DNA of 64,000 nt from Escherichia phage PSD2002. The notes below the pieces were generated by a model. It ran no database searches and was not told where the DNA came from. It saw only the letters and a list, made by a program, of their open reading frames with translations. The stretch lies in sequence record OK335775.1, one strand, 5' to 3'. Within the stretch, counting starts at the first letter, position 1, and each line of letters starts with the position of its first letter. The position numbers were made by a program, and so were the translations under genes. Of this stretch, positions 1 to 64,000 are shown one piece after another.

Positions 1-378
1 AAAGACTTCGATTTTGTAGCCGTGACTGCGCTAGGCGACTCAATTGATGCACTGCTGAATAGACAATTCAATTTGAATGCTTTGTTCCCTGGCGCATTCA
101 AGGAGATTCTGATGTGTGGTCATTCAGAATCAAAAGAAGACCTCTTCATAAGAGCTAAAAATACGTACGGTAAACGTATTAAGTTTTATGTTGATGATTT
201 GGCTCACCACTGTGATGCTGCATCTAATGTTCTCATGGATATCCAAGTTTATTGGTTAGCTCGTGGTGAACGTGACTTTAAACCTAATTTAGCCGTAAAG
301 GTTAATTCATGGGACGATATCGCAGCAATCGAATCCCTTCGTAATAATGCCGCAGTTGAATGGATTGCTCGAGGTTAA
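1..378 (+). CDS. hypothetical protein, 5'-truncated at window edge
   Basis: Frame 1 open from nt 1 to stop at 376-378; track ORF 22..378 starts at a non-ATG codon, so the true start is probably upstream of the window. Confidence 0.4.
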   Translation, partial: KDFDFVAVTALGDSIDALLNRQFNLNALFPGAFKEILMCGHSESKEDLFIRAKNTYGKRIKFYVDDLAHHCDAASNVLMDIQVYWLARGERDFKPNLAVKVNSWDDIAAIESLRNNAAVEWIARG

Positions 379-379
379 T

Positions 380-658
380 ATGTTTGTAGTTCATACAATT
401 TCAGACTATGGTCCTACCACTACAATGGATTATGGTCATGTAAACCAGTTTATTCGTCATGTGAATCATGATTACTCATTTGATGTAAATCCGGCTAAAG
501 ACCATCCTGTTTGGCGCGAATGCGTCGAACAGGGATTCATTTATGTCCACTTTATGTCCAAGTTCAAATCTGATGGGCGAATGAGATTTGTGTTCTCTTA
601 TCATAAGCGATTAGACTTGCTTTTGGCTGATGTGGCTTATAATAGAATCCATGACTAA
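380..658 (+). CDS. hypothetical protein
   Basis: Track ORF 347..658 trimmed to the ATG at 380 (MFVVHT...) preceded by GAGG; no recognisable motif. Confidence 0.45.
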   Translation: MFVVHTISDYGPTTTMDYGHVNQFIRHVNHDYSFDVNPAKDHPVWRECVEQGFIYVHFMSKFKSDGRMRFVFSYHKRLDLLLADVAYNRIHD

Positions 659-668
659 TGAGGTGATT

Positions 669-2195
669 ATGATTTTAGATATTTTAAACGAAATTGCTGC
701 TATTGATTCTACTAAAGCTAAAGAAGCCATTATTGCTCGTGAAAAGGACAATGAGCTTCTGAAACGTGTTTATCGTATGGCTTATACCCGTCGTCTGAAC
801 TACGGTATTAAAAAGTGGCCAGAACCTGGATTTACATCTCAATCCTTTGGTATGATTACTCTTGAAGACCTTCTTGATTTCGCTGAATTCACATTAGCCA
901 CACGTAAGATTACGGGTAATGCGGCTATTGAAGAACTGGCTCAAATCATTGCTGATGCTAAGGCCCCGGATGCCGAGGTATTACGTCGTGTAATGATGCG
1001 CGACCTTGAATGTGGTGCATCGATTTCTATTGCTAACAAGGTTTGGAAAGGTTTAATCCCTGAACAACCGCAGATGTTGGCGAGTTCTTATGATGAAGCT
1101 TTGATTAAGAAAAATATTAAATGGCCAGCGTTTGCTCAATTAAAAGCTGATGGTGCTCGTTGTTTTGCCGAAGTTCGTAACGATGGTGTGACATTCCTTA
1201 CTCGTGGTGGTAATGAATACCAAGGGCTTCATCTTTTAGCTGCTGAATTAATGGCGATGACCGAAGAAGCTCGTCAACGTCATCCTAATGGCGTTATGAT
1301 TGATGGCGAATTAGTTTACCATACTCCTAAAGTTGAACCTAAAGCATCTAATGATTTGTTTAGTATGTTTGACGAGGAACTTCCTGAATTAAGTAAAGCC
1401 AAAGAATTCCAAACTGTCGCCGATCGTTCTACGTCAAATGGATTGGCTAATAAGGCTCTTCAAGGAACTATCACCCCATCTGAAGCCGCTGGTATGGTAT
1501 TACAGGCATGGGATTATGTCCCACTGGATGTCGTGTATTCTGAAGGCAAAATTAAAGGTGATAAGTATGATGTACGCTTTACAGCCTTAGAACTTATGGT
1601 GGCTCATAATGTCGTATTGCATGGCACAACGCGTGTTGAAGCTATCGAAAACCAGTGGGTTAATAATCTTGAAGAAGCTAAAGTCGTTTATAAGAAATAT
1701 GTCGACCAAGGTCTGGAAGGTATTATCCTTAAGAACATGGACTCCTACTGGGAAAACCGCCGTTCTAAGAATCTTATCAAGTTCAAAGAAGTAATCGATA
1801 TTGCTTTAGAAGTGGTGGGTTATTATGAACACTCGAAGGACCCTAACAAACTAGGCGGTGTTGAATTAGTATCACATTGTCGTCGAATTACAAGTGACTG
1901 TGGTTCAGGCTTTAAAGATACCACCCATAAGAAAGATAAATCAGGTAAAAAAGTATTGATTCCATTGGAAGACCGTCCTGATTTAGACCGTGAACTTCTT
2001 ATGAAACAAGCTCGTGAAGGTAAGTTGATTGGACGTATTGCTGACTGTGAATGTAATGGTTGGGTTCATTCTAAAGGACGTACTGATACTGTAGGTATTT
2101 TCCTTCCAATTATTAAAGGTTGGCGTTTCGATAAAACAGAAGCTGATACATTTGAAGATGTATTCGGGTCGTGGGACCAAACAGGACTTAATTAA
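669..2195 (+). CDS. 30: ATP-dependent DNA ligase (T4 gene 30 homolog)
   Basis: Track ORF 630..2195 trimmed to MILDILNEIA...; KADG adenylation motif (AFAQLKADGARCFAEV); N-terminus and overall sequence closely resemble T4 DNA ligase as recalled. Confidence 0.9.
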   Translation: MILDILNEIAAIDSTKAKEAIIAREKDNELLKRVYRMAYTRRLNYGIKKWPEPGFTSQSFGMITLEDLLDFAEFTLATRKITGNAAIEELAQIIADAKAPDAEVLRRVMMRDLECGASISIANKVWKGLIPEQPQMLASSYDEALIKKNIKWPAFAQLKADGARCFAEVRNDGVTFLTRGGNEYQGLHLLAAELMAMTEEARQRHPNGVMIDGELVYHTPKVEPKASNDLFSMFDEELPELSKAKEFQTVADRSTSNGLANKALQGTITPSEAAGMVLQAWDYVPLDVVYSEGKIKGDKYDVRFTALELMVAHNVVLHGTTRVEAIENQWVNNLEEAKVVYKKYVDQGLEGIILKNMDSYWENRRSKNLIKFKEVIDIALEVVGYYEHSKDPNKLGGVELVSHCRRITSDCGSGFKDTTHKKDKSGKKVLIPLEDRPDLDRELLMKQAREGKLIGRIADCECNGWVHSKGRTDTVGIFLPIIKGWRFDKTEADTFEDVFGSWDQTGLN

Positions 2196-2365
2196 TGAAA
2201 GTTTATTTAGAAACAATTGTTATATCAAATACAAATATTACGGCAGTCTCTCAAATCATCCTTGATTTTGAGGACGAAATAGCTTTTGCCGATTTTAAAG
2301 ATACCTTCGATGGCTATGAAAAAGGCCCTACATTCGAAGTATATCGTACACTGTTACCACTTTAA
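2195..2365 (+). CDS. small hypothetical ORF (56 aa), start overlaps ligase stop (TAATG)
   Basis: ATG overlapping ligase TAA; open frame MKVYLETIVISN... ends just inside a terminator hairpin; below the 60-aa track cutoff. Confidence 0.3.
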   Translation: MKVYLETIVISNTNITAVSQIILDFEDEIAFADFKDTFDGYEKGPTFEVYRTLLPL

Positions 2366-2384
2366 GGCCTTCGGGCCTTTTCTG
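2364..2384 (+). terminator. stem-loop AAGGCC-TTCG-GGCCTT followed by a short T-run
   Basis: Perfect 6-bp stem with tetraloop, then TTTTCT, between ligase operon and alt1. Confidence 0.45.
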
Positions 2385-2415
2385 GCATAAATAAGGTTAT
2401 TAAAGAGGAATTATT

Positions 2416-4311
2416 ATGTCCGAACAATTGAATGAGGTATTTGATGGTGATATAAATTTATCTGCTGTCAATTTAAACCCTAAACTTAAAGTCCCACAGA
2501 TTTGGAATATAAAGGCTGAAGGTAACGAGAACCTTGTTGCCCGCATGGTTTCATATACTTCCGAAGGCGATGTAATTCGTCAGGTTAAGCCTGGTGACAA
2601 GTATGTTCATGTCGTTTTAATGAGCCTATCGGCTAAAGGTTCTCCTGCCGAACTCAAAGGTGGATTAGGTACCAATCCTATTTCCGCTATTCGTTCTATA
2701 TTTGATATCGTCTATGAACAGGTCAAGGCCCTTCGTATGGACGCTGTTATGTTCCGTTTTCCTACCAAGAAAATGAAAGGGCAGGAAAAAGCTATACAGA
2801 GGGTATTGGCTAAATTAATAGCCTCTAGAGCAGGCGGACAGTTTAAAGTTCTTGATGCCTTGTATCAATTCACCGGTAAGCATTCGTATGTTTTTATCTA
2901 TCGTAAAAATAAAAATATAGAATCTATAAATGGTATTCCTAATATTAATTTAGAATTGTATACTAAAGTCGAATCTGAAGTCGGTGACGTGTATGTTTCA
3001 AAGAAAACAGGCGAAGATGTTACCAAACTAGAAGCTATAGCTAAGTCCATAGACGAAATAGAAAAATCACGTTCTGATAAAACTGTTATAACCAAAACAA
3101 AGGTTTCTAAACGTGCTGCTATCAATGCTTTATATCCTACAGCAGAGCCTACAGGATTGAGTAAATTTTCGGCAGAGCACAAAAAAGCTTATGCAGATTA
3201 TTCTGCTACTAGTTCCGTTCATTCTTCTGAAGATTCTAAAGAAAGCCAAATAGCTTTAGCCAGTAATAAAATATTAAAAGACACCTCTAAAGAAATGGCA
3301 GAATATTTGGATTATATTTTTAACGGTGTTAATCCATCATTTGAAGTAGACGAGCGCAAACTTAAACTAATTGCTGATATAAAGTTTGCTTTAGAGGCAT
3401 CAGATTCTTTAGATAAATCTAATAGTGTCATAGAGGCTTTAAAATCAGGTAAATCTCATGTAGACATTCTTAGACTAGTCGCTGCGGCCCTTTTAGATGA
3501 TTCAGTTAAAGGTACTTGGGCTAGAGAATCTAAAATCAAGGAAGTAATAAAATCCTTAGTAGCAGTTTATACAAAATCTATCCAACCGTTGTTTAAGATA
3601 TCTGATAATCCTAATTTATCCAAACCTCAAGAAGAGGCAGTCAAAAAGTATACTCGTGGCGGCTACAACCATATAAACAACTTTTTGCTAGGTAAAACAG
3701 ATACCACCGATGAAATGATAAAAATGATTGGTGAGTTGGATTCTACATTTGAAAATGGTACAAAACTTCCTAAAGGAACCATAGTGTATCGTTCTCAGAT
3801 AATGCCTACCGAAATGGCTTTGAATTCTATAAAACATAAGGTGATGTATCTTCCTATTTTTGCATCAACTTCATTGGCTCCTAATATTTTCGGTGAAATG
3901 GGTCATGCTCAATCCAACTTAGACCCTGAAGCTCTTTCTAGCGATATAGATAGTAATCTTGAAGACACCATTAAAAGTGCGACCGGAAGTGCTAGAGATA
4001 CCATTAAGCTAGGGTTAATTATTAAAGGTGCTGATAAAATTAAGGTTATTGTGCCCGGTGACTTGGCTAATTGGTCTACAGAAACCGAAGTAATTCTTCC
4101 TCGTGGGGTTATGCTTAAGATTAATAAAGTATACGGTGCTTCCAAGGGACCTATGGGTTCAATTGGTAAATATGTTTTAGTGGAATGTGAAGTTGTAGCT
4201 ACCGAGCAAATCACAGAGGAAGATTCATATAGCACCGGATTCTCGTTTGGAAATTATGATAGAATTATGTATGAAGATTCTATGGAAAAATTAGCAAATT
4301 TATTTAAATAG
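2416..4311 (+). CDS. alt: Alt-like ADP-ribosyltransferase, paralog 1 (631 aa)
   Basis: RBS AAAGAGGAA; N-terminal block shared with the next two ORFs; C-terminal ART signatures VYRSQ, FASTSL, ETEVILPRG; position next to gene 30 as in T4. Confidence 0.8.
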   Translation: MSEQLNEVFDGDINLSAVNLNPKLKVPQIWNIKAEGNENLVARMVSYTSEGDVIRQVKPGDKYVHVVLMSLSAKGSPAELKGGLGTNPISAIRSIFDIVYEQVKALRMDAVMFRFPTKKMKGQEKAIQRVLAKLIASRAGGQFKVLDALYQFTGKHSYVFIYRKNKNIESINGIPNINLELYTKVESEVGDVYVSKKTGEDVTKLEAIAKSIDEIEKSRSDKTVITKTKVSKRAAINALYPTAEPTGLSKFSAEHKKAYADYSATSSVHSSEDSKESQIALASNKILKDTSKEMAEYLDYIFNGVNPSFEVDERKLKLIADIKFALEASDSLDKSNSVIEALKSGKSHVDILRLVAAALLDDSVKGTWARESKIKEVIKSLVAVYTKSIQPLFKISDNPNLSKPQEEAVKKYTRGGYNHINNFLLGKTDTTDEMIKMIGELDSTFENGTKLPKGTIVYRSQIMPTEMALNSIKHKVMYLPIFASTSLAPNIFGEMGHAQSNLDPEALSSDIDSNLEDTIKSATGSARDTIKLGLIIKGADKIKVIVPGDLANWSTETEVILPRGVMLKINKVYGASKGPMGSIGKYVLVECEVVATEQITEEDSYSTGFSFGNYDRIMYEDSMEKLANLFK

Positions 4312-4319
4312 GATAGATT

Positions 4320-6401
4320 ATGACCCAATTAAATGAAGTGTTCGAGTCCGAAGGTACACTGCCTGTTGTGAACTTGAACCCAAAACTTAAAGTACCTCAG
4401 ATTTGGAAGATTGGAGACGCGGAGTCTCAGTTAGTAGCACGTATGGTATCCTACGCTTCTGAAGGTGATGCTATTAAACAAGTTAAAATGGGTGATAAAT
4501 ATGCCCACGTTATCCTTATGAGCCTTTCAGCTAAAGGTTCGCCTGCCGAACTTAAAGGCGGCTTAGGCCCTACTCCTGTAGATGCGATTAATACTATTTT
4601 TGATGTGGTTTATGACCAAGTTAAAAAGCTTCGTATGGATGCCGTGATGTTCCGTTTCCCTACTAAGAAAATGAAAGGTCAAGGCCCTATCGTTCAACGG
4701 ATTATCCAACGTTTGGTAGCACAGAAAACCGGTGGACGTTTTAAAGTGGTTCCGGCTATGTACCAATTTACCGGTAAACATACTTACATCCTGGTAGTTC
4801 GTAAACAAGCTGATATAGAAGATATCAAAGGTATGCCTGGAATTAATGCTGAATTGTATACTAAGGTAGATTCTGATGTCGGTGAAGTTTATATTTCTAA
4901 AAAAGAAGGCGTACAGGTTACTAAAGAAACTGCTATCGCCGGTAGTATTGCTAAGGTTGAAGAACGTCGCACTGATAAAATGGTTATAACCAAGACTAAG
5001 ATTTCTCGACGTGCTATTGCAGCAAGTCAATCGTTAGAATCTTATCGTAATGAAAGTGGGCTGTTTAAGAAATATGAAGCTACTGCAGTAGATTTTAATA
5101 AACCGGCAACAGTTCCATTAATCCCTGAGGCCCAGGAAATGGTCACTAATAACAATTCTCCTGCGGCTAAAAATAAGGTTGCTAATATAGTAGCTGAAGG
5201 CACTGCTGAAGAATTGCATTACGACTATAAATTGTTCCCACTTCACGGTATTGGTGAAATCCAAGAGAAAATTAAAGAGAAAATTCTTACAGCTATCAAA
5301 AATGAACCTTTGACATCTGTTAAAGCCCTGGAAAAATATGCCTCTACCATTAATACCATTTTCGAAGAATATAAAGGCGAGTGGCTGGCTATCCATAACA
5401 GAACTCGTAAAGGCCAACCTGACGACGTCTGGAATGAATTAACCGAGTCCAAGTGGAAAGCAGCCAAGACTAAGTTCATTAAAAAACGTGTGTATAGTTT
5501 TGCTGGCGTAGGTGGTGGTATTATGGTCGATATTACTATTGCTCGTGAGGGCTCTAAATATACCCCATCACAAAAGCGCGGCATCAGAGAATATTGTGGT
5601 TCAGGATATACAGACATAAATAATCTTCTTTTAGGACGTTATAATCCCCAGAACTATGAGGTTATGAGCGAAAAAGATATCGAATCTGCAGTTAATAATT
5701 TGGATTCCGCTTTTGAAAATGGCGACCGTATACCAGAAGGCATCACAGTTTATCGTGCACAGAGTATGACTGCTCCTATATACGAAGCACTAGTTAAAAA
5801 TAAAGTGTTCTATTTCAGAAATTTTGTATCTACTTCTTTAACTCCTATAATTTTCGGACGTTTTGGTGTTACACACGCTGGTATTGGTCTTTTAGAACCG
5901 GAAGTTCGCAACGAATTGACAGTTGATAAAAATGAAGAAGGAATAACTATTAATCCTAATGAAATAAGAGCGTATAAGGAAAATCCCGATTACGTTAAGG
6001 TTCAAATAGGATGGGCCATTGATGGGGCTCATAAAGTTAATGTCGTATATCCAGGAAATCTCGGAATAGCAACTGAAGCCGAAGTTATTCTACCGCGTGG
6101 ATTAATGGTCAAAGTTAATAAAATAACAGATGCTTCTAATAATGATGGAACAACATCTAGTAATACAAAACTCATCCAAGCTGAAGTTATGACAACAGAT
6201 GAGCTTCAAGAATCTGTTGTATATGATGGTGATGTACTAATGGAAACCGGCGAGTTGGTCGTATATCAAGATGACTTCGATACTTCCGAAAGCCCCTTAT
6301 CTTTTGATTCATTTGTTAAATCTACACGGTTTGATGTACTGCCTCTTTTGGCTTCATGCATAGACCTCTATGACATCCCAGAAAAATTCATCCAAGGGTA
6401 A
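4320..6401 (+). CDS. alt: Alt-like ADP-ribosyltransferase, paralog 2 (693 aa)
   Basis: Same conserved N-terminal block; C-terminal VYRAQ, FVSTSL, EAEVILPRG; central region unrelated to paralogs 1 and 3. Confidence 0.8.
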   Translation: MTQLNEVFESEGTLPVVNLNPKLKVPQIWKIGDAESQLVARMVSYASEGDAIKQVKMGDKYAHVILMSLSAKGSPAELKGGLGPTPVDAINTIFDVVYDQVKKLRMDAVMFRFPTKKMKGQGPIVQRIIQRLVAQKTGGRFKVVPAMYQFTGKHTYILVVRKQADIEDIKGMPGINAELYTKVDSDVGEVYISKKEGVQVTKETAIAGSIAKVEERRTDKMVITKTKISRRAIAASQSLESYRNESGLFKKYEATAVDFNKPATVPLIPEAQEMVTNNNSPAAKNKVANIVAEGTAEELHYDYKLFPLHGIGEIQEKIKEKILTAIKNEPLTSVKALEKYASTINTIFEEYKGEWLAIHNRTRKGQPDDVWNELTESKWKAAKTKFIKKRVYSFAGVGGGIMVDITIAREGSKYTPSQKRGIREYCGSGYTDINNLLLGRYNPQNYEVMSEKDIESAVNNLDSAFENGDRIPEGITVYRAQSMTAPIYEALVKNKVFYFRNFVSTSLTPIIFGRFGVTHAGIGLLEPEVRNELTVDKNEEGITINPNEIRAYKENPDYVKVQIGWAIDGAHKVNVVYPGNLGIATEAEVILPRGLMVKVNKITDASNNDGTTSSNTKLIQAEVMTTDELQESVVYDGDVLMETGELVVYQDDFDTSESPLSFDSFVKSTRFDVLPLLASCIDLYDIPEKFIQG

Positions 6402-6404
6402 ATA

Positions 6405-8528
6405 ATGGAAAATTTAAATGAGGTTTTTGATAGTGATTCCGCTAAAAACTATCCAGTAACAAATCTTAAACCGGGTTCCGGTATTCCACAGATTTTCTCT
6501 ATCCAAGCACCAGGTAATGATAATCTGGTTGCTCGTATGGTATCTTATGCGTCTCAAGGAGACGCTATTAAAATGGTTAAGCCGGGCGACAAATATGTTC
6601 ATGTTATCTTAATGAGTTTATCTGCTAAAGGCGCTCCGGCAGAACTCAAGGGTGGTTTGGGTACCGATCCACTCGGTACACTGAACACCATTTTCGATAC
6701 CATATATGAACAAATAAACAAACTTAAAATGGACGCGGTTTTGTTCCGTTTCCCTACTAAGAAAATGAAAGGTAAAGGTCCTACCGTTCAGCGCGTATTA
6801 GCTCGCTTGGCTATGGCTCGTACCGGTGGTAAGTTTAAAGTTGTTGACGACATGTTCCAATTCAGCGGAAAACATACCTACGTTCTTTTAGTACGTCGTG
6901 GTGCTAGTATTGAAGATATCAAGGGTATGCCTGAAATTAATGCCGATCTTTATACTAAAGTTGAGTCTAAAGTTGGCGAAGTGTATGTTTCTAAGAAAAC
7001 CGGCCAGGCTGTAAGTAAGGTCGAAGCCGTAGCGGCATCTATTGCACAAGTTGAAGAGAAACGTACTGATAAGGCTGTCATTACTCGTACTAAGATTTCG
7101 CGTCGTATGGCAGCGGCGGCGCAGTATTCTACTGCTGAGCCTGAAACTTTGTCCTCTAAAGAATTGCAGGTTTATAACGAGTTTGAAGCTTCTGTACCGG
7201 TTCACACGGCTGAAGGCCCTGAGAACGAAGGTATTGAACAGATTAGTCAGAACTTTAAAAAAGGTGCCATTACTAAAATGCGTCAGGCTTCTCAGTTTAA
7301 ATCTAAGAGCGAGGACCTTGCCAACTTTAGATACACTATTGCTCTCACACACGCTTTAATGACTGATAGTAAATTTAAACTAAATTATGCTAATAGAGAT
7401 AAACAAGGGTTTGAAATTTACTCTAATAATATGGCATTTTTTAATACAGAAGTCGATAGACTTTTAAGTGGCCTTTCGCAAATCAATACAACCAATAGTC
7501 TGGATATTATTAAGAAAATTGTTAATAACCTGAGTACCCGTTTTAAGGGTTCCCCTTCAGAGAAAGCATCTAGAATTGCTTTCGCTATGGAAGCCGTTTA
7601 TAAACTGGTTAACGATTCTATTAGTGATGCATATGCTTATTCAGGCGAGCTCATTAAACCTAAGGACCTAACCAAAGATGAAAGCAATGCTATTATTGAA
7701 TATTGCGCGGCTGAATATGCTCCTATGAACTTATTCCTTTTAGGTAAACCTGAATCCGAAAACAATACAACGGCTATTAAATTGATTAAGGATTTAGACT
7801 CAGCATTTACTAAGGGTATTAAACTTCCTAAGGGTACTATTTTGTATCGTGGTCAGGATTTGCCATACAAAATTCTGCGCCATAATATCGATAACAAAAC
7901 ATTTTACTTTAAGAACTTTGTGTCAGCCTCATTAAAGCCTAACATCTTTGGTGAATTCGGTAAAAATTATATGGCCCTCGACAACCAAGCCGTTTTTGTT
8001 GGTGGTGAAGGTTCTTTGTCCTCCGCTGATGAGTTGTTTAAATTGGCTAGTGGTAGTTCATCTGATGTGGGTGAAGTCGATGACGAAGAGGTAGAATGGG
8101 AAGAAGACGAGTTTGGTAATCCAATTGCACCTGAAGGTCCTGCAGATAGAATTGCTGAAATTGGTATGGTTATTCGAGGTGCTGAAGCAGTTAAAGTTAT
8201 CGCTCCTGGTGACCTTACAGAATATGCCGAAGAAGCAGAAATTATCCTTCCGCGTGGATTATTGTTGAAGGTTGATAAAGTAGCGGCTTTTGCCATGAAT
8301 GATAGAGTATCTCACAAATACCTTATGGAAGCTACCGTAACGCCTCCTTCAGAGCTCAGCGAATCTGTTTACGATGGTGACCATTTGATGGAAACTGGTG
8401 AAGTTCGCCTGATGGATGGATTTAGTCAATTCTTGGTTAATGAATCCGTTTCTGAAAGCAACGAAGCTATGGAAATCCTTGCCGCGTCTTTGGATATCTC
8501 TTCTTTATCAAATAAATTCAAAATGTAG
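6405..8528 (+). CDS. alt: Alt-like ADP-ribosyltransferase, paralog 3 (707 aa)
   Basis: Same N-terminal block; C-terminal LYRGQ, FVSASL, EAEIILPRG; acidic insert (VDDEEVEWEEDEF). Confidence 0.8.
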   Translation: MENLNEVFDSDSAKNYPVTNLKPGSGIPQIFSIQAPGNDNLVARMVSYASQGDAIKMVKPGDKYVHVILMSLSAKGAPAELKGGLGTDPLGTLNTIFDTIYEQINKLKMDAVLFRFPTKKMKGKGPTVQRVLARLAMARTGGKFKVVDDMFQFSGKHTYVLLVRRGASIEDIKGMPEINADLYTKVESKVGEVYVSKKTGQAVSKVEAVAASIAQVEEKRTDKAVITRTKISRRMAAAAQYSTAEPETLSSKELQVYNEFEASVPVHTAEGPENEGIEQISQNFKKGAITKMRQASQFKSKSEDLANFRYTIALTHALMTDSKFKLNYANRDKQGFEIYSNNMAFFNTEVDRLLSGLSQINTTNSLDIIKKIVNNLSTRFKGSPSEKASRIAFAMEAVYKLVNDSISDAYAYSGELIKPKDLTKDESNAIIEYCAAEYAPMNLFLLGKPESENNTTAIKLIKDLDSAFTKGIKLPKGTILYRGQDLPYKILRHNIDNKTFYFKNFVSASLKPNIFGEFGKNYMALDNQAVFVGGEGSLSSADELFKLASGSSSDVGEVDDEEVEWEEDEFGNPIAPEGPADRIAEIGMVIRGAEAVKVIAPGDLTEYAEEAEIILPRGLLLKVDKVAAFAMNDRVSHKYLMEATVTPPSELSESVYDGDHLMETGEVRLMDGFSQFLVNESVSESNEAMEILAASLDISSLSNKFKM

Positions 8529-8558
8529 TTTACAACACCACAAGGATGTGGTACTATT
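8528..8558 (+). promoter_or_regulatory. sigma70-type early promoter (GTTTACA -35, 17-bp spacer, TACTAT -10) with an inverted repeat in the spacer
   Basis: GTTTACA at 8528-8534, TACTAT about 8552-8557; inverted repeat ACCACA-agga-TGTGGT at 8537-8552. Confidence 0.45.
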
Positions 8559-8585
8559 ACCTTACACAAACATGAGGAGAACATT

Positions 8586-8876
8586 ATGAAATCTGCATTC
8601 CGTTTTAATGGTCAAGAACTGGTAGTTGAAAACGTTATCCCTGCTTCCGAAGAGTTTGACAGTGCCGTAGGTAATGAATTACGTCGAGTTTTCGGTGAAG
8701 ACAAACAGTTTGATATCCGACCTGTTGAGAATTTTTCTTATCCAGAACAAACCGAAAACATTTTTAACGGTGTAGTGACAGGACAACTCGAATCTGAAGC
8801 TCCTATTTCTATCACGGTCTTTGTTAAAAAGCAGCCATTAATGACTGCAGCAGGTTTCATTTCGTTCCGTAAATAA
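8586..8876 (+). CDS. hypothetical protein (96 aa), alt-downstream position
   Basis: Track ORF with ATG and RBS GAGGAG; own early promoter upstream; no recognisable motif. Confidence 0.5.
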   Translation: MKSAFRFNGQELVVENVIPASEEFDSAVGNELRRVFGEDKQFDIRPVENFSYPEQTENIFNGVVTGQLESEAPISITVFVKKQPLMTAAGFISFRK

Positions 8877-8883
8877 ACCCCTA

Positions 8884-8909
8884 AAGGAGAGCATATGCTC
8901 TCCTTTTTT
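8884..8909. terminator. palindromic hairpin GGAGAGCATATGCTCTCC + T6 between convergent genes
   Basis: 18-nt perfect palindrome followed by TTTTTT; lies between the + ORF ending 8876 and gp54 ending 8911. Confidence 0.6.
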
Positions 8910-8910
8910 G

Positions 8911-9864
8911 TTATAACAGCCTCGATATTCCATTATTAATAGCACGCCCACCAAATGTATTAACCAATCCTGTTAATCCACTAGAAGCTCCTGAAAGTCT
9001 ACTTAATTTGGCCACTGAAGAACTCAGCGAATTGCTCTCACTTAGCCCAGCGACGCCTTTAATAATCTTATCTTCCAACCACTCATAAGCAGCTTGTTTA
9101 CCAACTGCACCCGTCTGTACACTTCTATAAGCAAATGTAACATCAAATGAAGCAATTTGGTTATCACCGTCGTAGGATAATTCCGGTGACGAAACACCAA
9201 CAGGAACACAACCATTAAGCATTACTACTGTATGGGGTAATCCATTACGAGAATGAAGGTTGACTTGAATGTCGGCTTCAACATCCTCGGGTAATGCTCT
9301 TAATTGTGTAATAGGGTCTTGAACACTATTAACCCAATCATTAAAAGCACGGTAGTTAGCAGCTTCAGAATCCATACGGAAGCTTAATACTAATGGAGAA
9401 TATTCTCTTCCGGTAATTTTGATGTTAGGTGAGTTGTGGTTCAAATCCATTTCATAGTTCAAAGTATTATCCGGGATTTTAACGGCGTGGACTAAAAGAC
9501 CTGCCGTAGGATAGGCCATATTGAAAAAATCCATCAGATATGTACCTACTTCAAACTCCCCTAGTAAGCTCTGCACAACCCTGGATGACATAGCTCCAAT
9601 CAAATATTTACTTATGCCTGACTTACGAATCAACTTCTGAGTGCCCGCTGTCACTAATGTCGTAACACCTTGGGTCAACTCTCCTTGTGTAATACCAAAC
9701 AAATCGCTATTCAATGGGATATTGTTAAATAAAGCTCCACCAAACTGGTCGAGGAGCGCTTGGGATTTAGAAGAAGGAACCGTAGCAAATACTACACTAA
9801 ACAGGTTATTCCTCTGTAGGTCAATATTAATTGCCTGGTTCTGAAATTCTTGTAAAGTATACAT
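8911..9864 (-). CDS. 54: baseplate tail-tube initiator gp54
   Basis: 317 aa (T4 gp54 about 320 aa); N-terminus MYTLQEFQNQAIN resembles T4 gp54; synteny 54-48-29. Confidence 0.8.
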   Translation of the reverse strand: MYTLQEFQNQAINIDLQRNNLFSVVFATVPSSKSQALLDQFGGALFNNIPLNSDLFGITQGELTQGVTTLVTAGTQKLIRKSGISKYLIGAMSSRVVQSLLGEFEVGTYLMDFFNMAYPTAGLLVHAVKIPDNTLNYEMDLNHNSPNIKITGREYSPLVLSFRMDSEAANYRAFNDWVNSVQDPITQLRALPEDVEADIQVNLHSRNGLPHTVVMLNGCVPVGVSSPELSYDGDNQIASFDVTFAYRSVQTGAVGKQAAYEWLEDKIIKGVAGLSESNSLSSSVAKLSRLSGASSGLTGLVNTFGGRAINNGISRLL

Positions 9865-10952
9865 TAGAATCCTTCCGTATAAAGTGAGCCACGGTTAAGA
9901 GTAATAATTTCACGGAAAGTAACTTCTAAACTAAACGTAGATGGTAAGTTAGGAGCAATAGCCAATCCGTTAAAATGGCCGTCCGGAGTTTTATCAAAAC
10001 GGATACTCTGGATTTGGCATGGACCAAAAATATCTTCACGACCATCATATGAACTGCTATCACCAAAGTTTCGGATATACCAAATGGTTGGGTTACTTAC
10101 CACAATAACATTAGAAAGGAAGCTTGTAATACTTTCCCCTAATAGCTTACCGTCAAACTTGTCAATAGCTTCTTTTTTAAACGTAGAACGATACCAGGTA
10201 TCAATCTTATCTTTTAATTCGCCTGCGAAGGCTGAATTGCCTGTTTCGCCATAAGAATAGTAATTAAAGATTTCATATATTTTAATAATCTGGATAAGGT
10301 CTTGGGCATTTCGTGGAGTCATTTCCCAAGTGAATACCTTAGTACGGTTATCCGGGCCGGCGTACATACTACGAGCTGTAGTGTATATCTGTTCGCCTGA
10401 ATCAGCCATTACGCCGTTAGTCACAGATTCTAATGCACCAAATACCGCGGTACTAGCAACGTTACTTAAAATACCTGTAGCAGTACCACCGCCTTTAGTA
10501 ATTAAGGACTCACCAACATCATTAAATTTGTGTGATACGGAATCCACATCAGATTTAGAACGAGGTAAAAGGATATTAGCTAAGGCTTGGGTATCAAATT
10601 TAACGCCCTTAGTATTTCCACCAAATAAGTTTTTAACAGCACTATATGTTCCACTATTGCCTGTTAATTTGCTGGCTGCACTTGAGAACTTTTTAGTCAT
10701 TTGACTCGAACGGTCGTTACGCAAATCCGGAGATACACGAGAACTAAAATTATATGCGGTAAAAAGCAATCCATTTTTATAGAGGTCGTTTAATACCATA
10801 TCGGTTGAGGTATCATTACCTGAAGCCCGCTCAGCTGGATACTGAGCGGTTACCGTGGTTTTTATTGGTGGTGTTTTAGATTGACCTGCGGAGGTCTTTG
10901 AACCTCCTTTAAACAAGGAGGCTACATCAAAGTCAAGTTCTTTTACTTTCAT
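9864..10952 (-). CDS. 48: baseplate tail-tube cap gp48
   Basis: 362 aa (T4 gp48 364 aa); synteny. Confidence 0.8.
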   Translation of the reverse strand: MKVKELDFDVASLFKGGSKTSAGQSKTPPIKTTVTAQYPAERASGNDTSTDMVLNDLYKNGLLFTAYNFSSRVSPDLRNDRSSQMTKKFSSAASKLTGNSGTYSAVKNLFGGNTKGVKFDTQALANILLPRSKSDVDSVSHKFNDVGESLITKGGGTATGILSNVASTAVFGALESVTNGVMADSGEQIYTTARSMYAGPDNRTKVFTWEMTPRNAQDLIQIIKIYEIFNYYSYGETGNSAFAGELKDKIDTWYRSTFKKEAIDKFDGKLLGESITSFLSNVIVVSNPTIWYIRNFGDSSSYDGREDIFGPCQIQSIRFDKTPDGHFNGLAIAPNLPSTFSLEVTFREIITLNRGSLYTEGF

Positions 10953-10960
10953 TATTAATC

Positions 10961-12697
10961 CTAATTAACTTTAGTAGCTTGACGCATACCAGGAGCAGGA
11001 GTAGAGGACTGTGGAGGCATATTATAGCTTGTCTTACTCGTTTTCTTGATATTCGTTTGCTGATTTATTTGAGTTGGAGCTTGCTGACTATATTTAGCAT
11101 TTTCCTTTGCTCTCATTTGCTCATCAACCTTTTTAACCTGGGTATTTTCAGGAGATTCCGCTACAGAAGCAGGTTTAGGCTTTTCAGCTTCATTAAATTT
11201 CTCTAAAGATTTATTCATCTTATCAAGTAATTGCTGGATATTAAGGTCTTTCGGTGCCCCACCTTTAGCCATAATAGGGTCGGCCAATTGTTTCTCGATA
11301 TCAGCTTTAAATGCTTTAGCATTTTCGATATCTTTAGAATCTGGCTTCATTATATTATCAGCGGTTTGTGTCAAACGAATAATATCAGCCTGAGCTTTAT
11401 CACGTTTCTTGAAATACTCTAAACGTTCTTCTTCAGGGAGGTCACGGAAGCTTGTGTCAATTCCACCTGCGCGTAATTGGTCGGCTTGTTCTTTAGTAAG
11501 ATTACCGTATTTCTCTGCCTGGTTTATAAGCTCAGGTTTATCCTTATACTTCTTATTCATTTTCTCGGCTGTTTCTAAAGCCTCGGCTGAACGTCTATCA
11601 TGGTACTTGGCCACTTTAGTTTGGTCTTCATCGTCCAAAGTGGCTCCGGTATTTTGCTGATATGACATTAAAGCAGAAGCCTCTACGTTTTCAGCTAAAT
11701 CACCCATACCAGGTATTTTACTTAAAATAGCAGAAATCAACTTAGAAATACCAAGCATTAAAAGTTGTGCCATATTTTTGGTAAGATTAACCATACCACG
11801 AATAATAGCTTCAGCCAGACCTAACCAGTTTCCTTCACTAAACATGGCTTCAGCATTCTTGGCCCATGTCATTAGCCCTTCAAGTAATGGTCCCCACTCT
11901 TTAAACTTATCGTTAAATTCTTTCCACCCTGACTCAAATTGGTCCATGAAATATTGGAAGTATACGCGAATGGCATCTATACCAAATATTAAAAGGACTA
12001 AACCTGCTGCGAGTTTAGCAGCTTCAGCGGCAGCGGTAATGGTATACTTAAAAAGCATGCCTGAAATTCTATCAGCGACGCCTATAGAAGCTTTAAATCC
12101 CTTTTCAGTTATTTTAGTAAGGGCTTCGATTTTCTCGGAAAGAGAAGTCTTATCACCTTCTTTACCTTCATCTGAATTTTTAGGAGGCTCAGGCATAAAT
12201 TCGGCGTCAGGTTTATTATCTTCAGGTGGAAGAATATCTTCAACAACAGCAGGAACTTTAGGAGTTTCGGCCTTAGGTTCTTCTGGAATAGAGTCTTCAA
12301 TAACCTTTAATGAGCTCCCTTCCGGTGGAATAGAAATACCAGAAAATTTAGCCTCCAACATATTAGAAAGCTTATTAATCTTTTCGTTTAATGCATCCGA
12401 AAGAGCTTTAGACTGTTGGGTTTGTTCTGATATGGCTTCGGCCGTTAATTCTGTTCCAGCGACAACATCTTGGACGCTTTTGTCTACTCGGTCTACAGAA
12501 TTAATAATCTGGTTAGACTTTGTCTCAACAACTTCAGAGAGCAATTCAGACGCCGCCTGGGAATCGGATAAAACATCTGATATATTTCCTAATTCGTCGT
12601 TCTGAGTTTGGGCTAGCGCCTCAGCACGACGCTGAGGAGCCATTTCTTCAATCAGTTTATTGCGACGAAAACTATTCTGATTAGATTCGTTCTTCAT
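10961..12697 (-). CDS. 29: baseplate hub / tail-length determinant gp29
   Basis: 578 aa (T4 gp29 590 aa); coiled-coil rich, low-complexity; synteny. Confidence 0.75.
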   Translation of the reverse strand: MKNESNQNSFRRNKLIEEMAPQRRAEALAQTQNDELGNISDVLSDSQAASELLSEVVETKSNQIINSVDRVDKSVQDVVAGTELTAEAISEQTQQSKALSDALNEKINKLSNMLEAKFSGISIPPEGSSLKVIEDSIPEEPKAETPKVPAVVEDILPPEDNKPDAEFMPEPPKNSDEGKEGDKTSLSEKIEALTKITEKGFKASIGVADRISGMLFKYTITAAAEAAKLAAGLVLLIFGIDAIRVYFQYFMDQFESGWKEFNDKFKEWGPLLEGLMTWAKNAEAMFSEGNWLGLAEAIIRGMVNLTKNMAQLLMLGISKLISAILSKIPGMGDLAENVEASALMSYQQNTGATLDDEDQTKVAKYHDRRSAEALETAEKMNKKYKDKPELINQAEKYGNLTKEQADQLRAGGIDTSFRDLPEEERLEYFKKRDKAQADIIRLTQTADNIMKPDSKDIENAKAFKADIEKQLADPIMAKGGAPKDLNIQQLLDKMNKSLEKFNEAEKPKPASVAESPENTQVKKVDEQMRAKENAKYSQQAPTQINQQTNIKKTSKTSYNMPPQSSTPAPGMRQATKVN

Positions 12698-13208
12698 TTA
12701 AGATATCCATGATTTTAAGCAATCCTTTGATAGGACCATTAGGACCAGGGATAGCTACAGTAGAAGTTATATCGTCGGCCCATGTAGCAACAAAGGCAGG
12801 CATATCCAGAAAATCTGGTACATCATCACCAAGATAAAGAGATTGTAGTACACTATCAACAGGACCAAATGTTTGAAATGGTTCATGTGATTTAAATTTA
12901 AACGTTTTACCTTGGAACTGGAATTCAAGTCGTTGGCAAATATAAAGGTCATTTAAATTATATGTGAATCCATCTTTAGTTACTTTTTCTTTTAATCGTC
13001 CGTTGAATTCTAAAAGGTGTAAAGCAGCAAAATCTGTTTCTGCTGCAGACAGTCCTTTACAAATGGATTCCATTGTCATATAGAGGGCCTTGTAAGGGTC
13101 CTTTTCATCTTTAACCAATTTCTGGTGTTTAAGACCCAATTTAGGAATGGAAATCTCTTTGTCACCCAGCGTTATTTTCTTGATCGGGAGTATCAGTTTT
13201 AAGTTCAT
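12681..13208 (-). CDS. 28: baseplate hub distal subunit gp28
   Basis: Track ORF 12681..13250 trimmed to internal ATG ([11 protein letters not shown]) with GAAGG RBS, giving about 175 aa (T4 gp28 177 aa); synteny. Confidence 0.7.
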
Positions 13209-14331
13209 TTTTAACCTTCGGCGGTTCTTCAATCTTAATAGGCTTACCATTAGTAAACATATAAAGGTTTGTAATTGATGTATTGTTACTCACTTCATGA
13301 ATAACTTCGTCTACATAAAAATCGTACTGGAATTGGTTTTTAGGGTCATAGAAATTAATCTTATCGCCTGGAGTTAGTTCAAAGTTACCATATACCTTAC
13401 AATGAGCGTATCCATCGTATTGGGCCATAGTAACTAATCTATCGGCTTCTTCAAAACCGTTTCGGTAGGTATAATCAGAATATCCACCGGAGCGAGAAAC
13501 CAATATACTGTTTTGCCCGTCACCAAAAGTAATTCGTGTGGCGTTTTTGTCTAAGAAAGAGTGGGCGTATACAGTAGCGTTTTCATATGGTTTTCTGGAA
13601 TGTTGGTTGGCTTTAGTTAACCATTCAAAATCAAATGCGATAGGTGTATCCATATCTTGAACGTATTGACCTATTAATCGCGGCTCACCCACTACAAAAT
13701 TAATAGGCTCTTGGTTAACCATAAATTCGTAGTCCATGATAGAAATACCATCTATATCTTCCCAGACAAATACAAATTTATCAGATTCAACGGCCATACC
13801 TACTTCTCGTACAAATTCCATATAACGGTCCATTGAATCACACCAAGGAACATTAGGAACGTAAACGTTTATCCCGTTCAAAGGAGGAGCAAGAAGCGGA
13901 CGGTCTTGATAAATAACACCAATCATTTCAGTTAATGTTTCTTGAACACTCGGGAAGAACATACGACTAAATTTAAGATTCTCTAAAAAGTGGATTGGGG
14001 CGAGTTGTATTGTTATGATATTGTCGCCCTTCGAATCCACTCCTACAGCAAAGTGTTTACTTCCATAAATTCTTGATTGGGTACGTTCAGAGTTAGCATT
14101 CTTAACAGAAATTTGAATAATCTGCTCACCGTCCATTTTAGTATGAAGGTTCTTTGCATCATAAAACTGAAGCAACCCTTCATTACTACCGTAAAGCCCA
14201 TCTCGCATTGTTAGAGTAGTAAATGTCGCGCCTAGTTCAACAAAACGATGCTCTAACCAGGCGTCATAATCTTCGTAAAGGCGTATACTAATATTAGGAA
14301 AGCCTTCACGTTGCATAGTTTTTGAACTCAT
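13162..14331 (-). CDS. 27: baseplate hub subunit gp27
   Basis: 389 aa (T4 gp27 391 aa); N-terminal region ([16 protein letters not shown]...) resembles T4 gp27. Confidence 0.85.
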
Positions 14332-15080
14332 TTCTTAAGGTCCTTTTCAACCAAAGACAAAGCAATACCGCGTTCGATTGGAATCATCTGCATAATGCTT
14401 TCTAATGAATAATTGTTCTTTACCAGTAAATGGTTTATTTGGTAAAATAAAAATATCTCATCCGGGTTGACTATAAGCTTAAACACCTCTAAAATATCGG
14501 TATACGTAATTGTTCTACGATTACAGCATCCATATTTTAGTTCAAAATTAATAGGGCTAGTTTGTTTGACTATATCCTCTAAAGTGGATAAGTCTATAGC
14601 ATCTATTACGGCTAATTGGTCTTCTTCAGAAAGGTCAGTCCAATTATATTTCCCGTTTTCATCTTCCACGGTTTGGAGGGTGTTCAGAATCAATTCGGAT
14701 TTGTCTTGATATTCTATTTCCGGAAATTTGAATGTTAGCTTCAAGCCGGCCACTTCAATTGTGGGATTATCTAACTTGGTCTGTTTCAAATTGAATAAAA
14801 CTTGTCTATCCTTTTCACACTTACTACAAGTGTATCGGATAGGAATTTTGGTCTTGCCGAGTGATGACGTATAAAGTTCAATGAACATATATGGGCGCCA
14901 TGACATAGGATATTCACCGAAGTATTCTTCCAGTAACTCATCTAAAATTTGTTTTTGCTCTTCAGGTGATTTATTATTCATGTCATTTCGAATCAAAATA
15001 AAATCACGATAATCAGCTACTGTAAAAGGTTTAAATCGGTGGACTCCATCAGGCATTTCACAACGTACTATATTAGCCAT
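14328..15080 (-). CDS. 51: baseplate hub assembly catalyst gp51
   Basis: Track ORF 14328..15131 trimmed to ATG at 15080 ([12 protein letters not shown]); about 250 aa (T4 gp51 249 aa); late promoter immediately upstream. Confidence 0.7.
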
Positions 15081-15100
15081 AGGGTGTCCTCTTATTGATG

Positions 15101-15112
15101 TATTTATAAATA
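15101..15112. promoter_or_regulatory. bidirectional late promoter: palindrome TATTTATAAATA gives TATAAATA on both strands
   Basis: TATAAATA at 15105-15112 on + (gp26 ATG 15131) and on the reverse strand at 15101-15108 (gp51 ATG 15080). Confidence 0.6.
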
Positions 15113-15130
15113 AGCTTAAAGGAGAAGACA

Positions 15131-15754
15131 ATGAATTATACTTTTGACGTAAAAATTAAAAACAAAACCATAAAATGCAGAGCATTTACCCTCAGAGAGT
15201 ATAAGGACTTGCTCCAAGCTAAATTAGAAGGCAGAATAGAGTCCTTTATCAATGAACTCATTTCGAATTGCACAGATGCTCGTGATTTAAACAAGCAAGA
15301 ATCTGAGCTCCTGGTGATAAACCTGTGGGCCCATTCATTAGCTGAAGTGAATATAGAACGTGAGTGGAGTTGTAGTTGTGGCCGCTCACAGGTTGTCCCT
15401 ATGACACTAACTCGAGCAACATTGGGTAAAGAGCCGGATGTTATTAAAGACTTTGGCAACTTTAAAATTGTTTTCAGATATCCTAAACTCTTTGAAGATA
15501 AAAATAGAGCTATGATGGTCGCAGGGTGTATCGATTATATTTTAACTTCTGCAGGCGAAAAGCTTCTTCTTTCCGATTTAAGCGGTGCGGAACTTGATGA
15601 CCTTTATTCTGTGATAACAGAAAAAGATATAAAAGAAGTTTATGATGCACTAGTCGCCCCTAAGCCTATTTTGGCTATACCTATTTCTTGTGAATGTGGT
15701 GAACACACCGTCCACGTTATTGAGGGACTTAAAGAGTTCTTTAAGGTGATGTAA
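15131..15754 (+). CDS. 26: baseplate hub subunit gp26
   Basis: 207 aa (T4 gp26 208 aa); RBS AAAGGAGAA; late promoter; synteny with gp25. Confidence 0.75.
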   Translation: MNYTFDVKIKNKTIKCRAFTLREYKDLLQAKLEGRIESFINELISNCTDARDLNKQESELLVINLWAHSLAEVNIEREWSCSCGRSQVVPMTLTRATLGKEPDVIKDFGNFKIVFRYPKLFEDKNRAMMVAGCIDYILTSAGEKLLLSDLSGAELDDLYSVITEKDIKEVYDALVAPKPILAIPISCECGEHTVHVIEGLKEFFKVM

Positions 15755-16143
15755 TGAATATCAATAAAATGTATTCAGATTTAGACCCTGAAATGAGGAC
15801 GTCTTGGAATAGAGACGTCGCTAAAGCTACAGGTGCTCGCGCAGTAAAAAATAGTTTGTTAGGCATTATTACTACTCGCAAGGGTTCGCGCCCTTTTATG
15901 CCTGAATTCGGTTGTGACATCAGCAACCAATTGTTTGAGAATATTACTCCATTAATCACGGATACCATTAAGCGTAATATAGTTTCCGCAGTGCGGAACT
16001 TCGAACCCAGAATTTCTGCTCTAGCTGTAGGTGTGACACCTGTGTACGATGATAACTCGATTATCGTGACCGTTCAGTTTAGTATCGTTGATGACCCAGA
16101 TACATTAGAGCAAATTAGAATCCAGCTCTCACAGAGTGGTTAA
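15754..16143 (+). CDS. 25: baseplate wedge protein gp25
   Basis: 129 aa; sequence (GIITTRKGSRPFMPEFGCD...) closely resembles T4 gp25; TAATG overlap with gp26. Confidence 0.9.
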   Translation: MNINKMYSDLDPEMRTSWNRDVAKATGARAVKNSLLGIITTRKGSRPFMPEFGCDISNQLFENITPLITDTIKRNIVSAVRNFEPRISALAVGVTPVYDDNSIIVTVQFSIVDDPDTLEQIRIQLSQSG

Positions 16144-16170
16144 TTGCTGTTCAAATGAATAGTGTATAAT
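16143..16170 (+). promoter_or_regulatory. candidate MotA-dependent middle promoter for uvsY
   Basis: TTGCTGTT (MotA-box-like, TGCT at about -32) and TATAAT at 16165-16170. Confidence 0.35.
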
Positions 16171-16201
16171 GGTCCTATGGTTATTACACAGGAAACATGC
16201 G

Positions 16202-16636
16202 ATGAGTAAAGAGATTGAGTACAAGTTGGAGTCGTTTCAAGATGCTTTGGATGAAGATTTAAAGATTGATGGGACTCGTTTACAGTACGAAGTACAGAAC
16301 AACGTTTTGCTGCACAGCAAATGGCTAAGGCTGTATACGAATTGTAAGAAAGAAATAATGAGATTAGAAATCCAGAAAAAGACCTCACTTAAGAAGCGAT
16401 TAGATTTCTACACGGGACGTGGAGAGCCTGGTGATGAGGTTTGTATGGACCAATATGAGAAATCTGAATTAAAGACCGTTATGGCTGCGGATTCTAGTGT
16501 AATTAAAATCGACACATCAATTCAGTATTGGGCTTTATTACAAGACTTTTGTAGTTCAGCACTTGATGCTATTAAGGCGCGTGGTTTTAACCTTAAGACC
16601 ATGCATGAGATGAGACAATTTGAGGCGGGCAAATGA
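16202..16636 (+). CDS. uvsY: recombination mediator UvsY
   Basis: Track ORF 16169..16636 trimmed to MSKEIEYKLESF...; strongly resembles T4 UvsY (LQYE...KSE.KTV.AD..V.K.DTS.QYW..L.DFCS.ALDAIK.RGF). Confidence 0.9.
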   Translation: MSKEIEYKLESFQDALDEDLKIDGTRLQYEVQNNVLLHSKWLRLYTNCKKEIMRLEIQKKTSLKKRLDFYTGRGEPGDEVCMDQYEKSELKTVMAADSSVIKIDTSIQYWALLQDFCSSALDAIKARGFNLKTMHEMRQFEAGK

Positions 16637-16737
16637 GTTATCGTAAACCAGTCATCAATAAATGCCCTAAACCATCTAAAGAGCGGATGGACGAACTCCA
16701 AAAATTCATTAATGCTGCTTTAGCAAGTAATAAATAG
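16633..16737 (+). CDS. small hypothetical ORF (34 aa), ATGA overlap with uvsY stop
   Basis: ATG overlapping uvsY TGA; position of T4 uvsY.-1; below track cutoff. Confidence 0.3.
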   Translation: MSYRKPVINKCPKPSKERMDELQKFINAALASNK

Positions 16738-16765
16738 GTATGTAAGTTAAACTAAGGAGACAATC

Positions 16766-16933
16766 ATGTCAGATAAGATTTGCGTTGTCTGTAAAACTCC
16801 AATCGATGCTGCATTGGTTGTTGAAACAGAAAAAGGTCCGGTTCATCCGGGCTCATGCTATAATTACGTTCAAAGCCTGCCGGTTACGGAAAACACTGAA
16901 GAACAGCTGAACGAAACCCAATTACTACTTTAG
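16766..16933 (+). CDS. small Cys-containing hypothetical protein (55 aa)
   Basis: Strong RBS AAGGAGA 7 nt before ATG; MSDKICVVCKTP...GSCYNY; terminator directly downstream; below track cutoff. Confidence 0.35.
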   Translation: MSDKICVVCKTPIDAALVVETEKGPVHPGSCYNYVQSLPVTENTEEQLNETQLLL

Positions 16934-16962
16934 TCTAGTGTGTATAGCCATTTATGGTTATT

Positions 16963-16990
16963 GGCCCTTCCGAAAGGTTGGGCCTTTTTT
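16963..16990 (+). terminator. rho-independent terminator GGCCCTTCCGAAAGGTTGGGCC + T6 (repeated element)
   Basis: GC stem plus T-run; near-identical copies at about 62337 and 62980. Confidence 0.6.
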
Positions 16991-16992
16991 GT

Positions 16993-17220
16993 TTAGAAAT
17001 CTTCCTCTTCCTCGTCGTCCATCGACTCCAATTCAGCTCTCTTACCAGCCAATGCATCACGCACGCTAATATCATCCGAATCACGAAGTTCGGCTTCCTT
17101 ACTACGAGTTTTGTAATACTTTTCCAATTCCTTCAGACCATCCATAGTCTGACAAGAACCAATTTTAGCCATGAAGCTTTCAATAGATGCTTCTTGAATA
17201 ACTTCTTTAAAGGTTTTCAT
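16993..17220 (-). CDS. uvsW.1: UvsW.1-like small acidic protein
   Basis: 75 aa (T4 UvsW.1 76 aa); position downstream of uvsW. Confidence 0.55.
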   Translation of the reverse strand: MKTFKEVIQEASIESFMAKIGSCQTMDGLKELEKYYKTRSKEAELRDSDDISVRDALAGKRAELESMDDEEEEDF

Positions 17221-17912
17221 AAATCCACCTGTTTCATTAAATTTCTGATTTTGTGACGAGAAAGACCCGTGGCTTCAGAAGCTTGTTTCATCGAGCCATA
17301 TTCAACACCATTTATAGTAACCTTTTTAGCTGCCGGGTTTTTAGATGGGTCTTTATATCTTTCTTTAGCTTTATCTGAAATTTTCTTAGAAGCTTCAGGG
17401 GTATGATTTTTACCATACATGCCGTTGCCGGCACCGGAATTTCTTTCAGATATAGCTTGACATTGTTCTTGCGTGTATTTATAAGGATTCGCTTTTTTAG
17501 TTGCAGATATTTTATCGCCCCATAAAATAGGTCTACCTTTAAATAAATTGCTCATATATTCTTTATGAGCTTCAGTGTGGTGCTTACCGTAAAATGGATT
17601 TCCTTCTCCAGTCTGAAGAATTGCCAATTGCCTACGTTCCCACCCATATGATTTACTAAATTGTCTTTTATGAGTCCTGGAGCTCATACCCATAGAAATA
17701 ACAGCTTTTATGAGACCGTAGTTATTTGGATAAATTTTGGCCAGTAATTTATGAGCTATAAAATGTTCTTCTGGGGTAAGGCGTACTCTATTTTCTTGAG
17801 TATCAGGCCCACCAATACACGACGGGATAATATGATGAGATTCTGTATAACCCATAGGTTTAGAAGCCTTTCGGCTTCTAATTAAATTGTCATAAATTTT
17901 TTGATAATTCAA
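17217..17912 (-). CDS. free-standing HNH homing endonuclease with NUMOD3 and NUMOD1 motifs; TTG start
   Basis: HNH motif HHIIPSCIGG...ENRVRLTPEEHFIAH; NUMOD3-like NPFYGKHHTEAHKEYMS and NGMYGKNHTPEASKKIS; C-terminal HTH; first codon reads TTG, overlapping the uvsW stop. Confidence 0.85.
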   Translation of the reverse strand: MNYQKIYDNLIRSRKASKPMGYTESHHIIPSCIGGPDTQENRVRLTPEEHFIAHKLLAKIYPNNYGLIKAVISMGMSSRTHKRQFSKSYGWERRQLAILQTGEGNPFYGKHHTEAHKEYMSNLFKGRPILWGDKISATKKANPYKYTQEQCQAISERNSGAGNGMYGKNHTPEASKKISDKAKERYKDPSKNPAAKKVTINGVEYGSMKQASEATGLSRHKIRNLMKQVDL

Positions 17913-19405
17913 ATTTGGACCTCTTTCATGACATAATTAAATTTCTCGTCTGCGTACCGTTGAATACGTTCTAATCCATGTTTTAATGCATAATTTAGGT
18001 GAATGTATTTCTTTTTAGAATCTTTGGATTTAGGTTTCACCCCCATGTCATCGATGATGTCAAAAACTTGGGCTGTTGTTTTAGATTTGTGTTTACGTAA
18101 AACCCTTCCTATGGTTTGCAGTACCGTTACCTTGGATTTTACTGGATGGGCAAATACAACGTGGTGAAGGTTCTTAACGGAAATACCTGTAGAGAACACA
18201 CCATAACTTGCCACAACAATAATACCCTTACCATTTTCCGCCATTACCTTCAGAGCATTACGCGTTTCGGTATTAACTTCACCCGATACGTAATAAACTT
18301 CTTTATGTTGCTCTTTAACCATTTCAAAAAGAGTTTTACCGTGTTCGATGTTTTTAAACATCAGGAATACGTTCTCTTCTTTCTTAGCGAGTTTAACAGC
18401 TAAATTAGCAACCCATTTATTACGACGAGTAGCCTTAGTAATGACCTTGATTTCTGATTGGTAATCTTTACCTTTCATTTTAACCGTGAATTCGTCTGGG
18501 TATCGAAGGAAAATACTGTTGATTTTAAGGTCAGTAACCTGTCCTTCTTCCATTAATTGGGAGGTGGATACTGGCTTAAACACATCACCAAACAAGCCCA
18601 TATATTGCATTAAATTAGCTTTACCATCTTTTAAAGAACCCGACAAACCGAATTTAAACATACAGTTGGTTAGGCCTTCGATGATAGTAGAAATAGATTT
18701 ACCTGTAGCCAAATGGCATTCGTCGTTCATAAACATACCGAACTGAGCAAACCATTCTTTAGGTTGCTTGATAGCGGTTTGATAAGTTGAAACATAAATC
18801 ATTGCATCGGAATCACGAGCAGTACCTGAACGAATACCAAGCATTGCGGCTTTAGGGAACAGACGATAATCGATGAAGTCATTAATCATCTGGTCGACAA
18901 GTGCAGTAGTAGGAACTAATATAAGGATTTTACCTTCATAGTTCTCAACGTAATATCGACTCAGGAGCGCCTGGATTAATGATTTACCTGCGGATGTAGG
19001 TAAATTCAGAATTGCACGACGTTTTGTCAGGCCGTTGTATACGGCTTCATTCTGATACCAATGAGGCTCAATCTTGGTAGACCCTGAATAAATTTCTTGA
19101 GAAGCCACCCATGAGTCAAAATCTTCACGAGAAATATCTTCCTGTTCAAGAATACGTGGGTCAATCCACAGAGAGTATTCAAATTGTTCAGCGAACTTTT
19201 TAATTTGAGGAACCAATCCATATGGCAGTTTACGGTTATAATCCAGAAGGCGAATACGTCCGTCCCATTGACCATAACGAAATTTAGGGTTGAATTTATA
19301 TCCATCAGCTTCAAAGCTAAAATAGTCTCTGAGTTCGTAGAATGTAGATTCATCGCATTCAATACGGACATGACTAAAATTATCAAAATGTACTTGAATT
19401 TGCAT
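17909..19405 (-). CDS. uvsW: UvsW helicase
   Basis: 498 aa; Walker A (PTSAGKS), DECH box; N-terminus resembles T4 UvsW. Confidence 0.9.
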   Translation of the reverse strand: MQIQVHFDNFSHVRIECDESTFYELRDYFSFEADGYKFNPKFRYGQWDGRIRLLDYNRKLPYGLVPQIKKFAEQFEYSLWIDPRILEQEDISREDFDSWVASQEIYSGSTKIEPHWYQNEAVYNGLTKRRAILNLPTSAGKSLIQALLSRYYVENYEGKILILVPTTALVDQMINDFIDYRLFPKAAMLGIRSGTARDSDAMIYVSTYQTAIKQPKEWFAQFGMFMNDECHLATGKSISTIIEGLTNCMFKFGLSGSLKDGKANLMQYMGLFGDVFKPVSTSQLMEEGQVTDLKINSIFLRYPDEFTVKMKGKDYQSEIKVITKATRRNKWVANLAVKLAKKEENVFLMFKNIEHGKTLFEMVKEQHKEVYYVSGEVNTETRNALKVMAENGKGIIVVASYGVFSTGISVKNLHHVVFAHPVKSKVTVLQTIGRVLRKHKSKTTAQVFDIIDDMGVKPKSKDSKKKYIHLNYALKHGLERIQRYADEKFNYVMKEVQI

Positions 19406-19419
19406 AAGTAATTCTCAGT

Positions 19420-19441
19420 TATAAATATAGTTATATTTATA
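19420..19441. promoter_or_regulatory. divergent late promoters (TATAAATA on + for inh/hoc; TATAAATA on the reverse strand for uvsW)
   Basis: TATAAATA at 19420-19427 (+) and complement of TATTTATA at 19434-19441. Confidence 0.55.
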
Positions 19442-19460
19442 CACCAACAAGAGACTAATT

Positions 19461-20132
19461 ATGGATACTCAATATATTGAAGAGCTTCGTGCACTCGAAG
19501 ATAAAAAAGAAGCTAAAGCTAAGTTAATCGAATACGGCGAACAGTTCGGTTTAAAACTTAAGAAAACCCGTTCGTTTGATAATTTGATTATCGATATCTC
19601 TGAAGGCCTTAAAGCCTTGGCTGACGAACCACTCCCAGAAACCGAAGGGTTGTCCATTTCTGATTTGATTGATGCTGCCGACGAACTTACAGGTGCTAAC
19701 GAATTTGTTGATGGTGCTGAACCAGCTAAAGAAGAAGCCACCCTGTTGTTCGATGCCCCTGAGGCTGCAGTAGAAGTCGTTGAGGTAGCCGAACTTCCTA
19801 AGGTAGAGATTATCGAAGAGGATGTTCCATTTGACGAAGAGAAATTCAAAGGGGCTATAGCCAAGGTTGTTGAATCTGAAAAACCTGTATTCTCTTTACC
19901 TGAAAACTTCAGTCCTAATCTTTTGCTTATCGGTAAGAACCCAGGTTATTGCACCGTTCCTTGGTGGATTTACCAATGGATTTCTGAGACTCCGGATTGG
20001 AAAGAACGTCCAACTGCTTTCCAACATCCTTCTGCCCACCAAACATTATTTAGTCTGATTTATTACATTAATCGTAATGGTTCAGTATTAGTACGTGAAA
20101 CTCGTAACTCATCTTTTGTCACTTTAAAATAA
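19461..20132 (+). CDS. inh: Inh-like protein (inhibitor of prohead protease), by position
   Basis: 223 aa (T4 Inh about 226 aa); located between uvsW and hoc as in T4; no diagnostic motif recognised. Confidence 0.5.
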   Translation: MDTQYIEELRALEDKKEAKAKLIEYGEQFGLKLKKTRSFDNLIIDISEGLKALADEPLPETEGLSISDLIDAADELTGANEFVDGAEPAKEEATLLFDAPEAAVEVVEVAELPKVEIIEEDVPFDEEKFKGAIAKVVESEKPVFSLPENFSPNLLLIGKNPGYCTVPWWIYQWISETPDWKERPTAFQHPSAHQTLFSLIYYINRNGSVLVRETRNSSFVTLK

Positions 20133-20141
20133 GGGTTTATT

Positions 20142-20990
20142 ATGGCTTATACCGTAGATATGGCTCCTTTGGCGGCTACGGCCGTTATTGGAGCAACAAC
20201 CAATTTCACTGCGACCGGTTCCGGTGCTGCAGCTGAAGGTACCGAATCATTTGTCTGGACCGTTGATGGCGTTCCTCAATCTTCTGTGACTGCTGCAATG
20301 GATTATGTTGCTGTTGGCCCGGCAGGCAGCAAGACTATTAAAGTTGTTGCAACAACTACACCGGCGGACGGCGAACCAGAAACAGCTGAAGCCGAAACAA
20401 CTTTAACTATCCAGAATAAAACCATTTCCGGTGTTTCTGTGACATTAACCCCAGCTTCGATTAATGTTCCGGAAGGCACTCCAGCTTCTTTTAAAGCGGA
20501 TGTGGTCGGCGCTCCTGCTGGTGCTACTTTTGCCTATTCTTGGAAGAAAGACGGTTCTCCTGTAGTTGGCACCACGGATACTCTAGCAATCGATACAAGC
20601 ACTGAAGGTTCACAGGTTATTGAAGTTTCTGTTGTGGTTTCGGCGACTGATTATAACCCGGCGACTGTCACAAAAACCGGTAATGTAACAGTCACGGCTA
20701 AAGTCGCACCGGTTCCGGATGGCGAATTACCTTACGTTCATCCACTCCCTGTTCGTAATTCAGCATATATTTGGGTTGGTTGGTGGGTTATGGATGAAAT
20801 CCAGAAAATGACTCTTGAAGGCAAAGACTGGAAAACAGATGACCCGGATAGCCCGTATTATTTGCACCGATATACACTTCAAAAAATGATTACCGACTAT
20901 TCAGAGGTTGATGTACAAGAATCTCGTAATGGCCGAATTATTCATCGCACCGCTTTAGAAGCTGGTATTATATACGATTACATTTATTAA
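20142..20990 (+). CDS. hoc: Hoc outer capsid protein (Ig-like domains + capsid-binding domain)
   Basis: C-terminal half (SWKKDGSPV...YNPATVTKTGNVTVTAKVAP...GWWVMDEIQKMT...) closely resembles T4 Hoc; 282 aa versus 376 aa in T4. Confidence 0.85.
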   Translation: MAYTVDMAPLAATAVIGATTNFTATGSGAAAEGTESFVWTVDGVPQSSVTAAMDYVAVGPAGSKTIKVVATTTPADGEPETAEAETTLTIQNKTISGVSVTLTPASINVPEGTPASFKADVVGAPAGATFAYSWKKDGSPVVGTTDTLAIDTSTEGSQVIEVSVVVSATDYNPATVTKTGNVTVTAKVAPVPDGELPYVHPLPVRNSAYIWVGWWVMDEIQKMTLEGKDWKTDDPDSPYYLHRYTLQKMITDYSEVDVQESRNGRIIHRTALEAGIIYDYIY

Positions 20991-20992
20991 TA

Positions 20993-21014
20993 ATGGGCCT
21001 TGCGGCCCATTTTG
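20993..21014 (+). terminator. stem-loop ATGGGCC-TTGC-GGCCCAT + T-run
   Basis: Perfect 7-bp stem with tetraloop, followed by TTTT. Confidence 0.55.
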
Positions 21015-21093
21015 CATTAAAGTACAAAATTCCTGTTTACAAGTTAAAAATTCTATGTTAAGATGGGTTTACCAACTCAACGAGAGAATTGTT

Positions 21094-21303
21094 ATGGATA
21101 AGGTTAAAGTACATTTTTTACACGAATCTGGGTTGAATTTTATAGAAATTGCTAAAAAAATGGGCGGGACCGCTAAGGACATGGCCAAAGCATGGGTTGA
21201 TGTAGAACAAGCCAAGGCCAAATTTAAAGCGAAAGAAAAGGTTGTTTATCGTAAAAGATTGAACAACAAGGTTCGGCGCAAAGCGCGTTCTAGTTCAAAG
21301 TAA
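21094..21303 (+). CDS. small basic protein with predicted helix-turn-helix
   Basis: Track ORF 21055..21303 trimmed to ATG with GAGAGAA RBS; basic C-terminal tail; candidate early promoter (GTTTACA, TAAGAT) upstream. Confidence 0.45.
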   Translation: MDKVKVHFLHESGLNFIEIAKKMGGTAKDMAKAWVDVEQAKAKFKAKEKVVYRKRLNNKVRRKARSSSK

Positions 21304-21417
21304 TATGCTTTAAATTTAGGTGTGATATAATGGGTCTAGGTCCTTCCGTTAAACCATTTGGCTTGGTGACAGAAGACTACTAGCTCTTCTATTTAATTAT
21401 ATTTATTATGGTGATTT

Positions 21418-22425
21418 ATGTTCAAGAAATATAGCAGTCTCGAAAACCACTACAACAGTAAGTTTATCGAAAAACTCCGTACTAACGGTTTGACTGGTGG
21501 TGAATGGGTAGCACGTGAGAAGATTCATGGAACCAACTTTAGTTTAATCATAGAACGTGACGCAGTCACATGCGCCAAGCGCACTGGCCCTATCCTCCCT
21601 GCTGAAGATTTCTATGGTTATGAAATTTTACTTAAGAACTATGCTGATTCTATTAAATCTGTTCAACATCTAATCGAATCGATTAATTACCAGTCATATC
21701 AGATTTACGGCGAATTCGCTGGGCCAGGTATCCAGAAGAATGTGGACTATGGTGATAAAGACTTTTATGTGTTCGATATCCGAGTTACTAAAGAAGATGG
21801 CTCAGAATCTGTTCTAACCGATACATTGATGGAAGCCTTCTGTATTATCCATAAGTTTAAGGTAGCTCCATGTCTGGCCACTGGTAGCTTTGAAGACCTT
21901 ATTAAACTTCCTAATGATTTTGATTCAGTTGTTCCTGATTATAATTTTGCAGTGGATAACGCAGGCTTAACTATTGCAAACTCAACCGATTTTATTCCTA
22001 AGGTAGAAGGTAAGGTATTCACGGCTGAAGGCTTTGTATTGAAACCTGATGTTCCTACCTGGCTTCCAAACGGAAATCGTGTGGCGATTAAATGTAAGAA
22101 CTCTAAATTCAGCGAGAAGAAAAAGTCTGATAAGCCTATTAAAGTTGCAGTGGTATTGTCCCAAGACGATATGGATTTGATGTGGCAATTCACCGATTAT
22201 GTGACTGTTAACCGCATTAACAATGTCATCAGTAAGATTGGCGAAGTATCGCCGAAGGATTTCGGAAAGGTGATGGGCTTGACAGTCCAGGATATCCTTG
22301 AAGAAGCCGCCCGTGAAGAATTGGAATTAACTGATGCGGAAAATCCCGTTGAAGTTAAAAAGCAGCTCGTTGAGTGCGTAAAAGAAACATTAAGACATGT
22401 ATGGATTGAACTAGTATCCAAATAA
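21418..22425 (+). CDS. rnlB: RNA ligase 2 (RnlB)
   Basis: 335 aa; nucleotidyltransferase motif I EKIHGTNF; sequence closely resembles T4 Rnl2; position adjacent to gene 24. Confidence 0.9.
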
Positions 22426-22432
22426 ACGATAA

Positions 22433-22454
22433 AGGGACCTTACGGTCCCTTTTA
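22433..22454. terminator. hairpin GGGACC-TTAC-GGTCCC with flanking T-runs, between convergent rnlB and gp24 paralog
   Basis: Perfect 6-bp stem; TTTTATTTTT downstream on +. Confidence 0.5.
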
Positions 22455-23732
22455 TTTTTCTAAAGGCGGTAATTTTACGCCGAGATAAGAACTCAATTGA
22501 CTTTGATTAGCCATTTTGTCCATATCAGAACCATCAATAATGCGGGCTTCTTTATCGTCCTTAGCGACGGTATAAGGGTTTGCAGACAATGCATAACGAG
22601 CAAGCAATGCTACTGTAGGTTGTAAGCTTTCCGGGTCAACAATAACCTTAAATTCACCAACTGAAGTATCACCTTCTTCGTCAACCACATTCAAACCTTC
22701 CGTATAAGGCGCATAATATAAAGATGCGACCGTCTGTCCTTCACCCATCTGGGCATTTACACCAACAATAACATAATCACATGGACTATTCATATCAGCA
22801 TAAAGTGGTAGGCCATTCTTTAATATACCATAAGCCAATTCGTCCTGGTCTTCCTTTTTCTCAACCCAACCAGAGGCGGCGAGAATAGCAGCACAACGAG
22901 AACTAGCTACTGCATAAGTCCCGGCAAAAGAAGTCTGTCGTTGGACGGCAGAGTTCATCTCACACATATAATAATATAATGTGCGAGCACGGTCCTGGGC
23001 ATTATCGTAGCGAGGGTTGGTAAGGTCTAATACACCCTTTTCAGAAACACCCTGGACTTTAAAACGAGAGCTCACGGTAATTAATGACTGTAATACATCC
23101 TTATTAATTTCTTCTGCCATTTGAATGCCTAGCAGATTTTCAACAAAATTAGGAGCATTAAACCCGTTAGATTCTAGGTCTTGGGCTAATTCGACTGTCA
23201 ATGAAGTTTTCAGTTTACGTGATTTAACTTCAGATTGCCATTTGTCGATACGGAATCCGGTTTCAGCAATTTCAGGATGGCCTTGTTCAAATTTAGAAGT
23301 AATAGCAGCATCCGACACCATACGGATATGGCCGGCTGCCACTGCTTCAGAAATAACTTCGCTGAGGTTGGTTTCTGTGGTTCCGGCGAAAGGAGATGCT
23401 TCTAGAACTTTAAACACTACGCTTTCAAACTGGAACATATCACCGACCGCATAAGCTGTAGATGAATCAGTAAATTCTGGAATATTTTCACGTTCCGTCA
23501 TACCAATCTGGCCCGCAAATGTTGCTCCACCAAGATAAGTCATTTTGTCGTCAGGATTCAGTACACGTACCCCATACAGAGCAGCAACCGGTTGATTTGT
23601 TTTTTGTTCAGCAACTAGGGCTTTAAAGATTCGTTTATTAGTTGCTTGGGTGTATGAAAGAAGAGCAGGACGGCCAACCGAGCTGGCAGCCGTCAATGTG
23701 GATTCTTTAATTAGGTCTACAATCTTAGACAT
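22452..23732 (-). CDS. second, diverged gp24-like capsid vertex protein paralog
   Basis: 426 aa; alignable along full length to the adjacent gp24 ortholog, shared blocks KSRKLKT, TVELAQD, EINKDVLQSLITVS, RYALSANPYTVAKDDKEAR. Confidence 0.85.
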   Translation of the reverse strand: MSKIVDLIKESTLTAASSVGRPALLSYTQATNKRIFKALVAEQKTNQPVAALYGVRVLNPDDKMTYLGGATFAGQIGMTERENIPEFTDSSTAYAVGDMFQFESVVFKVLEASPFAGTTETNLSEVISEAVAAGHIRMVSDAAITSKFEQGHPEIAETGFRIDKWQSEVKSRKLKTSLTVELAQDLESNGFNAPNFVENLLGIQMAEEINKDVLQSLITVSSRFKVQGVSEKGVLDLTNPRYDNAQDRARTLYYYMCEMNSAVQRQTSFAGTYAVASSRCAAILAASGWVEKKEDQDELAYGILKNGLPLYADMNSPCDYVIVGVNAQMGEGQTVASLYYAPYTEGLNVVDEEGDTSVGEFKVIVDPESLQPTVALLARYALSANPYTVAKDDKEARIIDGSDMDKMANQSQLSSYLGVKLPPLEK

Positions 23733-25015
23733 TAATCAGCCTCGTAAATAATTGCCGGAAGTTTAACGCCAACCAGATAAGACATATTGCTCTGTCCAGC
23801 CATTAAATCCATATTGGTTGCATCGATAACACGAGCTTCTTTATCGTCTTTAGCCACGGTGTACGGGTTAGCTGATAGTGCATAACGAACCATCAGAGAA
23901 ATAGAAGGTTGTAATGAATCCGGGTCAACAATAACCTTATAAGCACCGACGTGTTCTTGGTCATCTAAATCTAAGCCTTCGGTATAGGGAGCGTAGAAAA
24001 TAGAACCGACAACTTCATTACCGCCGTAATTCTCTTTAACACCAACGGTAACATAATCTAATGGACTGTTAACGTCACAAAACAGAGGCAGACCATTCAA
24101 CAAATATCCGTATGCAGTTTCCGGAAGCCAATTATTATCTTCGGGTTTATGTTTTAACCAGCCAGAACCTGCAAGCATTGCAGCCACACGACTTGAAGCC
24201 ACAACAAACGTGCCAGAATAAGAAGTAGTTTTCTGGATTTCAGAATTCATCTCACAAACGAGTTCATAAAGTTTACGTGCAGATTCAGGAGCACTGTCAT
24301 AAGACAAATCGATGATGCCGTTATCAGATACACCAGTAACTTTATAACGTTTGGATACGGTTATTAGAGATTGCAGAACGTCTTTATTAATTTCATCTGC
24401 CATTACTGTAGCCAAGAGGTCTTCTAAGAACGCCGGCGCGTCAAAGCCATTTGATTCCATATCCTGCGCTAATTCTACAGTCAAAGCCGTCTTCAATTTA
24501 CGGGTCTTAACCGGAGCATTCCATTTATTAACCTGGAATACAGCATCAGAGATTTCTACATCACTCGCTTCAAATTTAGTGGTATGGGCAGCATCAGGAA
24601 CCAGACGACATGTTAATGACACTAAACCTTCTTGAAGAGCATCAGCCAATTCTGTGGCGCTAGTGGACGCGAGTGGGCTTGCTTTAAGAGCCTTATAAAC
24701 CACATTCTGGTACTTGAAATATTCACCCTGAGCAATCGCCTGGGCCTTATCTGTGAGTTCTGGGATAGTTTCACGGTCTTTAGAACCAACTTCACCACCA
24801 TAAGAGGCACCTGTCTGGAAACTAAATTCATTATCAGGGGTAAGATATTTGACACCATACAGTGCAGCAATAGGCTGGCTAGTACGTTGTTCGGCGATAA
24901 TATCACGGTAAATCAATTTGGTTGTAGCACGGGTCAAAGCAACAAGATTAGGGCGACCCAATGAGTTGCTGGAAGTAGTTGTTGACTCGCGCAGTAATTC
25001 GTTAATCTTTGCCAT
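23732..25015 (-). CDS. 24: capsid vertex protein gp24
   Basis: 427 aa; N-terminus MAKINELLRESTTT... and overall sequence closely resemble T4 gp24. Confidence 0.9.
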   Translation of the reverse strand: MAKINELLRESTTTSSNSLGRPNLVALTRATTKLIYRDIIAEQRTSQPIAALYGVKYLTPDNEFSFQTGASYGGEVGSKDRETIPELTDKAQAIAQGEYFKYQNVVYKALKASPLASTSATELADALQEGLVSLTCRLVPDAAHTTKFEASDVEISDAVFQVNKWNAPVKTRKLKTALTVELAQDMESNGFDAPAFLEDLLATVMADEINKDVLQSLITVSKRYKVTGVSDNGIIDLSYDSAPESARKLYELVCEMNSEIQKTTSYSGTFVVASSRVAAMLAGSGWLKHKPEDNNWLPETAYGYLLNGLPLFCDVNSPLDYVTVGVKENYGGNEVVGSIFYAPYTEGLDLDDQEHVGAYKVIVDPDSLQPSISLMVRYALSANPYTVAKDDKEARVIDATNMDLMAGQSNMSYLVGVKLPAIIYEAD

Positions 25016-25043
25016 TGCGCTTTCCTTATTGAGGGTATATGTT

Positions 25044-25051
25044 TATTTATA
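25044..25051 (-). promoter_or_regulatory. late promoter TATAAATA upstream of gene 24
   Basis: Complement of TATTTATA, 28 nt upstream of the gp24 ATG. Confidence 0.5.
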
Positions 25052-25057
25052 AAAGTT

Positions 25058-25090
25058 GTTTACAGCAAGATTCTCACATGTTACTATAGA
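25058..25090 (+). promoter_or_regulatory. early promoter (GTTTACA ... TTACTATAG ... ATCAAAACA)
   Basis: Matches the conserved early-promoter core repeated at 59859, 60427 and 63031. Confidence 0.45.
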
Positions 25091-25116
25091 CATATCAAAA
25101 CATGAGGAGATTAAAA

Positions 25117-25383
25117 ATGAACAAGTTAAACTTTATTCGTACTACTCTTTCCGCTCTTGATAAAGACATCAAAGCTCTGGTAGAAAAATTCGGTAACAAT
25201 CCTAATGGTAATGCAGTGAATGCCTTAGTTAAGAAATACGAAGCCATGGCTTATGCTACCGACTTCTGGTGGAACGGTGAATACTCTACCCATACCAAAG
25301 ACAAATCTGGTAACTGGCTGAAAATCCAAGAAAATCGTATTGACTTCCGTGATATCATCAACCGTCGAGTTAAGATTGCATAG
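25117..25383 (+). CDS. hypothetical protein (88 aa), opposite strand between genes 23 and 24
   Basis: Track ORF 25102..25383 trimmed to ATG 6 nt after GAGGAGA; own early promoter; no recognisable motif. Confidence 0.5.
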   Translation: MNKLNFIRTTLSALDKDIKALVEKFGNNPNGNAVNALVKKYEAMAYATDFWWNGEYSTHTKDKSGNWLKIQENRIDFRDIINRRVKIA

Positions 25384-25396
25384 TACAGAAACAAGA

Positions 25397-25418
25397 ATGG
25401 GAGACCGAAGTCTCCCAT
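25397..25418. terminator. perfect 9-bp hairpin ATGGGAGAC-CGAA-GTCTCCCAT between convergent genes
   Basis: Stem-loop seen directly; T-rich tract follows on the reverse strand after gene 23. Confidence 0.45.
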
Positions 25419-25432
25419 AATAAGGTTATATC

Positions 25433-26992
25433 TTAGATACCTTTAACATATACACGACGGAAGTAACCATTCAGACCAAGGCTGTTAACGATGTCAGGCA
25501 TACCGCTCTGAATACGTTTGGTAGGAGCCTGTGCAGACGGGTCAGCGAACGGGTTGATACCGATACCGTAACGAGTTTTGAAGCCCATTACCGGTTGGAA
25601 GTTCTTCGGATCGGAACCACGCAGCGGGGTCAGTGCAACGTATGGAGCATAGTAGATACCTGCGTCCATTTCGTTAGCGCCTTTATAACCGATGGTGAAG
25701 TAATCGGAACGTGCATACTGGTCGATGTAAACGCGATATTTACCACCAAGAACACCGGCAAATACTGCTTTGGTTGTGTCAACGTTGAAACCTTGACCCA
25801 GACCTTGAGCTGCATAACTTACAGAAGTATCAACTGCAGCCAGTACGTTAACTACGTTACGGGAAGCGATGATGAAGTTACCAGCACCACGACCGGTCTG
25901 ACGAGCGATTTCGGCTGCTTCTTTATCAATCTGGAACAGAAGGGCTTTAAAGCTCTCACCGGCCCAACGAGCACCACGGATATCAATCGGGTCCTGGAAG
26001 TCAAACACACCAGCTTTAGCGCCAACGGTGTTGGTCATACCAGATTTACCAACCTGTGCAGAGTAGTTAATCCAATCGATAACTTCACGGTTGATTTCGA
26101 GCATAATTTCGGTAGCAAGGATACCGGACAGTTCAGCATCTGCATCCATACCGTGTACTGCACGAAGGTCCTGTGCCAGTTCGATAGAGTAGCTTGCTTT
26201 CAGCTGACGGGATTTAGCTTCGATAACTTGTTTGTCGATGCGGAAGCCCATTTCGTTCCACGGGTTATCGGTAGAACCGTTAAAGCCTTCCTGAAGTTCG
26301 GCGATAGAAGTAGCCATACCTTCAGCCAATTCAGCCAACTTACCAGCTTCAATCAAAGCGGTAACAGCAACATCCAGTTTAGCGGCATCAGTAGCAGCAG
26401 CATCAACGGTTACGGCTTCGACAGCCTGGAAGTGTGCAGCACCGGTAGCTTCGAAGAAGTGAGAATAAATTTTACCAACTTCCAGAACTTTGCTTGCAGC
26501 CAGTGCTTCGAAAGTTTCAGCAGCACCCTGACCAGAGAACATAGCGTCTGGAGAATACATCGGATGGAAAGCTTCTTTAGCGCCAGAAGCGATAGGGTCT
26601 TTACCATAAACTGCACGAAGGGCAAATACCTGGCCGGTAGGGTTATTCAGAGGCTGAACACCACAAATATCAAAAGCAATCAGATGAGGAATAGCACGAC
26701 GAACCATACCCATTACTGCCGGCCCAATCTGAGTTACAGCACCAGAAGTCTGGCCAGCTGCGATATTGGTAGCATCATAACCGTGGTCACCACCAATTTC
26801 AGCTTCGGTCAGGAAAGAACCAAATGCTTCAGAGATTTTTTCATCACGATATTCCGGAGCAGTCAGGATGTCTTGTTCCTGGTTTTCGAAAATTTTAGCG
26901 ATGATAGCTTGTTTAGAAGCACCCACGATTTCAGGAAGGGCTTCGTTTTCCAGCAGAGCGGACCATTTTTGAACTAATGCATTCTTTTTCAT
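25433..26992 (-). CDS. 23: major capsid protein gp23
   Basis: 519 aa; near-colinear with T4 gp23 as recalled (QAIIAKIFENQE...GSFLTEAEIGGDHGY...YYAPYVALTPLRGSDPKNFQPVMGFKTRYGIGINPF). Confidence 0.95.
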   Translation of the reverse strand: MKKNALVQKWSALLENEALPEIVGASKQAIIAKIFENQEQDILTAPEYRDEKISEAFGSFLTEAEIGGDHGYDATNIAAGQTSGAVTQIGPAVMGMVRRAIPHLIAFDICGVQPLNNPTGQVFALRAVYGKDPIASGAKEAFHPMYSPDAMFSGQGAAETFEALAASKVLEVGKIYSHFFEATGAAHFQAVEAVTVDAAATDAAKLDVAVTALIEAGKLAELAEGMATSIAELQEGFNGSTDNPWNEMGFRIDKQVIEAKSRQLKASYSIELAQDLRAVHGMDADAELSGILATEIMLEINREVIDWINYSAQVGKSGMTNTVGAKAGVFDFQDPIDIRGARWAGESFKALLFQIDKEAAEIARQTGRGAGNFIIASRNVVNVLAAVDTSVSYAAQGLGQGFNVDTTKAVFAGVLGGKYRVYIDQYARSDYFTIGYKGANEMDAGIYYAPYVALTPLRGSDPKNFQPVMGFKTRYGIGINPFADPSAQAPTKRIQSGMPDIVNSLGLNGYFRRVYVKGI

Positions 26993-27013
26993 GTGTTGTA
27001 TAACCTTATTAAA

Positions 27014-27829
27014 TTAAGAAATTCGTGATGCTGCGATTGCAGACAGGTCCGCGAAGGACAGGGTAGGCTTAGCGCCTTTTTCTTCAACTGCTTCTGAAAT
27101 GTAATTCAGTGCCGCAGCATCGTCTACATTTTTATTTATAGCGGCTTCGGTGATTGGGTTTCCAACGTCAGACTGACCTTTAACCATTTCAACAATAGCG
27201 CCAATTTTTTTACCGAATGCATCGGAATAATCCATGCCTTCTACCAGAGAACTGACTTTTTCTTTTTGAGATTCGGTCAGGTCTTTAGTTGCTTCCGTAA
27301 CAGCAACTTCACGCTGTACGTAATTAATATACGCATCGCGCATACCAACTTCTTCGAACAGACGAGCGGTTTCATCTTTCTGCTCTTGGAGCTCTTCTTC
27401 CATTTCAGCAACAACATCTACTGCTTCTTCTGGAACAACCACATTGTGTTCAACAAACAGTTCTTTCATACCCATCAACATGGATTCGAAAAGTTCGGCT
27501 TTAATACCTTTATCAACAGCCAGCTGGTTTTCAGCCATCCATTCTTTAGCAACGTGGTCAAGGAAACGACCTGCAGCTTCTTGGATTTTCTTATCGGCTT
27601 TTTCTTCAGCTTCTTCTTTATTTTTCTCGACTTCTTCTTCCGCTTTTTCAGCGATTTTAGCGATGTGAGATTCAGCCAGTTTCACGGCGTGTTGCTTGAC
27701 GGTAGCTTCGAATACAGTGCCGAAAGTTTCTTTTGCTTCCGGAGAAATATTAACTGATTCGAAAATACTATCAAGAGCAACGGAAGCATCAATATTCTGT
27801 GCTTCGGCAATCAGTTGTTCTTTAAGCAT
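27014..27829 (-). CDS. 22: prohead core scaffold protein gp22
   Basis: 271 aa; acidic coiled-coil; N-terminus MLKEQLIAEAQ resembles T4 gp22; late promoter TATAAATA (complement of 27857-27864) upstream. Confidence 0.85.
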   Translation of the reverse strand: MLKEQLIAEAQNIDASVALDSIFESVNISPEAKETFGTVFEATVKQHAVKLAESHIAKIAEKAEEEVEKNKEEAEEKADKKIQEAAGRFLDHVAKEWMAENQLAVDKGIKAELFESMLMGMKELFVEHNVVVPEEAVDVVAEMEEELQEQKDETARLFEEVGMRDAYINYVQREVAVTEATKDLTESQKEKVSSLVEGMDYSDAFGKKIGAIVEMVKGQSDVGNPITEAAINKNVDDAAALNYISEAVEEKGAKPTLSFADLSAIAASRIS

Positions 27830-27859
27830 TTTGTAGTCCTGTTGTTTAGATAATAATAT

Positions 27860-28495
27860 TTATAACGCTTTTTTCATGGCCTCTGCGAGAGCCATAAAGG
27901 CGTCATCGGCACTGGTATCGGTATCTACCGTTTGTGATTCTGTAATTTGCTTTGGAGTTACATAAGCATCAGGAGCAGATGGTCCCCATACTGCATCAAC
28001 ACCGACGGTTAATTTATAACCTTCGTTTACACGCTTATATCCTTTGTTGGTTTCGGTTAAAGAACCAAGACCACGAGAACTAACACCAGGAACCCAACCA
28101 GCACGGATATTTGCAGCTAGTTTATCACCCGGACCATGGTCACCTTCGATGATACGTGCACGTCCATAAACATCATTACCTTTCCACCACATATCTTCAA
28201 TAATGATAGCGGCTTGCATAGGGTCAACGTTAGCACGAGGTGGATGGTTTAATTCTCCTAAAGCTTGTTTAGTAGCAACCTGTTCTGCCATATAATCAGA
28301 AACGGCTTTTTCCAAAATAGGTTTTGGGTAAAGGCGTTTATTACGGTTAACTACCTCTGCTTGCATGAAAATGCCTTCTATATAAAGGCCGGGAGCAAGC
28401 CCAGAATTTTTTCCATCATGAGATTCCAACATAGGAACCCCATCGATAATTTCACCTGGTTGTCCCCAATGTTCGATGAGCAATTCAGGTTTCAT
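27860..28495 (-). CDS. 21: prohead protease gp21
   Basis: 211 aa (T4 gp21 212 aa); synteny 68-21-22. Confidence 0.85.
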   Translation of the reverse strand: MKPELLIEHWGQPGEIIDGVPMLESHDGKNSGLAPGLYIEGIFMQAEVVNRNKRLYPKPILEKAVSDYMAEQVATKQALGELNHPPRANVDPMQAAIIIEDMWWKGNDVYGRARIIEGDHGPGDKLAANIRAGWVPGVSSRGLGSLTETNKGYKRVNEGYKLTVGVDAVWGPSAPDAYVTPKQITESQTVDTDTSADDAFMALAEAMKKAL

Positions 28496-28923
28496 TAGTT
28501 AAGTCCAAAAGCTTTACGTTTAGAACGGGCTTTCTTACGCTTACGTTCGGCACGTACTTGAGTAGACGGGTTAGCACGTTTGGTTTTAGATGCTTTACGA
28601 GCAATCTGACGGCGTTTTGCTTTAGATAAACCTGTCGTTTGGAATGCGTTACGTTGACGGGTTTTAATATCTTTAGTACGAGTAAGCTCACCTTTAGAGG
28701 AAACGTGTTTAACGATAAATTCGTTAAGAGCCATTGATTCATTTAAAGAACCAAGAGCGATAGCACAATCGATATCGCCTTCAGCAATCATGTTCTCTAC
28801 AAGATTATTTATATCGCTTTTCTCGAGCGCTTCAGAAAGAGCAGCAAAACGTCCCTGTGCTTCTGGAATTTTGGCCTCTACGCTTTCTAGAGTTAATTCG
28901 TAATCATCAGGGATAAGGAACAT
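28495..28923 (-). CDS. 68: prohead core protein gp68
   Basis: 142 aa (T4 141 aa); basic C-terminus; synteny. Confidence 0.6.
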
Positions 28924-29189
28924 TATTCATCGTCCTCGTCTTTGCCATCATCACCTTCGTCCGCATCGTCAGATTCTTTTTTGTCTTTCTTATCTGCTTT
29001 ATCGGATTTTTTGTCATCTTCGTCTTCGTCATCTTCGTCGGCTTCTTCGCCTTCAATCATAACGGAGCGAGCAATTTCTGCTTTACGGGCTTCAATCAAA
29101 GCGGCTACTCGAGATTCGATAAGCGGGGCTGCTGCTTTACGAACTGCTACGAGGTCGTTTGATTTAATAGCTTCGATTAAATCTTCCAT
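28923..29189 (-). CDS. 67: prohead core protein gp67
   Basis: 88 aa; highly acidic C-terminus; synteny. Confidence 0.6.
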
Positions 29190-30763
29190 TAGAAATCCTC
29201 TTCTTCTTCATCTGGGTTTTGGAAACGAGCCTCTTTAGACTCTTCTTCAATTTGCTTAGCTTCTTGATTAATTTCTTCGTCAGTCATCTGGAGGAAATCT
29301 TTCATAGCCGTTTGATGTGAAATGTACTTACCAATAAATGGTTCGGCCATCGTTAGCATATTGATTCTGCGTTCCATGATTTCAGCATCTTTCATTTCAC
29401 TGAAATAGCTATCACGGTTAAATGTAACTTTAATATTATTTATTTCCTTTTCCCACTCATCTTCTGTAATAATCTTTTTAAGAATGAGGTTTGTTTTTAA
29501 CGGGTCTAGGAAAATTTCTTCAAATTTGTTTTGTAACTGACGAATCCATTTAGCAAATTTCAACTCATCACGAGTGATTGCTGTACCGGCATCAAACATA
29601 ACGCCTGAATTAGATTCACTAGGGATACGTGATTCTGGAATACGCAGTGCACGGTAAAGTGCTGTGCGGAAATAAAGAACGTCATCCATATCACTCATAC
29701 CAGTAGCACCTGGCATTGTATCAACTTCTGTTACCGCTTTACCGTCACGACGTTGCAACCAATAGTCTTCAGTCATGGACATATTGTGTTGTTGGTTTTT
29801 AATTTTACCTGTCGAAGCATCATACACCACACGGTTTTTCATCGTGTTCATGATATGTTGCATTTGTGCTGCAGCCTTACGTGAAGGCATATTACCTGTA
29901 TCGATATAAAACACACGACGGTCAGGAGCACGTGTAATACGGTAGATGACCATTGCGTCTTCCATCAATTTAAGCTGGTTTGCAGGCTTAATAGCACGTT
30001 GCAAATAGCCAATGATGTTTTTACCACAACAATCTAATAATCCTGAATGGGCATAAACCACAGCAGCACGAGGAATTTTAACTTTAGTCCCTGCTGAATA
30101 AATGCGTCCATCTGCGCAATAGCTTTCATGGCCTGTATCATAAACGAAAAACTCGCGATATCCGTCTACAACTTTAACACCATCTTCCATACGTGTAACG
30201 ATTTCACGAATATATTGGACTTGGCGTGGGTCTAAGCGACGAAGCTCTTGTACGCCATCTTTCATTTTTTTAGGGTTTATAATTTTATGAAAGAAAATTC
30301 TTGAGTCTACATACCAGCGTTGGAAATGGTCAGTGCCTTTACGTTGGAAATTTAAAAGGTTTAAAACGTCACTGAATTCGGCCAAGATTTTATCTTTAAT
30401 TGCTTGACTAAATTCTGTCCCGTCTAAATTCAATGCAACTACTTCTTTATCATCCTCGTAGACAATAGCGTCAGACACAATTTCCTGTACGGCGTTGTCG
30501 ACTTCATAGTTGTTCATTAAATTACGGTAGGTATCAATAAGTTCCCTGGTATTTTTAACTTCAGGCTCATTACTACCAAACATCTGTTGCATAAGAGCAT
30601 TATAAGGAATATTTTGCTCTTGTGTCTCAATTTCGCGAGCGCCATCATCAAGCTTAGGTGCGGTGACAGACTCTAAATTGTTATTAATTTGTTGTTTATA
30701 TTCTTTTTCGTCTTCATTAGCCCATGGCTTAAGAAAACTTAATATTGTATTAAAGTTTGCCAT
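29189..30763 (-). CDS. 20: portal vertex protein gp20
   Basis: 524 aa (T4 gp20 524 aa); synteny. Confidence 0.85.
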
Positions 30764-30820
30764 TAGAGTCTCCGATGAATGGGATAAGGAGCCGAAGCTC
30801 CTTGATAATTCTATTTATAC

Positions 30821-31312
30821 TCATTCCCACCAATCGATAGCGAACGTAGATTCGAAAGTTTCTACCTCGTTGTTTGAATCCCAATCCATCTGGACTTCAC
30901 CAACGTTAGTAGGCCATAAGCCGTAAATTGTAACTTCTTTGGTCACAGTCTTGCCGTCACGATGGAACTGGCGAACTACTGCTTGTTTCTTATATTCTGC
31001 AGGTGCTGCACCGGTAATTTCATTGGTCATACCATGACAGAGATTCTGCCAATCAACAATTGCCTGACGGGTGTCATGTGCATCATCGTTATAAATGGTA
31101 ATTGTCCAATCATCAAACGTACGGTCACCAGCTACGTTAATTTTACGGTTCATGTAGCCAACCGGTACTTTTTCTACAATGCCTGCCGGCATAGGTGCTG
31201 CTTTACATTTAAAGCTAAAGTTTTTACCAAGAAATGGAATTTCCACTTCGAAAAGGTTAGGGCGTGCAAAGTCACCAGATTCAAAAGCCCTAGTGATATC
31301 GGTAAGTTCCAT
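30821..31312 (-). CDS. 19: tail tube protein gp19
   Basis: 163 aa (T4 gp19 163 aa); synteny. Confidence 0.85.
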   Translation of the reverse strand: MELTDITRAFESGDFARPNLFEVEIPFLGKNFSFKCKAAPMPAGIVEKVPVGYMNRKINVAGDRTFDDWTITIYNDDAHDTRQAIVDWQNLCHGMTNEITGAAPAEYKKQAVVRQFHRDGKTVTKEVTIYGLWPTNVGEVQMDWDSNNEVETFESTFAIDWWE

Positions 31313-31497
31313 GGGATGCCTCTTAAGTCAGTTCCTGGACACACCAGGAACGTTCTGATTAATTTATTTATAACAGTTGATAAATCATATTCCTAAAGAA
31401 TAATCAATCCCAGGCGCAATTCTACGTGATGTACGCTGTAACCAAACTCATGGTATAATGGTTTTAGGTTCTTTATATTACAGCCTGGGATAATAGA

Positions 31498-33480
31498 TTA
31501 TACTAAAGGTCCAATCAATTCATCAAAATCAGCACCAGTGCTCGTTGCAACGAAGTTCAACGTGATATAATTTATCGATCTCGCCGGCTTGATGTATATA
31601 TTAGCAATAAACTCGTTACGGTCAATAACCGCAGGGGTGTTCACTGTAGTATCACAAACCACACGTCCTTCATAAATCCCACCAAGTGCCTTAATACCAT
31701 CTAAATACTGAGAAACTTCCATACGGAAGCTTGAACGAGTGAAGTTGTCGTTCAATTCAAACAGCTTATATTTAGAGGCATCACCGATATTTTTCTTAAG
31801 CATGTTGAACAGACGGCGAACGTTAATGTGGTCCATCGGAGATGGAACTTTAGTTGCAGTCTTATCACCAAACAATACGAAACCATCACCACCAGCAAAA
31901 CCAACAACTGGGTTAATAGCTTCCTGGTACATGCGGTCACGTTGTGCTTGACGTGGTTCAATTGCCAATTTCAGAACGTTAAGAATCTGGCCACGGTTAT
32001 AACCTGCCGGAGACATCCAAGGCTGAGAAACATCATCAGTACGTGCACACAAACCAGCCATATCAGCGGCCAGAGGCACCCAACGGTTTACGTCATTATA
32101 TTTGTCATACTGATATTTATAGTTACCGTCAATAGCAGCATAAGTGGTGCTAATGTTCATGTTGTTGGCATCGAAAGTACCTGCACCGGTACGCCAGTCG
32201 ATAAGGTTATCTACTGCACGAGTCAATGGAACGTTAACCAACAGACCTTTAGGAGGAGAAATAAATGCCAAGCAATCCTGACGTTCATCAGCAATGCTCA
32301 CAACATGTTTCTGGACGGTCGAAGCAACTTCGTCACCTTCACCGGCAACAGCACCTGCAATAAGAAGGTTGATGTGTAATGCTTCACGGTCGGCAAACAA
32401 ATCCCAACCCTGCATCAAATCACCTGCAGTAACCTGGTCGTTAGCAGAAACACCGCCCATCAGATTAATGATACCACTGAAGCCTTTAGGCCAGTTCAGC
32501 GAGGTAGCGAAGATATAGTTCGAAGTACCTTTAGCGAAATAGTCATCAAGATAAATGTTATTACCGTAAACGTCTTTTTCGCCTTCTTTGGTAGAAAGTA
32601 CGACGGATTCTACGATTGCACCGTCACGGCGAACAATAATAGCATATTGGTCTTCTGTTTGAGGGCCGTAGTTGAATACCGCTTTAGCAACAGAAGCACG
32701 CGTACCACCATTTGGATAAATATCCAACATTTTAGTAGAACCTGCATCATAAGCTGCTTTAGAAACAATTTCAACTTCCAGAGTACTACCAATTTCACCA
32801 GGATAAAGAGCGACCACGCCTGGCATAGCGAATTGTTTAAGGGACGCCTGGAATTCCAGAGAAGTTATCGCTTCTTGACTATTCTCTGCTTCGGTCAACA
32901 GAATACCTGAATCGGTTACAATTTTACCAACAGTAATGGTACCGGAAACACCGGAAGAGGCAGAAGTAACTTCAGCAGTCCATGCTGGTCCAAGGTCAGG
33001 ATATTGATTGATAGAACGGGCATAAGAAATAATCTTGGCCGTAGGAATAAACACCGATAGAATTTTACCGTCTGTATCAACCGAAGTTACACGCCCTTCA
33101 GATTCGACTACAGTTTGGTTATGTTTAATATTGATTTTATCGCCTACAGCATAGTTAGAACCTGCAGTAGTAATAGTGGTTTGGACGTTACCTGCTACCG
33201 GAGATGCGTTTTTAGCAAACTCACGACTAACAACACGAACTGTACGAAGGTCGTTACCGTACTGGAGGAAGTTCATACCAGACATAAAATAATCTGCTAC
33301 TTCGTTATTAGGGCCTCCAAACAAATCCACCAGTTCAACTTCGTTAGTAATTTGAGTTACCTGGAAAGCAGGGCCCCACTGGAATTTACCAACCAGCGCT
33401 GCACGACCCGTTGCGTTACGAACGACAGTACTCTGTACGGACGTTTCTTTGAGCTCAATGCCCGGTGATAATAAAGCCAT
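31498..33480 (-). CDS. 18: tail sheath protein gp18
   Basis: 660 aa (T4 gp18 659 aa); late promoter (complement of 33510-33517) upstream. Confidence 0.9.
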   Translation of the reverse strand: MALLSPGIELKETSVQSTVVRNATGRAALVGKFQWGPAFQVTQITNEVELVDLFGGPNNEVADYFMSGMNFLQYGNDLRTVRVVSREFAKNASPVAGNVQTTITTAGSNYAVGDKINIKHNQTVVESEGRVTSVDTDGKILSVFIPTAKIISYARSINQYPDLGPAWTAEVTSASSGVSGTITVGKIVTDSGILLTEAENSQEAITSLEFQASLKQFAMPGVVALYPGEIGSTLEVEIVSKAAYDAGSTKMLDIYPNGGTRASVAKAVFNYGPQTEDQYAIIVRRDGAIVESVVLSTKEGEKDVYGNNIYLDDYFAKGTSNYIFATSLNWPKGFSGIINLMGGVSANDQVTAGDLMQGWDLFADREALHINLLIAGAVAGEGDEVASTVQKHVVSIADERQDCLAFISPPKGLLVNVPLTRAVDNLIDWRTGAGTFDANNMNISTTYAAIDGNYKYQYDKYNDVNRWVPLAADMAGLCARTDDVSQPWMSPAGYNRGQILNVLKLAIEPRQAQRDRMYQEAINPVVGFAGGDGFVLFGDKTATKVPSPMDHINVRRLFNMLKKNIGDASKYKLFELNDNFTRSSFRMEVSQYLDGIKALGGIYEGRVVCDTTVNTPAVIDRNEFIANIYIKPARSINYITLNFVATSTGADFDELIGPLV

Positions 33481-33512
33481 TTTGAATCCTCTTGGTTATG
33501 CTTTATTGTTAT

Positions 33513-35819
<2,307 letters not shown>

Positions 35820-35823
<4 letters not shown>

Positions 35824-36686
35824 GGGTTTCTCCTTGGTGCTGGAGGCGCTGGCTCGACAGGCACTGGAATATCTTGTGAATATGTTTGAACGGAACTTCC
35901 ATCCCATTCTTTTTCTTCTACACCTCTAGGAACCACTTCGCTATCAACCGATTCAAAATTACCTTCGGGAGCGAGTTCCTTTGAGTTAGCAAAGAAATCA
36001 AGATAAATGGTTTTAATTTCGCCTTCCATTTCTTTAACCGGAGGATATAACCATCCGTTAACCTCAAACATCATAGACCATTCTAAGCGACGACGTGAAG
36101 TGGTATCGCCTTCTAATTGTTCGTCCATTGCAATAGACTGGAACACAATACGAATATCACGGTCAAATTTAATTTCGTTTGTATAGAGTTCAGTGATTGT
36201 TGTATTAAAGTGAGGTTGGAAATAAGGCATAATCTGTTCCACAATTTGGAACATATCATCTTGGGTTCTAGTGTAAATACCCAGTTCGAAAATCATTTTA
36301 ACCGGAGTAGGAGAATATTGGCTGACACGCTTACGTGGGTCGCCATTCTCAAATTGAATTTGTGTTCTGTTTTGAAGGGCTGTTTTATATTGTGAGTTGT
36401 AAAGCATATCAACCATTTGGAGGTTCATACGCGGAAGAACTGTTTCCACTTTAGCTTTTTGTTCGGCCCGTTCTTTAGCTGTCATATTAGGATTTGGAAT
36501 ATTCTGTACTGCCGTCCATTTACCTAAGTTAGCCATAAATCTTTCTTTAGAAGCATATGTAATAGGAACCTTAATAAATTTAAGTCCTGTATCTTCTCTT
36601 TGACGTGCTACTTGAACATGGGAAAATAAATCACCCATCAAAACAATATAGCGACGTAGCGAACTATTATACCAATGTCCAAACAT
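35820..36686 (-). CDS. 15: tail sheath stabilizer / tail terminator gp15
   Basis: Track start codon reads TTG followed by ATG; ATG with AGGAGG RBS taken as start; 288 aa; synteny. Confidence 0.8.
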
Positions 36687-36725
36687 CAAACCTCCTAAAA
36701 TGGCGCACCATGCGCCATGTATTAT

Positions 36726-37499
36726 TTAATCATCTAAAAAAGCATCATCAAATGCTGTAGGAGGAGCATCCTCTCCTCGTCCATTAATTACAACATAAGG
36801 ATGTACGAATTCCGCCGCTTCAGCATTAATCTCATTGACCTCTTCATATTGAATGTCTGAGATATCCGCCAATCCGTCGATATTCTTAACAGGCATTAAA
36901 TCAAGCTCACTAAACTCAGGAATATTAATACCTTCATTTCTCTGTAATTCGGGACGAAGTTCTTCACCATTGTAAATGAACTTGGTAGCAGTGATGCGAC
37001 GCTGGACGTTAGCTCCTACTTGATAGAATGGGTCATAAGGTTGTACCCAGTTAATTTCGAATAGGCTGTTGTCCATTGGGAAATAAATCAAATCGCCTGA
37101 AACAGGTTCAGTGCCATTGCATTGATGTTTAAAAAGGTTAGGGTTAATTGTGATTGTTACTTCATCATTAACCATCATACCTAACTTACTGAAATAAGTA
37201 TTGTCACCGGAATAACCTTCAAAGGAATCTAAATAACCTGCAAATTTCCAGGCTTTAGTAAATTTGTTCTGAAGGTCTTCGCCAAATAGCTGGTCTGGAT
37301 TAACGTATTCACGTGGTATATAATAAAGCTCAATACCACGCATTTGAATAGACTCAGCAACTAAAGCATCAGCCAATGTTTGGGTATTCTCATGCTTGTA
37401 GAAGTTGACAAAGGGATTGAGAATTTCGGCTTCGTTCGTATTAGCGTAACCTGTATTATTTTCTAGTTTGGCAAATAAACTCGAATCGAAAGTAGCCAT
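36726..37499 (-). CDS. 14: neck protein gp14
   Basis: 257 aa (T4 gp14 256 aa); synteny. Confidence 0.75.
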
Positions 37500-37501
37500 A
37501 A

Positions 37502-38437
37502 TTATCCAATTAAAATAGGTGTTGGTGGGTCGAGTAAATCTAATTCTTCGCGAAGGCGTTCTTTTTCTAAACGGGCTTCTTCAATCAATCGAATACCGTC
37601 TACAGTGGTTCCACCTGCAAGTTGCATGCCTTGGTGTTTGGCCAAAATATTACCATTGACTTCTTTAACCAATGCCGTGGCATAATCTTTGACCCAACGG
37701 TTATTATATGAACCATCTTGCAAACCAAGGTCTTCACCTGCTCTCATACCTGAAATACGACGAGCCGGGTTGTCCCAAATAGCTCCGGGGCTCCATTCAT
37801 TTTCGTCGCACCCACCAGAGGCATATCCATATCCTGCGGTATTTCCTACCATAGAATCGACCCCATTAAAAGAGCGAGTATAAACTTCAATTACAATAAA
37901 ATCGCCTTTAACAAAGTTACCCATTACCTTCAACTGCTCAGTGGCATCGTTATACCAATAATCAGGCAATGGAACCAAAAGGTCTTGCATCATAGAACGA
38001 TATTGCATTAATTGTGTAAAATAACCAAGGTCAGCACCGAAGGCATTAGGTCCAAAGCTATTACAAGAAGTTCCAAGACCACCATTAATACCGGCTAAAC
38101 CCAATACAAAATCAGTAAACCATGGATAAGTCGCTTGACCGTCCATAGATGTTAAAGAACCCACATTGGTTCTTAAAATTTGTGTCACCGCAAATATATT
38201 ACGACCTTTAAGGTCAAATACGCCGTTACGGAATTTTTCTTCGTCATCATGGCCTATATAAAAAGCCTGATAACCTTTGTTATAGCCGTTATAATGATAC
38301 TCACCGTAGAGCTCCAGGGCGCGCTGGATGCAATCGTATACTTGGTCTGTAGTTACTTCAATATTCGTAATCGGTGCACCCAGGCGGCGCAGGATTGCGT
38401 CCTTGAGTTGCTTAGGGTTATATGATTCACTTGCCAT
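37502..38437 (-). CDS. 13: neck protein gp13
   Basis: 311 aa (T4 gp13 309 aa); N-terminal region ([21 protein letters not shown]...[14 protein letters not shown]) resembles T4 gp13. Confidence 0.8.
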
Positions 38438-38458
38438 GGTTTATTCCTCTAATAACCG

Positions 38459-38489
38459 TATTTATAGCAAAAAAGGGCCGAAGCCCTTT
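38459..38489 (-). promoter_or_regulatory. terminator hairpin after wac followed by late promoter TATAAATA for gene 13
   Basis: Reverse strand reads AAAGGGC-TTCG-GCCCTTTTTT, then TATAAATA (complement of 38459-38466) 21 nt before the gp13 ATG. Confidence 0.55.
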
Positions 38490-38491
38490 TA

Positions 38492-40561
38492 TTATGGTGC
38501 TGGGTTTAAAGTCACAAAATCTGACAATAGCACCCACGCATTATCAACAAGAACATATGGAAGTCCATCAGCAACTGGAGCCGCTGGTGGACGTTTACCA
38601 AGTTCAGTTTCTAGTGCAGTGATTTTAGCTTCAGCCGCAGTTAAACGGGTTCCTAAATCAGCAACTTTATCAGATTCAACTTTAACAGCAGCTAAACCTG
38701 TTTCAAGAGTACCAACTTCACCTTCAACTGTAGTGACTCGGACGGTCAAAGGAGCTATTTTAGCAGTGTCCAATTTAATATCAGCAATTTCACCTTCATT
38801 AGCAGCTACTCGTCCAGTTAAAGTAACGATATCGCCTTTGTTCTTAGTTATATCAGCTTTAATAGGAGTTAATTGTGATTCTATAGAACTCACATCTAAG
38901 GCCAAAGCAGTAACATCAGAATCAGTGGTATCGGTTTTAGATTCAAGTGCCGTTATTTTTCCATTAACGGTAACATCACTTTCTTCTAAAGCTGTGATAC
39001 GACTATCTTGCTCGGTGTCTTTAGATTTTAACAAAACGATATCGGCTTTAATTTCTCCTACTGAAGTGTTTAAAGCTCCGGTACGTGTATCAAGAGAAGA
39101 AATTGAAGCATCATTATCGTCGACTCTAGAAGTTAAGGCAGTTACTTTACCATTGGTAACAACTAAATCAGCCTTAATAGATTCTATTTCTGTAGAGTTA
39201 TTGAGAACTTCGGTCCATGTAGCATTACGACGAGCATAAAGCTTACCATCGGAAGGAGCATCATTTAACTTACCTAACATCTGGGTTTCTAAAGAAGTAA
39301 CCGCATTAATAAGACCACGTTCTTCTACAGTAGCACCGTTAGGGTTTGTCCCATCAACCTTATTGGTGAGTTTAAGTAAAGTACCCTTAATACCAGATTG
39401 GTTATTCCCAATTTCTACTTGAATATCCTGGATAGATGAAGTAGATTGGTTTGCTTGGATAATAACGTCATTTAAACGCTTATTAATGGTCCCAGCTGCC
39501 GGAGATACTTCACTACCTAAACGGCGGTTGATATCAGTAACTTGGAAACGTAAGCCATCACTTGAACTAACACCCACTATGGTTTTAAGGTCATTTACAT
39601 CAGTACGAAGACCGCTTAAACGTCCATTAATAGAAGTAGGAGTTGATTCAGAACCTATTTGGGTTTCAATTGATGTTACACGAGGTTTTAAATCAACGTT
39701 GACTGAATTTTCTAGGGTAAGAGTTTTGCTTTCTAAAGTAGTTACTCGGTCCTTTATAGGCATACCGGAGAAATCAATATTAGTCTTAATTTCGTCGATA
39801 GATGTATTGAAATTAATTGCAGCCGTTTCTAATACAGAAATTCGGGTATAAGCCTGTTGTTTACCTACCGTATCGGAATGGGGCCCGAGTTCAGCACGAA
39901 TTTCATTTAATTTAATACCTAGTTGCCCGACGTCAGAATCTTCATAATTCCTTTCAAGGGTATCAATGCGAAGACGATGGTCGACCAATTGAGTGGTATT
40001 ATCAATGATGCGACGTTTCATACCGGTGGCTTCGCTGGTTTCACCAGGAGGCAACGGATTACCATTTATATCCCGGTTTTCATAATGACCTATTTCGGTT
40101 TTAAGAAGAACAATATTTTCACGTACAGTTAAATATGGGCCATCTTGTAAAGGGTCATGGTAACCAACGTCTTCTTTTAGGTGGTCTAAATTTATGGTTA
40201 AATTGTTTAGCCCAGTAGTGGTTTCGCCTTCTACTCTCTTAAGCTCTACGATATCAACACGGTTTTTCTCAATTTGTTGGATGACGGAAATATCCGTAGC
40301 CATTTCTAAGGCATCATTGATATTATTAACGTTTTCTACCAGTTCGTTAACTTTATCTGCGGTTTTCAAATCATTCGCATCAAGAGCTTCAACGTTTTTC
40401 TGAACTCCTAAAGCAGCAGCGTTCAAATTACCTTCATTGCCGTATTTTGTTTTTGCTGCAGACATACAATCACCCTCGCGTATCCATTGGATACGCTTTT
40501 GAGGAGCATCAGGTACGCCGTCAACAAATGGTAACTCACTAAGTTCCAATTTGTTAATCAT
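38492..40561 (-). CDS. wac: fibritin (whisker antigen control), extended coiled-coil
   Basis: 689 aa versus 487 aa in T4; segmented coiled-coil; C-terminal foldon-like GLPYVLVDNAWVLLSDF. Confidence 0.8.
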   Translation of the reverse strand: MINKLELSELPFVDGVPDAPQKRIQWIREGDCMSAAKTKYGNEGNLNAAALGVQKNVEALDANDLKTADKVNELVENVNNINDALEMATDISVIQQIEKNRVDIVELKRVEGETTTGLNNLTINLDHLKEDVGYHDPLQDGPYLTVRENIVLLKTEIGHYENRDINGNPLPPGETSEATGMKRRIIDNTTQLVDHRLRIDTLERNYEDSDVGQLGIKLNEIRAELGPHSDTVGKQQAYTRISVLETAAINFNTSIDEIKTNIDFSGMPIKDRVTTLESKTLTLENSVNVDLKPRVTSIETQIGSESTPTSINGRLSGLRTDVNDLKTIVGVSSSDGLRFQVTDINRRLGSEVSPAAGTINKRLNDVIIQANQSTSSIQDIQVEIGNNQSGIKGTLLKLTNKVDGTNPNGATVEERGLINAVTSLETQMLGKLNDAPSDGKLYARRNATWTEVLNNSTEIESIKADLVVTNGKVTALTSRVDDNDASISSLDTRTGALNTSVGEIKADIVLLKSKDTEQDSRITALEESDVTVNGKITALESKTDTTDSDVTALALDVSSIESQLTPIKADITKNKGDIVTLTGRVAANEGEIADIKLDTAKIAPLTVRVTTVEGEVGTLETGLAAVKVESDKVADLGTRLTAAEAKITALETELGKRPPAAPVADGLPYVLVDNAWVLLSDFVTLNPAP

Positions 40562-40570
40562 TTTTTACCC

Positions 40571-42097
40571 TTATTCTACTTTAATAATAAAAAGAACGGA
40601 CATTGTCCATGGACGTGTTTCGTTGGCAATAAGACCTTCACTATTCAATGTGGTATGTCCATCACGGTTCCAAGGATCGGTGGTCTCAAAACCTTCGTTG
40701 GTATAATAACTACGGTTATCCCAGTCAAGGCCTTTACGAGTACCAACATATCCGGAGTTAGCGGTGTTACCAAAAGCGCCATAGTTATCATGTTCACCAA
40801 AACCACCAGCATGTTTATGATAACGTAATGCTTGGGCTTGAACGGAAGATTGCGGGAAAGAACCAACACCATTACCTAAACGGGCTTTACCTTTACCGTC
40901 TTCTCCTCGGTTACCGGCAATATGCGGGTTAACTTCGCCTTCAGAATATCCACCGACCATGTTAGCGCCACGAGGATATAATCCACGGAAATCTGGAATA
41001 GCACCCCACCATCCCCAACGCCCACCAACAGCATTTAAATATGCTCCACCAGTGTAAGTCCCACCTACACAAGCACGCCATTTACCAGGTATATTACCTT
41101 CATTGCCACCCCACATGCAAATAGTACCCACCGGAACGCTATCTGATAATTGGTCATGGGTAACAACATCAACACCATTACGACGTAATGCTCCATTAAC
41201 GTTTAAAGTACCCCATATTTCGCCGCCTGAAGTAGAAATAACGTTAGCATTATAAGCCAGCGCCGTATTACCATCGCCTTGGCCTACAGTAGTAGATAAA
41301 CGAACCAACCCAATACGTCCAGTATTACCTGTACGAGCTAACAAAGAAGCCGGTGTAACTGCGGCGGTATGGTCGGTACCATTAGATACCATATCCCAAC
41401 CTGCGAGTTTAATAATACCGCTTCGTTCTTCGGTGGAAGTTAATGTGGCTAATCCTGCCGGAGAAATAGCGATACCTACCGAAAGACTTCCATTACCAAC
41501 CTCTGCATTGGTCGCTAAACGAACTAAACCTTCATTTGTAGTCGTTGCTGTAGAATAAACCGGTAACGCGGCCGTCGCTGCACCAATTGCCTGAGATACT
41601 TTAAGTGGGGTCATTGCTGTGGTATCATCGGTACCAGCTAATGCGGCAGGTGTAGTTGAAATCTTGATAACGCCTGTGGCGTTCTCTGTTGATAAACGGT
41701 TCTCAAATGTATAATCCATTACCGCTTTCAAAGAAGTTGCTACGATTGCAGCCTGGGGCTCTGTGCCTGCTATAGCTTCAGCGTTAGTAGCATAACGGGT
41801 GATACCTACATAAGTTTCTGTTGCCTGAGTAGGAATATCTAAACGGGCTTTTAAAGTTGCCGGTGTCACTGCACTATAAGCATCCAGACCATCCATTACT
41901 TCTTGTGTTGTGGCAAGACGAATAATGCCTTGGGACGTTTCTGTAGCTGAAGGAACATTACCTGTGACGCCGATTAATGAAATAGTTGCCAATGCTTCTT
42001 GAACATTAGTAATATCAGGCGGGAAATTCGACCCAGTAGGGTCGAATGATTTGAATTCCGATTTATCACTAATGTGTTTTAGTGTGTTTGTTGACAT
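40571..42097 (-). CDS. 12: short tail fiber gp12
   Basis: 508 aa; N-terminus and C-terminal receptor-binding region (YHKHAGGFGEHD..GAFGNT...VGTRKGLDWDNRSY.TN.G...L...L..NETRPW) closely resemble T4 gp12. Confidence 0.9.
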   Translation of the reverse strand: MSTNTLKHISDKSEFKSFDPTGSNFPPDITNVQEALATISLIGVTGNVPSATETSQGIIRLATTQEVMDGLDAYSAVTPATLKARLDIPTQATETYVGITRYATNAEAIAGTEPQAAIVATSLKAVMDYTFENRLSTENATGVIKISTTPAALAGTDDTTAMTPLKVSQAIGAATAALPVYSTATTTNEGLVRLATNAEVGNGSLSVGIAISPAGLATLTSTEERSGIIKLAGWDMVSNGTDHTAAVTPASLLARTGNTGRIGLVRLSTTVGQGDGNTALAYNANVISTSGGEIWGTLNVNGALRRNGVDVVTHDQLSDSVPVGTICMWGGNEGNIPGKWRACVGGTYTGGAYLNAVGGRWGWWGAIPDFRGLYPRGANMVGGYSEGEVNPHIAGNRGEDGKGKARLGNGVGSFPQSSVQAQALRYHKHAGGFGEHDNYGAFGNTANSGYVGTRKGLDWDNRSYYTNEGFETTDPWNRDGHTTLNSEGLIANETRPWTMSVLFIIKVE

Positions 42098-42762
42098 TAA
42101 TATAATCTCTTATAGTAATATAAAGGAATCGTGCCGTTAACTGTACCACCTGCTAACGATTGGGTAGAGTTACCTAAGTATTCCCACTTACCGTATCCAG
42201 CCCTTGGCTGTTGGACTATAGTATGGGAAATTGTACAACCCGATTGTTTATATGGTGAAAAAATATGATTCTGATAGTCATTGTATTTAATATTCAAGGT
42301 AGATTGGTCTAAGGCATCAATAGCAGTTTCGGCCAAAATATAGCTATTAGCAATAGCGTCTAAAAACACATCATTTACTTTAGATGCAACCAATACAGAT
42401 GAATCGCCAACTAAGACCTCTACAGGAAGTCCGAACACTTTAATAATAACCGGGTCGCCAAGTTCACCGCCTGAAGAAATAGAACCGGTAAATGTAATTT
42501 TATCAGATTGCTGGATAAATCCAGGTGCTCTGTTTTCTGTGGTAATAATAACAGAGTTCACAGGAAGCTCTGTTCTAAATGCAATATCATCTATTGCACT
42601 TTGGACCGTAGGAAAATAAACACCCTTCTGGGTTTGGTTTGCAGAAGGACCACCAATAGGACGTTGGTCAGCGACAGCAGTAGGCTTGTCACTAGTGTAA
42701 GATAATTCCAAATAATCGGCTAAGCGGGATTTTAACCCGCTTTTCATTTCAGTTAAAGTCAT
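42097..42762 (-). CDS. 11: baseplate wedge / short-fiber attachment gp11
   Basis: 221 aa (T4 gp11 219 aa); synteny. Confidence 0.75.
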   Translation of the reverse strand: MTLTEMKSGLKSRLADYLELSYTSDKPTAVADQRPIGGPSANQTQKGVYFPTVQSAIDDIAFRTELPVNSVIITTENRAPGFIQQSDKITFTGSISSGGELGDPVIIKVFGLPVEVLVGDSSVLVASKVNDVFLDAIANSYILAETAIDALDQSTLNIKYNDYQNHIFSPYKQSGCTISHTIVQQPRAGYGKWEYLGNSTQSLAGGTVNGTIPLYYYKRLY

Positions 42763-44573
42763 TATGCAATCCTCATCCAGCGATGAACAGTTAAGTATGG
42801 TGGTAGAGTATTAACCGGGATAGGAGTGGTTCCTTGAGCCTTATTAATACTGGCTTTATCTTCACGATATTTTGTATAAGCCGGTCCTTGTGAATCAGGG
42901 TCAACTAAACATCCACCTACAAAAATAGGGCCATCGTTATCAGCAATAAGGACTTTATCATCGGTATTAAGTTCAGGGATATTCTCATATTTCAAATTAG
43001 CCACATGAGCGCCACCAGTACCGCCAGCAGTTGACTGTGGAATACCAGCAGAATTCAGATCGTTGTTATTTGCATTAAACAAAGAACTAGCGTCAGGAGA
43101 CCAACCTACCAAGAACACATCAGATAAACGCTTCCATGAACCAAAGCCCATATAAGTTTTAGGGTTATTAGGGTTCACTGTGTTCTCGTAGATAGTTCCT
43201 ACAGGGTAAATTAAATCAAAAAACGTTGCTGCTGTATCTATTGTAATATTGGACGCGGCGACCGGTTCAACGTTAGGTGCAAAAGGATTGTCTACATCAG
43301 TGATACGAACTTGACCTGTTATATCGATAGAAGGCCCTTTAGAAATATAGATGTTGTTGGTATAATCCAAAATCTCATCAATTTCCATGGTGGTACCGAT
43401 ATCATTATTGTACCAAATTACTGTAAGAATATCGCCGTGTTCAAAGTTACGTCCAAATTCAATAGATTCAATCTTGTCTTCAGGAGTCAAATTAAAAATA
43501 TAATCTGATTTAGATTGGGTCCATTGACCACCAGCATTAAAACACTCGGTAGCAGTACGACCATCAGCACCTTCACAATAAAACGAAGGAAGTCCTGCCG
43601 TACCAGCTTGATGAAGTAATGTGCTATTCAGCATAACTTGGCAAGCATTTGGGTTGATAGGACTATTAACAGAAATATTCAAATCTGCGGCCGATATAAC
43701 ATGCGAAGTATTCAAATCAGCCACGAAAGAAGAACCAGGAACAGAAACGTTTTTAGTCAATTCTGAACTTTGGATTGTTATATCACGGCGGTTATAAGAA
43801 CTGCGCCATTGAGCAAGCCCGTCATTATATGATTTGATAATAACAGTATCACCTGCTTCACAAGGATATTTTAAACGGATGTCTTTACCATTCAAGGCAA
43901 CCAATTCACCTGGTTGAGCACCCGGAGAACCGAATTCTGCAGTAGCCGCATCAAAAATATCATCAATACCGTAGAACAAATTGTTACCACGTTGCGAAAC
44001 GCTTAAACTTGCTACGTTATAAGAAAGCCCTGGGAAAATGTCTAGAAAGTCTGTTTGACCTTCAGTGGCAATAAACTGCTTAGTTGCTACAGTAGCGAGG
44101 TCGTTATTTGGAATACGGTTTACTTGCTTATTTTCAACATATTCCCAACGTCCTGGGGCACAATAAACTAATTCAAGGTCAGAGAAGTTGCGAGCAATTT
44201 CTACTTGAGTAGCTGAACCCTTAATGGTATCACCTGTGGCAGGGATTAGGGTTACAGGGTTAGCTTGCCATGAGGAATACACGTCACGTACACGGATAAC
44301 AAAGTTATATTCTTCAGGGGAGCCTTTAGGAAGCTGAACGTTAATACGCCCACCTTGAGTATTAAGGGTATAGCTATGACCCATTACAGCGTTCAACAAA
44401 GCACCATCTGCAGTAGAATGCTGTTTCCAAGCGCCCGCTGCATGCGGGTTGTTGCCATCACCTAATTGGTAATAAAGCTCATTGAAGTTGTTATTAATTT
44501 TAAGACCACCTGCACGCAGGTAATCACCGGACCCGTCATCAACAGCGGAACCTACTTTTAAGTCTTGTTTCAT
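42762..44573 (-). CDS. 10: baseplate wedge gp10
   Basis: 603 aa (T4 gp10 602 aa); synteny. Confidence 0.75.
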   Translation of the reverse strand: MKQDLKVGSAVDDGSGDYLRAGGLKINNNFNELYYQLGDGNNPHAAGAWKQHSTADGALLNAVMGHSYTLNTQGGRINVQLPKGSPEEYNFVIRVRDVYSSWQANPVTLIPATGDTIKGSATQVEIARNFSDLELVYCAPGRWEYVENKQVNRIPNNDLATVATKQFIATEGQTDFLDIFPGLSYNVASLSVSQRGNNLFYGIDDIFDAATAEFGSPGAQPGELVALNGKDIRLKYPCEAGDTVIIKSYNDGLAQWRSSYNRRDITIQSSELTKNVSVPGSSFVADLNTSHVISAADLNISVNSPINPNACQVMLNSTLLHQAGTAGLPSFYCEGADGRTATECFNAGGQWTQSKSDYIFNLTPEDKIESIEFGRNFEHGDILTVIWYNNDIGTTMEIDEILDYTNNIYISKGPSIDITGQVRITDVDNPFAPNVEPVAASNITIDTAATFFDLIYPVGTIYENTVNPNNPKTYMGFGSWKRLSDVFLVGWSPDASSLFNANNNDLNSAGIPQSTAGGTGGAHVANLKYENIPELNTDDKVLIADNDGPIFVGGCLVDPDSQGPAYTKYREDKASINKAQGTTPIPVNTLPPYLTVHRWMRIA

Positions 44574-45433
44574 TATACTGGAACTCCAATAGTTTGGGTT
44601 TCTACGACCTTAATTGCAAGCCTCATAGGATTGACAGAAGAAGCGGTCGCGATAATATAGTTTGATGTATCGAATTTAAAATCTAGGGAATAAATTTCGT
44701 CATCATCTGAAGTTTGTCCACGTTTAATAACAGCGTATTCAGTGGAATAAATCTTTCTAGCTTGGTTGTCGATAAACACAAGGTATTCTGAAGCTTTGTA
44801 AATGGTTTCGTTGGCATTCACTGCCGTAACTAAAAGTTTGACCAATGAATACTGACCGGAATAAACCACCGGAATATCACGAGCGACAGAAGATATATTA
44901 TATGTCTTATTTAATGGAACTCGTTTATCACCAAACATACTTTCAATTGAATAATCCCATACTGCAACGCCGTTTGTATCCGATACACACCATAAAAGAA
45001 CTCGTGTATAAGGTGTTACGATACGCAAAGTCGAAGTTGAATGGCTTGCAAAAGTATCCAATATACGGATTTCAAGATAATTAGTGGAAGAAATACTCCC
45101 GTTAGAGTTGATAATCTCGATTCCTTCACCGACTGCACCTTTTACAGTGGTTAATACGATAGAACCGGTAGAAGCATCGATATCTACCAAAGAGCCTAAA
45201 TCAACTGAACTTGCTTGGTCCGTATCACCAAATTTTTGATAGTAGCCTGTAGCGTGTAATTTCTGACCTGTTAATTCGCCGGTTAAAGCAGTTTTACGTT
45301 GGTCACCGAAAGTATTATAAATGTTGTTTAAGTCAGTGTTCAGTTTAACACCGCCGTCATAAAGAATGTCGCCGGTGCTGGCATTACCAATTTCACCGAC
45401 GTCAATTAGTTCTTTACCAGTTTGCTTAATCAT
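44573..45433 (-). CDS. 9: baseplate wedge / long-fiber socket gp9
   Basis: 286 aa (T4 gp9 288 aa); synteny. Confidence 0.75.
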   Translation of the reverse strand: MIKQTGKELIDVGEIGNASTGDILYDGGVKLNTDLNNIYNTFGDQRKTALTGELTGQKLHATGYYQKFGDTDQASSVDLGSLVDIDASTGSIVLTTVKGAVGEGIEIINSNGSISSTNYLEIRILDTFASHSTSTLRIVTPYTRVLLWCVSDTNGVAVWDYSIESMFGDKRVPLNKTYNISSVARDIPVVYSGQYSLVKLLVTAVNANETIYKASEYLVFIDNQARKIYSTEYAVIKRGQTSDDDEIYSLDFKFDTSNYIIATASSVNPMRLAIKVVETQTIGVPV

Positions 45434-45476
45434 AGGTATGCCTCATTATTGATATACTGTATTTATTAAACCCCGA

Positions 45477-45494
45477 AAGGGCCTTGCGGCCCTT
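45477..45494. terminator. hairpin AAGGGCC-TTGC-GGCCCTT in gp8-gp9 spacer
   Basis: Perfect 7-bp stem with tetraloop; weak T-run only. Confidence 0.35.
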
Positions 45495-45495
45495 A

Positions 45496-46500
45496 TTAGA
45501 ATTCGAAGATAATGTTAATTTCTTCTGTTTGGTCCATGGAACGAATAACCGGAGGACGGTTTTCCATATAAATCATTTCACCGGAATGGCGGGAGAGGTC
45601 TATAACATCATAGTACTCTTTTTCGGCTTTAATGATCGGATCGGATGGGTGAGCTTTAGCTTCTAATGGATTAGAGATTATCGAAAGCTGTCTAAATCCT
45701 TTGTTACCAGGAAGACTAAATTCAGGGAAGTAAACTGAATCTAAGAATGCTTTAAAACGAATGGTATTGCCTTTAATACGATAAATCAATCCATAATCGT
45801 CTTGCTGCCAAGTAAGGTTATTCTCGTATCCCCAACGTTCTGGGTCTTCAGCAATTTCTTCCGGCCATGGAACCACAATATATTCATTAGTGCAACGGTT
45901 GATACTTACATCAGGTGGAATCTCATACAAATATTCCCAGAGATATCCATCACCTGTATCAACCATACCTTCCGTATCGCCTTGTCCTGCAGGGGCTTTA
46001 ACCGATTGTACGTTTGAAGTCCATTTACCACCAAGTTTAATACACTCAGTTTTATTATCAAGGGACAAAATAGAACATGTACCCGATTCAGGAATATCTA
46101 CACAACGATAAACCATCCACCCAGCGCCGACATCAGTACGGTTTTGCGGCTGGCTGTTCGCCACTACAATTTCACCAATCTGGAAAGTAAATGGGTTAGG
46201 ATAAGAGGTATCGCCCCAGTCTTTGCGCGGGACAACACAATCCAACATGCTCTTATAAACCTTAACACAACCCATCATGTTTGTCCAGACGTCTTCTACG
46301 CCCTCAGAATCATCTACAGGATATGGTGGTGCAAAACCCGGGTCATTTTCGTTATCGGCCCATGGTCGGGCCCTTCCGAAAGATACATACATGGTGTTCT
46401 GGTCTTCACCATCACCTATTGTTCTGTAAAAGTTGTACATTTTTTCCGTTCTAAATTTTGAAGTAACAATAGAACGATAAACTACTGTAGAATTAATCAT
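45496..46500 (-). CDS. 8: baseplate wedge gp8
   Basis: 334 aa (T4 gp8 334 aa); synteny. Confidence 0.75.
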   Translation of the reverse strand: MINSTVVYRSIVTSKFRTEKMYNFYRTIGDGEDQNTMYVSFGRARPWADNENDPGFAPPYPVDDSEGVEDVWTNMMGCVKVYKSMLDCVVPRKDWGDTSYPNPFTFQIGEIVVANSQPQNRTDVGAGWMVYRCVDIPESGTCSILSLDNKTECIKLGGKWTSNVQSVKAPAGQGDTEGMVDTGDGYLWEYLYEIPPDVSINRCTNEYIVVPWPEEIAEDPERWGYENNLTWQQDDYGLIYRIKGNTIRFKAFLDSVYFPEFSLPGNKGFRQLSIISNPLEAKAHPSDPIIKAEKEYYDVIDLSRHSGEMIYMENRPPVIRSMDQTEEINIIFEF

Positions 46501-49500
46501 TAATTTTTACCTGAGTTGGAACTTTAGGGTCTCTAGGATTTCCAATACCGTCTTTAAGACGCTTATCAACCAGTGCACGCCAATTGGCAAAGGTCACCAC
46601 ACTTTGGTCAAACAATGGACTATGCTTTTTAATACGTTCGTGTGGTAATTGACCTTGGAATACAGAGAAATCATTTTCTGCATCATAATCGGCAGGAATA
46701 TCAAACGGTTCTCCTGCTTTAGGTCCTACGTTGTACGTTGGAGCACCTGTACGAGGGTCTCGTTCTATATTACCATCAAAACCTATTACAGCAACTCTAT
46801 CATACCATTCAGATGGCAAACCTGAGTCCCATTTATAGTTCTTAAGGATATTAATAATAGTTTCTGTATGTTTTAGCGTTAAACCTACGTTAACAAACAT
46901 AGAAAGCAAAGTTATACCTACAAAGCCGAAACCTACTGGATGAACAAATCTCAAAACATCGTTGCGGTAACGAGAGGTAGGGAGATTAGACTTAATAGTC
47001 ATAACATAATAAGAACGGTTACGGTTGATATAGTCGATATTGTTACTCAAAAGCTCTTTACCACGTACACCCCGAACAATCATACCCTTGAACGAAGTAC
47101 GTTCAGATTTAATTTCCTGACCGACTATAAAACGACCTAAAAGGTTATGAATGGTTAAACGCCATTGCAGTTTACCTTGTTTATAGTTACGTTCAATATA
47201 AGTAACATTACTACGTCCTGTAGGAGTATAAATGGTTTGGCCGACAATATCTTCACTGATATTATCAGATTCTACGATGATATCATATTCGATAGAGTTC
47301 TTGGACTCGATATCAATTTCGACATCTTCGTTGTAAAGCAATTTAAACAGGAATTTATATGAAGCTTCGGTACCTTTAGTAGACCAAAAATCGCTTTGGC
47401 GCGCCTGGAAAAAACGAACAACTTCATCGCGTTTTTCCTTCGACAAATAGATATTACGCTTATAGATTTCTGACCACAAATATTCCCATGAATCTTCTTC
47501 ACGTGGGTATTGGTTACGAATAAGATTCAACAAATTATTATAGTGTGTACCAGAACCATCACTAATAAATTGGAGATAGTATTCACAGAATTTTTCAAAG
47601 TTAGAATCTTGAAGCAAATAACTATCTGGAATCATTTTAACCAGTAAAGGCTGGAGGTCTGGGTCCTGCTCACCAACTTCCTCTTTAGGTTTCCATGGGA
47701 TTTCATGTTCTTGGTTTTGCAATTCTGCCGTAAACATAATTTCTTTAGGCTTCCAAATAACACGGACTTCATCACGCACGCGATAGTCAAATTCAAAATA
47801 TCCAACCAATTCGCCTGTAGATTTGTGAATCATCATTCCGGAAGAATATTTCTTAAAGCCATTAAACTCTATATTAGGAGATGTGACTTTACAAAAACCT
47901 TTATTCCAAATCTCATGAACAATACGTTCAGGTGAAGAACCACTGTTCAGGTCGATAATTTTCTGGTATAAAGCATCATTATAAACAACCATCGCATGGT
48001 CGCCAGTAGTAATCCATGAACGGGTTCCATCACGACGAGACCAACTAAAGAATGGTTCGGCATAATAAGCCATACGCCCAGGTTTAAATTCTTTGAAATC
48101 GGATTTAGAGTTAGACCTAAAACTCATCATCAAATAATGTTTATCGTGAATCCATTGTTCATCTTTAACATATTTAACGGCGGAGGTGACAATTTCAGGG
48201 TATTCCAAAGGAAGCTCAGAATCAACCTCTACTTCATATCTAAAGTTGCTTGAACTGAAAAATAATTCCTCTCCGTCGGTAGACATGCTGGTATATCCAT
48301 GCTCTATACGACGACGTTCTTCTTCTGTGTTTCCAAATACACGAGTCCATGTATCAGTTGAAGTGTCTAACCAATAAACACCTTTGGATTCAGAATCAAC
48401 CACATTGGATTCGACCGTAGGGTCCATTTTTTCTTCTTTAACTTCACCTGTAATTAAAGCAAATGTATGGCCTTGGATAGAATCTAATTTATAACAAACA
48501 GCTTTAGGGTTCCCTGTGATAGTCGAATATCCGCTTTCAAATATCTTCTCTCCATAAGTCGGAGAACTAGGGTCGGTGTCTATAGGGGCTTCAGATGTTT
48601 TTGCTTTATAAACTCTGTCTCTACCGGCAACATAAATGAATTCATCAGATGCGCACATGGCCTCGGCAATAGTAGAAATAGGTAAAGGAAGCTTTGCATA
48701 TGAACCGAATATCTCAATTTCAAATGGAAGGTCGATATCGCTACCTATTTTAGCAAAAGTTACATCTTGGGAACTAAATCTAACGTCATCAGCAGACCAA
48801 CGAATATCACTTGATTTACGTCCGTAAAATATTTGGTCATAACCTAGAACATAAGTGGTCGTGTCGGTTTGGTAGTGTACCGTACGTGAAACAGGGTTAC
48901 CTACTCGGTCATTAAACAAACGGATATAATGCCAGTTCTGCCCTTTATCATTAGAAACCTTAGCGGTACTTTGGAATCTTTCTAAAAGGTAAAGTACGCC
49001 ACCGAGTTCCATTAAAATAGAACGTTTAGGGTCTTTACAAACCGCTTGGATGCTTCCTTGGATTTCATGGAAACGGTCAGCTTTTAAAACATAATTTGAT
49101 ATAGATGACAAATGCGAATATGCAGGGGTAAAGTTAAAATCTTCACTCATCAAAGAAGCCATAATGGCGTCAGTATTAAAGTTCACATAATTCTGATTAT
49201 TTTTTGTGAATTTTTCTTCAATAAATTTATTAGACAAAGTGAATTCGCGCATATGCTCAAATGTATATGCGTTGGTAGAGAAAGTTTCAAATTCTTCAGT
49301 GTAAACCCATTCGGACTGCTCAAACCCCTGGGCGGCCACCGCAACTCGCATTTTATAAAATGAATTAGGAGAAATGAATGCCTCTTCAAACCATTCGTTA
49401 TTAGGGGTGTAACCTAAATTTCTCCAAAATAATCTATCGTCGGGAATTTCTACACCCGCATCCTTCGTTTGGGCCAGTTCTACGAAATAATAGAAGTTGG

Positions 49501-49588
49501 CGCCTACGTCATCCCAAAGAATGCTCACATGGTTAGCCGAGAGTTTATCAATTCTCAGACTAGTAACATAAGGCGCTTGTACAGACAT
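46493..49588 (-). CDS. 7: baseplate wedge gp7
   Basis: 1031 aa (T4 gp7 1032 aa); synteny. Confidence 0.8.
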   Translation of the reverse strand: MSVQAPYVTSLRIDKLSANHVSILWDDVGANFYYFVELAQTKDAGVEIPDDRLFWRNLGYTPNNEWFEEAFISPNSFYKMRVAVAAQGFEQSEWVYTEEFETFSTNAYTFEHMREFTLSNKFIEEKFTKNNQNYVNFNTDAIMASLMSEDFNFTPAYSHLSSISNYVLKADRFHEIQGSIQAVCKDPKRSILMELGGVLYLLERFQSTAKVSNDKGQNWHYIRLFNDRVGNPVSRTVHYQTDTTTYVLGYDQIFYGRKSSDIRWSADDVRFSSQDVTFAKIGSDIDLPFEIEIFGSYAKLPLPISTIAEAMCASDEFIYVAGRDRVYKAKTSEAPIDTDPSSPTYGEKIFESGYSTITGNPKAVCYKLDSIQGHTFALITGEVKEEKMDPTVESNVVDSESKGVYWLDTSTDTWTRVFGNTEEERRRIEHGYTSMSTDGEELFFSSSNFRYEVEVDSELPLEYPEIVTSAVKYVKDEQWIHDKHYLMMSFRSNSKSDFKEFKPGRMAYYAEPFFSWSRRDGTRSWITTGDHAMVVYNDALYQKIIDLNSGSSPERIVHEIWNKGFCKVTSPNIEFNGFKKYSSGMMIHKSTGELVGYFEFDYRVRDEVRVIWKPKEIMFTAELQNQEHEIPWKPKEEVGEQDPDLQPLLVKMIPDSYLLQDSNFEKFCEYYLQFISDGSGTHYNNLLNLIRNQYPREEDSWEYLWSEIYKRNIYLSKEKRDEVVRFFQARQSDFWSTKGTEASYKFLFKLLYNEDVEIDIESKNSIEYDIIVESDNISEDIVGQTIYTPTGRSNVTYIERNYKQGKLQWRLTIHNLLGRFIVGQEIKSERTSFKGMIVRGVRGKELLSNNIDYINRNRSYYVMTIKSNLPTSRYRNDVLRFVHPVGFGFVGITLLSMFVNVGLTLKHTETIINILKNYKWDSGLPSEWYDRVAVIGFDGNIERDPRTGAPTYNVGPKAGEPFDIPADYDAENDFSVFQGQLPHERIKKHSPLFDQSVVTFANWRALVDKRLKDGIGNPRDPKVPTQVKIND

Positions 49589-49615
49589 TAAATCTCCTTA
49601 AACCTCCGAAGAGGC

Positions 49616-51574
49616 TTATATTGTAATTGGTTCCAACTCTATAGTTGTGTACTGAGGACGAAGGTCATCTTCAAATACGATTAAAGAACCGTCTTTGGTA
49701 AAGATGTTGTCTTGGTCTGGCCCTGCATAAAGTTCAATAGACTGGACTTCAAAACGATCGGAAGTAAGGCCTATTGCGGCGATATCCCAGAAAATAAAGT
49801 CCGAGTAATAATCAATTTCGCCAATAACATAGTAGACCGATTGGTCTGCAGGCGCTGCCATTTTATCAAAGTCATCTCCGGTGTAAGGTTGGATGTATTG
49901 GTTTTCAATTACATCGCCAGGTCGGAAAGGACCTATAACCATTTTACCATCGCCTCGTTCGTCTTTATCTGTGGCAACAATACGTACGTTGTAAGATTTA
50001 ACAACATCAGATACGTTTGTTGGGACGAACTCAAATTCACTAGAAGTTACAGAACGGTTGGTGTATTGATTATAGTATTTAATACCCGCTTCAGGTGTTT
50101 TGAAGAAGTTTAATACCTCGCGAACCATTGTTACCGTAGCCGAAGAGCCAAGGATACTGTGGTCTGCATTATCAATATAAGTCAGCATTTTAGACTTGGC
50201 AAATCCGTGGTTGAATATTTCAACTTCGTTAATATAATAACGGTCTATTTGGGAAAGGATTTGGGCCGTTAACCATTGTTCGGATTCCTGTAATTTGTTC
50301 AGTGCATATGAAACCTTAATTTTATGCTTCAAGAACAAGTAGTCAGGAGAAATAACCGAAGGGGTAATAGGTGCCAAGTTAAATTCTGAAAGATAATTTT
50401 GGATATCTTCGCGTTGAACCGCAGTCAAATACAATCCTGATTTAGGTTTAATGGTAACAAAGGCATAACCTGGTTTATTTGGGTCTGTAAAGGTTTGTAC
50501 TGCTTGTACAATAGAACCAAATCGCTCCGAAACGAATGTATCATAATCTGTACCGGTTACAGCACGCATCTGGGCTTCACGTTTAACTACAGCAAGTTCA
50601 CGAATACGTTCAATATCTTCAGGGTCACCACCACCGTCAGCACCTACATAATCCGGGTTTTCATCGTAGTTTTCTGTAATTTTTTCAACCGTAATATATG
50701 CCAAAGAATCCGCATAACTAAAGTCCACTGCCCCGTTAGCAACTTCACCATCTGTACGAAGGTATTCTATAACAATGGTAGCATCTTTAACAGGTTTTAA
50801 ACCACCAATATAATTAGCTTCTAATACCCCACCTGCAACTGATTTTTCAGCAACACCTTCACCAAAGAAGAATTCAGTATTACCATCTACGGTTTCACGC
50901 ATATAGTAAATTGTTGATGTACTACCAGCATGAACCATGGATTTATTAGTCCAGTTAGTCCATTCTGCGCCATCGACATAAAGTTTAACTTCCTGTCTAT
51001 CAATATCCGGGTCACGAATAAGAATAGGAGTTTTAGGGTCATACTTAAGTTCAGTACGGATAATACGACCTTGTGCTAAAGATACGATAGGAAGATATTG
51101 GTTATTAACATCACGTACGGCAATAACGTTTTCCGTGGTAACAAAAGAATACGGGTCTGCTGAAGTATCACGGGCATAGGCCAAGAATTTAGTACCACGT
51201 GGGATACGAATATTCTTTTCATTCAGGGCTTGGGTACAGGTCAACATGATACTTGTTTTGGCTGCTGATTTAGAACTTGGCAAATAGCCGTTATCCTGTG
51301 CAGCCTGGACGACGGAGGAACGCAAGTTAGCAGTACCGATGAAAGATTCATATACCGCGGTATTAGCAAACTGCTGCATATACAGGGTGTTGTAAGCTAA
51401 CATGTCAATCAGGATATTCATTCGCGAACCAACGAAATCGTAATCCTTAAATTCGTCCTGGCTAGAAAGCCAATCGATAATATTCTTTTTAATCTCTTCA
51501 AACGTAGCTCCCACAAATACTTTTGGGATAGCGTTAACGGTTCTTGTTAATTGGTAATTCGTAGGAGTAGCCAT
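49616..51574 (-). CDS. 6: baseplate wedge gp6
   Basis: 652 aa; N-terminal region (NYQLTRT.NAIP..FVG.TF.EIK...DYDF.GSR.N.L.D.LAYNTLY.QQF) closely resembles T4 gp6. Confidence 0.9.
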   Translation of the reverse strand: MATPTNYQLTRTVNAIPKVFVGATFEEIKKNIIDWLSSQDEFKDYDFVGSRMNILIDMLAYNTLYMQQFANTAVYESFIGTANLRSSVVQAAQDNGYLPSSKSAAKTSIMLTCTQALNEKNIRIPRGTKFLAYARDTSADPYSFVTTENVIAVRDVNNQYLPIVSLAQGRIIRTELKYDPKTPILIRDPDIDRQEVKLYVDGAEWTNWTNKSMVHAGSTSTIYYMRETVDGNTEFFFGEGVAEKSVAGGVLEANYIGGLKPVKDATIVIEYLRTDGEVANGAVDFSYADSLAYITVEKITENYDENPDYVGADGGGDPEDIERIRELAVVKREAQMRAVTGTDYDTFVSERFGSIVQAVQTFTDPNKPGYAFVTIKPKSGLYLTAVQREDIQNYLSEFNLAPITPSVISPDYLFLKHKIKVSYALNKLQESEQWLTAQILSQIDRYYINEVEIFNHGFAKSKMLTYIDNADHSILGSSATVTMVREVLNFFKTPEAGIKYYNQYTNRSVTSSEFEFVPTNVSDVVKSYNVRIVATDKDERGDGKMVIGPFRPGDVIENQYIQPYTGDDFDKMAAPADQSVYYVIGEIDYYSDFIFWDIAAIGLTSDRFEVQSIELYAGPDQDNIFTKDGSLIVFEDDLRPQYTTIELEPITI

Positions 51575-51575
51575 T

Positions 51576-53639
51576 TTAATTCCTAGTAGGAGATTCTAAA
51601 CAAGGTATGCAAATGGAAAGGGATGGAAATGCAATCGTTAAACCGAATATTCCCAGCATCTTATTAATCCATTGTACCACCTTACTTAAGGATAATGTTG
51701 ATATTTGGTTATACATTGATTTGCACAAGTCTTTCATTGACCTGGAACCATCAGTAAATTCGTGATATAAAGATTTTGCTTTAGTTACTGAGTTCTCGTA
51801 TATAACCATGATATCATCTACAGTAGCTCCGAGCATACCGAGAAGTTCTTCCATTTGAGCCACAATAGGAAGTTTTTTGAATTCTTCTAAAGCCATATCT
51901 AATACATCAGAAACGGAGGTTTGACTTTCGGTAATAGAGTTCTTAATCTGATTATATTTATTCTTTAAAAGTTCGAGTGCAGCTTCAGCTTGTGCTAATG
52001 CGGCTTCCTTCTGAGCAGTTAGCTCGTCTGTAACTTTTTCGTACATTCCTGAAAGATATTGTTTAAATTCAATAGCTTGTTTTTGTACTTCTTGCTTTTT
52101 GAGCTTAATCTCATTCCACAGATTGAGTGCCTGGGTTTTAAGAGCCTCAATCATTGCATAAGCTTCGTCTATTTTCTGGTCTACCTTTTCCATAACCATT
52201 TGATAAACATCTGATGCTGTGAATCCTGGAAAGTTACCGCTCATTATCATGTCCAGTGGTTTAACTTGCTTCATCATTTCCTTGACCGCAGTAATAACGC
52301 TCCAAACTGGGTTCGGAACTATAGGAGGCATACTCCATATTTGAGCGAGGTCTACACACAGTTTTGATAATGCAACACCAGCCATAAGCAATTGAGACCA
52401 GGCCCAGTCATACAAGTCTGTAATTGCATCAATAAGGTCACGCGAATACATCTTGACGCGTTCAACCGAATAATCGTATGCAGACCCAATGGCAGAATAA
52501 ATCGATTGGATGGTTTCTTCTAAATTAAAGTTTTTCCATGCTTCTTTTAATTTCTGTACACCATCACCTGAAGTGCAGAGGTCTTCTAGGTCAATAGTCA
52601 TGCCCATAATAGTAATCGAGGGTAAAAAGCTTTTAAGTAAGTCCCACCCACCGCCAACAATATCCAAGACCTGTGATATGGCATCTTTAAATGCAAGAAA
52701 AGCCATTTGCTGAACATATTGACACATAGCAACAGCTGAGTTGCCTAGCTCTTCCATTGCGACCGATAGCTTACTATAACCAGAATCGAAGAATTTTTCC
52801 CAATCGGTTCCACCAGATGATGGCCATCCAGGGAGCATATCCCAATATAATTTGAATGAATTCCTAGATGTATTCCATGAAGCCATAATCGCATTGGTCA
52901 ATCCGTTGTAAGGGAATTCCGCTGTAAAAGGAACACAGCTTATTGCCCTGGCTCGCCCGGTTATTTCTGGCGGTAAAGACCCGATGGATACCGGTCCCGG
53001 AATCGGAGTTCCTGGGATACTCATATCAACATCTAGATTTAATACCAGTCCAACATAAGTACAAGGTTTTGTCTCATAGTACTTCAAATAAGCCCTGCGG
53101 GAGTCACCAAGGCCGTTAAAGTTGACATACATATGATAATCAGCCGTAACTGCAATCATCGTCCTGGGGTCCATTCTGGGGCCTTGTGATGTCCATACAC
53201 CGCCACAGTTTTCGATGCGATACATATCATATTCAATAGATGTTTTATACAATACAGATTTTGATAAATCAGCGCCGTACCAATCATTACCGGGCAAAAG
53301 AGTTGCACCAATCGATTCTACATAATTTTCTAAATCCAATTGCGTAATAAAGAATATTCCGAGTTTAGCACACCAGATACCTTGACTTGTTCCATCTTCC
53401 GGTGGGGGAGGTGCAGGAAAAGTTTCGGACTTATTACCAAATGGATTTTGTGTGTATAAATGTGTAGCTAGTGGAATAATCTCGGTATCCCATTCAACGC
53501 CATTCCCAGGTTGAATAAAAGCACCTGTTGGGTTATATAATTCCCATTTAACCCGGCGATATTCACCGGGTCCTACTGCGTCATCACAGGGACTTGTTAC
53601 AGTCCCTACCACTTCATCAACTTTATCGTAGTAATTCAT
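51576..53639 (-). CDS. hypothetical protein of unknown family (687 aa from ATG; 695 aa if GTG start) between gp5 and gp6
   Basis: Long uninterrupted ORF tightly packed in the baseplate operon; C-terminal coiled-coil and hydrophobic tail; no motif I recognise; T4 has only small 5.x ORFs here. Confidence 0.6.
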   Translation of the reverse strand: MNYYDKVDEVVGTVTSPCDDAVGPGEYRRVKWELYNPTGAFIQPGNGVEWDTEIIPLATHLYTQNPFGNKSETFPAPPPPEDGTSQGIWCAKLGIFFITQLDLENYVESIGATLLPGNDWYGADLSKSVLYKTSIEYDMYRIENCGGVWTSQGPRMDPRTMIAVTADYHMYVNFNGLGDSRRAYLKYYETKPCTYVGLVLNLDVDMSIPGTPIPGPVSIGSLPPEITGRARAISCVPFTAEFPYNGLTNAIMASWNTSRNSFKLYWDMLPGWPSSGGTDWEKFFDSGYSKLSVAMEELGNSAVAMCQYVQQMAFLAFKDAISQVLDIVGGGWDLLKSFLPSITIMGMTIDLEDLCTSGDGVQKLKEAWKNFNLEETIQSIYSAIGSAYDYSVERVKMYSRDLIDAITDLYDWAWSQLLMAGVALSKLCVDLAQIWSMPPIVPNPVWSVITAVKEMMKQVKPLDMIMSGNFPGFTASDVYQMVMEKVDQKIDEAYAMIEALKTQALNLWNEIKLKKQEVQKQAIEFKQYLSGMYEKVTDELTAQKEAALAQAEAALELLKNKYNQIKNSITESQTSVSDVLDMALEEFKKLPIVAQMEELLGMLGATVDDIMVIYENSVTKAKSLYHEFTDGSRSMKDLCKSMYNQISTLSLSKVVQWINKMLGIFGLTIAFPSLSICIPCLESPTRN

Positions 53640-53640
53640 A

Positions 53641-55428
53641 TTAACCGACCTGTACGTTGCCACCAGATACTTTAGCTAATGAACCGCCATCCATATGCAC
53701 AGTATTTGATGCGTTTAAATTAATGTTCGTCGCTGCAAAATTTAAATCTTGTTCGACATTTACATCCATATTTTGAGCATTGATTGTGGCCTTTTGTTTA
53801 ACGCTTATATCTGCATTCTGGTTGACATTAACTGTTGTATCTTTTTCAACCGTAATATATGCTTCTTGTTCAACAGTTATATCAGCAGTACCCATAATAA
53901 CTATTTTAACATTTCCTTTAACAAGCAGAGTTCCATTACCTTCTACAGTTTTGGTTTCATTCCCTCGAATATGAATGCTTTCAGACCCATCAGTTTGACG
54001 GCGCACGTTTGCCATATTATAATAGGTTTCATCGCCACCAACGTTGACTTTATTATTACCACCAACATAAGTATTTGAATCGCCTTGGGTCATATAATAA
54101 CCATCGGCTACCGTCTTAGAAGTTTTACGTCCATCAGGAGCAACTTCTTCATAACTACCGGTAGGATGGATTAAACGGTATCGTTCTTGCCCTGGGGTAT
54201 TATCGAATTCTTGGATATGCCCGCCTTCAGTTTGCATGGTTTGGACATATGGATATTCGCCTTTATAACTAGAATCAGGTTCTTTAAAAAGAATCCTTGT
54301 GTCTTCTGGAGTCCACGGGTCGGCAGGGTCTGAATTTGTAGGGGCCACAAAGGTTTGAATCATTCTATACGAACGGCCATTAAATGACCTTTCTTTAGGG
54401 GCCATAATACCATATGATTCCATGTTACCTGTGAGGATAATCATTGACACCCTTGATGCGCGACCTTTAGTTTGGTTAAACCATACCGAATTACGGGCTT
54501 CTTCAAATGCCTTTTTATAATCGCCTATTAACATTGCACTAAGCATTCCACGGAATTTAGCAAGCCCACCTAATCCCATTTGGAAAGCCATGTTTTCAAG
54601 AGCCATTTGTCTCGAACGGTTTTCTTTATTATAAACAGGACCTACAACACTATGCAGGCCTATATCATTTTGGACTTTTTTAAGGTCGTCTTGGAATAAT
54701 TTAGAAACCTCGTCCATTGATATTGCACCAGGGTTACCTTTAACTTCTCGTCCTACCTGATTAGATAATATTTTGTTTATTTGATTCATATCTCTAATAG
54801 GTTGTGGCGTAATAAGGTGACCTATACCTATAGTAGGATAACCTTCGGTATCCCAATATACCTTCAGTCTAAGCCCTTCATCACGATGAAGCATGTTTTC
54901 TATTGTGAAATTAGGATTATCATCAGGCTTGACTTGGCTCAAATCCAAACCGTCTGGGTTAATACCTACATCGGTGTTTGCATCTTGTATTACGTTGGAA
55001 GTGGCATCATATCCAACTTCACCACCTCGGTTTAAAGCCGCGGCATCATTACCTAAATAAAGTGGGTATTGACCTGTCGGGTCGCTAAAACCTTCATTAG
55101 GATTAGCCTTTTGTCTTGAAGCGGAACCGTATGTACCAAGGACCAGTCCGTTTAATTTCCACTTATCAAGAAAATGCCCATAAACCTGTGTACCAGGAAC
55201 CATACCGGTCATGGCGGTTTGAATACCTGAAACAGAGGCTGAAGATGTAGGCATTAATACCGACATCCATGGTAAATCTTCTGTACGAAGGCCTTTTACT
55301 GGACCTTGCACTTTTTCGTATGGATGCATGCCCCATACGCGCACGCGTACTCGGCCTTGTTGGAGTGGGTCCATTCGGTCTTCAACTACGCCGACGAACC
55401 AACTGACATTATCAGACATGTTAATCAT
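53641..55428 (-). CDS. 5: baseplate central spike / cell-puncturing lysozyme gp5
   Basis: 595 aa; N-terminal OB domain (NVSWFVGVVED..DP...GRVRVRV.G.HP) resembling T4 gp5; lysozyme domain (TIENMLHRDEGLRLKVYWDTEGYPTIGIGHL); C-terminal beta-helix repeats. Confidence 0.9.
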   Translation of the reverse strand: MINMSDNVSWFVGVVEDRMDPLQQGRVRVRVWGMHPYEKVQGPVKGLRTEDLPWMSVLMPTSSASVSGIQTAMTGMVPGTQVYGHFLDKWKLNGLVLGTYGSASRQKANPNEGFSDPTGQYPLYLGNDAAALNRGGEVGYDATSNVIQDANTDVGINPDGLDLSQVKPDDNPNFTIENMLHRDEGLRLKVYWDTEGYPTIGIGHLITPQPIRDMNQINKILSNQVGREVKGNPGAISMDEVSKLFQDDLKKVQNDIGLHSVVGPVYNKENRSRQMALENMAFQMGLGGLAKFRGMLSAMLIGDYKKAFEEARNSVWFNQTKGRASRVSMIILTGNMESYGIMAPKERSFNGRSYRMIQTFVAPTNSDPADPWTPEDTRILFKEPDSSYKGEYPYVQTMQTEGGHIQEFDNTPGQERYRLIHPTGSYEEVAPDGRKTSKTVADGYYMTQGDSNTYVGGNNKVNVGGDETYYNMANVRRQTDGSESIHIRGNETKTVEGNGTLLVKGNVKIVIMGTADITVEQEAYITVEKDTTVNVNQNADISVKQKATINAQNMDVNVEQDLNFAATNINLNASNTVHMDGGSLAKVSGGNVQVG

Positions 55429-56030
55429 TAGAGGGCTTTCTCCATTTCTCTAATTAAAGCGGAAACAAAGGACTCGATGTCATTAGGGTCTATAATCTTT
55501 ATTTCGCGCTTATATTCATTTTTACGAATGGCGTCCTCGTAAATATCTACTGCAGCCAAAGGACCTTCATATTGAGGATAACGTTTTTCTGTATCACCTT
55601 TATCGTACCAAGTATAAGGATTTTCCGGAGTATTTACTAGATTCCAGAATTTCTCACCCTTTTCATTGACATGATAAAGGACTTGGTTTCCGCCTGCAGT
55701 AGCATAACGTTGAATAGCTGCTTGATACGCAGATTCTTGGCCTGTAATCCAGCCGTAATAAGGGTCATATACGTTATTACACATCAATAAAACCCAATAT
55801 AATTGCACGTTACCATAAAGTTGATGGGCTAATTCTTCTGGACGAGGGGCCCCACTGATATAATATGTTTTAAGTGTATAATTTTTAGCCACTTTATCAA
55901 AATATTCTTTATAGTTTCTAAATATATCAGTCATCGGTACGCTCAGTACATCGGCATCAGTTAATGAGCCGGAATCTGGCTTGACTGTTTTTGATTCGTA
56001 ATTTATAGGATCGAAAAATGAGAAGAGCAT
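55428..56030 (-). CDS. 53: baseplate wedge gp53
   Basis: 200 aa (T4 gp53 196 aa); synteny; late promoter upstream. Confidence 0.7.
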   Translation of the reverse strand: MLFSFFDPINYESKTVKPDSGSLTDADVLSVPMTDIFRNYKEYFDKVAKNYTLKTYYISGAPRPEELAHQLYGNVQLYWVLLMCNNVYDPYYGWITGQESAYQAAIQRYATAGGNQVLYHVNEKGEKFWNLVNTPENPYTWYDKGDTEKRYPQYEGPLAAVDIYEDAIRKNEYKREIKIIDPNDIESFVSALIREMEKAL

Positions 56031-56075
56031 AGTGCCTCCGAGTATAAATAATATTAATATTTATAAGGAGGCACT
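56031..56075. promoter_or_regulatory. symmetric divergent late promoter region: TATAAATA on each strand flanked by 9-bp inverted repeat AGTGCCTCC/GGAGGCACT
   Basis: TATAAATA at 56043-56050 (+, gp4) and complement of 56058-56065 (gp53); the inverted repeat supplies GGAGG RBS to both genes. Confidence 0.6.
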
Positions 56076-56525
56076 ATGGCCTACTCAGGGAAATTTAAAC
56101 CTACAAACTTACAAAAATATAAAGGTGATTGGAAGAAAATCCAATATCGTTCCTCTTGGGAAGCATGGCTTATGCGTTGGCTTGACAACCATCCTAATGT
56201 CGTCCAGTGGAACTCGGAAGAGGTTGTGATTCCATATTTTAGTAACGCTGATGGAAAGAAACGTCGGTATTTTATGGACTTCTGGGTGAAGTTCGACAAT
56301 GGTCAACAATTCTTTTTCGAAGTCAAACCTTTTAAAGAGACCCATCCTCCAGCGGCGCCTGCTAAAATGACTACAGCTGCTAAAAAGAGATATATCAACG
56401 AACATTATACATGGAGTGTAAATAAAGATAAATGGAAAGCTGCTAAAGCTACAGCAGATAAAATGGGAATTAATTTCAGATTGATTACCGAAAACTCACT
56501 GAAAAAATTAGGATGGAAAGGATGA
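56076..56525 (+). CDS. 4: head completion protein gp4
   Basis: 149 aa; sequence (MAYSGK...[16 protein letters not shown]...GQ.FF.E.KP.KET.PP) resembles T4 gp4. Confidence 0.85.
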
Positions 56526-57349
56526 GTATATTTTCTTACATCAACGAGGCTACTGAAACTACAAAAGGTTCCAAGCCTACTCGTTCAGAACAACAATGGA
56601 TAACTTTAGGCGTTGAATATGCCAACGCTAAGGCTAAAGGTGTTTCGGCTAAGAAATTCGCTGAAGATAAAGGCATCAAGTATTCTAGCTTTACATCTGC
56701 GATGTCTCGATACTCGAGTCGAATTAAAACTGCTGTACAGGTTGAAAAACTTCAGAAGAAACCTGGCAATAAATTAACCAAAGCCGAACGTCAATTAATT
56801 TTGGTGAATAGTTTTAGAAAGAGTATTCGCGATAAGATTGCTAACGAAGGCGCTGCCGTAAACAATAAATCAGCTAAATGGTTTACAGAAACATTAAAGA
56901 AAGGAATTCGTGGACACCAGGTATCTAAACCGTCTCCTGGTAAGCTTTATGCTTATATCTATGATGCCAAACATAAGGATACCCTACCATACTGGGACAA
57001 ATATCCTTTAATAATTTATCTTGGGTTAGGTAAGCATAATTTAATGTACGGACTGAACTTACACTATATTCCACCTAAAGCACGTCAGCAATTTCTGGAA
57101 GAATTGCTGAAGCAATACGCGAGTACGCCTACCATTACGAACTCGACTAAATTAAAAATCGATTGGAGTAAGGTAAAAGGATTCGCTGGCGCCGACGTGA
57201 TGATTAAGGCTTATATCCCTGGAAATATTAAGGGACCTTTAGTAGAGATAAAACCGTCTGATTGGGCTAATGTCGTAATGATGCCGCTCCAACAGTTCAT
57301 GTCTAAAGGCAAGCGTTATTCAGCTCAGAAAGTATGGAAGAATTCATAA
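56522..57349 (+). CDS. 2: DNA end protector gp2
   Basis: Track ORF 56513..57349 trimmed to ATG overlapping gp4 TGA (ATGA) with GGAAAGG RBS; 275 aa (T4 gp2 274 aa). Confidence 0.7.
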
Positions 57350-57431
57350 TCTATTATCCCAGCCAGTTATTGAATGGAACAGACCTAGGACCATTATACA
57401 CTGTCTGGGACTTAAGCAATATAGGAACCCT

Positions 57432-58022
57432 ATGAACGGTTTATTTAACCAAACTAACACTACTAACTTTATCTTAGAGGTTAGTGACGCAGGAATGACG
57501 CAGGCATTCAAATTGAACGTACAAGATGTAACACTACCGGGTATCCATATTCCGGTCTCAGACGTCCCGGGATCGACCCAGGGCATACATCGTGCTAAGC
57601 TGCCAGGTTCTACGGTAGAATTCGATCCATTGATTGTGAACTTTCTTGTAGACCGTGAATTGAAATCATGGCTTGATGTTTATAAGTGGATGTTGTCATT
57701 AAACAACTATGTAACCCATGATTCAGAAGCCTGGCACCCTAAAGGACAACCGGAAGCTATCACCCTCCACATCCTTGATAACAACAAACAAAAAATCGTA
57801 ATGAGCATTCATTACTACGGTGGTTGGCCATCTGACCTCTCGGAAATCCAGTACTCTTATAAAGAGGATTCTGACCCGGCGATAATCGCCACAGCAACAT
57901 TCAACTTCAAATCGTTTGCTGTAGAAATAGATGGTACAATAGTTACAGGTCGTCCACAAATTGATTCGTATGCCGAACAACGAGTGGCTCGTATGTCTAT
58001 GCATCCATCTATGAGAAAATAA
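57432..58022 (+). CDS. 3: tail completion / sheath stabilizer gp3
   Basis: 196 aa; assignment by position between genes 2 and 1 only. Confidence 0.6.
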   Translation: MNGLFNQTNTTNFILEVSDAGMTQAFKLNVQDVTLPGIHIPVSDVPGSTQGIHRAKLPGSTVEFDPLIVNFLVDRELKSWLDVYKWMLSLNNYVTHDSEAWHPKGQPEAITLHILDNNKQKIVMSIHYYGGWPSDLSEIQYSYKEDSDPAIIATATFNFKSFAVEIDGTIVTGRPQIDSYAEQRVARMSMHPSMRK

Positions 58023-58772
58023 TGAAACTAATATCAATTGTAGGAATCAAACGTAGCGGTAAGGATACCGTTGCTAACTATGTAATCGAAAATATGGATT
58101 CGGTAAAATTTCAGCTCGCAGGTCCTATTAAAAAGTATCTGGCTGAAGCCTATGAATACATCTCTGATGACCCTGTATTCGACCGTAGTTACATGCCTAA
58201 ACTAGATTTTAACTGTTTTGAAGGTATCGGTTACGACCGTGAAGAAATCCTTCCTTTAAAACCAGATGATGTGATTGATATCTTTGAACATGCTATTGTC
58301 AAACTGAATAATATCCTTCCTATTCCAGGAATTGATACCGTAACTACGTATCATTATGGTCCTACCATTCAATATCTGTCTGAAGAAACAAAAGACCAAC
58401 TGTTTGAAGTAATAAATAAAAATAACAATTGGTCAGTACGTCGTCTCATGCAGACCCTTGGGACTGATATTATTGTTAACCAATTTGATAAGATGTATTG
58501 GGTTAAGTTGTTCGCTTTAGACTATTTTGATAAAATATACTCTGATGCGAAATACTATGTCGTACCTGATGTTCGTCAAACACACGAAATTGATTCGCTC
58601 AGAGCGATGGGTGCTACGATTATTCATGTAGTTCGCGCTGAAACCGGTCAAGTACAAGACTCGCACATCACTGAAGCGGGTCTACCAATTTTACCCGGTG
58701 ACGTTGTTATTGAAAATAACGGCACTCTTTCTGAACTATACACCACTATTGATAAATTATTAGGAAATAAAA

Positions 58773-58780
<8 letters not shown>
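58022..58780 (+). CDS. 1: deoxynucleoside monophosphate kinase gp1
   Basis: 252 aa; P-loop GIKRSGKDT near N-terminus; synteny. Confidence 0.8.
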
Positions 58781-59473
<693 letters not shown>

Positions 59474-59480
59474 GAACAAA

Positions 59481-59810
59481 ATGAAAACATATAACGAATT
59501 TGTACAAACTGAAGCAATTAATGAAGTAGCCATCCCTAAACCGGCTAAAGCTGACGGTACTGAGTACTACCATATTGAAACATCTTTTGATGCAGCTTCA
59601 GATATGGCTAACGGGCTTGGTGATTTCATCCGTCAAGCTAAGTCCGACCTGGCTAAATTTACAAAGACCCTTGATAAAGAGCAAAAGAAACCTTTCTCGG
59701 ATCTGGCTAAAAAACTGGACGCGTTAAATGACAAGGTCTTTAAAGAAGTTTACCACGGTATGATTGGTCTTACCCGTGAATTCAATGCTGAAGTTAAAAA
59801 ACTTCCCTAA
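59481..59810 (+). CDS. internal-protein-like gene 1 with capsid-targeting N-terminus (MKTYNEFVQTE...)
   Basis: N-terminus matches the T4 internal-protein capsid-targeting consensus MKTYQEFIAE; gp21-type (L/I)-x-E sites; position adjacent to 57B as T4 ipI. Confidence 0.7.
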   Translation: MKTYNEFVQTEAINEVAIPKPAKADGTEYYHIETSFDAASDMANGLGDFIRQAKSDLAKFTKTLDKEQKKPFSDLAKKLDALNDKVFKEVYHGMIGLTREFNAEVKKLP

Positions 59811-59820
59811 GTACAGATAA

Positions 59821-59841
59821 GGAGCCACAAAGCTCCTTTTT
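59821..59841 (+). terminator. stem-loop GGAGC-CACAAA-GCTCC + T5
   Basis: 5-bp GC-rich stem followed by TTTTT. Confidence 0.5.
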
Positions 59842-59858
59842 GTATCTAAACAAAAGGT

Positions 59859-59889
59859 GTTTACTTTCCTGGATAGCCGTGATACTATA
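59859..59889 (+). promoter_or_regulatory. early promoter cassette (GTTTAC ... TGATACTATAGCCCTATCAAAACAA)
   Basis: 32-nt core identical to the copy at 60443-60472. Confidence 0.55.
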
Positions 59890-59925
59890 GCCCTATCAAA
59901 ACAAACTAACCAAACGGAAATCAAA

Positions 59926-60150
59926 ATGAAAACTTATCAAGAATTTATTACCGAAGCTAAAAGACATGAAGATGAACTGCCAATTGTTACAAAAACCTTT
60001 GATGGCACACTGGCTGATTTTAAAAAAGTCCCTAGTGATAAGCTTGCTAAATTGACTGGCTCTATCAATGAAAAAGGTGGCAAGGTCACATTTTCTGCTC
60101 AAGGCACTGCCAATCTTAAAAAACTTTTGAAAGCCGCAGGCGTAGAATAA
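59926..60150 (+). CDS. internal-protein-like gene 2 (MKTYQEFITEAK...)
   Basis: Track ORF 59857..60150 begins at GTG inside the promoter; ATG at 59926 gives the MKTYQEF capsid-targeting N-terminus. Confidence 0.65.
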   Translation: MKTYQEFITEAKRHEDELPIVTKTFDGTLADFKKVPSDKLAKLTGSINEKGGKVTFSAQGTANLKKLLKAAGVE

Positions 60151-60151
60151 A

Positions 60152-60424
60152 ATGAAATCATACCAAGAATTTATCGCTGAATCTATTCTTAATGAAGAAG
60201 TAAAAATTAACAAATCTGTTAAGACCATGATTGATAATATAAATCATCTCTATAACATCGATTTGACTAATCACGTAACTTTAGGCAATAAGCGAAACTT
60301 TTTTGTATTTGATACTTCAGAACTTGACCAGAATCAAATTAACAATATTGAACGTTTTGCTAATGAAAAAGGGCTGCGCCACGAGACAGCCGGTTATAAA
60401 AAGTATGCAATTTATTTAAAATAA
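60152..60424 (+). CDS. internal-protein-like gene 3 (MKSYQEFIAESILNEE...)
   Basis: Capsid-targeting-like N-terminus with I-A-E and L-N-E gp21-type sites. Confidence 0.65.
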   Translation: MKSYQEFIAESILNEEVKINKSVKTMIDNINHLYNIDLTNHVTLGNKRNFFVFDTSELDQNQINNIERFANEKGLRHETAGYKKYAIYLK

Positions 60425-60426
60425 TT

Positions 60427-60457
60427 GTTTACAACGGGCTTTAGCCGTGATACTATA
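60427..60457 (+). promoter_or_regulatory. early promoter cassette (GTTTACA ... TGATACTATAGCCCTATCAAAACAA)
   Basis: Duplicate of the cassette at 59859-59903. Confidence 0.55.
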
Positions 60458-60492
60458 GCCCTATCAAAACAAATGAGTGAATGGAGAATAAA

Positions 60493-60678
60493 ATGAAACG
60501 TTGTGAATTAATTAGAAATGTTACTGCACTGGCCGCTGTTACTGCTTTTGGCTTTAGTATGTTTGCAGGATTCATGCTCGATATGCTTTCAACTTCCGAG
60601 AATATAATCTCTTTAGTAGTGGCATTTTTAATTGGTTCAATTTCTTTTGTTATGGATAAAATCTCTAAAGGTGAGTAA
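60493..60678 (+). CDS. small predicted membrane protein (two hydrophobic helices)
   Basis: Track ORF 60481..60678; ATG at 60493 follows GGAG; hydrophobic segments LAAVTAFGFSMFAGFML and [16 protein letters not shown]. Confidence 0.5.
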   Translation: MKRCELIRNVTALAAVTAFGFSMFAGFMLDMLSTSENIISLVVAFLIGSISFVMDKISKGE

Positions 60679-60679
60679 A

Positions 60680-61060
60680 ATGTATAAAGTGTATGCAGAT
60701 TATCAGGCAAATCCATCTGAAAAACCAGATTGTCAAATTGGGTGGGCACACGACACCCTGCTTAAGGCGGTAGATAAAGCCCAGGAATTAGGGTATAGTT
60801 ATGTGGATATTGTTCAACCCAATGGGACCGTTATTACACTTGAAGAATTCAAGAATATCAAAACAAACTTTTTGCTCTTTGCGGGTGATAACTATTACCC
60901 TCGTGGCGGTTATGCCGACTTAATCGCAAAGGCCGCTACTGAAGATGAACTGCGCGATATCATTAAAGAAAATGAGAATAACCCTCTTTACGGTTCTAAT
61001 CGTTTTGACTGGTGGCAGATTGTTAATGCCAATACCCATACTATTGTAGACGAGGGTTAA
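60680..61060 (+). CDS. hypothetical protein (126 aa)
   Basis: Track ORF 60632..61060 begins at TTG overlapping the previous gene; ATG at 60680 with AAAGGTGAG RBS. Confidence 0.5.
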   Translation: MYKVYADYQANPSEKPDCQIGWAHDTLLKAVDKAQELGYSYVDIVQPNGTVITLEEFKNIKTNFLLFAGDNYYPRGGYADLIAKAATEDELRDIIKENENNPLYGSNRFDWWQIVNANTHTIVDEG

Positions 61061-61351
61061 ATGTTATACGTTAAGGTTACTAATCCAGAGAATGGATATA
61101 ATTCAGACCAGGTTGCAGCAGAGCTACTGATTCGCAACTTTGGCAAAGGTGCTGTGCTTGATGTCCAACAGGTTAATATTGGTCGTAGTTCAAGCGACGT
61201 TAAACTAAAAGTTAACGGTCGCCGTTATAATTCTGTTAACTTTACTTTCTACACCGCAACTGAAAACGGGTTGGTCGAATACGACATCTTTAAAAATCCT
61301 TTGAAGATTGCTTCTATTAAACTTGATTACATTAATATGTGGCCACAATGA
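61061..61351 (+). CDS. hypothetical protein (96 aa)
   Basis: Track ORF, ATG start immediately after previous stop. Confidence 0.5.
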   Translation: MLYVKVTNPENGYNSDQVAAELLIRNFGKGAVLDVQQVNIGRSSSDVKLKVNGRRYNSVNFTFYTATENGLVEYDIFKNPLKIASIKLDYINMWPQ

Positions 61352-61525
61352 ACCAAATTTGACCAGACTATTCCTAAAAATAGTAATATGCTTTAAGAGT
61401 AATGTGTTATTATTACTCTATCATTAATACCCTCTATTACCAAAGGTTCTTCCCTCAAAGAACCTTTCATAATAGACAAGGTCTATTAATCAAACTTACT
61501 TTACTTAATTTTATTTGAGGTGTTT

Positions 61526-61792
61526 ATGTTAGTATTAAAATTAGCTTTTTATGACCCGGCAACCAAGACAACAACAACCAAACGTTGTTCTATTTCATAT
61601 GAATGTCAATTTGGTGAAGTTGAGACCGACGGCGGGCCCTTTATGGCAATTGCCGATAGCACATTCGCTAAACCAAAAATAATTCCACTAGTTAACGCTG
61701 CGGCTTATCTGGTTGCTCCTGAAGAAATGACTTATCACACAATTCAGCACATGGCTAAAGATGATAATGCTCCTGCTGGATTTGTAGTTTAA
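61526..61792 (+). CDS. hypothetical protein (88 aa)
   Basis: Track ORF 61520..61792 begins at GTG; ATG at 61526 follows GAGG. Confidence 0.5.
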   Translation: MLVLKLAFYDPATKTTTTKRCSISYECQFGEVETDGGPFMAIADSTFAKPKIIPLVNAAAYLVAPEEMTYHTIQHMAKDDNAPAGFVV

Positions 61793-61797
61793 ATTAA

Positions 61798-61874
61798 GGC
61801 CCTGTAGCTCAATGGTTAGCAGCAGTCCCCTCATAAGGGAAAGGTTACCAGTTCAAATCTGGTCCGGGTCACCA
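61798..61874 (+). tRNA. tRNA with CAU anticodon (Ile2 or Met), non-canonical D-stem
   Basis: Hand fold: acceptor GGCCCTG/CCGGGTC (one mismatch, one G-U), anticodon loop CTCATAA, T-arm ACCAG-TTCAAAT-CTGGT, encoded CCA. Confidence 0.6.
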
Positions 61875-61879
61875 ACTAT

Positions 61880-61954
61880 GTCCCGCTGGTGTAATGGATA
61901 GCATACGATCCTTCTAAGTTTGCGGTCCTGGTTCGATCCCAGGGCGGGATACCA
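61880..61954 (+). tRNA. tRNA-Arg (anticodon UCU)
   Basis: Hand fold: acceptor GTCCCGC/GCGGGAT, D-loop AATGGATA, anticodon loop CTTCTAA, T-arm CCTGG-TTCGATC-CCAGG, encoded CCA; T4 also encodes a tRNA-Arg(UCU). Confidence 0.75.
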
Positions 61955-62335
61955 AATGAAGACTATTATATAGTCAAGCCGTCGTATGAAGACTGATTAC
62001 CAGCATTCACCGGCGCAACAAACAAGAAACCGGGTCGCTACCGGTAAGTCGTCGGACTGATGTTCCCTGAGTAAGGACTGGCATTAACAAATCTTTACGA
62101 TCTGTTAACGTTCCCTTACATCACAGCAGAAACGGCGCACCGAATTATCGATTCGAGGAAATATCTTTGCCGTAAGCCGAGTAGCGTTTTTGACGGAACG
62201 TTCGGATATGGTCGAGATATGGCCTTTTAAAAATATTGAGTGGCGTCAACTACTTAATAACCGGGTTCGAATCCCGGCGTTTCGTACAAACACTTGCCTA
62301 GCAGGTGGAACCCCGACAAGGTTACCCTAGGTTAA
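61955..62335 (+). ncRNA. candidate stable small RNA(s) with tRNA-like T-arm (position of T4 rnaC/rnaD); boundaries uncertain
   Basis: About 380 nt with no ORF over 24 codons, immediately after tRNA-Arg and ending at a terminator; contains CCGGG-TTCGAAT-CCCGG at 62261-62277 and a possible 7-bp acceptor pairing 62194-62200 with 62278-62284. Confidence 0.3.
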
Positions 62336-62336
62336 A

Positions 62337-62364
62337 GGCCCTTCCGAAAGGTTGGGCTTTTTTT
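62337..62364 (+). terminator. terminator GGCCCTTCCGAAAGGTTGGGC + T7 (variant of the repeated element)
   Basis: GC stem plus T-run; copy of the motif at 16963 and 62980. Confidence 0.55.
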
Positions 62365-62365
62365 G

Positions 62366-62373
62366 TATAAATA
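62366..62373 (+). promoter_or_regulatory. late promoter TATAAATA upstream of internal-protein-like gene 4
   Basis: Exact TATAAATA 26 nt before the ATG at 62400. Confidence 0.5.
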
Positions 62374-62399
62374 TGTAGTAAACTAACTTAGGAAATAAT

Positions 62400-62864
62400 A
62401 TGAAAACTTACAATGAATTTTTGACTGAACAATCTAGTTCAGATGTAAAAGCCGCTGCTATTGCAGCAATTCAAGCAGGTAAATATTCTTACAAAGACGC
62501 CTCTGATGAAGAACGTTTCCGTTTTATTAAAGATTTTAAAGCCGAAGGTTTTACTAATGCTAATACTGTTAGCCGAGTTTTTAAAAGCCTAGCTGCATCA
62601 GGTGAATTGTTCCAGAAAGCTACAGGTAAAGCACCTGCGTCAAAAGCGGACCCTAAAGCCGCTCAAGAAAAAAATATCGCCAAAGGAATTATTTCTAAGT
62701 ATGAAGCAATTCTTAAAGAGCTTTTAGTAATCAAAACAGAAGGCCAGAAACTGGCACGAGCACATAGCTTCAAAGATAATCCACATGCTCACGACTTAGA
62801 GTATGTTGAAGATATTCAGAAAATCATCAAAGACCGTATCTGGTCTGCTAAACAAATCAAATAA
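62400..62864 (+). CDS. internal-protein-like gene 4 (MKTYNEFLTEQ...)
   Basis: Capsid-targeting-like N-terminus with L-T-E gp21-type site; late promoter. Confidence 0.65.
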   Translation: MKTYNEFLTEQSSSDVKAAAIAAIQAGKYSYKDASDEERFRFIKDFKAEGFTNANTVSRVFKSLAASGELFQKATGKAPASKADPKAAQEKNIAKGIISKYEAILKELLVIKTEGQKLARAHSFKDNPHAHDLEYVEDIQKIIKDRIWSAKQIK

Positions 62865-62866
62865 CG

Positions 62867-62888
62867 AAAGCCCCAGATGGGGCTTTTT
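62867..62888 (+). terminator. stem-loop AGCCCC-AGAT-GGGGCT + T5
   Basis: Perfect 6-bp stem followed by TTTTT directly after the stop codon. Confidence 0.6.
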
Positions 62889-62979
62889 GGTTAACTTAGA
62901 GAAATATATGAAACTTTTAAAATAAAGCTATGTTAGCCTTCCACATAAACCCATTCCGGTTCTACAAGAACTGATTCTA

Positions 62980-63007
62980 GGCCCTTCCGAAAGGTTGGGC
63001 CTTTTTT
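62980..63007 (+). terminator. terminator GGCCCTTCCGAAAGGTTGGGCC + T6 (repeated element)
   Basis: Identical to the element at 16963. Confidence 0.6.
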
Positions 63008-63030
63008 GTTTCTAAAAAGTTTAAAAAGTT

Positions 63031-63060
63031 GTTTACACCTCCTTTAAACATGATACTATA
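63031..63060 (+). promoter_or_regulatory. early promoter cassette (GTTTACA ... TGATACTATAGACCTATCAAAACAA)
   Basis: Third copy of the conserved early-promoter core. Confidence 0.55.
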
Positions 63061-63094
63061 GACCTATCAAAACAACAGAGTGAAGGAGAGTAAA

Positions 63095-63358
63095 ATGGAT
63101 AATTATGGTGAATTGTTTAATTTCTTTATGAAATGCGTTCCGGAAGAATTTGGTGCTACAGTTAACGATATTAAAGTTATCGGTCCTGAACACCCGGTGT
63201 ATGAAACCTATGCAGTAATGGGTAATGAAGATGGACAGTGGTATACAATTAAAGTTGTGATTAATATGTTCTCAGCTGAAGGTTACGCCAAATCGTCTAC
63301 CAAAGTTTACCATGGTAATGATTTTGATGCAGAAAATTATTTCAATAATATGAAATAA
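63095..63358 (+). CDS. hypothetical protein (87 aa)
   Basis: Track ORF 63080..63358 begins at GTG; ATG at 63095 follows GAAGGAGAG. Confidence 0.5.
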   Translation: MDNYGELFNFFMKCVPEEFGATVNDIKVIGPEHPVYETYAVMGNEDGQWYTIKVVINMFSAEGYAKSSTKVYHGNDFDAENYFNNMK

Positions 63359-63361
63359 AAC

Positions 63362-63397
63362 GTTTACATGGGCTCATGATTAAGATATTATGAGCCC
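63362..63397 (+). promoter_or_regulatory. early promoter (GTTTACA, 17-bp spacer, TATTAT) with 8-bp inverted repeat across spacer and -10
   Basis: GGGCTCAT at 63370-63377 pairs with ATGAGCCC at 63390-63397. Confidence 0.45.
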
Positions 63398-63416
63398 ATA
63401 ATTTGAGGAGAACATA

Positions 63417-63815
63417 ATGAATATCGAAGATAAAGAAATGCAAGAGTTGTATAATTCATTAACACCTGAACAACAAAAATATGCCAAAGAACTAGAGAAA
63501 GCTCTTACTTTCAACTTGGCAAAAACTGATTGGGCCGCGATGTATGAAGAAAAAACTAGATTAGAAATTGAAGCTGCTGAGAGAAATGAATGGGTTGTCG
63601 AAACCAAGATTTCTGATGGTGGTTGCTCTGTTGAGGTGTCAGCTGTAGTTAAAGGTACCCATGGCGAAAAATCATGGGGCTGGCATAATGAAGCAAACAA
63701 ATGTATTGTTCTCTCAACGTCAAAAACTTATGGGCAAAGGGCTCCTGTATCCAAAGCTATTATTAAGCAAGCTCAATGGGAAGCCAATGAAATTTGCCTC
63801 GCAAAAATGAAATAA
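63417..63815 (+). CDS. hypothetical protein (132 aa)
   Basis: Track ORF with ATG and GAGGAG RBS; no recognisable motif. Confidence 0.5.
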   Translation: MNIEDKEMQELYNSLTPEQQKYAKELEKALTFNLAKTDWAAMYEEKTRLEIEAAERNEWVVETKISDGGCSVEVSAVVKGTHGEKSWGWHNEANKCIVLSTSKTYGQRAPVSKAIIKQAQWEANEICLAKMK

Positions 63816-63819
63816 AAAT

Positions 63820-63855
63820 GTTTACAACCCTCAGAGGACAGGGTATAATGTCCTC
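63820..63855 (+). promoter_or_regulatory. early promoter (GTTTACA, 17-bp spacer, TATAAT) with 7-bp inverted repeat flanking the -10
   Basis: GAGGACA at 63834-63840 pairs with TGTCCTC at 63849-63855. Confidence 0.45.
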
Positions 63856-63891
63856 ATGGATTATAAATCTTAATCAACTGAAGGAAATACT

Positions 63892-64000
63892 ATGAACACT
63901 TTAAAGAAAATCGTTGAATTCATCCGTTCTAAACTGGGTACCGCAATGACTCAGAACCTGTCAATCGAAGACCAATACACCAAAGCGGCTTCTACCCTGA
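63892..64000 (+). CDS. hypothetical protein, 3'-truncated at window edge
   Basis: ATG at 63892 after GAAGGAAA; frame open to the end of the window ([16 protein letters not shown]...). Confidence 0.4.

Follow-up and report, generated by a model that had tools for sequence, protein, structure and literature searches.

A bidirectional T4-type late control region predicted between genes 53 and 4 of Escherichia phage PSD2002

The short gap between genes 53 and 4 of Escherichia phage PSD2002 is most probably a T4-type late control region, compact and bidirectional, and the perfection of its mirror-symmetric arms a lineage-specific trait. It lies in a stretch of 64,000 nucleotides of record OK335775.1 that was analysed as a whole and is called the window here. 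A bidirectional late promoter region at this place is already known, as the module is the orthologue of a region predicted previously in T4-like phages. The module marks the point, beside the oriE homologue, at which the late structural region switches strands, a fact of little weight beyond annotation. It holds the only consensus late promoter upstream of genes 4-2-3 and the first consensus box for the gene 53-5 operon, for which the next box on the same strand lies 17.6 kb downstream.

Layout of the gene 53/gene 4 gap and its late promoters

Megablast assigns the window to the genus Dhakavirus; its identity to Escherichia phage QL01 is 99.9% in the 1.2 kb that were compared. A first reading made from the sequence alone (the sequence-only reading) had named the flanking genes as gp53 and gp4, and both are indeed orthologues of these, by the QL01 annotation and by tblastn; with gene 4, the latter matched 2549 phage records annotated as head completion or head closure. 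Gene 53 is the first gene of a leftward late operon (53, 5, and onward). The gene order of T4 is found on both sides, with gp5 beyond gp53, and gp2, gp3, gp1 and gp57A beyond gp4. QL01 is also annotated with gp55, gp45 and the clamp loader gp44/62. The AT skew changes sign at the module, from -0.06 to +0.16 in adjacent 1-kb bins (55000-57000), and this coincides with the switch of coding strand.

The module fills the 51-bp gap between the two genes. Read directly on the + strand, it runs from CAT (56028-30, the start of gene 53 on the - strand) through AGTGCCTCC (56031-39), GAG, the box TATAAATA, the spacer ATATTAA, the opposed box TATTTATA, a single A and GGAGGCACT (56067-75) to ATG (56076-78, the start of gene 4). 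The features are listed in Table 1. The 9-bp inverted repeat proposed at 56031-56039 and 56067-56075 was confirmed by this direct reading and is in fact longer: with the start codons counted, it is perfect over 12 bp, and it continues over 21 nt at 86% complementarity. The two opposed boxes of the sequence-only reading are present where it had placed them, and its claim that both genes have the same GGAGG ribosome-binding site and spacing also holds, as genes 53 and 4 share the identical initiation region GGAGG-CACT-ATG. The pattern GGAGG-N4-ATG has three matches in the window, of which two are those of the module; with so few matches, it was rejected as a general ribosome-site motif of the phage.

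Table 1. Features of the gene 53/gene 4 module, its surroundings and two further divergent modules in the window (SD, Shine-Dalgarno sequence)
Feature	Position	Strand	Remarks
Third divergent late-promoter module	15078-15133		Overlapping boxes form the palindrome TATTTATAAATA at 15101-15112; back-to-back
Second divergent late-promoter module, face-to-face	19405-19463		TATAAATA-tagtta-TATTTATA, 6-bp spacer; between a 498-aa gene (-) and a 223-aa gene (+)
Sigma-70-type promoter-like site TTGACG-17-TATAAT	53995-54023	+	11/12 matches; antisense inside gene 5, at the T4 oriE position
Gene 53, baseplate wedge subunit, 200 aa	55428-56030	-	ORF; QL01 counterpart annotated as baseplate wedge subunit
Left arm of the 12-bp perfect inverted repeat	56028-56039		CATAGTGCCTCC; read on the - strand GGAGGCACTATG, i.e., SD (CCTCC at 56035-39), 4-nt spacer and gene 53 start codon
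Late-promoter box TATAAATA, rightward, for gene 4 (then 2, 3)	56043-56050	+	Exact consensus, conserved; predicted start A56056
All-A/T spacer ATATTAA, 7 bp	56051-56057		From the sequence; both predicted starts inside; N7 also in T4 and RB69
Late-promoter box TATAAATA (TATTTATA on +), leftward, for gene 53	56058-56065	-	Predicted start 56052 (A on the - strand)
Translation initiation region of gene 4	56064-56078	+	TAAGGAGG (8-nt SD), CACT spacer, ATG
Right arm of the 12-bp inverted repeat	56067-56078		Within the gene 4 initiation region
Gene 4, head completion / head closure protein, 149 aa	56076-56525	+	ORF; tblastn

The late promoters of T4 consist of an 8-bp box at -13 to -6 (PMC1524935); they need no -35 element and have an A/T-rich segment directly downstream of the box (PMC2988020). 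Both boxes of the module match the T4 consensus exactly, and the spacer that follows each of them is 100% A/T. Moreover, the boxes lie 5' of the gp4 and gp53 orthologues, a position conserved in T4, RB69 and the sampled enterobacterial relatives (L002-L018, described below). In the 64-kb window, TATAAATA occurs 18 times against 7.0 +/- 2.5 expected, a count reached in none of 100 shuffles, and 16 of the 18 copies are followed, on their own strand and within 9-50 nt, by the ATG of a long ORF. The divergent late promoters put forward by the sequence-only reading are therefore supported by the exact consensus, by conservation in T4, RB69 and other relatives, and by an earlier prediction in RB69.

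Start sites were computed from the -13 to -6 rule and are predicted positions. They fall inside the module, at A56056 on the + strand and at 56052 (an A on the - strand), 4 bp apart and diverging, so that there would be no overlap between the transcripts; relative to the transcript of its partner, each box occupies about +3 to +10. The open complex of a T4 late promoter unwinds -12 to +2 (PMC7892883), which places the predicted bubbles at 56044-57 and 56051-64, with the 7-bp spacer as their overlap. As both bubbles would need the shared spacer, the geometry suggests that the two promoters would exclude each other on one DNA molecule.

In the arrangement that we propose, two gp55-dependent late promoters would face each other across the 7-bp A/T spacer. 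From the + box, transcription would begin at about A56056 and run through genes 4, 2 and 3; from the - box, it would begin at about A56052 and run through gene 53, gene 5 and those beyond. Both open complexes would need the spacer melted and would occupy the same DNA, with one promoter occupied at a time on each molecule. Each leader is predicted to be unstructured and 20-22 nt long, first an A/U-rich transcript of the other promoter's box and then a strong SD (GGAGG) at 4 nt from the AUG; in the gene 4 leader the SD would comprise the 8 nt UAAGGAGG. The module would then offer a clean natural case of two gp55 promoters with mutually exclusive open complexes, and for this reason would be suited to studies of promoter competition, or of how the orientation of the sliding clamp picks the direction of transcription.

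Conservation of the layout and origin of the symmetric arms

The layout is shared with T4 and RB69. The T4 gap reads CAT-gggcc-CTCC-tgtt-TATAAATA-tattatc-TATTTATA-AGGAG-aatcca-ATG (genome 77338-77384), and RB69 has the same box-N7-box core followed by AGGAGG; it differs in a TTG start and in 14 additional nt towards gene 53. As in PSD2002, the flanking genes are orthologous, two exact TATAAATA boxes are set across 7 bp with an SD on each side, the gap is short (47-61 bp), and gene 4 has the early and gene 53 the late polarity. Beyond the boxes, however, the arms of T4 and RB69 are symmetric only at the SD core (CTCCT/AGGAG), whereas those of PSD2002 are identical for 12 nt including spacer and start codon. 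Two late promoters predicted in RB69, Pl:80613 (+) and Pl:80684 (-), appear in Additional File 5 of Nolan et al. 2006 (PMC1524935), and both are assigned to the RB69 gene 4/53 gap (80627-80687). A literature search with phrases on divergent or overlapping late promoters gave no match, the GenBank records of T4 carry no promoter features, and one supplement of a T4 dRNA-seq preprint holds no coordinates in 7734x-7738x.

Further relatives were taken from IMG/VR loci found with gp4; the enterobacterial sample that keeps genes 53 and 4 adjacent comprises loci L002-L018. The module is present at every sampled locus with adjacent genes 53 and 4. The boxes are separated by N7 in the dhakaviruses and two other groups, by N10 in the VR20/Enterobacter group and by N11 in L018. 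Many distant environmental T4-like contigs also have a divergent gene upstream of gp4, with TATAAATA or CTAAATA facing TATTTAT(A) across longer spacers. Since the layout is common to T4, RB69, the sampled relatives and the distant contigs, the arrangement is old.

The perfect arms are confined to a narrow group. With a query of 87 nt centred on this region, 14 phage records (the QL01/WG01 group) match at 100% identity and 37 others at 95-99%. These 37 records and the sampled JS98-type sequences have a 1-nt insertion and/or a mismatch in an arm. For example, the JS98-type dhakaviruses read CATAGGGCCTCC ... GGAGGCAACTATG, and other variants have A or T at the variable position of the left arm and CGACT on the right. 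The arms differ by single-sided substitutions or by a 1-nt indel, which always fall at one position some 4-5 nt ahead of each start codon. Accordingly, a covariation test of the arms among the relatives revealed no compensatory change, only these single-sided changes and indels at the least constrained position. The stem is predicted at -24.6 kcal/mol in the window and is weaker elsewhere: -19 to -21 for the other dhakaviruses, -16.7 and -14.5 for the VR20/Enterobacter group, -13.0 for T4 and -8.3 for L016. The VR20 group has arms that are symmetric at 11 of 12 positions with a sequence different from that of the window, which may point to a weak pull toward symmetry, or toward identical initiation regions.

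Measured against random sequence, the module is more symmetric than chance would give. In the 64-kb window, inverted repeats that are perfect over 12 bp and have a loop of up to 40 nt occur twice, against a mean of 0.24 in first-order Markov simulations, 17% of which contain at least one. Among the distinct sites listed from 25,576 windows of 60 nt, the module ranks third in stability on the - strand and fifth on the + strand. Most of this symmetry is forced by the head-to-head promoters, SDs and start codons. Indeed, with opposed boxes, opposed SDs and opposed start codons, 16 of the 20 stem pairs follow automatically. In a constrained null, in which promoters, SDs and start codons were fixed and the remaining positions randomised, the hairpin reached a mean of -15.7 +/- 2.8 kcal/mol against -24.6 observed, and the arrangement of promoters and SDs accounts for about two-thirds of the stability. 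As a counterpoint, the observed stability was reached in 0.7% of these trials and 4/4 complementary spacer bases in 0.5%; the perfect extension of the arms is thus a 0.5-0.7% event per single genome even under the constrained null.

As far as the compared sequences indicate, perfect mirror symmetry is a small variation restricted to one lineage, and nothing in them points to selection or function. The mirror-symmetric module of the sequence-only reading is real in this phage, and its symmetry does not stand as a conserved design feature, as the arms are broken in relatives and asymmetric in T4 and RB69. The 4 bp that perfect the arms (AGTG/CACT) would have arisen recently in the QL01/WG01 lineage, probably as a neutral change, and would be no functional element.

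The same comparison bears on a site acting at the DNA level, either an operator for a dimeric protein (e.g., a DsbA-like one) or a cruciform, that would modulate both promoters. In each half of the near-perfect palindrome, 20 of 22 positions are paired, and according to a review of T4 late transcription DsbA binds A/T-rich sites that overlap two late promoters (PMC2988020). Against this, the affinity of DsbA is reported to be low and without effect on transcription in vitro (PMC2988020), and the conserved parts of the module are fully explained by promoter and SD functions. Outside the SD, the bases of the arms differ between close relatives and show no symmetry in T4 and RB69; for this reason we regard an operator or cruciform as very unlikely.

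The hairpin and access of ribosomes to gene 4

The sequence-only reading had also suggested that the arms could pair in either transcript and occlude the ribosome-binding site. This does not agree with the predicted starts, which lie between the boxes, so that each late mRNA would carry one arm only and could not occlude its own site. The folding of both 5' UTRs, which that reading had proposed as a check, gave unstructured leaders: RNAs from the predicted starts fold no better than their shuffles (z -0.55 and -0.93). Pairing in trans between the two late mRNAs was also rejected, because the two leaders carry the same arm sequence and are not complementary to each other.

The hairpin is possible only in read-through RNA that enters the module from outside, according to the predicted folds and starts. 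A 57-nt RNA that crosses the whole module folds at -26 to -27 kcal/mol (z about -7), and its stem includes the SD and AUG of gene 4.

A strong stem on both strands, at the switch point of coding strand and AT skew, could belong to a bidirectional terminator that shields each operon from antisense read-through. On both strands the stem lacks a U-tract behind it, and an intrinsic bidirectional terminator was rejected on this ground; the terminator scan did not flag the module, and ribosomes must use SDs and start codons that lie inside the stem. Such a function is extremely unlikely.

Read-through RNA could also matter for the timing of gene 4 expression. In T4 genes e, soc, 49 and I-TevI, long early transcripts hide the ribosome site and an internal late promoter frees the gene (PMC3014915); for these gates, both the upstream early or middle transcripts and the repression of translation were demonstrated (Uzan and Miller 2010, PMC3014915). 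As in the T4 gates, the late promoter of the module is in the 5' half of a stem-loop and the SD/AUG in its 3' half, and late transcripts without the 5' arm are common to both. In silico, the SD/AUG of gene 4 is in a 12-bp stem of the longer transcript, and the predicted late start at 56056 lies 3' of the left arm. Unlike in the T4 gates, most of the stem here is a by-product of the second divergent promoter and its SD, without covariation support, and the helix is not kept in relatives beyond the forced elements, the stem weakening from -24.6 to -8.

We consider it unlikely that the module acts as such a temporal translation gate, in which an early RNA from about 54030 would fold a 20-bp hairpin and gene 4 would be translated only from the late transcript. 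Several observations are consistent with it. The RNA spanning the module is stable (-26 kcal/mol, z about -7) and holds the gene 4 SD/AUG in its stem, the late promoter lies in the loop and 5' half as for gene e (PMC3014915), and the extra arm pairing is an event of about 0.5% under the constrained null. The early and middle transcripts of T4 all share one polarity (PMC2988020); gene 4 has the early polarity, and the early genes of QL01 are on the strand equivalent to the + strand of the window.

A possible source of early RNA is the sigma-70-like site at 53995-54023. It is the best such site on the + strand and aligns with the T4 oriE promoter (TTGATG-17-(TG)TATAAT, 1396 nt into gene 5), so that, judging from the alignment, it probably represents the early promoter of oriE, conserved in this dhakavirus. 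An early-mode promoter is reported to be required by T4 oriE (PMC3016281), and in the literature the T4 origin is placed near a point of transcriptional divergence. No convincing intrinsic terminator was found between this site and the module, either here or in T4.

One terminator-like hairpin, AGCCGGAATCTGGCT then GACTGTTTTTG at 55965-55983 (+), was found on the antisense strand inside the first part of gene 53, some 50 nt ahead of the module. Its stem and its U-run are set 5 nt apart, pair 5/11 is lost in two of the sampled relatives (L005 and L007), and the hairpin is absent outside Dhakavirus. With a displaced U-run and a non-conserved stem, it was judged probably non-functional and was rejected as a block to read-through.

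Between the sigma-70-like site and the module there is also a 45-aa ORF (55269-55406, +), antisense to the start of gene 5, whose place and length are those of T4 repEB. The two are 40% identical (pairwise E 7e-9), a similarity that the conservation of gene 5 alone could explain. At the site corresponding to repEA (54187-54333), no similar ORF was detected (no alignment).

The points against the gate are that about two-thirds of the stability comes with the way promoters and SDs are set, that the relatives have no compensatory changes (the stem is at -19 in the JS98 types, -13 in T4 and -8 in L016), that about 2 kb of untranslated antisense RNA exposed to Rho would have to be read through, and that the other face-to-face module of the window is without such a hairpin. 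It thus seems doubtful that an oriE-type early RNA running antisense through genes 5 and 53 has its gene 4 SD/AUG locked by the stem of the perfect arms and the 8-bp boxes. If it did, the gates of the T4 gene e type would number five; the new one would be built from the mirror of the neighbour's initiation region, would be tightened in one lineage (the QL01-type dhakaviruses) and would add an example to a known T4 mechanism. The preferred reading remains that of two opposed late promoters with arms whose perfection is probably neutral.

An Rfam search over 55700-56400 returned only a sub-threshold match of the hairpin to a miRNA precursor (20.8 bits against a gathering threshold of 60), which we took as chance.

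Other divergent late modules and features of the window

Two further divergent late-promoter modules were found in the window (Table 1). The face-to-face module at 19405-19463 has weak SDs, asymmetric arms and no unusual hairpin (z -1.4). The module at 15078-15133 lies between a - strand gene starting at 15080 and a 207-aa + strand gene starting at 15131, also with no unusual hairpin (z +0.3); its pair of boxes, TATTTATAAATA, is a conventional back-to-back one, in contrast to the face-to-face pair at genes 53 and 4. Overlapping late promoters on opposite strands are also found in RB69, RB49, RB43 and Aeh1 in the table of Nolan et al. 2006 (PMC1524935), with pairs at 118620/118672 in RB69, 144977/145030 in RB49 and 122785/122835 in Aeh1. 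These pairs, in the window and in the other genomes, resemble the gene 53/4 module in having boxes on opposite strands within about 0-15 bp, between divergent late genes; they differ from it in their weaker or asymmetric SDs and in having no notable hairpin (z -1.4 and +0.3 for the two in the window).

The stability scan also detected other structures. Two adjacent G+C-rich hairpins at 53540-53610 (-), together at -31.9 kcal/mol (z -5.0), form the most stable 60-nt window of the scan; they lie just 3' of the gene 5 stop, in the start of the next ORF (695 aa). A hairpin at 61420-61490 (-) reaches -29.2 kcal/mol (z -7.4), with an 11-bp core stem, AAAGGUUCUUC/GAAGAACCUUU, and flanking pairing, and may be a terminator beyond gene 57A.

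Rightward of the module, genes 3 and 1 overlap by ATGA at 58019-58025, where T4 has a 49-bp gap. Gene 1 encodes a dNMP kinase, an early function in T4; given the overlap, an early promoter for gene 1 would have to sit inside or upstream of the late gene 3. Finally, the gene 53/4 junction is split by an extra ORF in the orientation of gene 4 in some relatives (loci L019, L020, L025 and L033). A homing endonuclease is annotated beside gene 4 in phage records (e.g., UPEC07 and Providencia PSTRCR_121), so the surroundings of gene 4 may be an insertion hot spot.

Follow-up and report, generated by a model that had tools for sequence, protein, structure and literature searches.

Genes at the ip locus and beyond the tRNA block

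The DNA analysed here, referred to as the window, is a stretch of 64,000 nucleotides from Escherichia phage PSD2002 (OK335775.1), a member of Dhakavirus, the JS98/QL01-like group of T4 relatives; the closest genome is that of phage E33, with a 98.6% match. Along the window the gene order is 3, 1, 57A, 57B, a group of genes that begin with a capsid-targeting sequence (CTS), trna.4/.3/.2 and tRNAs, and this order matches that of T4, in which ipI fills the slot of the CTS genes. The left edge of the locus is formed by 57B (59018..59473, + strand), which is syntenic with T4 57B and carries a Pfam match to Acb1 (PF23474, E 1.2e-58), its product being a homologue of the anti-CBASS phosphodiesterase Acb1. 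An earlier, sequence-only reading had noted three adjacent small open reading frames next to 57B, in the position of the single ipI gene of T4. Both observations were confirmed, with the three genes placed on the + strand at 59481-59810, 59926-60150 and 60152-60424, between 57B and trna.4, which is the known ip locus. The three CTS genes of that reading stand, and a fourth, which it overlooked, was found at 62400-62864. An Rfam scan of positions 59000-64000 returned two tRNAs and nothing else.

Gene 1 (59481..59810, + strand) encodes a protein of 109 aa, with a predicted leader of residues 1-15 and a predicted mature part of 94 aa (10.5 kDa, pI 8.1). Its product is PSD2002_0171 (100% identity) and was assigned to phrog_7857 'internal virion protein' (E 1.4e-24), a rare family with members in 8 of 50,697 phage records and in two clusters among 5.8 billion proteins. 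For gene 2, the program-called open reading frame begins with a GTG at 59857, and the start codon of the CTS is the ATG at 59926, which is accompanied by a Shine-Dalgarno sequence. Read from this ATG, gene 2 is Ip8 (59926..60150, + strand), a protein of 74 aa with the leader MKTYQEFITE and a predicted mature part of 64 aa (6.8 kDa, pI 9.6). It belongs to phrog_8765 'internal virion protein' (E 2.2e-27), occurs in 107 phage records, is annotated as Ip8 in QL01 and VR5, and has 90% identity to VR5 ip8. Among the entries listed in the supplements of one Jiaodavirus virion study, there were no peptides for the Klebsiella Ip8 homologue.

The start codon of gene 3, Ip9 (60152..60424, + strand), lies 1 nt past the Ip8 stop codon. 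Ip9 has 90 aa, the leader MKSYQEFIAE and a predicted mature part of 80 aa (9.4 kDa, pI 8.0); it belongs to phrog_7673 'internal head protein' (E 6.5e-56), which is represented in 199 phage records, and shares 77% identity with Ip9 of RB15 (Q38376) and 78% with that of RB32. The names Ip8 and Ip9 are present in the QL01, IME08, VR5 and RB32 records, and a literature search on these names returned only unrelated uses of the strings.

The fourth CTS gene (62400..62864, + strand) encodes 154 aa, with the leader MKTYNEFLTE and a predicted mature part of 144 aa (15.9 kDa, pI 9.5). It falls into phrog_2280 'unknown function', found in 511 phage records, and the listed matches to this family are annotated as hypothetical or 'unknown function' throughout, one match having no annotated gene. 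The gene sits outside both known ip loci, in the interval from rnaC to e.8, which is unoccupied in T4; RB69, RB32/wV7, IME08 and Klebsiella phages have CTS proteins of a modular, two-domain build there. Its AlphaFold2 model (pLDDT 72) shows two helical domains with a Pro/Ala/Lys linker between them; a Foldseek comparison of the model with the PDB gave nothing below E = 0.8.

Taken together, this is the hyperplastic ipI locus well known from T4-like coliphages, and it is ordinary for the phage group. In all likelihood it holds three internal-protein (IP) genes, namely a rare phrog_7857 member, Ip8 and Ip9, with a fourth IP-like gene past the tRNA/rnaD-rnaC block.

Promoters, repeats and cassette boundaries

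Gene 1 is followed by an intrinsic-terminator-like stem-loop (59819..59838, + strand) of seven pairs and a T run, and an early-promoter-like TTTACT-N17-TACTAT lies upstream of Ip8 (59860..59888, + strand). These are the two halves of a PeSL (promoter-early stem-loop), an element found at the borders of variable open reading frames, in which the early promoter comes after a terminator stem-loop and has the T4/PST consensus TTTACW-N17-TAYWAT (PMC4122927). Direct repeats of about 32 nt containing the promoter core (family D2) flank Ip8-Ip9: the left copy (59873..59905, + strand) coincides with an indel breakpoint relative to E33, and the right copy (60442..60474, + strand) is inside the early-promoter-like site of trna.4 (60428-60456). 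The Ip8-Ip9 cassette is inserted relative to E33, with the 32-nt promoter-core repeat at both bounds, and compared with QL01, 25 nt are replaced by a gene 1 module (59473-59872). The locus displays the stem-loop, the early promoter and the promoter-core repeats at the E33 and QL01 breakpoints that characterize PeSL elements. The array is assembled from cassettes gained and lost through recombination between these repeated promoter/terminator elements.

The number of CTS genes in the 57B-tRNA interval was counted across 37 loci: none is present in 4, a single one in 16, two in 13 and three in 4. Three tandem CTS genes were considered as an unusual feature and this was rejected, as they are at the top of the distribution yet shared by 4 of the 37 loci. 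The exact combination of gene 1, Ip8 and Ip9 was absent from the 50,697 phage records, with a best coverage of 65%.

No late promoter was found directly upstream of genes 1-3, where the only promoter is the early-type element before Ip8; T4 ipI, ipII and ipIII are alike in this respect, being preceded by the same early-promoter element. The fourth gene has an exact T4 late promoter, TATAAATA (62366..62373, + strand), 26 nt upstream of its start, and no other + strand copy exists in the final 8 kb of the window. Ten of 13 members of the 154-aa family conserve a late promoter at a distance of at most 50 nt before the gene. The terminator hairpin of the rnaC homologue (62336..62366, + strand) recurs as a 31-nt direct repeat (family D3) at 62979-63009, on the other side of the 154-aa gene; the left and right copies are 97% identical, and both align to the single copy in T4.

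Leaders and predicted processing

A six-frame scan of the 64 kb with the motif MK[ST]Y.EF gave four matches, every one on the + strand, at the start of an open reading frame and within 3 kb. By chance, 0.0011 matches per window are expected (analytic), and none of 100 shuffles gave a match; the earlier assignment of the N-termini of genes 1-3 to the T4 capsid-targeting sequence is well founded. The leaders are MKTYNEFVQTEAINE for gene 1, MKTYQEFITE for Ip8, MKSYQEFIAE for Ip9 and MKTYNEFLTE for the 154-aa gene. Mutagenesis has shown that targeting depends on CTS residues 4 and 7, and processing on residues 8 and 10 (PMC9026906). All four genes encode tyrosine 4 and phenylalanine 7; of 67 unique relatives, 100% have Y or F at position 4 and F at position 7. 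At the processing positions, [IL]8 and E10 occur in three of the four (I-T-E in Ip8, I-A-E in Ip9 and L-T-E in the 154-aa gene), with E, not D, at P1.

Gene 1 is the exception. The sequence-only reading had all three leaders of the locus ending in (L/I)-x-E, which is the case for Ip8 and Ip9; in gene 1, E11 lies in the context V-Q-T-E, which is no such site, and the first true site is shifted to I13-N14-E15. Homologues of gene 1 have leaders of 12, 15 and 26 residues, in each of which [IL]-x-E ends the leader and a conserved V/A-x-[IVF]-P-K-P comes directly after it. Cleavage of the gene 1 product after residue 15 is accordingly a prediction that is supported by the homologue alignment. The T4 leader MKTYQEFIAE, as quoted in the sequence-only reading, is that of IPII and IPIII, and IPI has its own 19-residue leader, MKTFKEFTSTTTPVSTITE, PDB entry 2JUB (T4 IPI) beginning at residue 20.

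The enzyme expected to remove the leaders is encoded by gene 21 (27860..28495, - strand), a member of phrog_207 'head maturation protease' (E 5.6e-76). With gp21, gp22, gp68, gp23, gp24 and gp20 all encoded in the window, both the prohead protease and the scaffolding core are accounted for, and gp23 of the same phage has the site FLTE|AEIGG (LTE|A). The predicted mature N-termini of gene 1, Ip8, Ip9 and the 154-aa gene are VAIPKPAK..., AKRHEDELPIVTK, SILNEEVK... and QSSSDVK..., respectively; Ip9 has a second possible site, L-N-E, from which the mature protein would start EVKINK....

The early-type promoter ahead of Ip8, the lack of a late promoter adjoining genes 1-3, and the 62-74% DNA identity over 50 nt among the 5' ends of the four CTS genes (repeat family D1) would also fit early cytoplasmic proteins that are never packaged, the conserved 5' ends then being recombination handles or translation-initiation regions. 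This account is highly improbable. Conservation is at the level of protein and falls exactly on the targeting and cleavage residues, while synonymous and flanking positions vary, and the cleavage motif follows the leader/mature boundary as the leader changes in length. In addition, T4 ipI-III are packaged despite the same promoter arrangement, and the late promoter at the fourth gene is conserved.

From their sequences, then, we consider it very likely that the four CTS proteins are packaged, cleaved and injected. Each precursor would carry the N-terminal CTS MK(T/S)Y-x-EF(I/L/V)-x-E, which would confer affinity for the prohead scaffolding core, and the gp21 protease would cut after (L/I)-x-E. 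The mildly basic mature proteins of 6.8-15.9 kDa would remain among the packaged DNA and would be ejected with it, acting before any phage gene is expressed. The T4-type internal-protein identity first proposed for the genes of the locus agrees with every sequence-level feature testable here, including the CTS, the site, synteny, size and pI, and the protease.

Mature domains and predicted targets

In a survey of 82 CTS open reading frames from about 40 loci, one common leader was found in front of 21 unrelated clusters of mature domains, and the four CTS proteins of the window sit in four separate clusters. As had been stated from the letters, the mature parts of the locus are mutually unrelated at the sequence level, no pair exceeding shuffled controls after correction for multiple testing. 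A common origin of gene 1 and Ip8, the best pair (z = 3.6), was rejected after correction for 21 comparisons. None of the four CTS proteins could be placed in a Pfam or NCBIfam family, the sole match being a sub-threshold one between DUF7412 and the Ip8 leader, and sequence searches of the PDB were empty for gene 1, for Ip8, for Ip9 and for the 154-aa family. An AlphaFold2 model of Ip9 (pLDDT 81) has an unstructured leader and a mature alpha-beta-beta-alpha-beta-beta fold. Against the PDB it produced generic alpha/beta matches only, and IPI* was not retrieved; against BFVD there was one significant match, to a 535-aa viral protein.

The predicted mature products (6.8-15.9 kDa, pI 8.0-9.6, net charge +1 to +7) can be compared with the T4 IPs at 8-20 kDa and pI 9.0-9.65. 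This basic character is consistent with packaged head components that have a physical role in DNA charge neutralisation, condensation, packaging or ejection and no host target, as are the facts that each T4 IP is found in about 300 copies and binds DNA under low-salt conditions (PMC9026906) and that IP lysines touch DNA phosphates (PMC3012670). Such a role is nonetheless improbable as the explanation, for it leaves unexplained both the 21 unrelated mature families behind one leader and the rapid turnover of cassettes between near-identical phages. T4 IPs are, moreover, needed on specific wild hosts and dispensable on laboratory hosts, and the mature parts of gene 1 and Ip9 are near neutral, with a net charge of +1.

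An anti-defence role is the probable one for the CTS proteins, and the mature proteins would most likely be stoichiometric inhibitors of host restriction. In an earlier account, IPs form a varied group of defence proteins with the CTS alone in common (PMC3012670), and the published view of the ip locus is traced to Repoila 1994, by way of Rao & Black 2010, and to Silas 2025. The reading of these genes as diversified, packaged and co-injected anti-defence effectors is probably right, and it is not new, because it is already the published interpretation of the ip locus (PMC3012670, PMC9026906, PMC12373910).

As to the targets, T4 Ip1, Ip2 and Ip3 were shown to inhibit three different GmrSD type IV restriction enzymes, one apiece (Silas 2025; PMC12373910), and by analogy individual GmrSD-family variants may be regarded, tentatively, as the leading candidates here. 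Enzymes of this family attack DNA in which hydroxymethylcytosine (hmC) carries a sugar. JS98-type phages have gene 42 and lack T4-type glucosyltransferases (PMC2993671), and arabinosyl-hmC DNA is also cut by GmrSD (PMC6024577). It is suggestive that RB15, with Ip9 and without IPI*, plates on CT596 GmrSD (PMC4437046 Table 3).

The distribution of the Ip9 domain bears on the alternative that some or all of these packaged, injected anti-defence effectors act against defences other than GmrSD, such as McrBC, Mrr or unrelated systems. In Kagunavirus siphophages the mature domain is encoded, free of a CTS, by the gene that opens an early operon, and it is embedded, internally or C-terminally, in proteins of 683-861 aa of Ackermannviridae and others. 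The Kagunavirus siphophages have no hmC pathway, and JSSK01, whose leaderless homologue is JSSK01_64, encodes a cytosine methyltransferase; because the leaderless domain is found in such phages, the target of Ip9 need not be a sugar-hmC-specific enzyme. Moreover, the adjacent 57B encodes an anti-CBASS enzyme, which indicates that the neighbourhood is not dedicated to a single defence type. The mature domains of the window also show no pairwise similarity to T4 Ip1-3 beyond shuffled controls, but as T4 Ip1-3 are themselves mutually unrelated, this dissimilarity is uninformative and does not define a class. Against such targets, each of the three IPs whose target is known acts on a GmrSD enzyme, and the authors of that T4 work hold both Ip loci to be dedicated to the GmrSD family; on this evidence we regard non-GmrSD targets as rather unlikely.

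Within the anti-defence reading, the three uses of the Ip9 domain (CTS-fused, leaderless early and embedded) suggest a target broader than sugar-hmC-specific GmrSD. It is possible, and we offer it with reserve, that this domain is autonomous with such a broader target and that the 154-aa gene marks a third T-even IP site, at rnaC/e.8. Neither a third IP site nor the three-way use of the Ip9 domain was described in the literature searched.

Interchangeable injected inhibitors of type IV restriction are established in T-even phages, and the make-up of the locus influences host range and hence the choice of therapeutic phages. To this the window adds an allele combination (a rare first-slot protein with Ip8 and Ip9) and clean cassette breakpoints. 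Targets are known for three of more than 20 IP families, so that gene 1, Ip8, Ip9 and the 154-aa family are test cases for the matching of IPs to GmrSD enzymes.

Among known systems, PeSL elements, the mobile regulatory cassettes known from T4-type phages (Arbiol 2010; Comeau 2014), gain a further example in the window, with no difference found. T4 ipI, whose IPI* inhibits the CT596/Eco94 GmrSD, resembles the locus in its 57B/trna.4 slot, its early promoter type, its CTS cleaved at (L/I)-x-E and its small basic mature protein; it differs in being one gene versus three, in its 19-residue leader and in a mature part without sequence similarity. Genes 2 and 3 are orthologues of Ip8 and Ip9 of RB15/K3-type T-even phages, and represent new alleles in a Dhakavirus background that differ in no substantial way; those proteins were reportedly described by Repoila et al. 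in EMBO J in 1994, and their names are said to have carried into GenBank from there. The capsid-carried anti-restriction proteins DarA and DarB of phage P1 are delivered with the DNA and embody the same concept, with no relation to the IPs in protein, in targeting mechanism or in target (type I restriction-modification). Finally, T4 IPII and IPIII, inhibitors of the ECOR21 and ECOR17 GmrSD enzymes, have the leader MKTYQEFIAE, near-identical to those of Ip8 and Ip9, and the same processing logic. Their locus is near gene e and their mature domains are unrelated to those of the window, yet they are the precedent, at the level of function, for one phage carrying several IPs that are unrelated to each other.

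Capsid-targeting leaders beside 57B

Three adjoining plus-strand genes at 59481-60424 begin with a capsid-targeting sequence (CTS), the N-terminal leader of T4 internal proteins (IPs) that is cut by the prohead protease gp21. Gene 1 (109 aa, 59481-59810, +) starts with MKTYNEFVQTEAINE, gene 2 (74 aa, +) has the leader MKTYQEFITE, and gene 3 (90 aa, 60152-60424, +), whose ATG lies 1 nt beyond the gene 2 stop, has MKSYQEFIAE. The mechanical reading frame of gene 2 begins at GTG 59857; a Shine-Dalgarno sequence and the CTS motif point to ATG 59926. A six-frame scan of the 64 kb found MK[ST]Y.EF four times, always at the start of a plus-strand ORF, against 0.0011 matches expected from residue frequencies and no match in any of 100 shuffles, confirming the three ORFs described in the sequence-only reading. 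The fourth match opens a 154-aa gene (62400-62864, +; MKTYNEFLTE).

Dhakavirus genomes of the JS98/QL01 type match the window, phage E33 most closely (98.6%), and gene 1 has 100% identity to PSD2002_0171 of Escherichia phage PSD2002. Genes 2 and 3 are named Ip8 and Ip9 in public records (QL01, IME08, VR5, RB32), and gene 3 shares 77% identity with RB15 Ip9 (Q38376). In PHROG, genes 1-3 fall into phrog_7857 (E 1.4e-24), phrog_8765 (E 2.2e-27) and phrog_7673 (E 6.5e-56), labelled as internal virion or head proteins. Gene 1 is rare: 8 of the 50,697 phage records have it, and a set of 5.8 billion proteins contains two clusters. Its homologues in Citrobacter and Enterobacter phages go by "internal virion protein" in RefSeq. 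Two of the three genes thus represent named families, and gene 1 a catalogued one.

As had been proposed, the array adjoins 57B in the slot of T4 ipI. In T4 numbering, the order is gene 3, gene 1 (dNMP kinase), 57A, 57B, the three CTS genes, trna.4, trna.3, trna.2, tRNA-Met, tRNA-Arg, homologues of T4 rnaD/rnaC, the fourth CTS gene and e.8; T4 has the same gene order, but ipI stands alone between 57B and trna.4. The non-coding stretch after tRNA-Arg (62019-62368, +) shares 90% identity with rnaD and rnaC, stable RNAs of T4 (species 2 and species 1 RNA), and no Rfam family matched it. 57B itself (59018-59473, +), labelled 'RNA ligase' in RefSeq records, is clearly homologous to Acb1, a phosphodiesterase that counters CBASS (Pfam PF23474, E 1e-58), and an anti-defence gene therefore directly adjoins the internal-protein array. 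Upstream, the gap between the DNA end protector gene 2 and gene 3 measures only 83 nt (57349-57432); in QL01 and E33, the closest relatives, a 651-bp homing endonuclease gene occupies this spot.

The window also encodes the machinery that CTS proteins would need, namely gp21 (27860-28495, -), scaffold gp22, gp68, gp23, gp24 and portal gp20, and its gp23 bears the classic cleavage site FLTE|AEIGG. At 2416-8528 (+) an Alt-like ADP-ribosyltransferase occurs as three tandem paralogues (631, 693 and 707 aa), whose N-termini read ...QLNEVF or ...NLNEVF, each with an L-N-E protease-type motif. T4 has one alt gene, and Alt is another head protein that is packaged and injected.

In T4, IPII and IPIII share the leader MKTYQEFIAE; that of IPI has 19 residues (MKTFKEFTSTTTPVSTITE), and the solved IPI* structure 2JUB starts at residue 20. 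CTS mutagenesis assigned residues 4 and 7 to targeting and residues 8 and 10 to processing (PMC9026906). All four window CTS genes have Y4 and F7. The reported (L/I)-x-E leader ends hold at positions 8-10 in Ip8 and Ip9, as also in the 154-aa gene; in gene 1 the site is shifted, since V-Q-T-E does not fit the gp21 motif and I13-N14-E15 comes after it. Leaders in the gene 1 family vary in length (12 residues in CF1, 15 in the window, 26 in Morganella phage Rgz1), and all three end in [IL]-x-E immediately N-terminal to a conserved V/A-x-[IVF]-P-K-P; the cut in gene 1 is therefore predicted after E15. Predicted mature lengths are 94 (gene 1), 64 (Ip8), 80 (Ip9) and 144 aa (154-aa gene), and the products (6.8-15.9 kDa, pI 8.0-9.6) are similar to T4 IPs.

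Probable assembly of the array from cassettes

Thirty-six loci fetched via 57B were scanned together with annotated records, yielding 82 CTS ORFs (67 unique) in 21 mature-domain clusters, with the leader consensus MK[TS][YF]xEF[IL]xE[AS]. Between 57B and the tRNAs, 4 loci lacked a CTS gene, 16 had a single one, 13 had two, and 4 had three (the window, IME341, IME281 and Citrobacter CF1), which puts three at the top of the usual range. Stripped of their leaders, the four window proteins fall into four different clusters, and no Smith-Waterman score between mature parts exceeded shuffled controls after correction for 21 comparisons (best pair gene 1 and Ip8, z = 3.6), bearing out, as far as sequence goes, the claim that the mature parts are mutually unrelated. 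None resembles T4 IPI, IPII or IPIII.

None of the 50,697 phage records searched combines gene 1, Ip8 and Ip9 (59380-60520 in the window); the best coverage of the 1.1-kb locus is 65%. The E33 locus has gene 1 only and the QL01 locus Ip8 and Ip9 only, and both align to the window with clean breakpoints. Compared with E33, the window carries Ip8-Ip9 as an inserted cassette between direct repeats of ~32 nt (59873-59905 and 60442-60474) that form the core of an early-type promoter. In place of 25 nt in QL01, it has a module (59473-59872) made up of gene 1, a terminator stem-loop (59819-59838) and the promoter's -35 half. The array looks like a recombinant of E33-type and QL01-type loci joined at a common promoter core. 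The stem-loop and TTTACT-N17-TACTAT match the published T4/PST-group PeSL (promoter-early stem-loop, a mobile regulatory cassette), TTTACW-N17-TAYWAT (PMC4122927), and the same promoter lies upstream of each of T4 ipI, ipII and ipIII. PeSL-type cassette shuffling, as seen here, is a known mechanism for hyperplastic regions.

Putative anti-restriction role and leaderless Ip9 relatives

In the published T4 model, the precursor owes its affinity for the prohead core to the CTS; gp21 then cuts the leader off, and ~300 copies per IP stay with the DNA and are ejected into the host (PMC3012670, PMC9026906). T4 IPI* inhibits CT596/Eco94 GmrSD (PMC3012670, PMC4437046), Ip2 and Ip3 block other variants of GmrSD and give no cross-protection, and every protein of both Ip loci has been proposed to target GmrSD variants (Silas et al. 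2025, PMC12373910). The window proteins share the sequence-level features of such proteins, from which we infer packaging, cleavage, injection and a target. Family searches detected no enzymatic domain in any of the four, which would fit binding-type inhibitors and proves nothing. Because GmrSD also cuts arabinosyl-hmC DNA (PMC6024577) and JS98-type phages have gene 42, while lacking T4-type glucosyltransferases (PMC2993671), a sugar-hmC target is plausible in this phage. Judged by sequence, the earlier interpretation of a diversified set of co-injected, plausibly anti-defence proteins appears right, yet it repeats the established view of the ip locus.

The mature Ip9 domain (60182-60421) is also found leaderless, as at L007 2507-2725 and L008 692-2743. 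Kagunavirus siphophages (~10 records) carry it as a stand-alone 72-aa product that lacks a CTS and whose gene opens an early operon; JSSK01_64 is 51% identical across Ip9 residues 17-90. Larger phage proteins also contain it: residues 603-665 in one of 683 aa from Ackermannviridae, and residues 664-734 in one of 861 aa. Only 9 clusters (50% identity) contain the domain in 1.84 billion representative proteins, about three with a CTS and five without. As JSSK01 encodes a cytosine methyltransferase and no hmC pathway, the domain may act against modification-dependent nucleases as a broader class, or have some other target.

A CTS site beyond the tRNA genes

The residual interest lies in these leaderless relatives and in the unannotated family of the 154-aa gene. 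An exact late promoter (TATAAATA, 62366-62373) lies upstream of this gene and is kept within 50 nt in 10 of 13 family members. The family is phrog_2280 ("unknown function"), found in 511 phage records, and the annotated genes under the matches listed are called hypothetical or of unknown function. In the predicted model (pLDDT 72), three helices make up the N-domain, and a disordered Pro/Ala/Lys linker (residues ~72-85) leads on to a helical hairpin; the protein has no PDB match.

Other CTS proteins at this post-tRNA site are RB69ORF149c (MKTYAEFLTE) in RB69, gp137 in wV7, similar to RB32ORF133c, orf129 (205 aa) in IME08 and RCIP0032_00236 (MKFKEFLAE, likewise behind a late promoter) in a Klebsiella phage; two-domain variants have N- and C-domains shuffled among them. 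T4, which has a single copy of the 31-nt rnaC terminator hairpin, lacks the cassette (62369-62977); in the window it is inserted between two copies (62336-62366 and 62979-63009). Since only two Ip loci appear in Silas et al. 2025, the post-tRNA site, where T4 has nothing, is probably a third internal-protein locus, so far unrecognised.

Follow-up and report, generated by a model that had tools for sequence, protein, structure and literature searches.

Why do two neighboring small genes in the internal-protein locus of an Escherichia phage stand behind one and the same 32-nt block, and are the genes between such blocks exchangeable modules? We addressed this in a 64,000-nt stretch of Escherichia phage PSD2002 (OK335775.1), called the window hereafter, together with 13 other Dhakavirus loci. 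The window belongs to Dhakavirus (JS98/QL01/E33 group), and its locus runs gene 1-57A-57B(Acb1)-internal protein-trna.4-tRNA-e.8, matching the order 57B-ipI-trna.4 of T4. 57B, the anti-CBASS nuclease Acb1, gave the single Pfam match at the locus; neither the small ORFs nor the internal proteins had any. An Rfam search of 59-64 kb found two tRNAs only; rnaC and rnaD were recognized only by comparison with T4. The internal-protein and neighboring genes are as follows.

59481-59810, + strand: internal-protein gene IP109, 109 aa, leader MKTYNEFVQTEAINE; PHROG 7857 "internal virion protein", E = 1.4e-24
59926-60150, + strand: Ip8-like internal-protein gene, 74 aa, MKTYQEFITE/AK; PHROG 8765 "internal virion protein", E = 2e-27
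60152-60424, + strand: Ip9-like internal-protein gene, 90 aa, MKSYQEFIAE/S; PHROG 7673 "internal head protein", E = 6.5e-56
60493-60678, + strand: trna.4 homologue, 61-aa predicted membrane protein; PHROG 1692, E = 3e-33; the gene 3' of promoter cassette Pe2
62400-62864, + strand: IP-like gene IP154, leader MKTYNEFLTE/Q; PHROG 2280 (function unknown), E = 6e-53

All four leaders (MKTYNEFVQTEAINE, MKTYQEFITE, MKSYQEFIAE and MKTYNEFLTE) resemble MKTYQEFIAE of T4 IPIII, as translated from the T4 record. The PHROG families named internal virion or head protein (7857, 8765, 7673) match three of the four genes, and the N-terminus of IP154 matches family 7857 weakly. The prohead-protease (gp21) site at the leader end is L/I-x-E. 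The leader has a capsid-targeting role (PMC3012670, PMC12373910). IP109 starts 8 nt past the 57B/Acb1 stop without a promoter of its own and is rare: of 50,697 phage records, just those of E33 (99.7%), Enterobacter phage IME523 (83%) and Citrobacter phage CF1 (76%) carry it. The Ip9-like gene starts 1 nt past Ip8 and forms one transcription unit with it. Ip8 is annotated in QL01 and VR5, Ip9 in QL01, WG01 and MX01, and trna.4 in JS98 and T4, and IP154 is missing from PSD9, MX01, KIT01, JS98, AnYang and LHE83.

A sequence-only reading of the window had placed the repeated block at 59874-59903 and 60443-60472, with GTTTAC before each copy and a small gene after it. The 32-mer TAGCCGTGATACTATAGCCCTATCAAAACAAA has exactly two copies in the window, both on the + strand, at 59874-59905 and 60442-60473, so that those limits were off by 1-2 nt; in 100 dinucleotide-preserving shuffles it never occurred, even at 3 mismatches. 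GTTTAC does precede each copy, 9 nt upstream (59859-59864 and 60427-60432), and within the copies TACTAT, preceded by TGn, lies at 59883-59888 and 60451-60456. The small genes are also there: the Ip8-like gene (ATG at 59926, 74 aa) 3' of copy 1 and trna.4 (ATG at 60493, 61 aa) 3' of copy 2. The 32-mer is a promoter core, about -16 to +17, in both of the first two of the following early promoter cassettes.

59847-59911, + strand: early promoter cassette Pe1; A/T-rich stretch, -35 GTTTAC 59859-59864, 18-nt spacer, TGn, -10 TACTAT 59883-59888, conserved start region ...CCTATCAAAACAAA; holds 32-nt copy 1
60415-60479, + strand: early promoter cassette Pe2; -35 GTTTAC 60427-60432, -10 TACTAT 60451-60456; holds 32-nt copy 2 and begins 3 nt past the Ip9 stop
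63019-63082, + strand: early promoter cassette Pe3; -35 63031-63036, 17-nt spacer, -10 63054-63059; predicted to drive e.8 (ATG 63095)
63350-63414, + strand: early promoter cassette Pe4; -35 63362, -10 TATTAT 63386-63391
63808-63872, + strand: early promoter cassette Pe5; -35 63820, -10 TATAAT 63844-63849
25046-25102, + strand: related early promoter cassette, predicted to drive an 88-aa ORF (25117-25383) that lies between late genes 24 and 23, on the strand opposite to them

The consensus published for PeSL promoters of T4/PST is TTTACW-N17-TAYWAT (PMC4122927). When searched as GTTTAC-N17/18-TAYWAT, that is, allowing a spacer of 17 or 18 nt, it gave 7 matches in the window, all on the + strand, the early-transcription strand, against 0.16 expected. 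Pe1 and Pe2, with 18-nt spacers and TGn, agree with the early-promoter consensus, and T4 early promoters have been described as "UP/-35/TGn/-10" (PMC2988021). Note that a generic sigma-70 scan scores these promoters 9/12 and under-calls them because their -35 is GTTTAC, so that the group-specific pattern was used instead. A/T-rich sequence stands 5' of the -35 (...ctaaacaaaaggt GTTTAC; ...ttatttaaaataatt GTTTAC), and the 3' ends of the cassettes carry GGA(A/G) motifs followed by ATG 38-41 nt past the -10. Together, these features suggest that the cassettes are active as promoters. Near-identical cassettes had also been reported around 63031-63075 and 25058-25100. The recurrence is real (the second at 25058-25102): the 21-nt core TACTATAGMCMTATCAAAACA occurs four times against 0.01 expected, and the copy at 63042-63084 shows 86% identity across 43 nt; the near-identity, however, is limited to the 21-nt core, the spacers being wholly unlike. 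The expectation that cassettes be conserved at module boundaries in relatives was borne out, since homologous promoters occupy equal boundaries in T4, Kanagawavirus, Moonvirus and other genera, and a cassette homologue lies 5' of trna.4 in T4, IME523, CF1 and IMG/VR genomes.

The block pair had been described as a duplicated terminator-plus-promoter cassette, the first copy being preceded by a terminator hairpin. The hairpin is present (T1 below), but in the 32-nt pair the promoter alone is duplicated: the region 5' of copy 2, 60360-60430, contains no terminator and folds at z = -0.17, and a hidden terminator before Pe2 was rejected on this value. A true terminator duplication, overlooked by that reading, exists further downstream, where 62336-62366 and 62979-63009 are 97% identical (repeat family D3). 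The predicted terminators are as follows.

59811-59845, + strand: intrinsic-terminator-like hairpin T1, 3' of IP109; core 59819-59838 AAGGAGC...GCTCCTT, then TTTTTG
62334-62366, + strand: terminator TA, 3' of the tRNA/rnaD/rnaC block; first copy of the duplicated 31-nt terminator
62862-62893, + strand: terminator TB, 3' of IP154; AAAGCCCC-AGAT-GGGGCTTTTT
62979-63012, + strand: terminator TA', second copy, directly 5' of Pe3

T1 folds at -15.4 kcal/mol (z = -5.3; 0 of 200 shuffles equally stable), TA at -15.1 (z = -2.8), TB at -15.8 (z = -4.4) and TA' at -16.0 kcal/mol (z = -3.0), giving a z range of -2.8 to -5.3 for the four hairpins. Each has the form of an intrinsic terminator, a G+C-rich hairpin with an adjoining T-run (59819-59838 with TTTTTG, 62338-62361 with TTTTTTT, 62869-62884 with TTTTT, and 62979-63002 with TTTTTT), suggesting that they may act as such, and a hairpin with a T-run is also found 3' of the IP109 homologue in IME523. 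Stem-loops therefore stand 5' of Pe1 (T1) and Pe3 (TA'), and none was found upstream of Pe2, Pe4 or Pe5. Copy 2, having no stem-loop, is not a complete PeSL; such incomplete forms have been termed "degraded/half" PeSLs (Comeau 2014; PMC4122927). Pe4 and Pe5 have a repeat inside the promoter instead; in Pe4, it is a 10-bp inverted repeat (ATGGGCTCAT/ATGAGCCCAT) spanning the -10 that folds at -20.1 kcal/mol (z = -5.6), with compensatory changes in AnYang, T4 and L027. Covarying inverted repeats with the -10 hexamer in the hairpin loop were seen in many promoters at the locus, across genera.

The gene content between the cassettes varies as the sequence-only reading expected: from 57B to trna.4, the window and the 13 Dhakavirus genomes show seven forms. 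In E33, the closest relative, the 32-mer is single, and the 536 nt (Ip8 and Ip9) that separate the window copies are missing. Its left homology stops at 59905 and its right homology resumes at 60442, and the E33 coordinates overlap by 32 nt, giving the single-copy junction ...GGATAGCCGTGATACTATAGCCCTATCAAAACAAATGAGTGA...; the metagenome contig OERM01001946.1, the sole JGI match, has the same single-copy form. The flanks on either side of Ip8-Ip9 are 98-99.7% identical between the window and E33, and Ip8-Ip9 itself is 97.3-97.5% identical to QL01 and PSD9. Both promoters are chimeric. Pe1 equals the single E33 promoter up to 59905 and then the Ip8 5'UTR of QL01, and Pe2 follows the QL01-type trna.4 promoter to ...GGGCTTTAG and then the E33-type CCGTGATACTAT...; the full Pe2 junction is in no phage record, the best full-length match being 93.8%. 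A second exact case is phage 005, which lacks the 435-nt segment 63369-63803, i.e., the gene between the promoters at 63362 (Pe4) and 63820 (Pe5), with the junction inside the shared ATGAAATAAAA...GTTTACA. These two indels, each bounded by cassettes, support the earlier claim that stem-loop and early-promoter cassettes serve as a substrate for gene shuffling.

Homology breakpoints in the relatives extend this picture. From 59471 to 60442 there are 10 breakpoint clusters, every one of them in Pe1, Pe2 or the internal-protein start/leader windows, one of which (59470-59525) also covers the 57B end. Over the whole region, 14 of 29 clusters lie in elements that make up 13.5% of it (binomial p = 7e-6, under a uniform null and with elements defined partly after the data had been seen). 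The crossover points are at 59852, 59873 and 59905 in Pe1 and at 60418, 60432 and 60442 in Pe2, a scatter that fits general rather than site-specific recombination. The leader of IP154 contains breakpoints 62405 and 62424, and the homology of JS98, KIT01 and AnYang begins at 63014, beside TA'. Promoters are one of three repeat kinds at the crossovers, together with internal-protein leader codons and terminator/UTR repeats, and several indels are unrelated to cassettes, namely a 486-nt internal microhomology deletion (62923/62924), the ORF138 insertion (61378-61386), homing-endonuclease insertions (61871-61880) and an rnaC indel (62144/62289).

From the repeats, variable gene content, exact junctions and chimeric promoters, we infer homologous recombination as the mechanism, and we consider it probable (roughly 0.8) that promoter cores, leaders and terminators are portable homology patches for module exchange by general recombination. 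The two 32-nt blocks would be the cores of strong UP/-35/TGn/-10 promoters read by host sigma-70, with Pe1 and Pe2 firing right after infection to express the Ip8-Ip9 pair and trna.4, respectively, and T1 would stop transcription of the upstream 57B-IP109 unit. Promoter cores, terminators and the first ~30-40 nt of each internal-protein gene (its leader) recur along the locus and across phages and genera, and it is this sharing that would make them portable patches. The highly active general recombination of the phage would cross over in them, within a genome or between co-infecting phages, so that whole modules, regulation included, may move in and out. Here, the backbone is of the E33 type, and two copies of the E33 promoter core flank an Ip8-Ip9 module of the QL01/PSD9 type.

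The strongest competitor, still improbable, is that the two blocks are simply copies of a constrained promoter, and that boundaries coincide with cassettes because indels that cut genes were lost, the cassettes having no causal part. Breakpoints at gene boundaries are indeed also expected from selection alone because only viable products survive; many lie at any gene boundary, e.g., 59472 at the 57B stop, non-cassette indels occur too, and most promoters of the locus, in other genera as well, keep the -35, TGn, -10 and CCTATCAAAACA start region. However, the 32-nt identity covers spacer and start-region positions that are free to vary in orthologous promoters (CCGTGA vs TGATGG, TGGTGA or GCATGA; AGCCC vs AGACC). 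Identity of both copies at these positions points to a recent common ancestor of the two, beyond functional constraint. Constraint likewise leaves unexplained that both promoters switch type within the cassette, that the E33 and 005 junctions are nucleotide-exact within shared sequence, as homology-guided exchange predicts, and that the two spacer alleles of Pe3 reassort independently of both flanks, including the upstream module. A 568-bp tandem duplication as the source of the two copies was rejected; the sequences 3' of the copies are unrelated except for the promoter core and the internal-protein leader.

It is far less credible that the arrangement is an assembly chimera, in which the promoter repeat common to an E33-like and a QL01-like phage led to the merging of reads from a mixture of the two. 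The two parts do resemble two known phage types, and neither the IP109+Ip8+Ip9 combination nor either chimeric junction is found in any other record among 50,697 phage genomes, IMG/VR and JGI metagenomes. Nevertheless, the parental types share just 14 exact nt (CCTATCAAAACAAA) at the Pe1 junction and only TAG at the Pe2 junction before diverging, which is far below assembler k-mer sizes. Ip8-Ip9 also has differences of its own, with no more than 97.3-97.5% identity to the best matches, and mosaicism, common in real T4-type genomes, extends to other local features such as the Pe3 allele and the ORF555 deletion. Hardly tenable, finally, is a dedicated enzyme, be it an integron-like site-specific recombinase acting on the cassette or a homing endonuclease whose cut leads to co-conversion of flanking modules: relatives do have homing-endonuclease genes near the locus (E33 and QL01 between genes 2 and 3; LHE83, AnYang and IME341 next to tRNA-Met), T4 has segB, whose product gives preferred inheritance of the T4 tRNA region (PMC2330249), and Arbiol 2010 floated a stem-loop-binding recombination protein (PMC2839356), but from 55.3 to 64 kb the window contains neither an endonuclease nor a recombinase gene, for which reason homing-endonuclease involvement inside it was rejected, and the crossovers are spread over ~50 nt per cassette and over leaders and UTR repeats, unlike a fixed site-specific crossover.

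Within the homology-patch reading, two histories may be considered: the module was inserted here, or E33 and the matching metagenomic contig lost it through the 32-nt repeats. One possible, though doubtful, scenario is that the 32-nt cores mark the two ends, left and right, at which a promoter-bearing Ip8-Ip9 mini-circle entered an E33-like single promoter by Campbell-type integration. The circle would stem from a QL01-like phage, released when the Ip8 and trna.4 promoters of that phage recombined, and would have brought the left half of Pe2 (QL01 trna.4 promoter) and the right half of Pe1 (Ip8 5'UTR). A window-type ancestor with E33 as its deletion derivative accounts for the data equally well. 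One reciprocal crossover is insufficient to leave both copies E33-like over 32 nt; either a further step (gene conversion, mismatch repair) or a donor missing from the sampled genomes would be needed. If the Campbell-type scenario is true, the window represents, in a natural genome, an intermediate of the cycle by which PeSL mini-circles are transferred, of which so far only excision has been demonstrated, in the laboratory.

Internal proteins enter the host with the injected DNA, and each of those of T4 disarms one specific GmrSD-type restriction enzyme; known targets are limited to those of T4 Ip1-3, which are GmrSD enzymes (PMC12373910). This activity and the adjacent 57B (Acb1) suggest that the locus is an anti-defense island that helps set the host range. 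The window shows at single-nucleotide resolution the gain or loss of ready-to-express gene units, in a genus widely isolated for therapy and biocontrol, and its 32-nt direct repeat predicts easy loss of Ip8-Ip9.

The finding supports an existing model rather than a new one: it is a clean new case of already described gene shuffling by promoter/terminator cassettes, matching the model for PeSLs and the T-even internal-protein locus (Repoila 1994; Arbiol 2010; Comeau 2014). PeSLs (RB49/phi1, PMC2839356; T4/PST and KVP40/nt-1, PMC4122927) have the same composite cassette of A/T-rich stretch, early promoter, RBS and small-gene start, with the upstream terminator stem-loop seen here at Pe1 and Pe3 and a T4/PST-type promoter consensus matched here. 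They are likewise clustered in a hyperplastic region, at indel or replacement boundaries of close relatives (59852, 59873, 60418, 60432 and 63014 here), and two tandem copies around a small module are the geometry known to yield mini-circles, as from PeSL pairs in RB49 and phi1 (PMC2839356). In contrast, Pe2, Pe4 and Pe5 are without an upstream stem-loop, the window stems are not of the polyG/polyC type of RB49/phi1, and many promoters at the window locus have the inverted repeat internally, across the -10. Promoter, terminator and mini-circle activities of the RB49/phi1 PeSLs have been demonstrated by experiment; those of the window cassettes are predicted.

The T-even elements of Repoila 1994 (EMBO J 13:4181), as relayed in PMC2839356 and PMC4122927, occupy the same locus, from 57B to trna.4 and near e, and concern the same gene class, internal proteins with only the N-terminal capsid-targeting leader in common; T4 early promoters with variable A/T-rich stem-loops are described there, and the same shuffling of internal-protein sets was proposed. 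The Dhakavirus set differs (IP109, Ip8, Ip9 and IP154), and the one-versus-two 32-mer copies with chimeric promoters are junction evidence specific to the window. Deletions and amplifications in T4 at 6-10-bp homologies (Srikant 2022; PMC9391042) likewise occur between short direct repeats and leave one copy at the junction, and they include loss of the internal-protein gene ipIII, with host-range consequences; those are chance microhomologies, whereas the repeat here is a 32-nt functional promoter core at module boundaries. Integron attC cassettes offer an analogy only: there, too, short structured repeats bound small adaptive genes that are served by a promoter and move as units, but the locus described here has no integrase and no fixed crossover point, and each module has its own promoter.

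The window comes from a T4-type coliphage that groups with JS98, QL01, WG01 and E33 in the genus Dhakavirus. Region 59000-63500 was searched against the phage collection and matched 922 phage records, with Escherichia phage vB_EcoM-E33 as the top match (98.6% identity, 88% of the query). As listed below, the gene order is that of T4 (1-57A-57B-ipI-trna.4...e.8), in the direction of early transcription.

Genes of the locus
head of the locus, +, gene 4, then gene 2
57432-58022, +, gene 3
58022-58780, +, gene 1, dNMP kinase
58773-59018, +, 57A
59018-59473, +, 57B, Pfam Acb1 (PF23474), E = 1e-58
3' of 57B, +, internal-protein genes, then trna.4, trna.3 and trna.2
following these, +, tRNA-Met and tRNA-Arg, rnaD and rnaC, a further internal-protein-like gene, e.8 onward

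From its Pfam match, the 57B product is predicted to be Acb1, an anti-CBASS nuclease, and since 57B adjoins the internal-protein genes, the locus would be an anti-defence island. Many records label 57B 'RNA ligase'. Four genes open with a capsid-targeting leader (MKTYNEF.., MKTYQEFITE, MKSYQEFIAE and MKTYNEFLTE), the counterpart of which is the N-terminus of T4 IPIII (MKTYQEFIAE), and three of the four match PHROG families named internal virion/head protein. A homing-endonuclease gene lies between genes 2 and 3 in E33 (L001 212-862) and QL01 (L002 197-847); at this place the window has a mere 82-nt gap (57350-57431).

The sequence-only reading had described a 32-nt block preceded by GTTTAC, each time just upstream of a small gene. 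Exactly two copies are present (59874-59905 and 60442-60473), with GTTTAC 9 nt upstream of both, and they are followed by the Ip8-like gene and trna.4, respectively. Each copy contains TACTAT with TGn in front, and the 32-mer had no match in shuffled sequence even when up to 3 mismatches were permitted. The claimed recurrence near 63031 and 25058 was also recovered, as the 21-nt core TACTATAGMCMTATCAAAACA is found again at 63054 and 25082 (4 matches in the window vs 0.01 expected). The published T4/PST promoter pattern, with the spacer widened to 17-18 nt (GTTTAC-N17/18-TAYWAT), gave 7 matches vs 0.16 expected, all on the + strand.

Matches to GTTTAC-N17/18-TAYWAT
8528, +
25058, +
59859, +, Pe1, cassette before the Ip8-like gene
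60427, +, Pe2, cassette before trna.4
63031, +, Pe3, cassette before e.8
63362, +, Pe4
63820, +, Pe5

An ORF of 88 aa (25117-25383), preceded by an early promoter of its own, lies on the opposite strand between the late genes 24 (23732-25015) and 23 (25433-26992), as a small early-gene insertion within the core structural block.

The terminator hairpin claimed before the first copy was confirmed (hairpin and T-run at 59811-59845, -15.4 kcal/mol, z = -5.3). On the other hand, no comparable fold was detected upstream of copy 2 (z = -0.17), indicating that the promoter alone is duplicated and not, as had been proposed, the terminator with it. A real terminator duplication, overlooked in that reading, comprises 62336-62366 and 62979-63009 (31 nt, 97% identical), which flank the internal-protein-like gene IP154 together with what remains of another ORF.

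For comparison, the homologous locus was fetched from 13 Dhakavirus genomes, and the gene content between 57B and trna.4 varied among them and the window.

Content of the 57B-trna.4 interval
window: IP109, Ip8-Ip9
E33: IP109 only
QL01, UGJNEcP3, 005, PSD9, LHE83, KIT01, AnYang: Ip8-Ip9
WG01: 69-aa internal-protein-like ORF, Ip8-Ip9, Ip7
IME341: 69-aa internal-protein-like ORF, Ip8-Ip9
MX01: Ip9, Ip7
fDHCT2: Ip9 only
JS98: two unannotated internal-protein-like ORFs

The two JS98 ORFs, VKSYKEFLTEAME... (76 aa) and MKTYQEFIKESTDL... (97 aa), occupy a 650-nt unannotated interval (L003 2968-3625). At least 80% coverage of the window's interval was found in none of 50,697 phage genomes. IP109 is rare, occurring in E33 (99.7%), Enterobacter phage IME523 (83%, Kanagawavirus) and Citrobacter phage CF1 (76%, Moonvirus).

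Cassettes were found at module boundaries. E33 homology covers 58700-59905 and starts again from 60442 onward, breaking at the ends of the 32-mer, and exactly 32 nt of E33 (L001 3372-3403) belong to both matching segments; E33 has a single copy and lacks the 536 nt separating the two copies of the window, and this single-copy form is also found in metagenome contig OERM01001946.1. Both flanks of the module are E33-like (98-99.7% identity), and Ip8-Ip9 is nearest to QL01 and PSD9 (97.3-97.5%). Both promoters are chimeric in alignment A1: Pe1 is the E33 promoter through ...CAAAACAAA and thereafter the QL01 Ip8 5'UTR, and Pe2 is the QL01 trna.4 promoter through ...GGGCTTTAG and thereafter E33 CCGTGATACTAT... 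Sites within the 32-mer vary among orthologous promoters of relatives, indicating that the identity of the two copies exceeds promoter constraint. Neither chimeric junction had a second occurrence in the phage collection or IMG/VR, and an assembly artefact is unlikely because the parental types have only 14 nt (Pe1) and 3 nt (Pe2) in common at the junctions. The promoter spacer of E33 and the window (59871-59876) reads ...GGATAGCCGTGA, and that of a related CF1 promoter (L015 3842) ...GAGGGCTATGA; ATAGCC in the former is the reverse complement of the CF1 arm GGCTAT, so that the CF1 inverted repeat becomes a direct repeat, which could be a template-switch event or coincidence.

Further exchange points were located in the relatives. 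In phage 005, the gene bounded by Pe4 and Pe5 is missing (63369-63803), and the junction falls in the common ATGAAATAAAA..GTTTACA. Ip8 was lost from MX01 by a crossover between the leaders of Ip8 and Ip9, 57B is joined straight to the Ip9 gene in fDHCT2, and JS98 and WG01 have homology to the window at IP109 over the first 38 nt only. Six relatives lack IP154, with breakpoints (62405 and 62424) inside its leader, and the UTR repeat AACTTAGGAAATAATATGAAA precedes IP154 as well as the ORF after it. The spacer of Pe3 exists in two allelic forms, whose reassortment is independent of either flank. In total, 14 of 29 breakpoint clusters fell in promoter cassettes, terminators or internal-protein start/leader windows, which make up 13.5% of the region (10/10 in 59471-60442); the binomial p of 7e-6 is to be taken as indicative only, since the definition of the elements was in part made once the data had been inspected, and intergenic endpoints are favoured by selection too.

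Other changes arose apart from cassettes. The remnant at 62907-62975 derives from a 184-aa predicted membrane-protein ORF through a 486-nt internal deletion at 62923/62924, which leaves MKLLK* and the final ~52 nt; the ORF is whole in E33, QL01, PSD9 and JS98, fDHCT2 and IME341 share the deletion, and microhomology of at most 3 nt at the junction indicates no cassette mediation. Nor were cassettes involved in the ORF insertion at 61378-61386, the homing-endonuclease insertions adjoining tRNA-Met in relatives, or the 144-nt rnaC indel. The inserted ORF (430 nt, in JS98 and UGJNEcP3) lies ~50 nt upstream of a near-perfect 19-bp hairpin 3' of trna.2 (61433-61476, -19.6 kcal/mol, z = -5.7, without T-run). 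The 144-nt segment, absent from JS98, 005, IME341, MX01 and AnYang, is exactly rnaC; the homologues of rnaD (62025-62141) and rnaC (62148-62286) are 87% and 98.6% identical to T4, the latter far over the locus average, and Rfam detected neither. Two diverged alleles exist for the 5' half of trna.3 (60680-60878): the window gene has 99% identity to that of E33 and, over its full length, 87-92% to those of fDHCT2, 005 and UGJNEcP3, and only about half of the gene is alignable (85-90%) in the other eight relatives, with homology breaks at 60703-60721 and 60875-60878 that give a replacement patch with intragenic endpoints.

In many early promoters of the locus, the spacer holds one arm of an inverted repeat whose second arm begins within the -10 or immediately 3' of it; the -10 would therefore sit in a hairpin loop.

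Promoter inverted repeats
T4 P(ipII): 14 bp
T4 P(ipI), QL01 P(Ip8), window Pe4: 10 bp each
comparison loci L021, L023, L026: 8 bp, -35 = GTGTAC
window: 63368-63399 (Pe4), 63832-63855 (Pe5), 25073-25112
elsewhere: L002 2986-3040; L005 4135-4190; L016 (T4) ipI, ipII, ipIII, trna.4 and e.7 promoters

A perfect repeat of at least 7 bp was present in 13 of 24 promoter families (shuffle p <=0.03 each; Fisher 1e-14, the families being not fully independent). The arms covary, differing between promoters and genera, with two compensatory pairs among Pe4 orthologues. Pe1 and Pe3 have no such repeat (fold z = 0.1 and 0.5); the QL01 Ip8 promoter folds into a strong hairpin (z = -6.4), which the chimeric Pe1 has lost. 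In a second geometry (window 25058; L031, L034, L035, L037), the spacer pairs with the ribosome-binding site, which would mask translation on read-through transcripts only. Marking or masking of read-through transcripts, protection of upstream mRNA 3' ends and promotion of recombination are ideas for the role of the promoter repeats.

The cassettes show an UP-like A/T tract, -35, TGn and -10, the make-up of T4 early promoters (PMC2988021), and those with a hairpin additionally carry a putative intrinsic terminator. Together, these features would insulate each module and allow its immediate expression. The same short sequences are found repeatedly within the locus and also in other genera (T4, IME523, CF1 and more IMG/VR genomes) and would thereby offer homology for the general recombination system of the phage. 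T4 deletes and amplifies at 6-10-bp homologies (PMC9391042), and mini-circles are formed by excision between paired promoter-early stem-loop (PeSL) cassettes of RB49 and phi1 (PMC2839356). As to direction, Ip8-Ip9 may have been inserted into an E33-type genome, possibly by a mini-circle, or deleted between the repeats within the E33 lineage; in either case, an additional step or a donor not yet sampled has to be assumed, because both copies are E33-like across all 32 nt. The scatter of crossover points inside each cassette speaks against a site-specific enzyme, and no recombinase or endonuclease gene was found in the 55-64 kb part of the window.

The window cassettes fall into the PeSL class (Arbiol 2010, PMC2839356; Comeau 2014, PMC4122927), sharing its promoter consensus, A/T tract, downstream start site, hyperplastic location and association with indels. 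Of the five cassettes, Pe1 and Pe3 have the upstream stem-loop and Pe2, Pe4 and Pe5 lack it. More narrowly, the arrangement corresponds to the T-even internal-protein-locus elements, as summarized by Arbiol 2010 and Comeau 2014, who credit them to Repoila et al. 1994. The promoter repeats may be the 'variable A/T-rich stem-loops' attributed to that work. Judged from its sequence, the window is a clean Dhakavirus example of known PeSL-type shuffling with nucleotide-level junctions, and its mechanism would not be new.

Follow-up and report, generated by a model that had tools for sequence, protein, structure and literature searches.

The DNA analyzed in this study (hereafter the window) is a stretch of 64,000 nucleotides from Escherichia phage PSD2002 (sequence record OK335775.1). 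Region 60400-61960 of the window was best matched by Dhakavirus, i.e. T4-type coliphages (vB_EcoM-E33, 98.4%; JS98, ~93%), and the stretch is JS98-like (Dhakavirus) T4-type coliphage DNA. The genes of the locus are arranged in the order gp3, gp1, 57A, 57B, internal proteins and tRNAs, identically to T4 and JS98. Acb1 (57B; Pfam E = 1e-58) is encoded at 59018-59473, and three internal-virion-protein genes (at 59481, 59926 and 60152; block 59481-60424) lie between it and the region studied here. Downstream of this block, the plus strand encodes four small ORFs: ORF1 (60493-60678, 61 aa), ORF2 (60680-61060, 126 aa), ORF3 (61061-61351, 96 aa) and ORF4 (61526-61792, 88 aa). They are followed on the same strand by genes for tRNA-Met (CAT; 61798-61874) and tRNA-Arg (TCT; 61880-61954). 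The coordinates given in a preliminary description of this region, made from the sequence alone, were thus confirmed, as were the tight packing and the partial start-stop coupling that it had reported. A single nucleotide separates the stop codon of ORF1 from the ATG of ORF2, the ATG of ORF3 directly follows the stop codon of ORF2 (0 nt), and 174 nt lie between ORF3 and ORF4.

All four ORFs (4/4) are preceded by a Shine-Dalgarno-like sequence. The dN/dS ratio, calculated by the pairwise Nei-Gojobori method against homologues from 40-odd loci, was 0.03-0.3 for all four ORFs wherever dS was unsaturated; the ranges by gene were 0.06-0.4 for ORF1, 0.03-0.3 for ORF2, 0.04-0.3 for ORF3 and 0.07-0.24 for ORF4. 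Given these ratios well below 1 and a ribosome-binding site on each gene, ORF1 to ORF4 are genuine protein-coding genes under purifying selection. Paralogues elsewhere in the window were seen for none of them (0/4).

The counterparts of ORF1 to ORF4 in JS98 are annotated as trna.4, trna.3, trna.2 and orf137. Alignments identified the first three ORFs as orthologues of T4 trna.4, trna.3 and trna.2. ORF1 is 67% identical to T4 Trna.4 (UniProt P13322) across 61/61 aa, ORF2 is 53% identical to Trna.3 (P13323) and ORF3 is 49% identical to Trna.2 (P13324). The similarities extend over the full length of the proteins with the gene order conserved, and at the level of these alignments a spurious homology is excluded. 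Each of the four ORFs also matched a PHROG family, with E values from 1e-33 to 1e-61. The families matched by ORF1 (phrog_1692, E = 3e-33, entire profile covered), ORF2 (phrog_1411, E = 7e-55) and ORF3 (phrog_2023, E = 4e-40) are all of unknown function. Precomputed matches on the same genes in relatives assign Trna.4 to Pfam family PF26870 (Phage_T4_Y07D) and Trna.3 to PF26894 (Phage_T4_Y07C), and a close homologue of ORF3 carries PF27001. The earlier statement that the ORFs have no recognizable motif therefore holds for functional motifs, as none was found in any scan, and needs correction for three ORFs that are named genes with Pfam and PHROG families. Scans of the four ORFs with Pfam, NCBIfam and PADLOC returned nothing above noise, and PDB sequence searches with single sequences and family profiles gave no match. 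Homology to characterized housekeeping proteins, which the preliminary description had set as its refutation, was not found for the ORFs. As conserved hypothetical genes of T-even phages they are known already, with annotations in hundreds of deposited T-even-type genomes.

Within the cluster, ORF1 is the gene most broadly retained, with homologues in 979 phage records (homologue counts here and below are phage records matched by tblastn). A second in-frame ATG is present at 60481. Since this codon overlaps the ribosome-binding site of ORF1 and is missing in T4, 60493 is the better start. The hydropathy profile of ORF1 revealed two hydrophobic segments at residues about 9-31 and 37-54 (GRAVY 0.92), in agreement with the two hydrophobic helices noticed earlier. 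An alignment of 11 distinct Trna.4 sequences showed conserved tails, MKRxELIRN at the N-terminus and VMDKIS at the C-terminus; conservation is located in these tails and not in the short inter-helix loop. ORF1 may thus form a helical hairpin in the inner membrane, with both conserved tails placed in the cytoplasm according to the predicted topology.

The preliminary description stated that small membrane proteins at this position often mediate superinfection exclusion or host takeover; superinfection exclusion gained no support from our analysis. Two superinfection-exclusion functions have been described in T4, Imm and Sp. ORF1 yielded no BLASTP alignment with either of them at E ≤ 100, and its sole PHROG match gives no functional hint. 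The predicted two-helix membrane structure, the small size, the early transcript and the wide retention of ORF1 speak for a superinfection-exclusion or membrane-remodelling protein. However, the Trna.4 protein went undetected in the T4 proteome, and the conservation of putatively cytoplasmic tails rather than of the loop speaks against such a role, which we consider very unlikely.

ORF2 encodes an acidic protein (pI 4.5) with homologues in 762 phage records. Its N-terminal domain is variable; its C-terminal domain (~65 aa) is conserved and characterized by the motif FLLFAGDNYYPxGGY…FDWWQIV, which is present in ORF2 and contains invariant and near-invariant alignment columns. The C-terminal domain stands alone in phages of Salmonella, Staphylococcus, Erwinia and Klebsiella according to BFVD, with which sequence searches agree. 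A structure model of ORF2 built from 25 homologues (pLDDT 86.5) shows strand-helix-strand and then a short helix in its N-terminal unit, and four strands plus one long helix in its C-terminal unit. A BFVD search with this model retrieved uncharacterized phage proteins only. The secondary-structure pattern hinted at an internal duplication, for which a comparison of the N- and C-terminal profiles gave no support (hhalign E = 0.52). The sole PADLOC match of the cluster, ORF2 to AbiEi (E = 0.006, 14.5 bits), was at chance level. In GenBank X03016.1 (5,015 bp, Tequatrovirus T4), the trna.3 frame is labelled "ORF3, unidentified reading frame".

The N-terminal domain of PSD2002 Trna.3 belongs to an allele class other than that of T4 and JS98. 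With Trna.3 of a T4-like viral contig of about 170 kb (L024), ORF2 shares 92% identity, but Trna.4 and Trna.2 of this contig are just 67% and 48% identical to those of PSD2002. This mismatch of identities across genes indicates that Trna.3 alleles recombine independently of their neighbours.

ORF3 has homologues in 810 phage records and carries the Trna.2 family motif IGRSST…YNSVNFTFY…EYDIF in the alignment. The family comprises about 19 representative clusters of 84-115 aa. Across bacteria and archaea (genomes of 185,579 species), only two loci turned up, so that the family is essentially restricted to phages. ORF3 has a pI of 8.9, while the family median is 5.9 and T4 Trna.2 has a pI of 5.1; the mostly acidic family weakens the idea of nucleic-acid binding despite the basic character of ORF3. 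Two other leads for ORF3 were dropped. A single-sequence match to a DegP-like PDZ2 domain (E = 0.017) was lost when the family profile was used, and the Pfam scan of ORF3 returned no PDZ domain. Fibronectin type III (FN3) repeats, matched in a search of representatives of 1.84 billion proteins, proved to be a repeat-inflated artefact, since the scores of the FN3 repeat proteins collapsed from 75, 51, 43 and 43 bits with the single sequence to 12, 21, 25 and 9 bits with the Trna.2 profile. The best single FN3 domain reached ≤8 bits against the profile. A structure model of ORF3 from two near-identical sequences was unusable (pLDDT 53).

ORF4 belongs to the JS98 orf137 family (phrog_14864, E = 1e-61) and is 97% identical to JS98 orf137. 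Its homologues were found in 51 phage records at 80-99% identity, and by this search the family is confined to Dhakavirus/Gaprivervirus-type phages. In each of the loci inspected (PSD2002, L045, L046, L047 and L049), exactly 5 nt separate the stop codon of ORF4 from the 5′ end of tRNA-Met, and orf137 of JS98 likewise ends 5 nt before tRNA-Met. RNase P processing at such a junction would therefore cut the message just past ORF4.

Several putative RNA and transcription signals surround these genes, all on the plus strand. A promoter scan detected a T4-type early (sigma-70) promoter at 60427..60456 (GTTTACA, 17-nt spacer, TG-extended TACTAT), and the same element is present upstream of trna.4 in JS98 and T4. 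The early character ascribed to the genes in the preliminary description is consistent with this conserved promoter and with the early transcription of the T4 orthologues (PMC9697503). Inside the gap between ORF3 and ORF4, a middle-promoter-like element was read from the sequence at 61389..61413 (MotA-box TGCTTTA, 12-nt spacer, TATTAT); judging from the T4 middle-promoter consensus, it may serve as a promoter. The ORF4 leader in which this element lies (61385-61525, 140 nt) is near-invariant among PSD2002, JS98, E33 and vB_EcoM_005. It also contains a stable hairpin of 7 + 10 bp (61433..61476) with no U-run behind it, and the predicted RNA fold of 61415-61530 has a free energy of -24.2 kcal/mol (z = -3.8). 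By its sequence, the 174-nt gap is more than a random spacer.

Downstream of the two tRNA genes, two stable RNAs of T4, rnaD (species 2) and rnaC (species 1), have homologues at approximately 62022..62286 with ~93% identity; an Rfam search over this region returned no family matches. They are followed by a terminator-like hairpin at about 62338..62365, read from the sequence as GCCCTTCC-GAAA-GGTTGGGC and then T7. The terminator scan missed this hairpin because its stem has internal mismatches. It likely ends the transcription unit. The proposed unit would start at the early promoter, pass through the coupled ORF1-ORF2-ORF3, the internal middle-type promoter with its hairpin and ORF4, and continue through tRNA-Met, tRNA-Arg and the rnaD/rnaC-like RNAs to the terminator-like hairpin, with ORF1 to ORF3 being translationally coupled. 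On the basis of this promoter-to-terminator layout, ORF1 to ORF4 make up a protein-coding leader to the tRNA operon of the phage. The arrangement itself is evident from the sequence, and the functions of its elements are those we infer from their resemblance to T4-type signals.

The position was described earlier as hyperplastic, and comparison with relatives bore this out. Insertions are found just before the ORF4 leader, either of a 158-aa ORF, as in JS98, or of a homing endonuclease. The 158-aa ORF of JS98 (orf138, RB69 ORF151c-like) lies between trna.2 and the conserved leader, and PSD2002 is without it. Trna.2 is missing in three loci (L045, L049 and L050), and both Trna.3 and Trna.2 are missing in another (L046). 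In Gaprivervirus UPEC01 and two metagenomic contigs, Trna.4 and Trna.3 are retained and the 158-aa ORF occupies the place of Trna.2; Trna.4, the 158-aa ORF and ORF4 are all that is left in another contig. In two Salmonella-type T4-like contigs (L027 and L028), Trna.3 is cut down to its C-terminal domain. Trna.2 also occurs without Trna.4 and Trna.3, in Seunavirus, jumbo and other phages.

These patterns bear on the possibility that Trna.4, Trna.3 and Trna.2 are joined in a single membrane-anchored complex, an arrangement that would account for their translational coupling. Indeed, the three genes keep their order and their tight start-stop coupling over the range from T4 to T4-like phages of Klebsiella (43-49% identity). 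However, natural genomes retaining Trna.4 have lost Trna.2 alone or Trna.3 and Trna.2 jointly, Trna.2 exists by itself in the Seunavirus, jumbo and other phages mentioned above, and the alleles of Trna.3 recombine separately from their neighbours. This gene-by-gene loss and allele recombination favours independent accessory modules over one obligate complex, and we regard such a complex as highly improbable.

Some experimental data are available for the T4 orthologues. T4 trna.2 and trna.3 are early at both the RNA and protein levels, while trna.4 is early as RNA with its protein undetected in the T4 proteome (PMC9697503). In CRISPRi-ART (dCas13d) experiments, knock-downs of trna.2, trna.3 and trna.4 were each scored "Not Fit", a score for genes whose contribution to growth of T4 on the laboratory host was not measurable (PMC11879866 supplement). 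When DRT1 was pulled down from cells infected with T4, Trna.2 and Inh were the sole T4 proteins that showed enrichment with wild-type DRT1 versus the RT-knockout (RT-dead) control (PMC13275509). For trna.3 and trna.4, literature searches with gene names and UniProt names brought up no functional study. The dispensability of the region in T4 and the undetected Trna.4 protein could suggest that the ORFs are non-functional as proteins and that the region is only an RNA leader of the tRNA precursor. In opposition to this, dN/dS is well below 1 for all four ORFs across a long divergence, Trna.2 and Trna.3 of T4 have been seen among the early proteins, and proteomics of the DRT1 pull-down recovered Trna.2. 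The signal of selection and the proteomic detection effectively refute the RNA-leader explanation, which we find scarcely credible.

Another possibility is that Trna.2 (ORF3), and perhaps ORF4, acts on the linked phage tRNAs, by contributing to their maturation or stability or by shielding them from host tRNA-targeting nucleases. In all T4-type loci, relatives of Trna.2 directly precede the tRNA cluster, and in Eneladusvirus-like jumbo phages they are inside it, between tRNA-Ile and tRNA-Asn. In Seunavirus, the Trna.2 relative adjoins, or is one gene away from, a CCA-adding tRNA nucleotidyltransferase, and in one further locus (L043) the distance from the relative to a PTH2 peptidyl-tRNA hydrolase is 1.7 kb. 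The constant 5-nt spacing between ORF4 and tRNA-Met points in the same direction. However, phages without Trna.2 (L045, L046 and L049) retain both tRNA-Met and tRNA-Arg, no tRNA gene is found within 4 kb of the Trna.2 relative in five loci (L041, L042, L044, L051 and L052), and in PVP-SE1 there is none in the 50 kb examined. The acidic nature of the family is also a poor fit for an RNA binder, and the linkage could reflect mere co-transfer of "tRNA island" DNA. Because of the unlinked loci, the tRNAs persisting without Trna.2 and the acidic family, a role in tRNA function is held as a minority hypothesis and considered unlikely.

The enrichment of T4 Trna.2 with active DRT1 is the one experimental lead for a role in defence. 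Trna.2 might be a tRNA-island factor that directly engages host defence, as the sensed trigger or an inhibitor either of reverse-transcriptase defence of the DRT1 type or of a system that targets tRNAs. Such a function would explain both the DRT1 enrichment and the repeated placement of the gene by tRNA genes, the CCA-adding enzyme and PTH2 in four unrelated lineages. We judge this specific proposal to be quite unlikely. If the defence or tRNA lead for Trna.2 were true, it would provide a function for a family that about 800 sequenced phages carry, and an extra piece for the activation pathway of DRT1.

Our preferred interpretation is that ORF1 to ORF4 are independent, dispensable, early host-interaction or counter-defence proteins that are co-transcribed with the tRNAs, a proposal that we see as evenly poised between right and wrong. 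The proteins would be made in the first minutes of infection, and each of them alone would bind a host component. ORF2, with its two small alpha/beta domains and acidic character, and ORF3 may be soluble cytoplasmic binders; like Acb1 (57B) and the internal proteins encoded next to the cluster, they would probably modulate host defence systems or be their targets. The counter-defence neighbourhood formed by Acb1 and the internal virion proteins was counted in favour of this interpretation. By the present analysis, the cluster has been named and placed as the leader of a tRNA operon, the PDZ and FN3 leads have been cleared, and the experimental facts have been gathered.

Compared with known systems, the PSD2002 cluster most directly parallels its counterpart in T4. 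Both phages share the gene lengths, the start-stop coupling, the early promoter and the location of trna.4-trna.2 between internal-protein gene(s) and the tRNA cluster. However, T4 encodes eight tRNAs and segB at the locus where PSD2002 encodes two tRNAs, and T4 is without an annotated orf137 counterpart there, whereas PSD2002 has ORF4. As with Imm and Sp of T4, ORF1 is small, hydrophobic and early, but there is no detectable similarity between them. The small counter-defence proteins that T4 encodes close by (Acb1/57B and IPI) and small alpha/beta inhibitors of phages, such as Dmd and anti-CRISPRs, are comparable to the proteins of the cluster as a "works like" analogy only, as they have no sequence homology to the ORFs and their structural scores were at noise level.

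At least two allele classes of Trna.3, the family of ORF2, were distinguished by comparing the window (60680-61060) with the homologous loci L024, L001 and L002, and they differ chiefly in the N-terminal half. Trna.3 of the window shares 92% identity with that of L024, a T4-like viral contig, whereas the flanking genes share only 67% (Trna.4) and 48% (Trna.2). This disparity indicates recombination inside the trna.4-trna.2 cluster.

Gene content also varies at this position among relatives. A 158-aa ORF (JS98 orf138, RB69 ORF151c-like; L001 3951-4427, L045 1904-2380, L046 1136-1612 and L049 1892-2368), which is not present in the window and had no match in a Pfam search, is inserted 5′ of the conserved ORF4 leader in JS98 and substitutes for Trna.2, or for both Trna.3 and Trna.2, in other relatives. 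Klebsiella-type T4-like phages carry an additional small ORF between Trna.4 and Trna.3 (63 aa at 2437-2625 or 3437-3625 in L009, L015 and L029; 3172-3387 in L033), which weakly resembles the opening residues of the C-terminal domain in Trna.3 (E = 0.01 to 5e-5).

The non-coding leader of ORF4 (140 nt; 61385-61525) is near-identical across JS98, E33, vB_EcoM_005 and the window. Within it are a MotA-box-like candidate promoter at 61389-61413 and, at 61433-61476, a strong hairpin (z = -3.8) without a downstream U-run. At the other end of the gene, exactly 5 nt separate the ORF4 stop codon from the first base of tRNA-Met in all five loci compared (window 61790-61798, L045, L046, L047 and L049). 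Because of this proximity, the ORF4 mRNA would keep almost no 3′ UTR after RNase P cleavage.

In the window, tRNA-Arg is followed by homologues of rnaD (species 2) and rnaC (species 1) at 62022-62286, with about 93% identity to the T4 stable RNAs. They include a tRNA-like 3′ part, GGTTCGAATCCCGG, and no Rfam family matched this interval. Located 3′ of the tRNA/rnaC block, and apart from the three internal-protein genes at 59481-60424, is a 154-aa ORF (62400-62864) of PHROG 2280, a family without assigned function. The protein starts with MKTYNEFLTE, the signature by which internal proteins of T4 are targeted to the capsid.

By its Pfam match (E = 1e-58), the 57B orthologue (59018-59473) is clearly the anti-CBASS phosphodiesterase Acb1. 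The name 'RNA ligase' persists for it in PHROGs and in a number of GenBank entries.

Trna.2 neighbourhoods were drawn from L013 (2995-4548), L032 and L034 (3995-5808), L012, L014 and L040 (about 3000-4300), and L043 (1899-4249). The Trna.2-family gene is a close neighbour of a CCA-adding tRNA nucleotidyltransferase gene in Seunavirus and sits between tRNA-Ile and tRNA-Asn in jumbo phages. In L043 it follows the gene for a PTH2 peptidyl-tRNA hydrolase at a distance of 1.7 kb.

Follow-up and report, generated by a model that had tools for sequence, protein, structure and literature searches.

Gene content of the locus

The region downstream of a tRNA-Met and a tRNA-Arg gene, 61955-62366 in the window (the 64,000-nt stretch of Escherichia phage PSD2002, OK335775.1, that was analysed), is very likely the non-coding 3' end of a small tRNA operon, which consists of an rnaD-like element, rnaD, rnaC, a trailer hairpin and a terminator. 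The features of the locus are as follows:

61798..61874, + strand: tRNA-Met (CAT), upstream member of the tRNA cluster (ARAGORN; Rfam tRNA model, 50.9 bits)
61880..61954, + strand: tRNA-Arg (TCT) with encoded CCA, left edge of the interval (ARAGORN; Rfam tRNA model, 48.8 bits)
61955..62021, + strand: 67-nt insert, candidate truncated rnaD paralog ('rnaD-prime') (fold; alignment to the rnaD model)
62022..62142, + strand: rnaD ortholog (T4 species II RNA) (RB3/T4 homology, covariance model, fold)
62143..62147, + strand: A/U-rich spacer AAUUA between rnaD and rnaC (homology with T4)
62148..62286, + strand: rnaC ortholog (T4 species I RNA), 139 nt (T4 homology, covariance model, fold)
62291..62307, + strand: trailer hairpin CACUUGC-CUA-GCAGGUG (conserved in T4, T6 and RB3)
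62336..62366, + strand: intrinsic terminator, GCCCUUCC-GAAA-GGUUGGGC followed by U7 (fold)

ARAGORN identified two tRNA genes in the whole 64 kb, tRNA-Met and tRNA-Arg (TCT), and the 3' end of the latter at 61954 confirms tRNA-Arg as the left neighbour of the interval. Rfam searches at gathering thresholds returned nothing besides these two genes. When E values up to 10 were allowed, the interval gave chance-level matches only (tRNA-Sec, isrK and others), the top one being tRNA-Sec at 62193-62285 with 16.6 bits against a threshold of 47. No tmRNA was predicted by ARAGORN, and neither tmRNA nor YrlA matched in Rfam at E up to 10. The interval was therefore left uncalled by both ARAGORN and the Rfam tRNA model, in agreement with the first-pass annotation, which could not resolve canonical tRNAs here. 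The long ORFs near the interval are all on the + strand.

By BLAST against phage records, the 751 bases around the interval are 99.2% identical to Escherichia phage QL01 (Tevenvirinae, Dhakavirus). The matching RB3 record (AJ884578) carries the features 'rnaD: species II RNA' (870-990) and 'rnaC: species I RNA' (997-1136) directly after tRNA-Arg, and the order is identical in T4 (NC_000866; tRNA-Arg, rnaD at 71053-71171, rnaC at 70908-71046). BLAST and alignment established that rnaD and rnaC of the window are homologous to these annotated T4 and RB3 genes, with order and strand unchanged; therefore, the earlier identification of this non-coding stretch as the counterpart of T4 rnaC and rnaD was correct. 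The RNA ends given here were transferred from the T4 annotation. In T4, 6 nt separate the annotated rnaD from the annotated rnaC, and the spacer at 62143-62147 is presumed to be a processing site at which the precursor would be cleaved.

rnaD and rnaC have been known from T4 since the 1970s, and no new kind of element is present here. The sequence of the species I and II RNAs is said to have been reported by Paddock and Abelson, and the primary papers of the 1970s-80s reportedly described T and pseudouridine in the T-loop as well as self-cleavage of the p2Sp1 precursor. In T4, the two genes give rise to discrete stable RNAs that build up late, with Northern-blot confirmation for RNAC (PMC9697503). 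Their roles are still unassigned (PMC3014915, PMC9697503). The primary transcript of the T4 cluster ends after the species I RNA (PMC2330249), and a convergent SNP in rnaD arose in a T4-like phage adapting to a semi-permissive host (PMC12685909).

Structure and variation of rnaD

rnaD (62022-62142) is about 87% identical to its T4 counterpart and scored 146 bits with the rnaD covariance model (R2). Identity is 80-99% in most of the 735 matching records and below 80% in 39, and it is at least 95% in 60 of the 735, versus 683 of 749 for rnaC.

The RNAalifold structure contains a 7-nt leader, hairpin H1 (62029-62033/62041-62045; loop GUCGCUA), a rod and a 2-nt tail. The rod has a closing stem (62048-62054/62133-62140, GUCGUCG/CGGCG-C-AC), an asymmetric, C-rich and conserved internal loop (UCCCUG/CACA) and a variable apical hairpin. 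Among 28 distinct sequences, 95.4% of the cells were paired, compared with 32-47% in slid controls, and compensatory changes were found in 14 of 24 pairs. This comparison shows that, in the predicted fold of rnaD, a 5' hairpin precedes a rod whose closing stem has 7 bp. The 5' and 3' modules are invariant among relatives, and the central hairpin exists in three unrelated versions.

The gene described here is an ortholog of T4 rnaD and agrees with it in fold and in its 5' and 3' modules, which are identical, but it has a 'window-type' apical hairpin, the tail ACCG instead of ACCA, and a 67-nt element before it in place of the 1 nt that follows tRNA-Arg in T4. rnaD of the window thus does not begin 1-2 nt after the CCA of tRNA-Arg. 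Because other relatives carry whole ORFs at this position, adjacency to tRNA-Arg is not essential to the family. After GCGC-A, the tail reads CCA in T4, CCG here, and CAG, AAC or ACA elsewhere, a variation that would be consistent with 3' trimming and CCA repair. Divergent rnaD-like RNAs were also found by the rnaD model in Moon (directly after tRNA-His), in L010, in L048-50 and in Kanagawaviruses.

A candidate third element between tRNA-Arg and rnaD

As a correction to the first-pass annotation, the first 67 nt of the interval were recognised as an extra element missing in T4, T6 and RB3, where rnaD begins 1-2 nt after tRNA-Arg. This insert was present in 26 phage records only, all of them QL01-type Dhakaviruses. 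Because these 26 are 98.6-100% identical, the insert shows no covariation. Its layout is a leader (AAUGAA), a hairpin (61961-61966/61970-61975), AA, a closing stem (61978-61984/62011-62016) and a tail (AACAA), which is the topology of rnaD, and its MFE is -16.4 kcal/mol (z = -3.06).

The insert was the top non-self match of the rnaD model in 9 kb and aligned end to end (9.3 bits, E = 0.21), with 24 nt replacing the central 76 positions. The conserved CCCUG/CACA core is missing, and the terminal modules and topology alone match rnaD. Since the core is replaced and E is 0.21, 61955-62021 is called an rnaD-like remnant, not a member of the rnaD family. Exact seeds (CGTCG, GACTGAT, CAGCA, CGGCGCA) arranged as a collinear chain linked the insert to rnaD with p of about 0.03; in generic local alignment, the similarity was not significant, as 332 of 2000 shuffles scored as high. 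The insert shares AAGCCGUC...GGCGCAACA with Kanagawavirus rnaD-like RNAs, and its AAGCCGUCG...CGGCGCAACA match hallmarks of the same RNAs.

On these grounds we lean towards a truncated rnaD paralog as the probable origin of 61955-62021. That the insert is an indel scar at the tRNA-Arg/rnaD junction, resembling rnaD by chance, is nevertheless a plausible alternative. It was considered in view of G29, PYps32T, Aplg8, PTK and MN01, phages in which complete inserted ORFs of about 80-115 codons occupy exactly this site. The weak similarity statistics and the missing rnaD core also speak for a scar. However, the insert bears no similarity to the ORFs inserted at the junction, and its end-to-end fit to the rnaD model exactly fills the gap between tRNA-Arg and rnaD. 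The rnaD topology with its low z value and the hallmarks common to the insert and the Kanagawavirus RNAs likewise speak for the truncated paralog.

A duplication of ATGAAGACT at 61956 and 61986 had been pointed out earlier. Both copies are indeed present, but a 9-mer repeat is at chance level in this region: 1.5 kb contained seven 9-mer direct repeats, and at least two matches occurred in 16 of 100 window shuffles.

A covarying four-way junction in rnaC

rnaC is the last RNA gene of the tRNA cluster, located 3' of rnaD in the same orientation, with the terminator downstream. It is a direct ortholog of T4 rnaC with no essential difference (2 differences over 141 nt); BLAST identity to the RB3 rnaC feature is 98.6%, and the rnaC covariance model (R1) scored 163 bits. 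Homologs were collected from GenBank phages of the genera Kanagawavirus, Karamvirus, Moonvirus and Tegunavirus, and from IMG/VR, both by a pattern scan and by way of a neighbouring protein. The resulting set contained 25 distinct sequences, and RNAalifold was run on 22. The consensus of these 22 is a four-way junction of an acceptor-like stem, a long arm, a 10-bp arm and a T-arm, and it is reproduced by the single-sequence MFE structure (-49.9 kcal/mol, z = -4.25). Its parts are as follows:

62149..62155 with 62278-62284, + strand: stem P1, CGAUUCG x CGUUUCG, acceptor-like, with two U.U mismatches (covariation)
62156..62225, + strand: long arm (70 nt) at the D-arm position (covariation)
62190..62195, + strand: kissing-loop strand UUGACG, complement of CGUCAA at 62244-62249 (covariation)
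62234..62259, + strand: 10-bp arm (62234-62243/62250-62259) at the anticodon-arm position (compensatory changes in 7 of 10 pairs)
62261..62277, + strand: T-arm, CCGGG / UUCGAAU / CCCGG, adjoining the P1 3' strand (sequence; compensatory changes in 2 of 5 pairs)
62285..62289, + strand: 3' tail, U-ACA-A (alignment)

In the 25 distinct sequences, aligned to the covariance model and hence biased toward the modelled helices, 94.7% of the cells were paired, versus 37-44% in slid controls, and 29 of 51 pairs had compensatory changes; none of 500 shuffles reached the observed values. In P1, A-U was replaced by G-C in 11-14 sequences (about half), and P1 of phiR1-RT is the perfect CAGUCCG/CGGACUG. The long arm consists of a base (AGG/CCU, 62156-62158/62223-62225), an irregular helix and an apical hairpin with the loop UUUGACGG, and compensatory changes were found in 12 of 15 and 3-4 of 5 of its pairs. 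In the clades L008/L021 and L048-50, the sequence of this arm differs and its architecture is unchanged. An A-rich linker leads to the 10-bp arm, which ends in the 6-nt loop CGUCAA (62244-62249). The T-arm, already recognised at 62261-62277 as CCGGG-TTCGAAT-CCCGG from the window alone, proved to be part of rnaC, and its stem covaries (CCTGG/CCAGG, CTTGG/CCAAG). The family tail is U followed by ACA, UCA or CCA and then A, occupying the discriminator and CCA position of a tRNA gene, and the T4 annotation places the 3' end of the RNA at ...CGUA.

The terminal loops of the long arm and the 10-bp arm are complementary. All 6 pairs of UUGACG with CGUCAA, which lie outside the rnaC model, formed in all 25 distinct sequences, and two independent compensatory events at different positions preserved them: UUGAUG x CAUCAA in the phiR1-RT clade and UUGGCG x CGCCAA in L048-50. 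The contact could be either intramolecular or intermolecular, and covariation cannot tell which. In its predicted structure, rnaC imitates a tRNA and is locked by the contact between its two terminal loops. No Rfam family corresponds to this fold with its kissing loop, and no description of it was found in the literature searched.

Likeness of rnaC to tRNAs and tRNA-like domains

An acceptor-type end stem (62149-62155/62278-62284) and an adjoining T-arm (62261-62277) are both found in rnaC, and both covary. The comparison shows that the modelled RNA keeps the 'top half' of a tRNA (acceptor and T-arm), with the 70-nt and 10-bp arms replacing the D-arm and the anticodon arm. In common with canonical tRNA (RF00005, clan CL00001), rnaC has a 7-bp terminal stem, an abutting 5-bp T-stem with a 7-nt UUCGAAU loop, a U + NCA tail, a four-way junction, and a place in tRNA clusters with tRNA-like spacers. 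Unlike canonical tRNA, it has neither a D-arm nor a 7-nt anticodon loop, the loops of its two replacement arms pair with each other, and it is not called by tRNA models, the best match within the clan being the 16.6-bit one mentioned above (threshold 47).

The tRNA-like domain of tmRNA, the Y-like RNAs YrlA and the tRNA-like structures (TLS) of plant viruses carry an acceptor/T-arm mimic on another RNA body and are recognised by tRNA enzymes. rnaC shares this concept with the tRNA-like domains of tmRNA, bacterial and phage YrlA and plant-virus TLS, but it contains no tag reading frame and is built as a four-way junction with a kissing loop.

Distribution and modularity among relatives

In Moon, Karam, Kanagawa and Tegunavirus phages, RNAs resembling rnaC or rnaD are direct neighbours of tRNA genes, located either between two of them or immediately after one. 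In Moon and Karam phages, rnaC is situated between tRNA genes with tRNA-type spacers; in Moon, for example, rnaC follows tRNA-Met after 6 nt and is followed by tRNA-Gly after about 8 nt. In the Dhakaviruses vB_EcoM_005, IME341 and CLBP2, rnaC is cleanly deleted, with the joint at 62144/62289, and rnaD is kept. The same deletion joints were recorded for L046, L047 and L029. C6 and MN01 also lack rnaC and keep rnaD. The trailer hairpin is retained in relatives in which rnaC is deleted. rnaC-like RNAs are present at the Tegunavirus and Karamvirus loci, and no rnaD match was found there. In Mosigvirus AV115, the 5' part of a tRNA-Asn is fused at the T-loop to the 3' end of rnaC.

These separate losses and placements indicate that rnaC and rnaD are independent accessory modules of tRNA clusters. 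Since each of them is missing from some viable relatives, any function must be accessory.

An IMG/VR scan with the kissing-loop and T-loop pattern recovered the known T-even group only, plus 7 random matches outside a tRNA context. A metagenome scan with a loop-agnostic rnaC pattern yielded 43 loci, none of which was rnaC according to the covariance model. BLAST of 61955-62290 against complete E. coli genomes revealed no similarity and no long complementarity; at the sensitivity of BLAST, the host thus offers neither an obvious homolog nor an obvious antisense target.

Expression signals

The terminator noted after the interval in the first-pass annotation was found as a hairpin with U7 at 62336-62366, and a 31-nt copy of it lies at 62979-63009. 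The consensus promoter/terminator scan missed it because of two U.U mismatches. No sigma-70 promoter was detected inside the interval by the consensus scan. The sole late-promoter motif nearby, TATAAATA, starts at 62366, after the terminator, and the sole MotA-box-like motif nearby is located at 61387 (TATGCTTTA, then TATTAT). This layout would be consistent with co-transcription with the tRNAs, as in T4 (PMC2330249).

rnaD and rnaC may share a transcript with the tRNAs, and the MotA-box-like site near 61387 is a possible promoter for it. By homology with T4, the RNAs would then be excised by host tRNA-processing enzymes (RNase P or RNase E), followed by 3' trimming and possibly CCA repair, and the processed RNAs would accumulate as stable RNAs, as they do in T4.

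Possible roles of rnaC and rnaD

We tentatively suggest that both RNAs might serve as stable mimics or decoys: they would bind those host proteins by which the acceptor and T-arm half of a tRNA is recognised, in a function that depends on the host and is dispensable. Such a role would fit four observations: rnaC is extremely conserved in sequence, even in its loops; its 'anticodon' end is masked; both RNAs are dispensable; and rnaD acquired a SNP during host adaptation (PMC12685909). A more elaborate version is speculative and rather doubtful: rnaC might be a purpose-built top-half mimic whose 'anticodon' end is permanently masked by the kissing loop, formed within the molecule, and rnaD, a rod with a C-rich internal loop and a CCA-type tail, might belong to a second such family, both serving as accessory host-range decoys that titrate a tRNA-recognising host factor (an enzyme that processes or modifies tRNA, or a defence nuclease directed against it). 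In this version, QL01-type Dhakaviruses would express a third, minimal rnaD-like RNA from 61955-62021.

Alternatively, the interval might consist of decaying tRNA pseudogenes and a 3' UTR whose structure acts in cis, as a processing spacer or a block to 3' exonucleases, with no function in trans. We consider this unlikely. The embedding of these RNAs in tRNA clusters and their dispensability in several relatives agree with it, and the AV115 tRNA-Asn/rnaC chimera demonstrates that the region recombines and decays. However, rnaC is more conserved than the adjoining rnaD (at least 95% identity in 683/749 versus 60/735 records), with invariant loops and linkers, and its elaborate tertiary contact is kept by compensatory changes. 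Moreover, T4 rnaC and rnaD accumulate as discrete stable RNAs (PMC9697503).

About 50 years after their discovery, rnaC and rnaD have no assigned function, and the comparative folds provide concrete, testable models. The present analysis adds a corrected acceptor stem, covariation-supported folds, the kissing loop, a candidate third element and the distribution of the families. A covarying junction with a kissing loop, a covarying rod, natural rnaC deletions, and divergent members in the tRNA clusters of five other genera are now available. These models point to bases for mutation and to natural variants for comparison.

Alternative annotations of the rnaC region

A 7-bp pairing of 62194-62200 with 62278-62284 (rnaC positions 46-52 x 130-136) had been proposed in the first-pass annotation as a possible acceptor stem. 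The pairing exists, with one G.U, but it is not a conserved helix and was rejected: no compensatory change was found in 22 homologs, and although 86% of the cells were formed, 500 of 500 shuffles scored at least equally. Examination of covariation across relatives, which had been recommended, supported the T-arm and moved the acceptor partner of 62278-62284 to the 5' end of rnaC (62149-62155).

It is accordingly very unlikely that a tRNA gene of unusual form or length, built on this pairing, occupies about 62193-62286. Besides the frequency of the pairing, such a reading could appeal to the weak tRNA-Sec alignment in Rfam (16.6 bits) and to the vB_EcoM_G29 record, which annotates a 94-nt 'tRNA-Lys(ttt)' over the same sequence. 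However, neither ARAGORN nor Rfam calls a tRNA here, the 16.6 bits being far below the 47-bit threshold, and the sequence has no 7-nt anticodon loop and no D-arm. The pairing shows no compensatory change, is matched by all 500 shuffles, and is broken in the phiR1-RT, L008/L021 and L048-50 clades, whereas the 5'-terminal partner covaries. Furthermore, its 5' strand lies inside the covarying apical hairpin (loop and 3' strand) and the kissing loop. The 'tRNA-Lys(ttt)' over the 3' 94 nt of rnaC in vB_EcoM_G29 is therefore regarded as a mis-call.

The earlier statement that no ORF exceeds 24 codons is correct if ATG is the only start codon allowed. A frame of 46 codons beginning with TTG spans 62190-62330, and the minus strand contains a frame of 34 codons; neither has signs of coding. 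That the interval encodes a small protein from, for example, the 46-codon frame is extremely improbable, as this frame exists mechanically but crosses the RNA end into the trailer, homolog substitutions are base-paired and compensatory with no codon pattern, and the homologous stretch of T4 corresponds to a stable RNA that has been sequenced.

Annotation errors could also be flagged in related records, where the two RNAs are unannotated (QL01-type genomes) or partly covered by a 94-nt 'tRNA-Lys' call. The QL01-type genomes that carry rnaC and rnaD without annotation include the nearest record, QL01 itself.

Natural loss of rnaC and a possible contact with rnaD

The gene for rnaC, the ortholog of T4 species I RNA, was missing from five related phages (CLBP2, C6, MN01, vB_EcoM_005 and IME341), with rnaD, the species II ortholog, and the trailer/terminator retained. 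In CLBP2, vB_EcoM_005 and IME341, the deletion joint was equivalent to window position 62144/62289. These five phages are natural rnaC-deletion strains, and a comparison of their phenotypes is thus possible.

The CGCUA of the 5' hairpin loop of rnaD (GUCGCUA; hairpin 62029-62045) showed 5-nt complementarity to UAGCG in rnaC (62181-62185), and a near-copy of the latter, UGGCG in the window, was located at 62240-62244 and would form one G.U pair with the same loop. Both rnaC sites and the loop were nearly invariant. On the basis of this complementarity, a loop contact between rnaD and rnaC is a candidate interaction. Some phages carry rnaD without rnaC and others carry rnaC without rnaD, which argues against an obligatory interaction.

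Annotated tRNAs overlapping rnaC

Two deposited or called tRNAs in relatives involved rnaC sequence:
L031 (locus of Escherichia phage vB_EcoM_G29), 566-659: 'tRNA-Lys(ttt)', 94 nt, deposited annotation
L052 (locus of Escherichia phage AV115, Mosigvirus), 553-640: 'tRNA-Asn'

The G29 tRNA-Lys covers rnaC positions 45-138 and is almost certainly a mis-call, produced by the T-arm of rnaC and an internal pairing that is not conserved. The AV115 tRNA-Asn is a chimera: its 3' part, starting at the T-loop, was the same sequence as the 3' end of rnaC plus the trailer, implying T-loop-mediated recombination with loss of tRNA-Arg, rnaD and most of rnaC.

Insertions at the tRNA-Arg/rnaD junction and an apparent one downstream of rnaC

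The tRNA-Arg/rnaD junction is an insertion hot spot. ORFs of approximately 80-117 codons were inserted exactly at this junction in several genera (phages PTK, PYps32T, G29, MN01 and Aplg8). The homing endonuclease gene segB lies one gene upstream of that position in T4 and T6.

Downstream of rnaC, the following features were found in the window:
62336-62366: terminator copy 1, AGGCCCTTCCGAAAGGTTGGGC plus T-run, 31 nt
62400-62864: 154-aa ORF, between the two terminator copies
62979-63009: terminator copy 2, 31 nt, 97% identity to copy 1

The second copy of the rnaC terminator starts 643 nt downstream of the first. The 154-aa ORF was not found after the rnaC terminator in the T4 and T6 records, which suggests that a cassette carrying this gene was inserted between two copies of the terminator.

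Signals upstream of tRNA-Met

Three features preceded tRNA-Met:
61387-61420: MotA-box-like middle-promoter motif (TATGCTTTA, 12 nt, TATTAT)
61444-61470: AAAGGTTCTT...AAGAACCTTT, a strong hairpin with no U-run, downstream of the motif
61520-61792: 90-aa ORF, between trna.2 and tRNA-Met

Both the motif and the hairpin are located upstream of the ORF, whose only annotation in the relative QL01 is 'hypothetical protein'.
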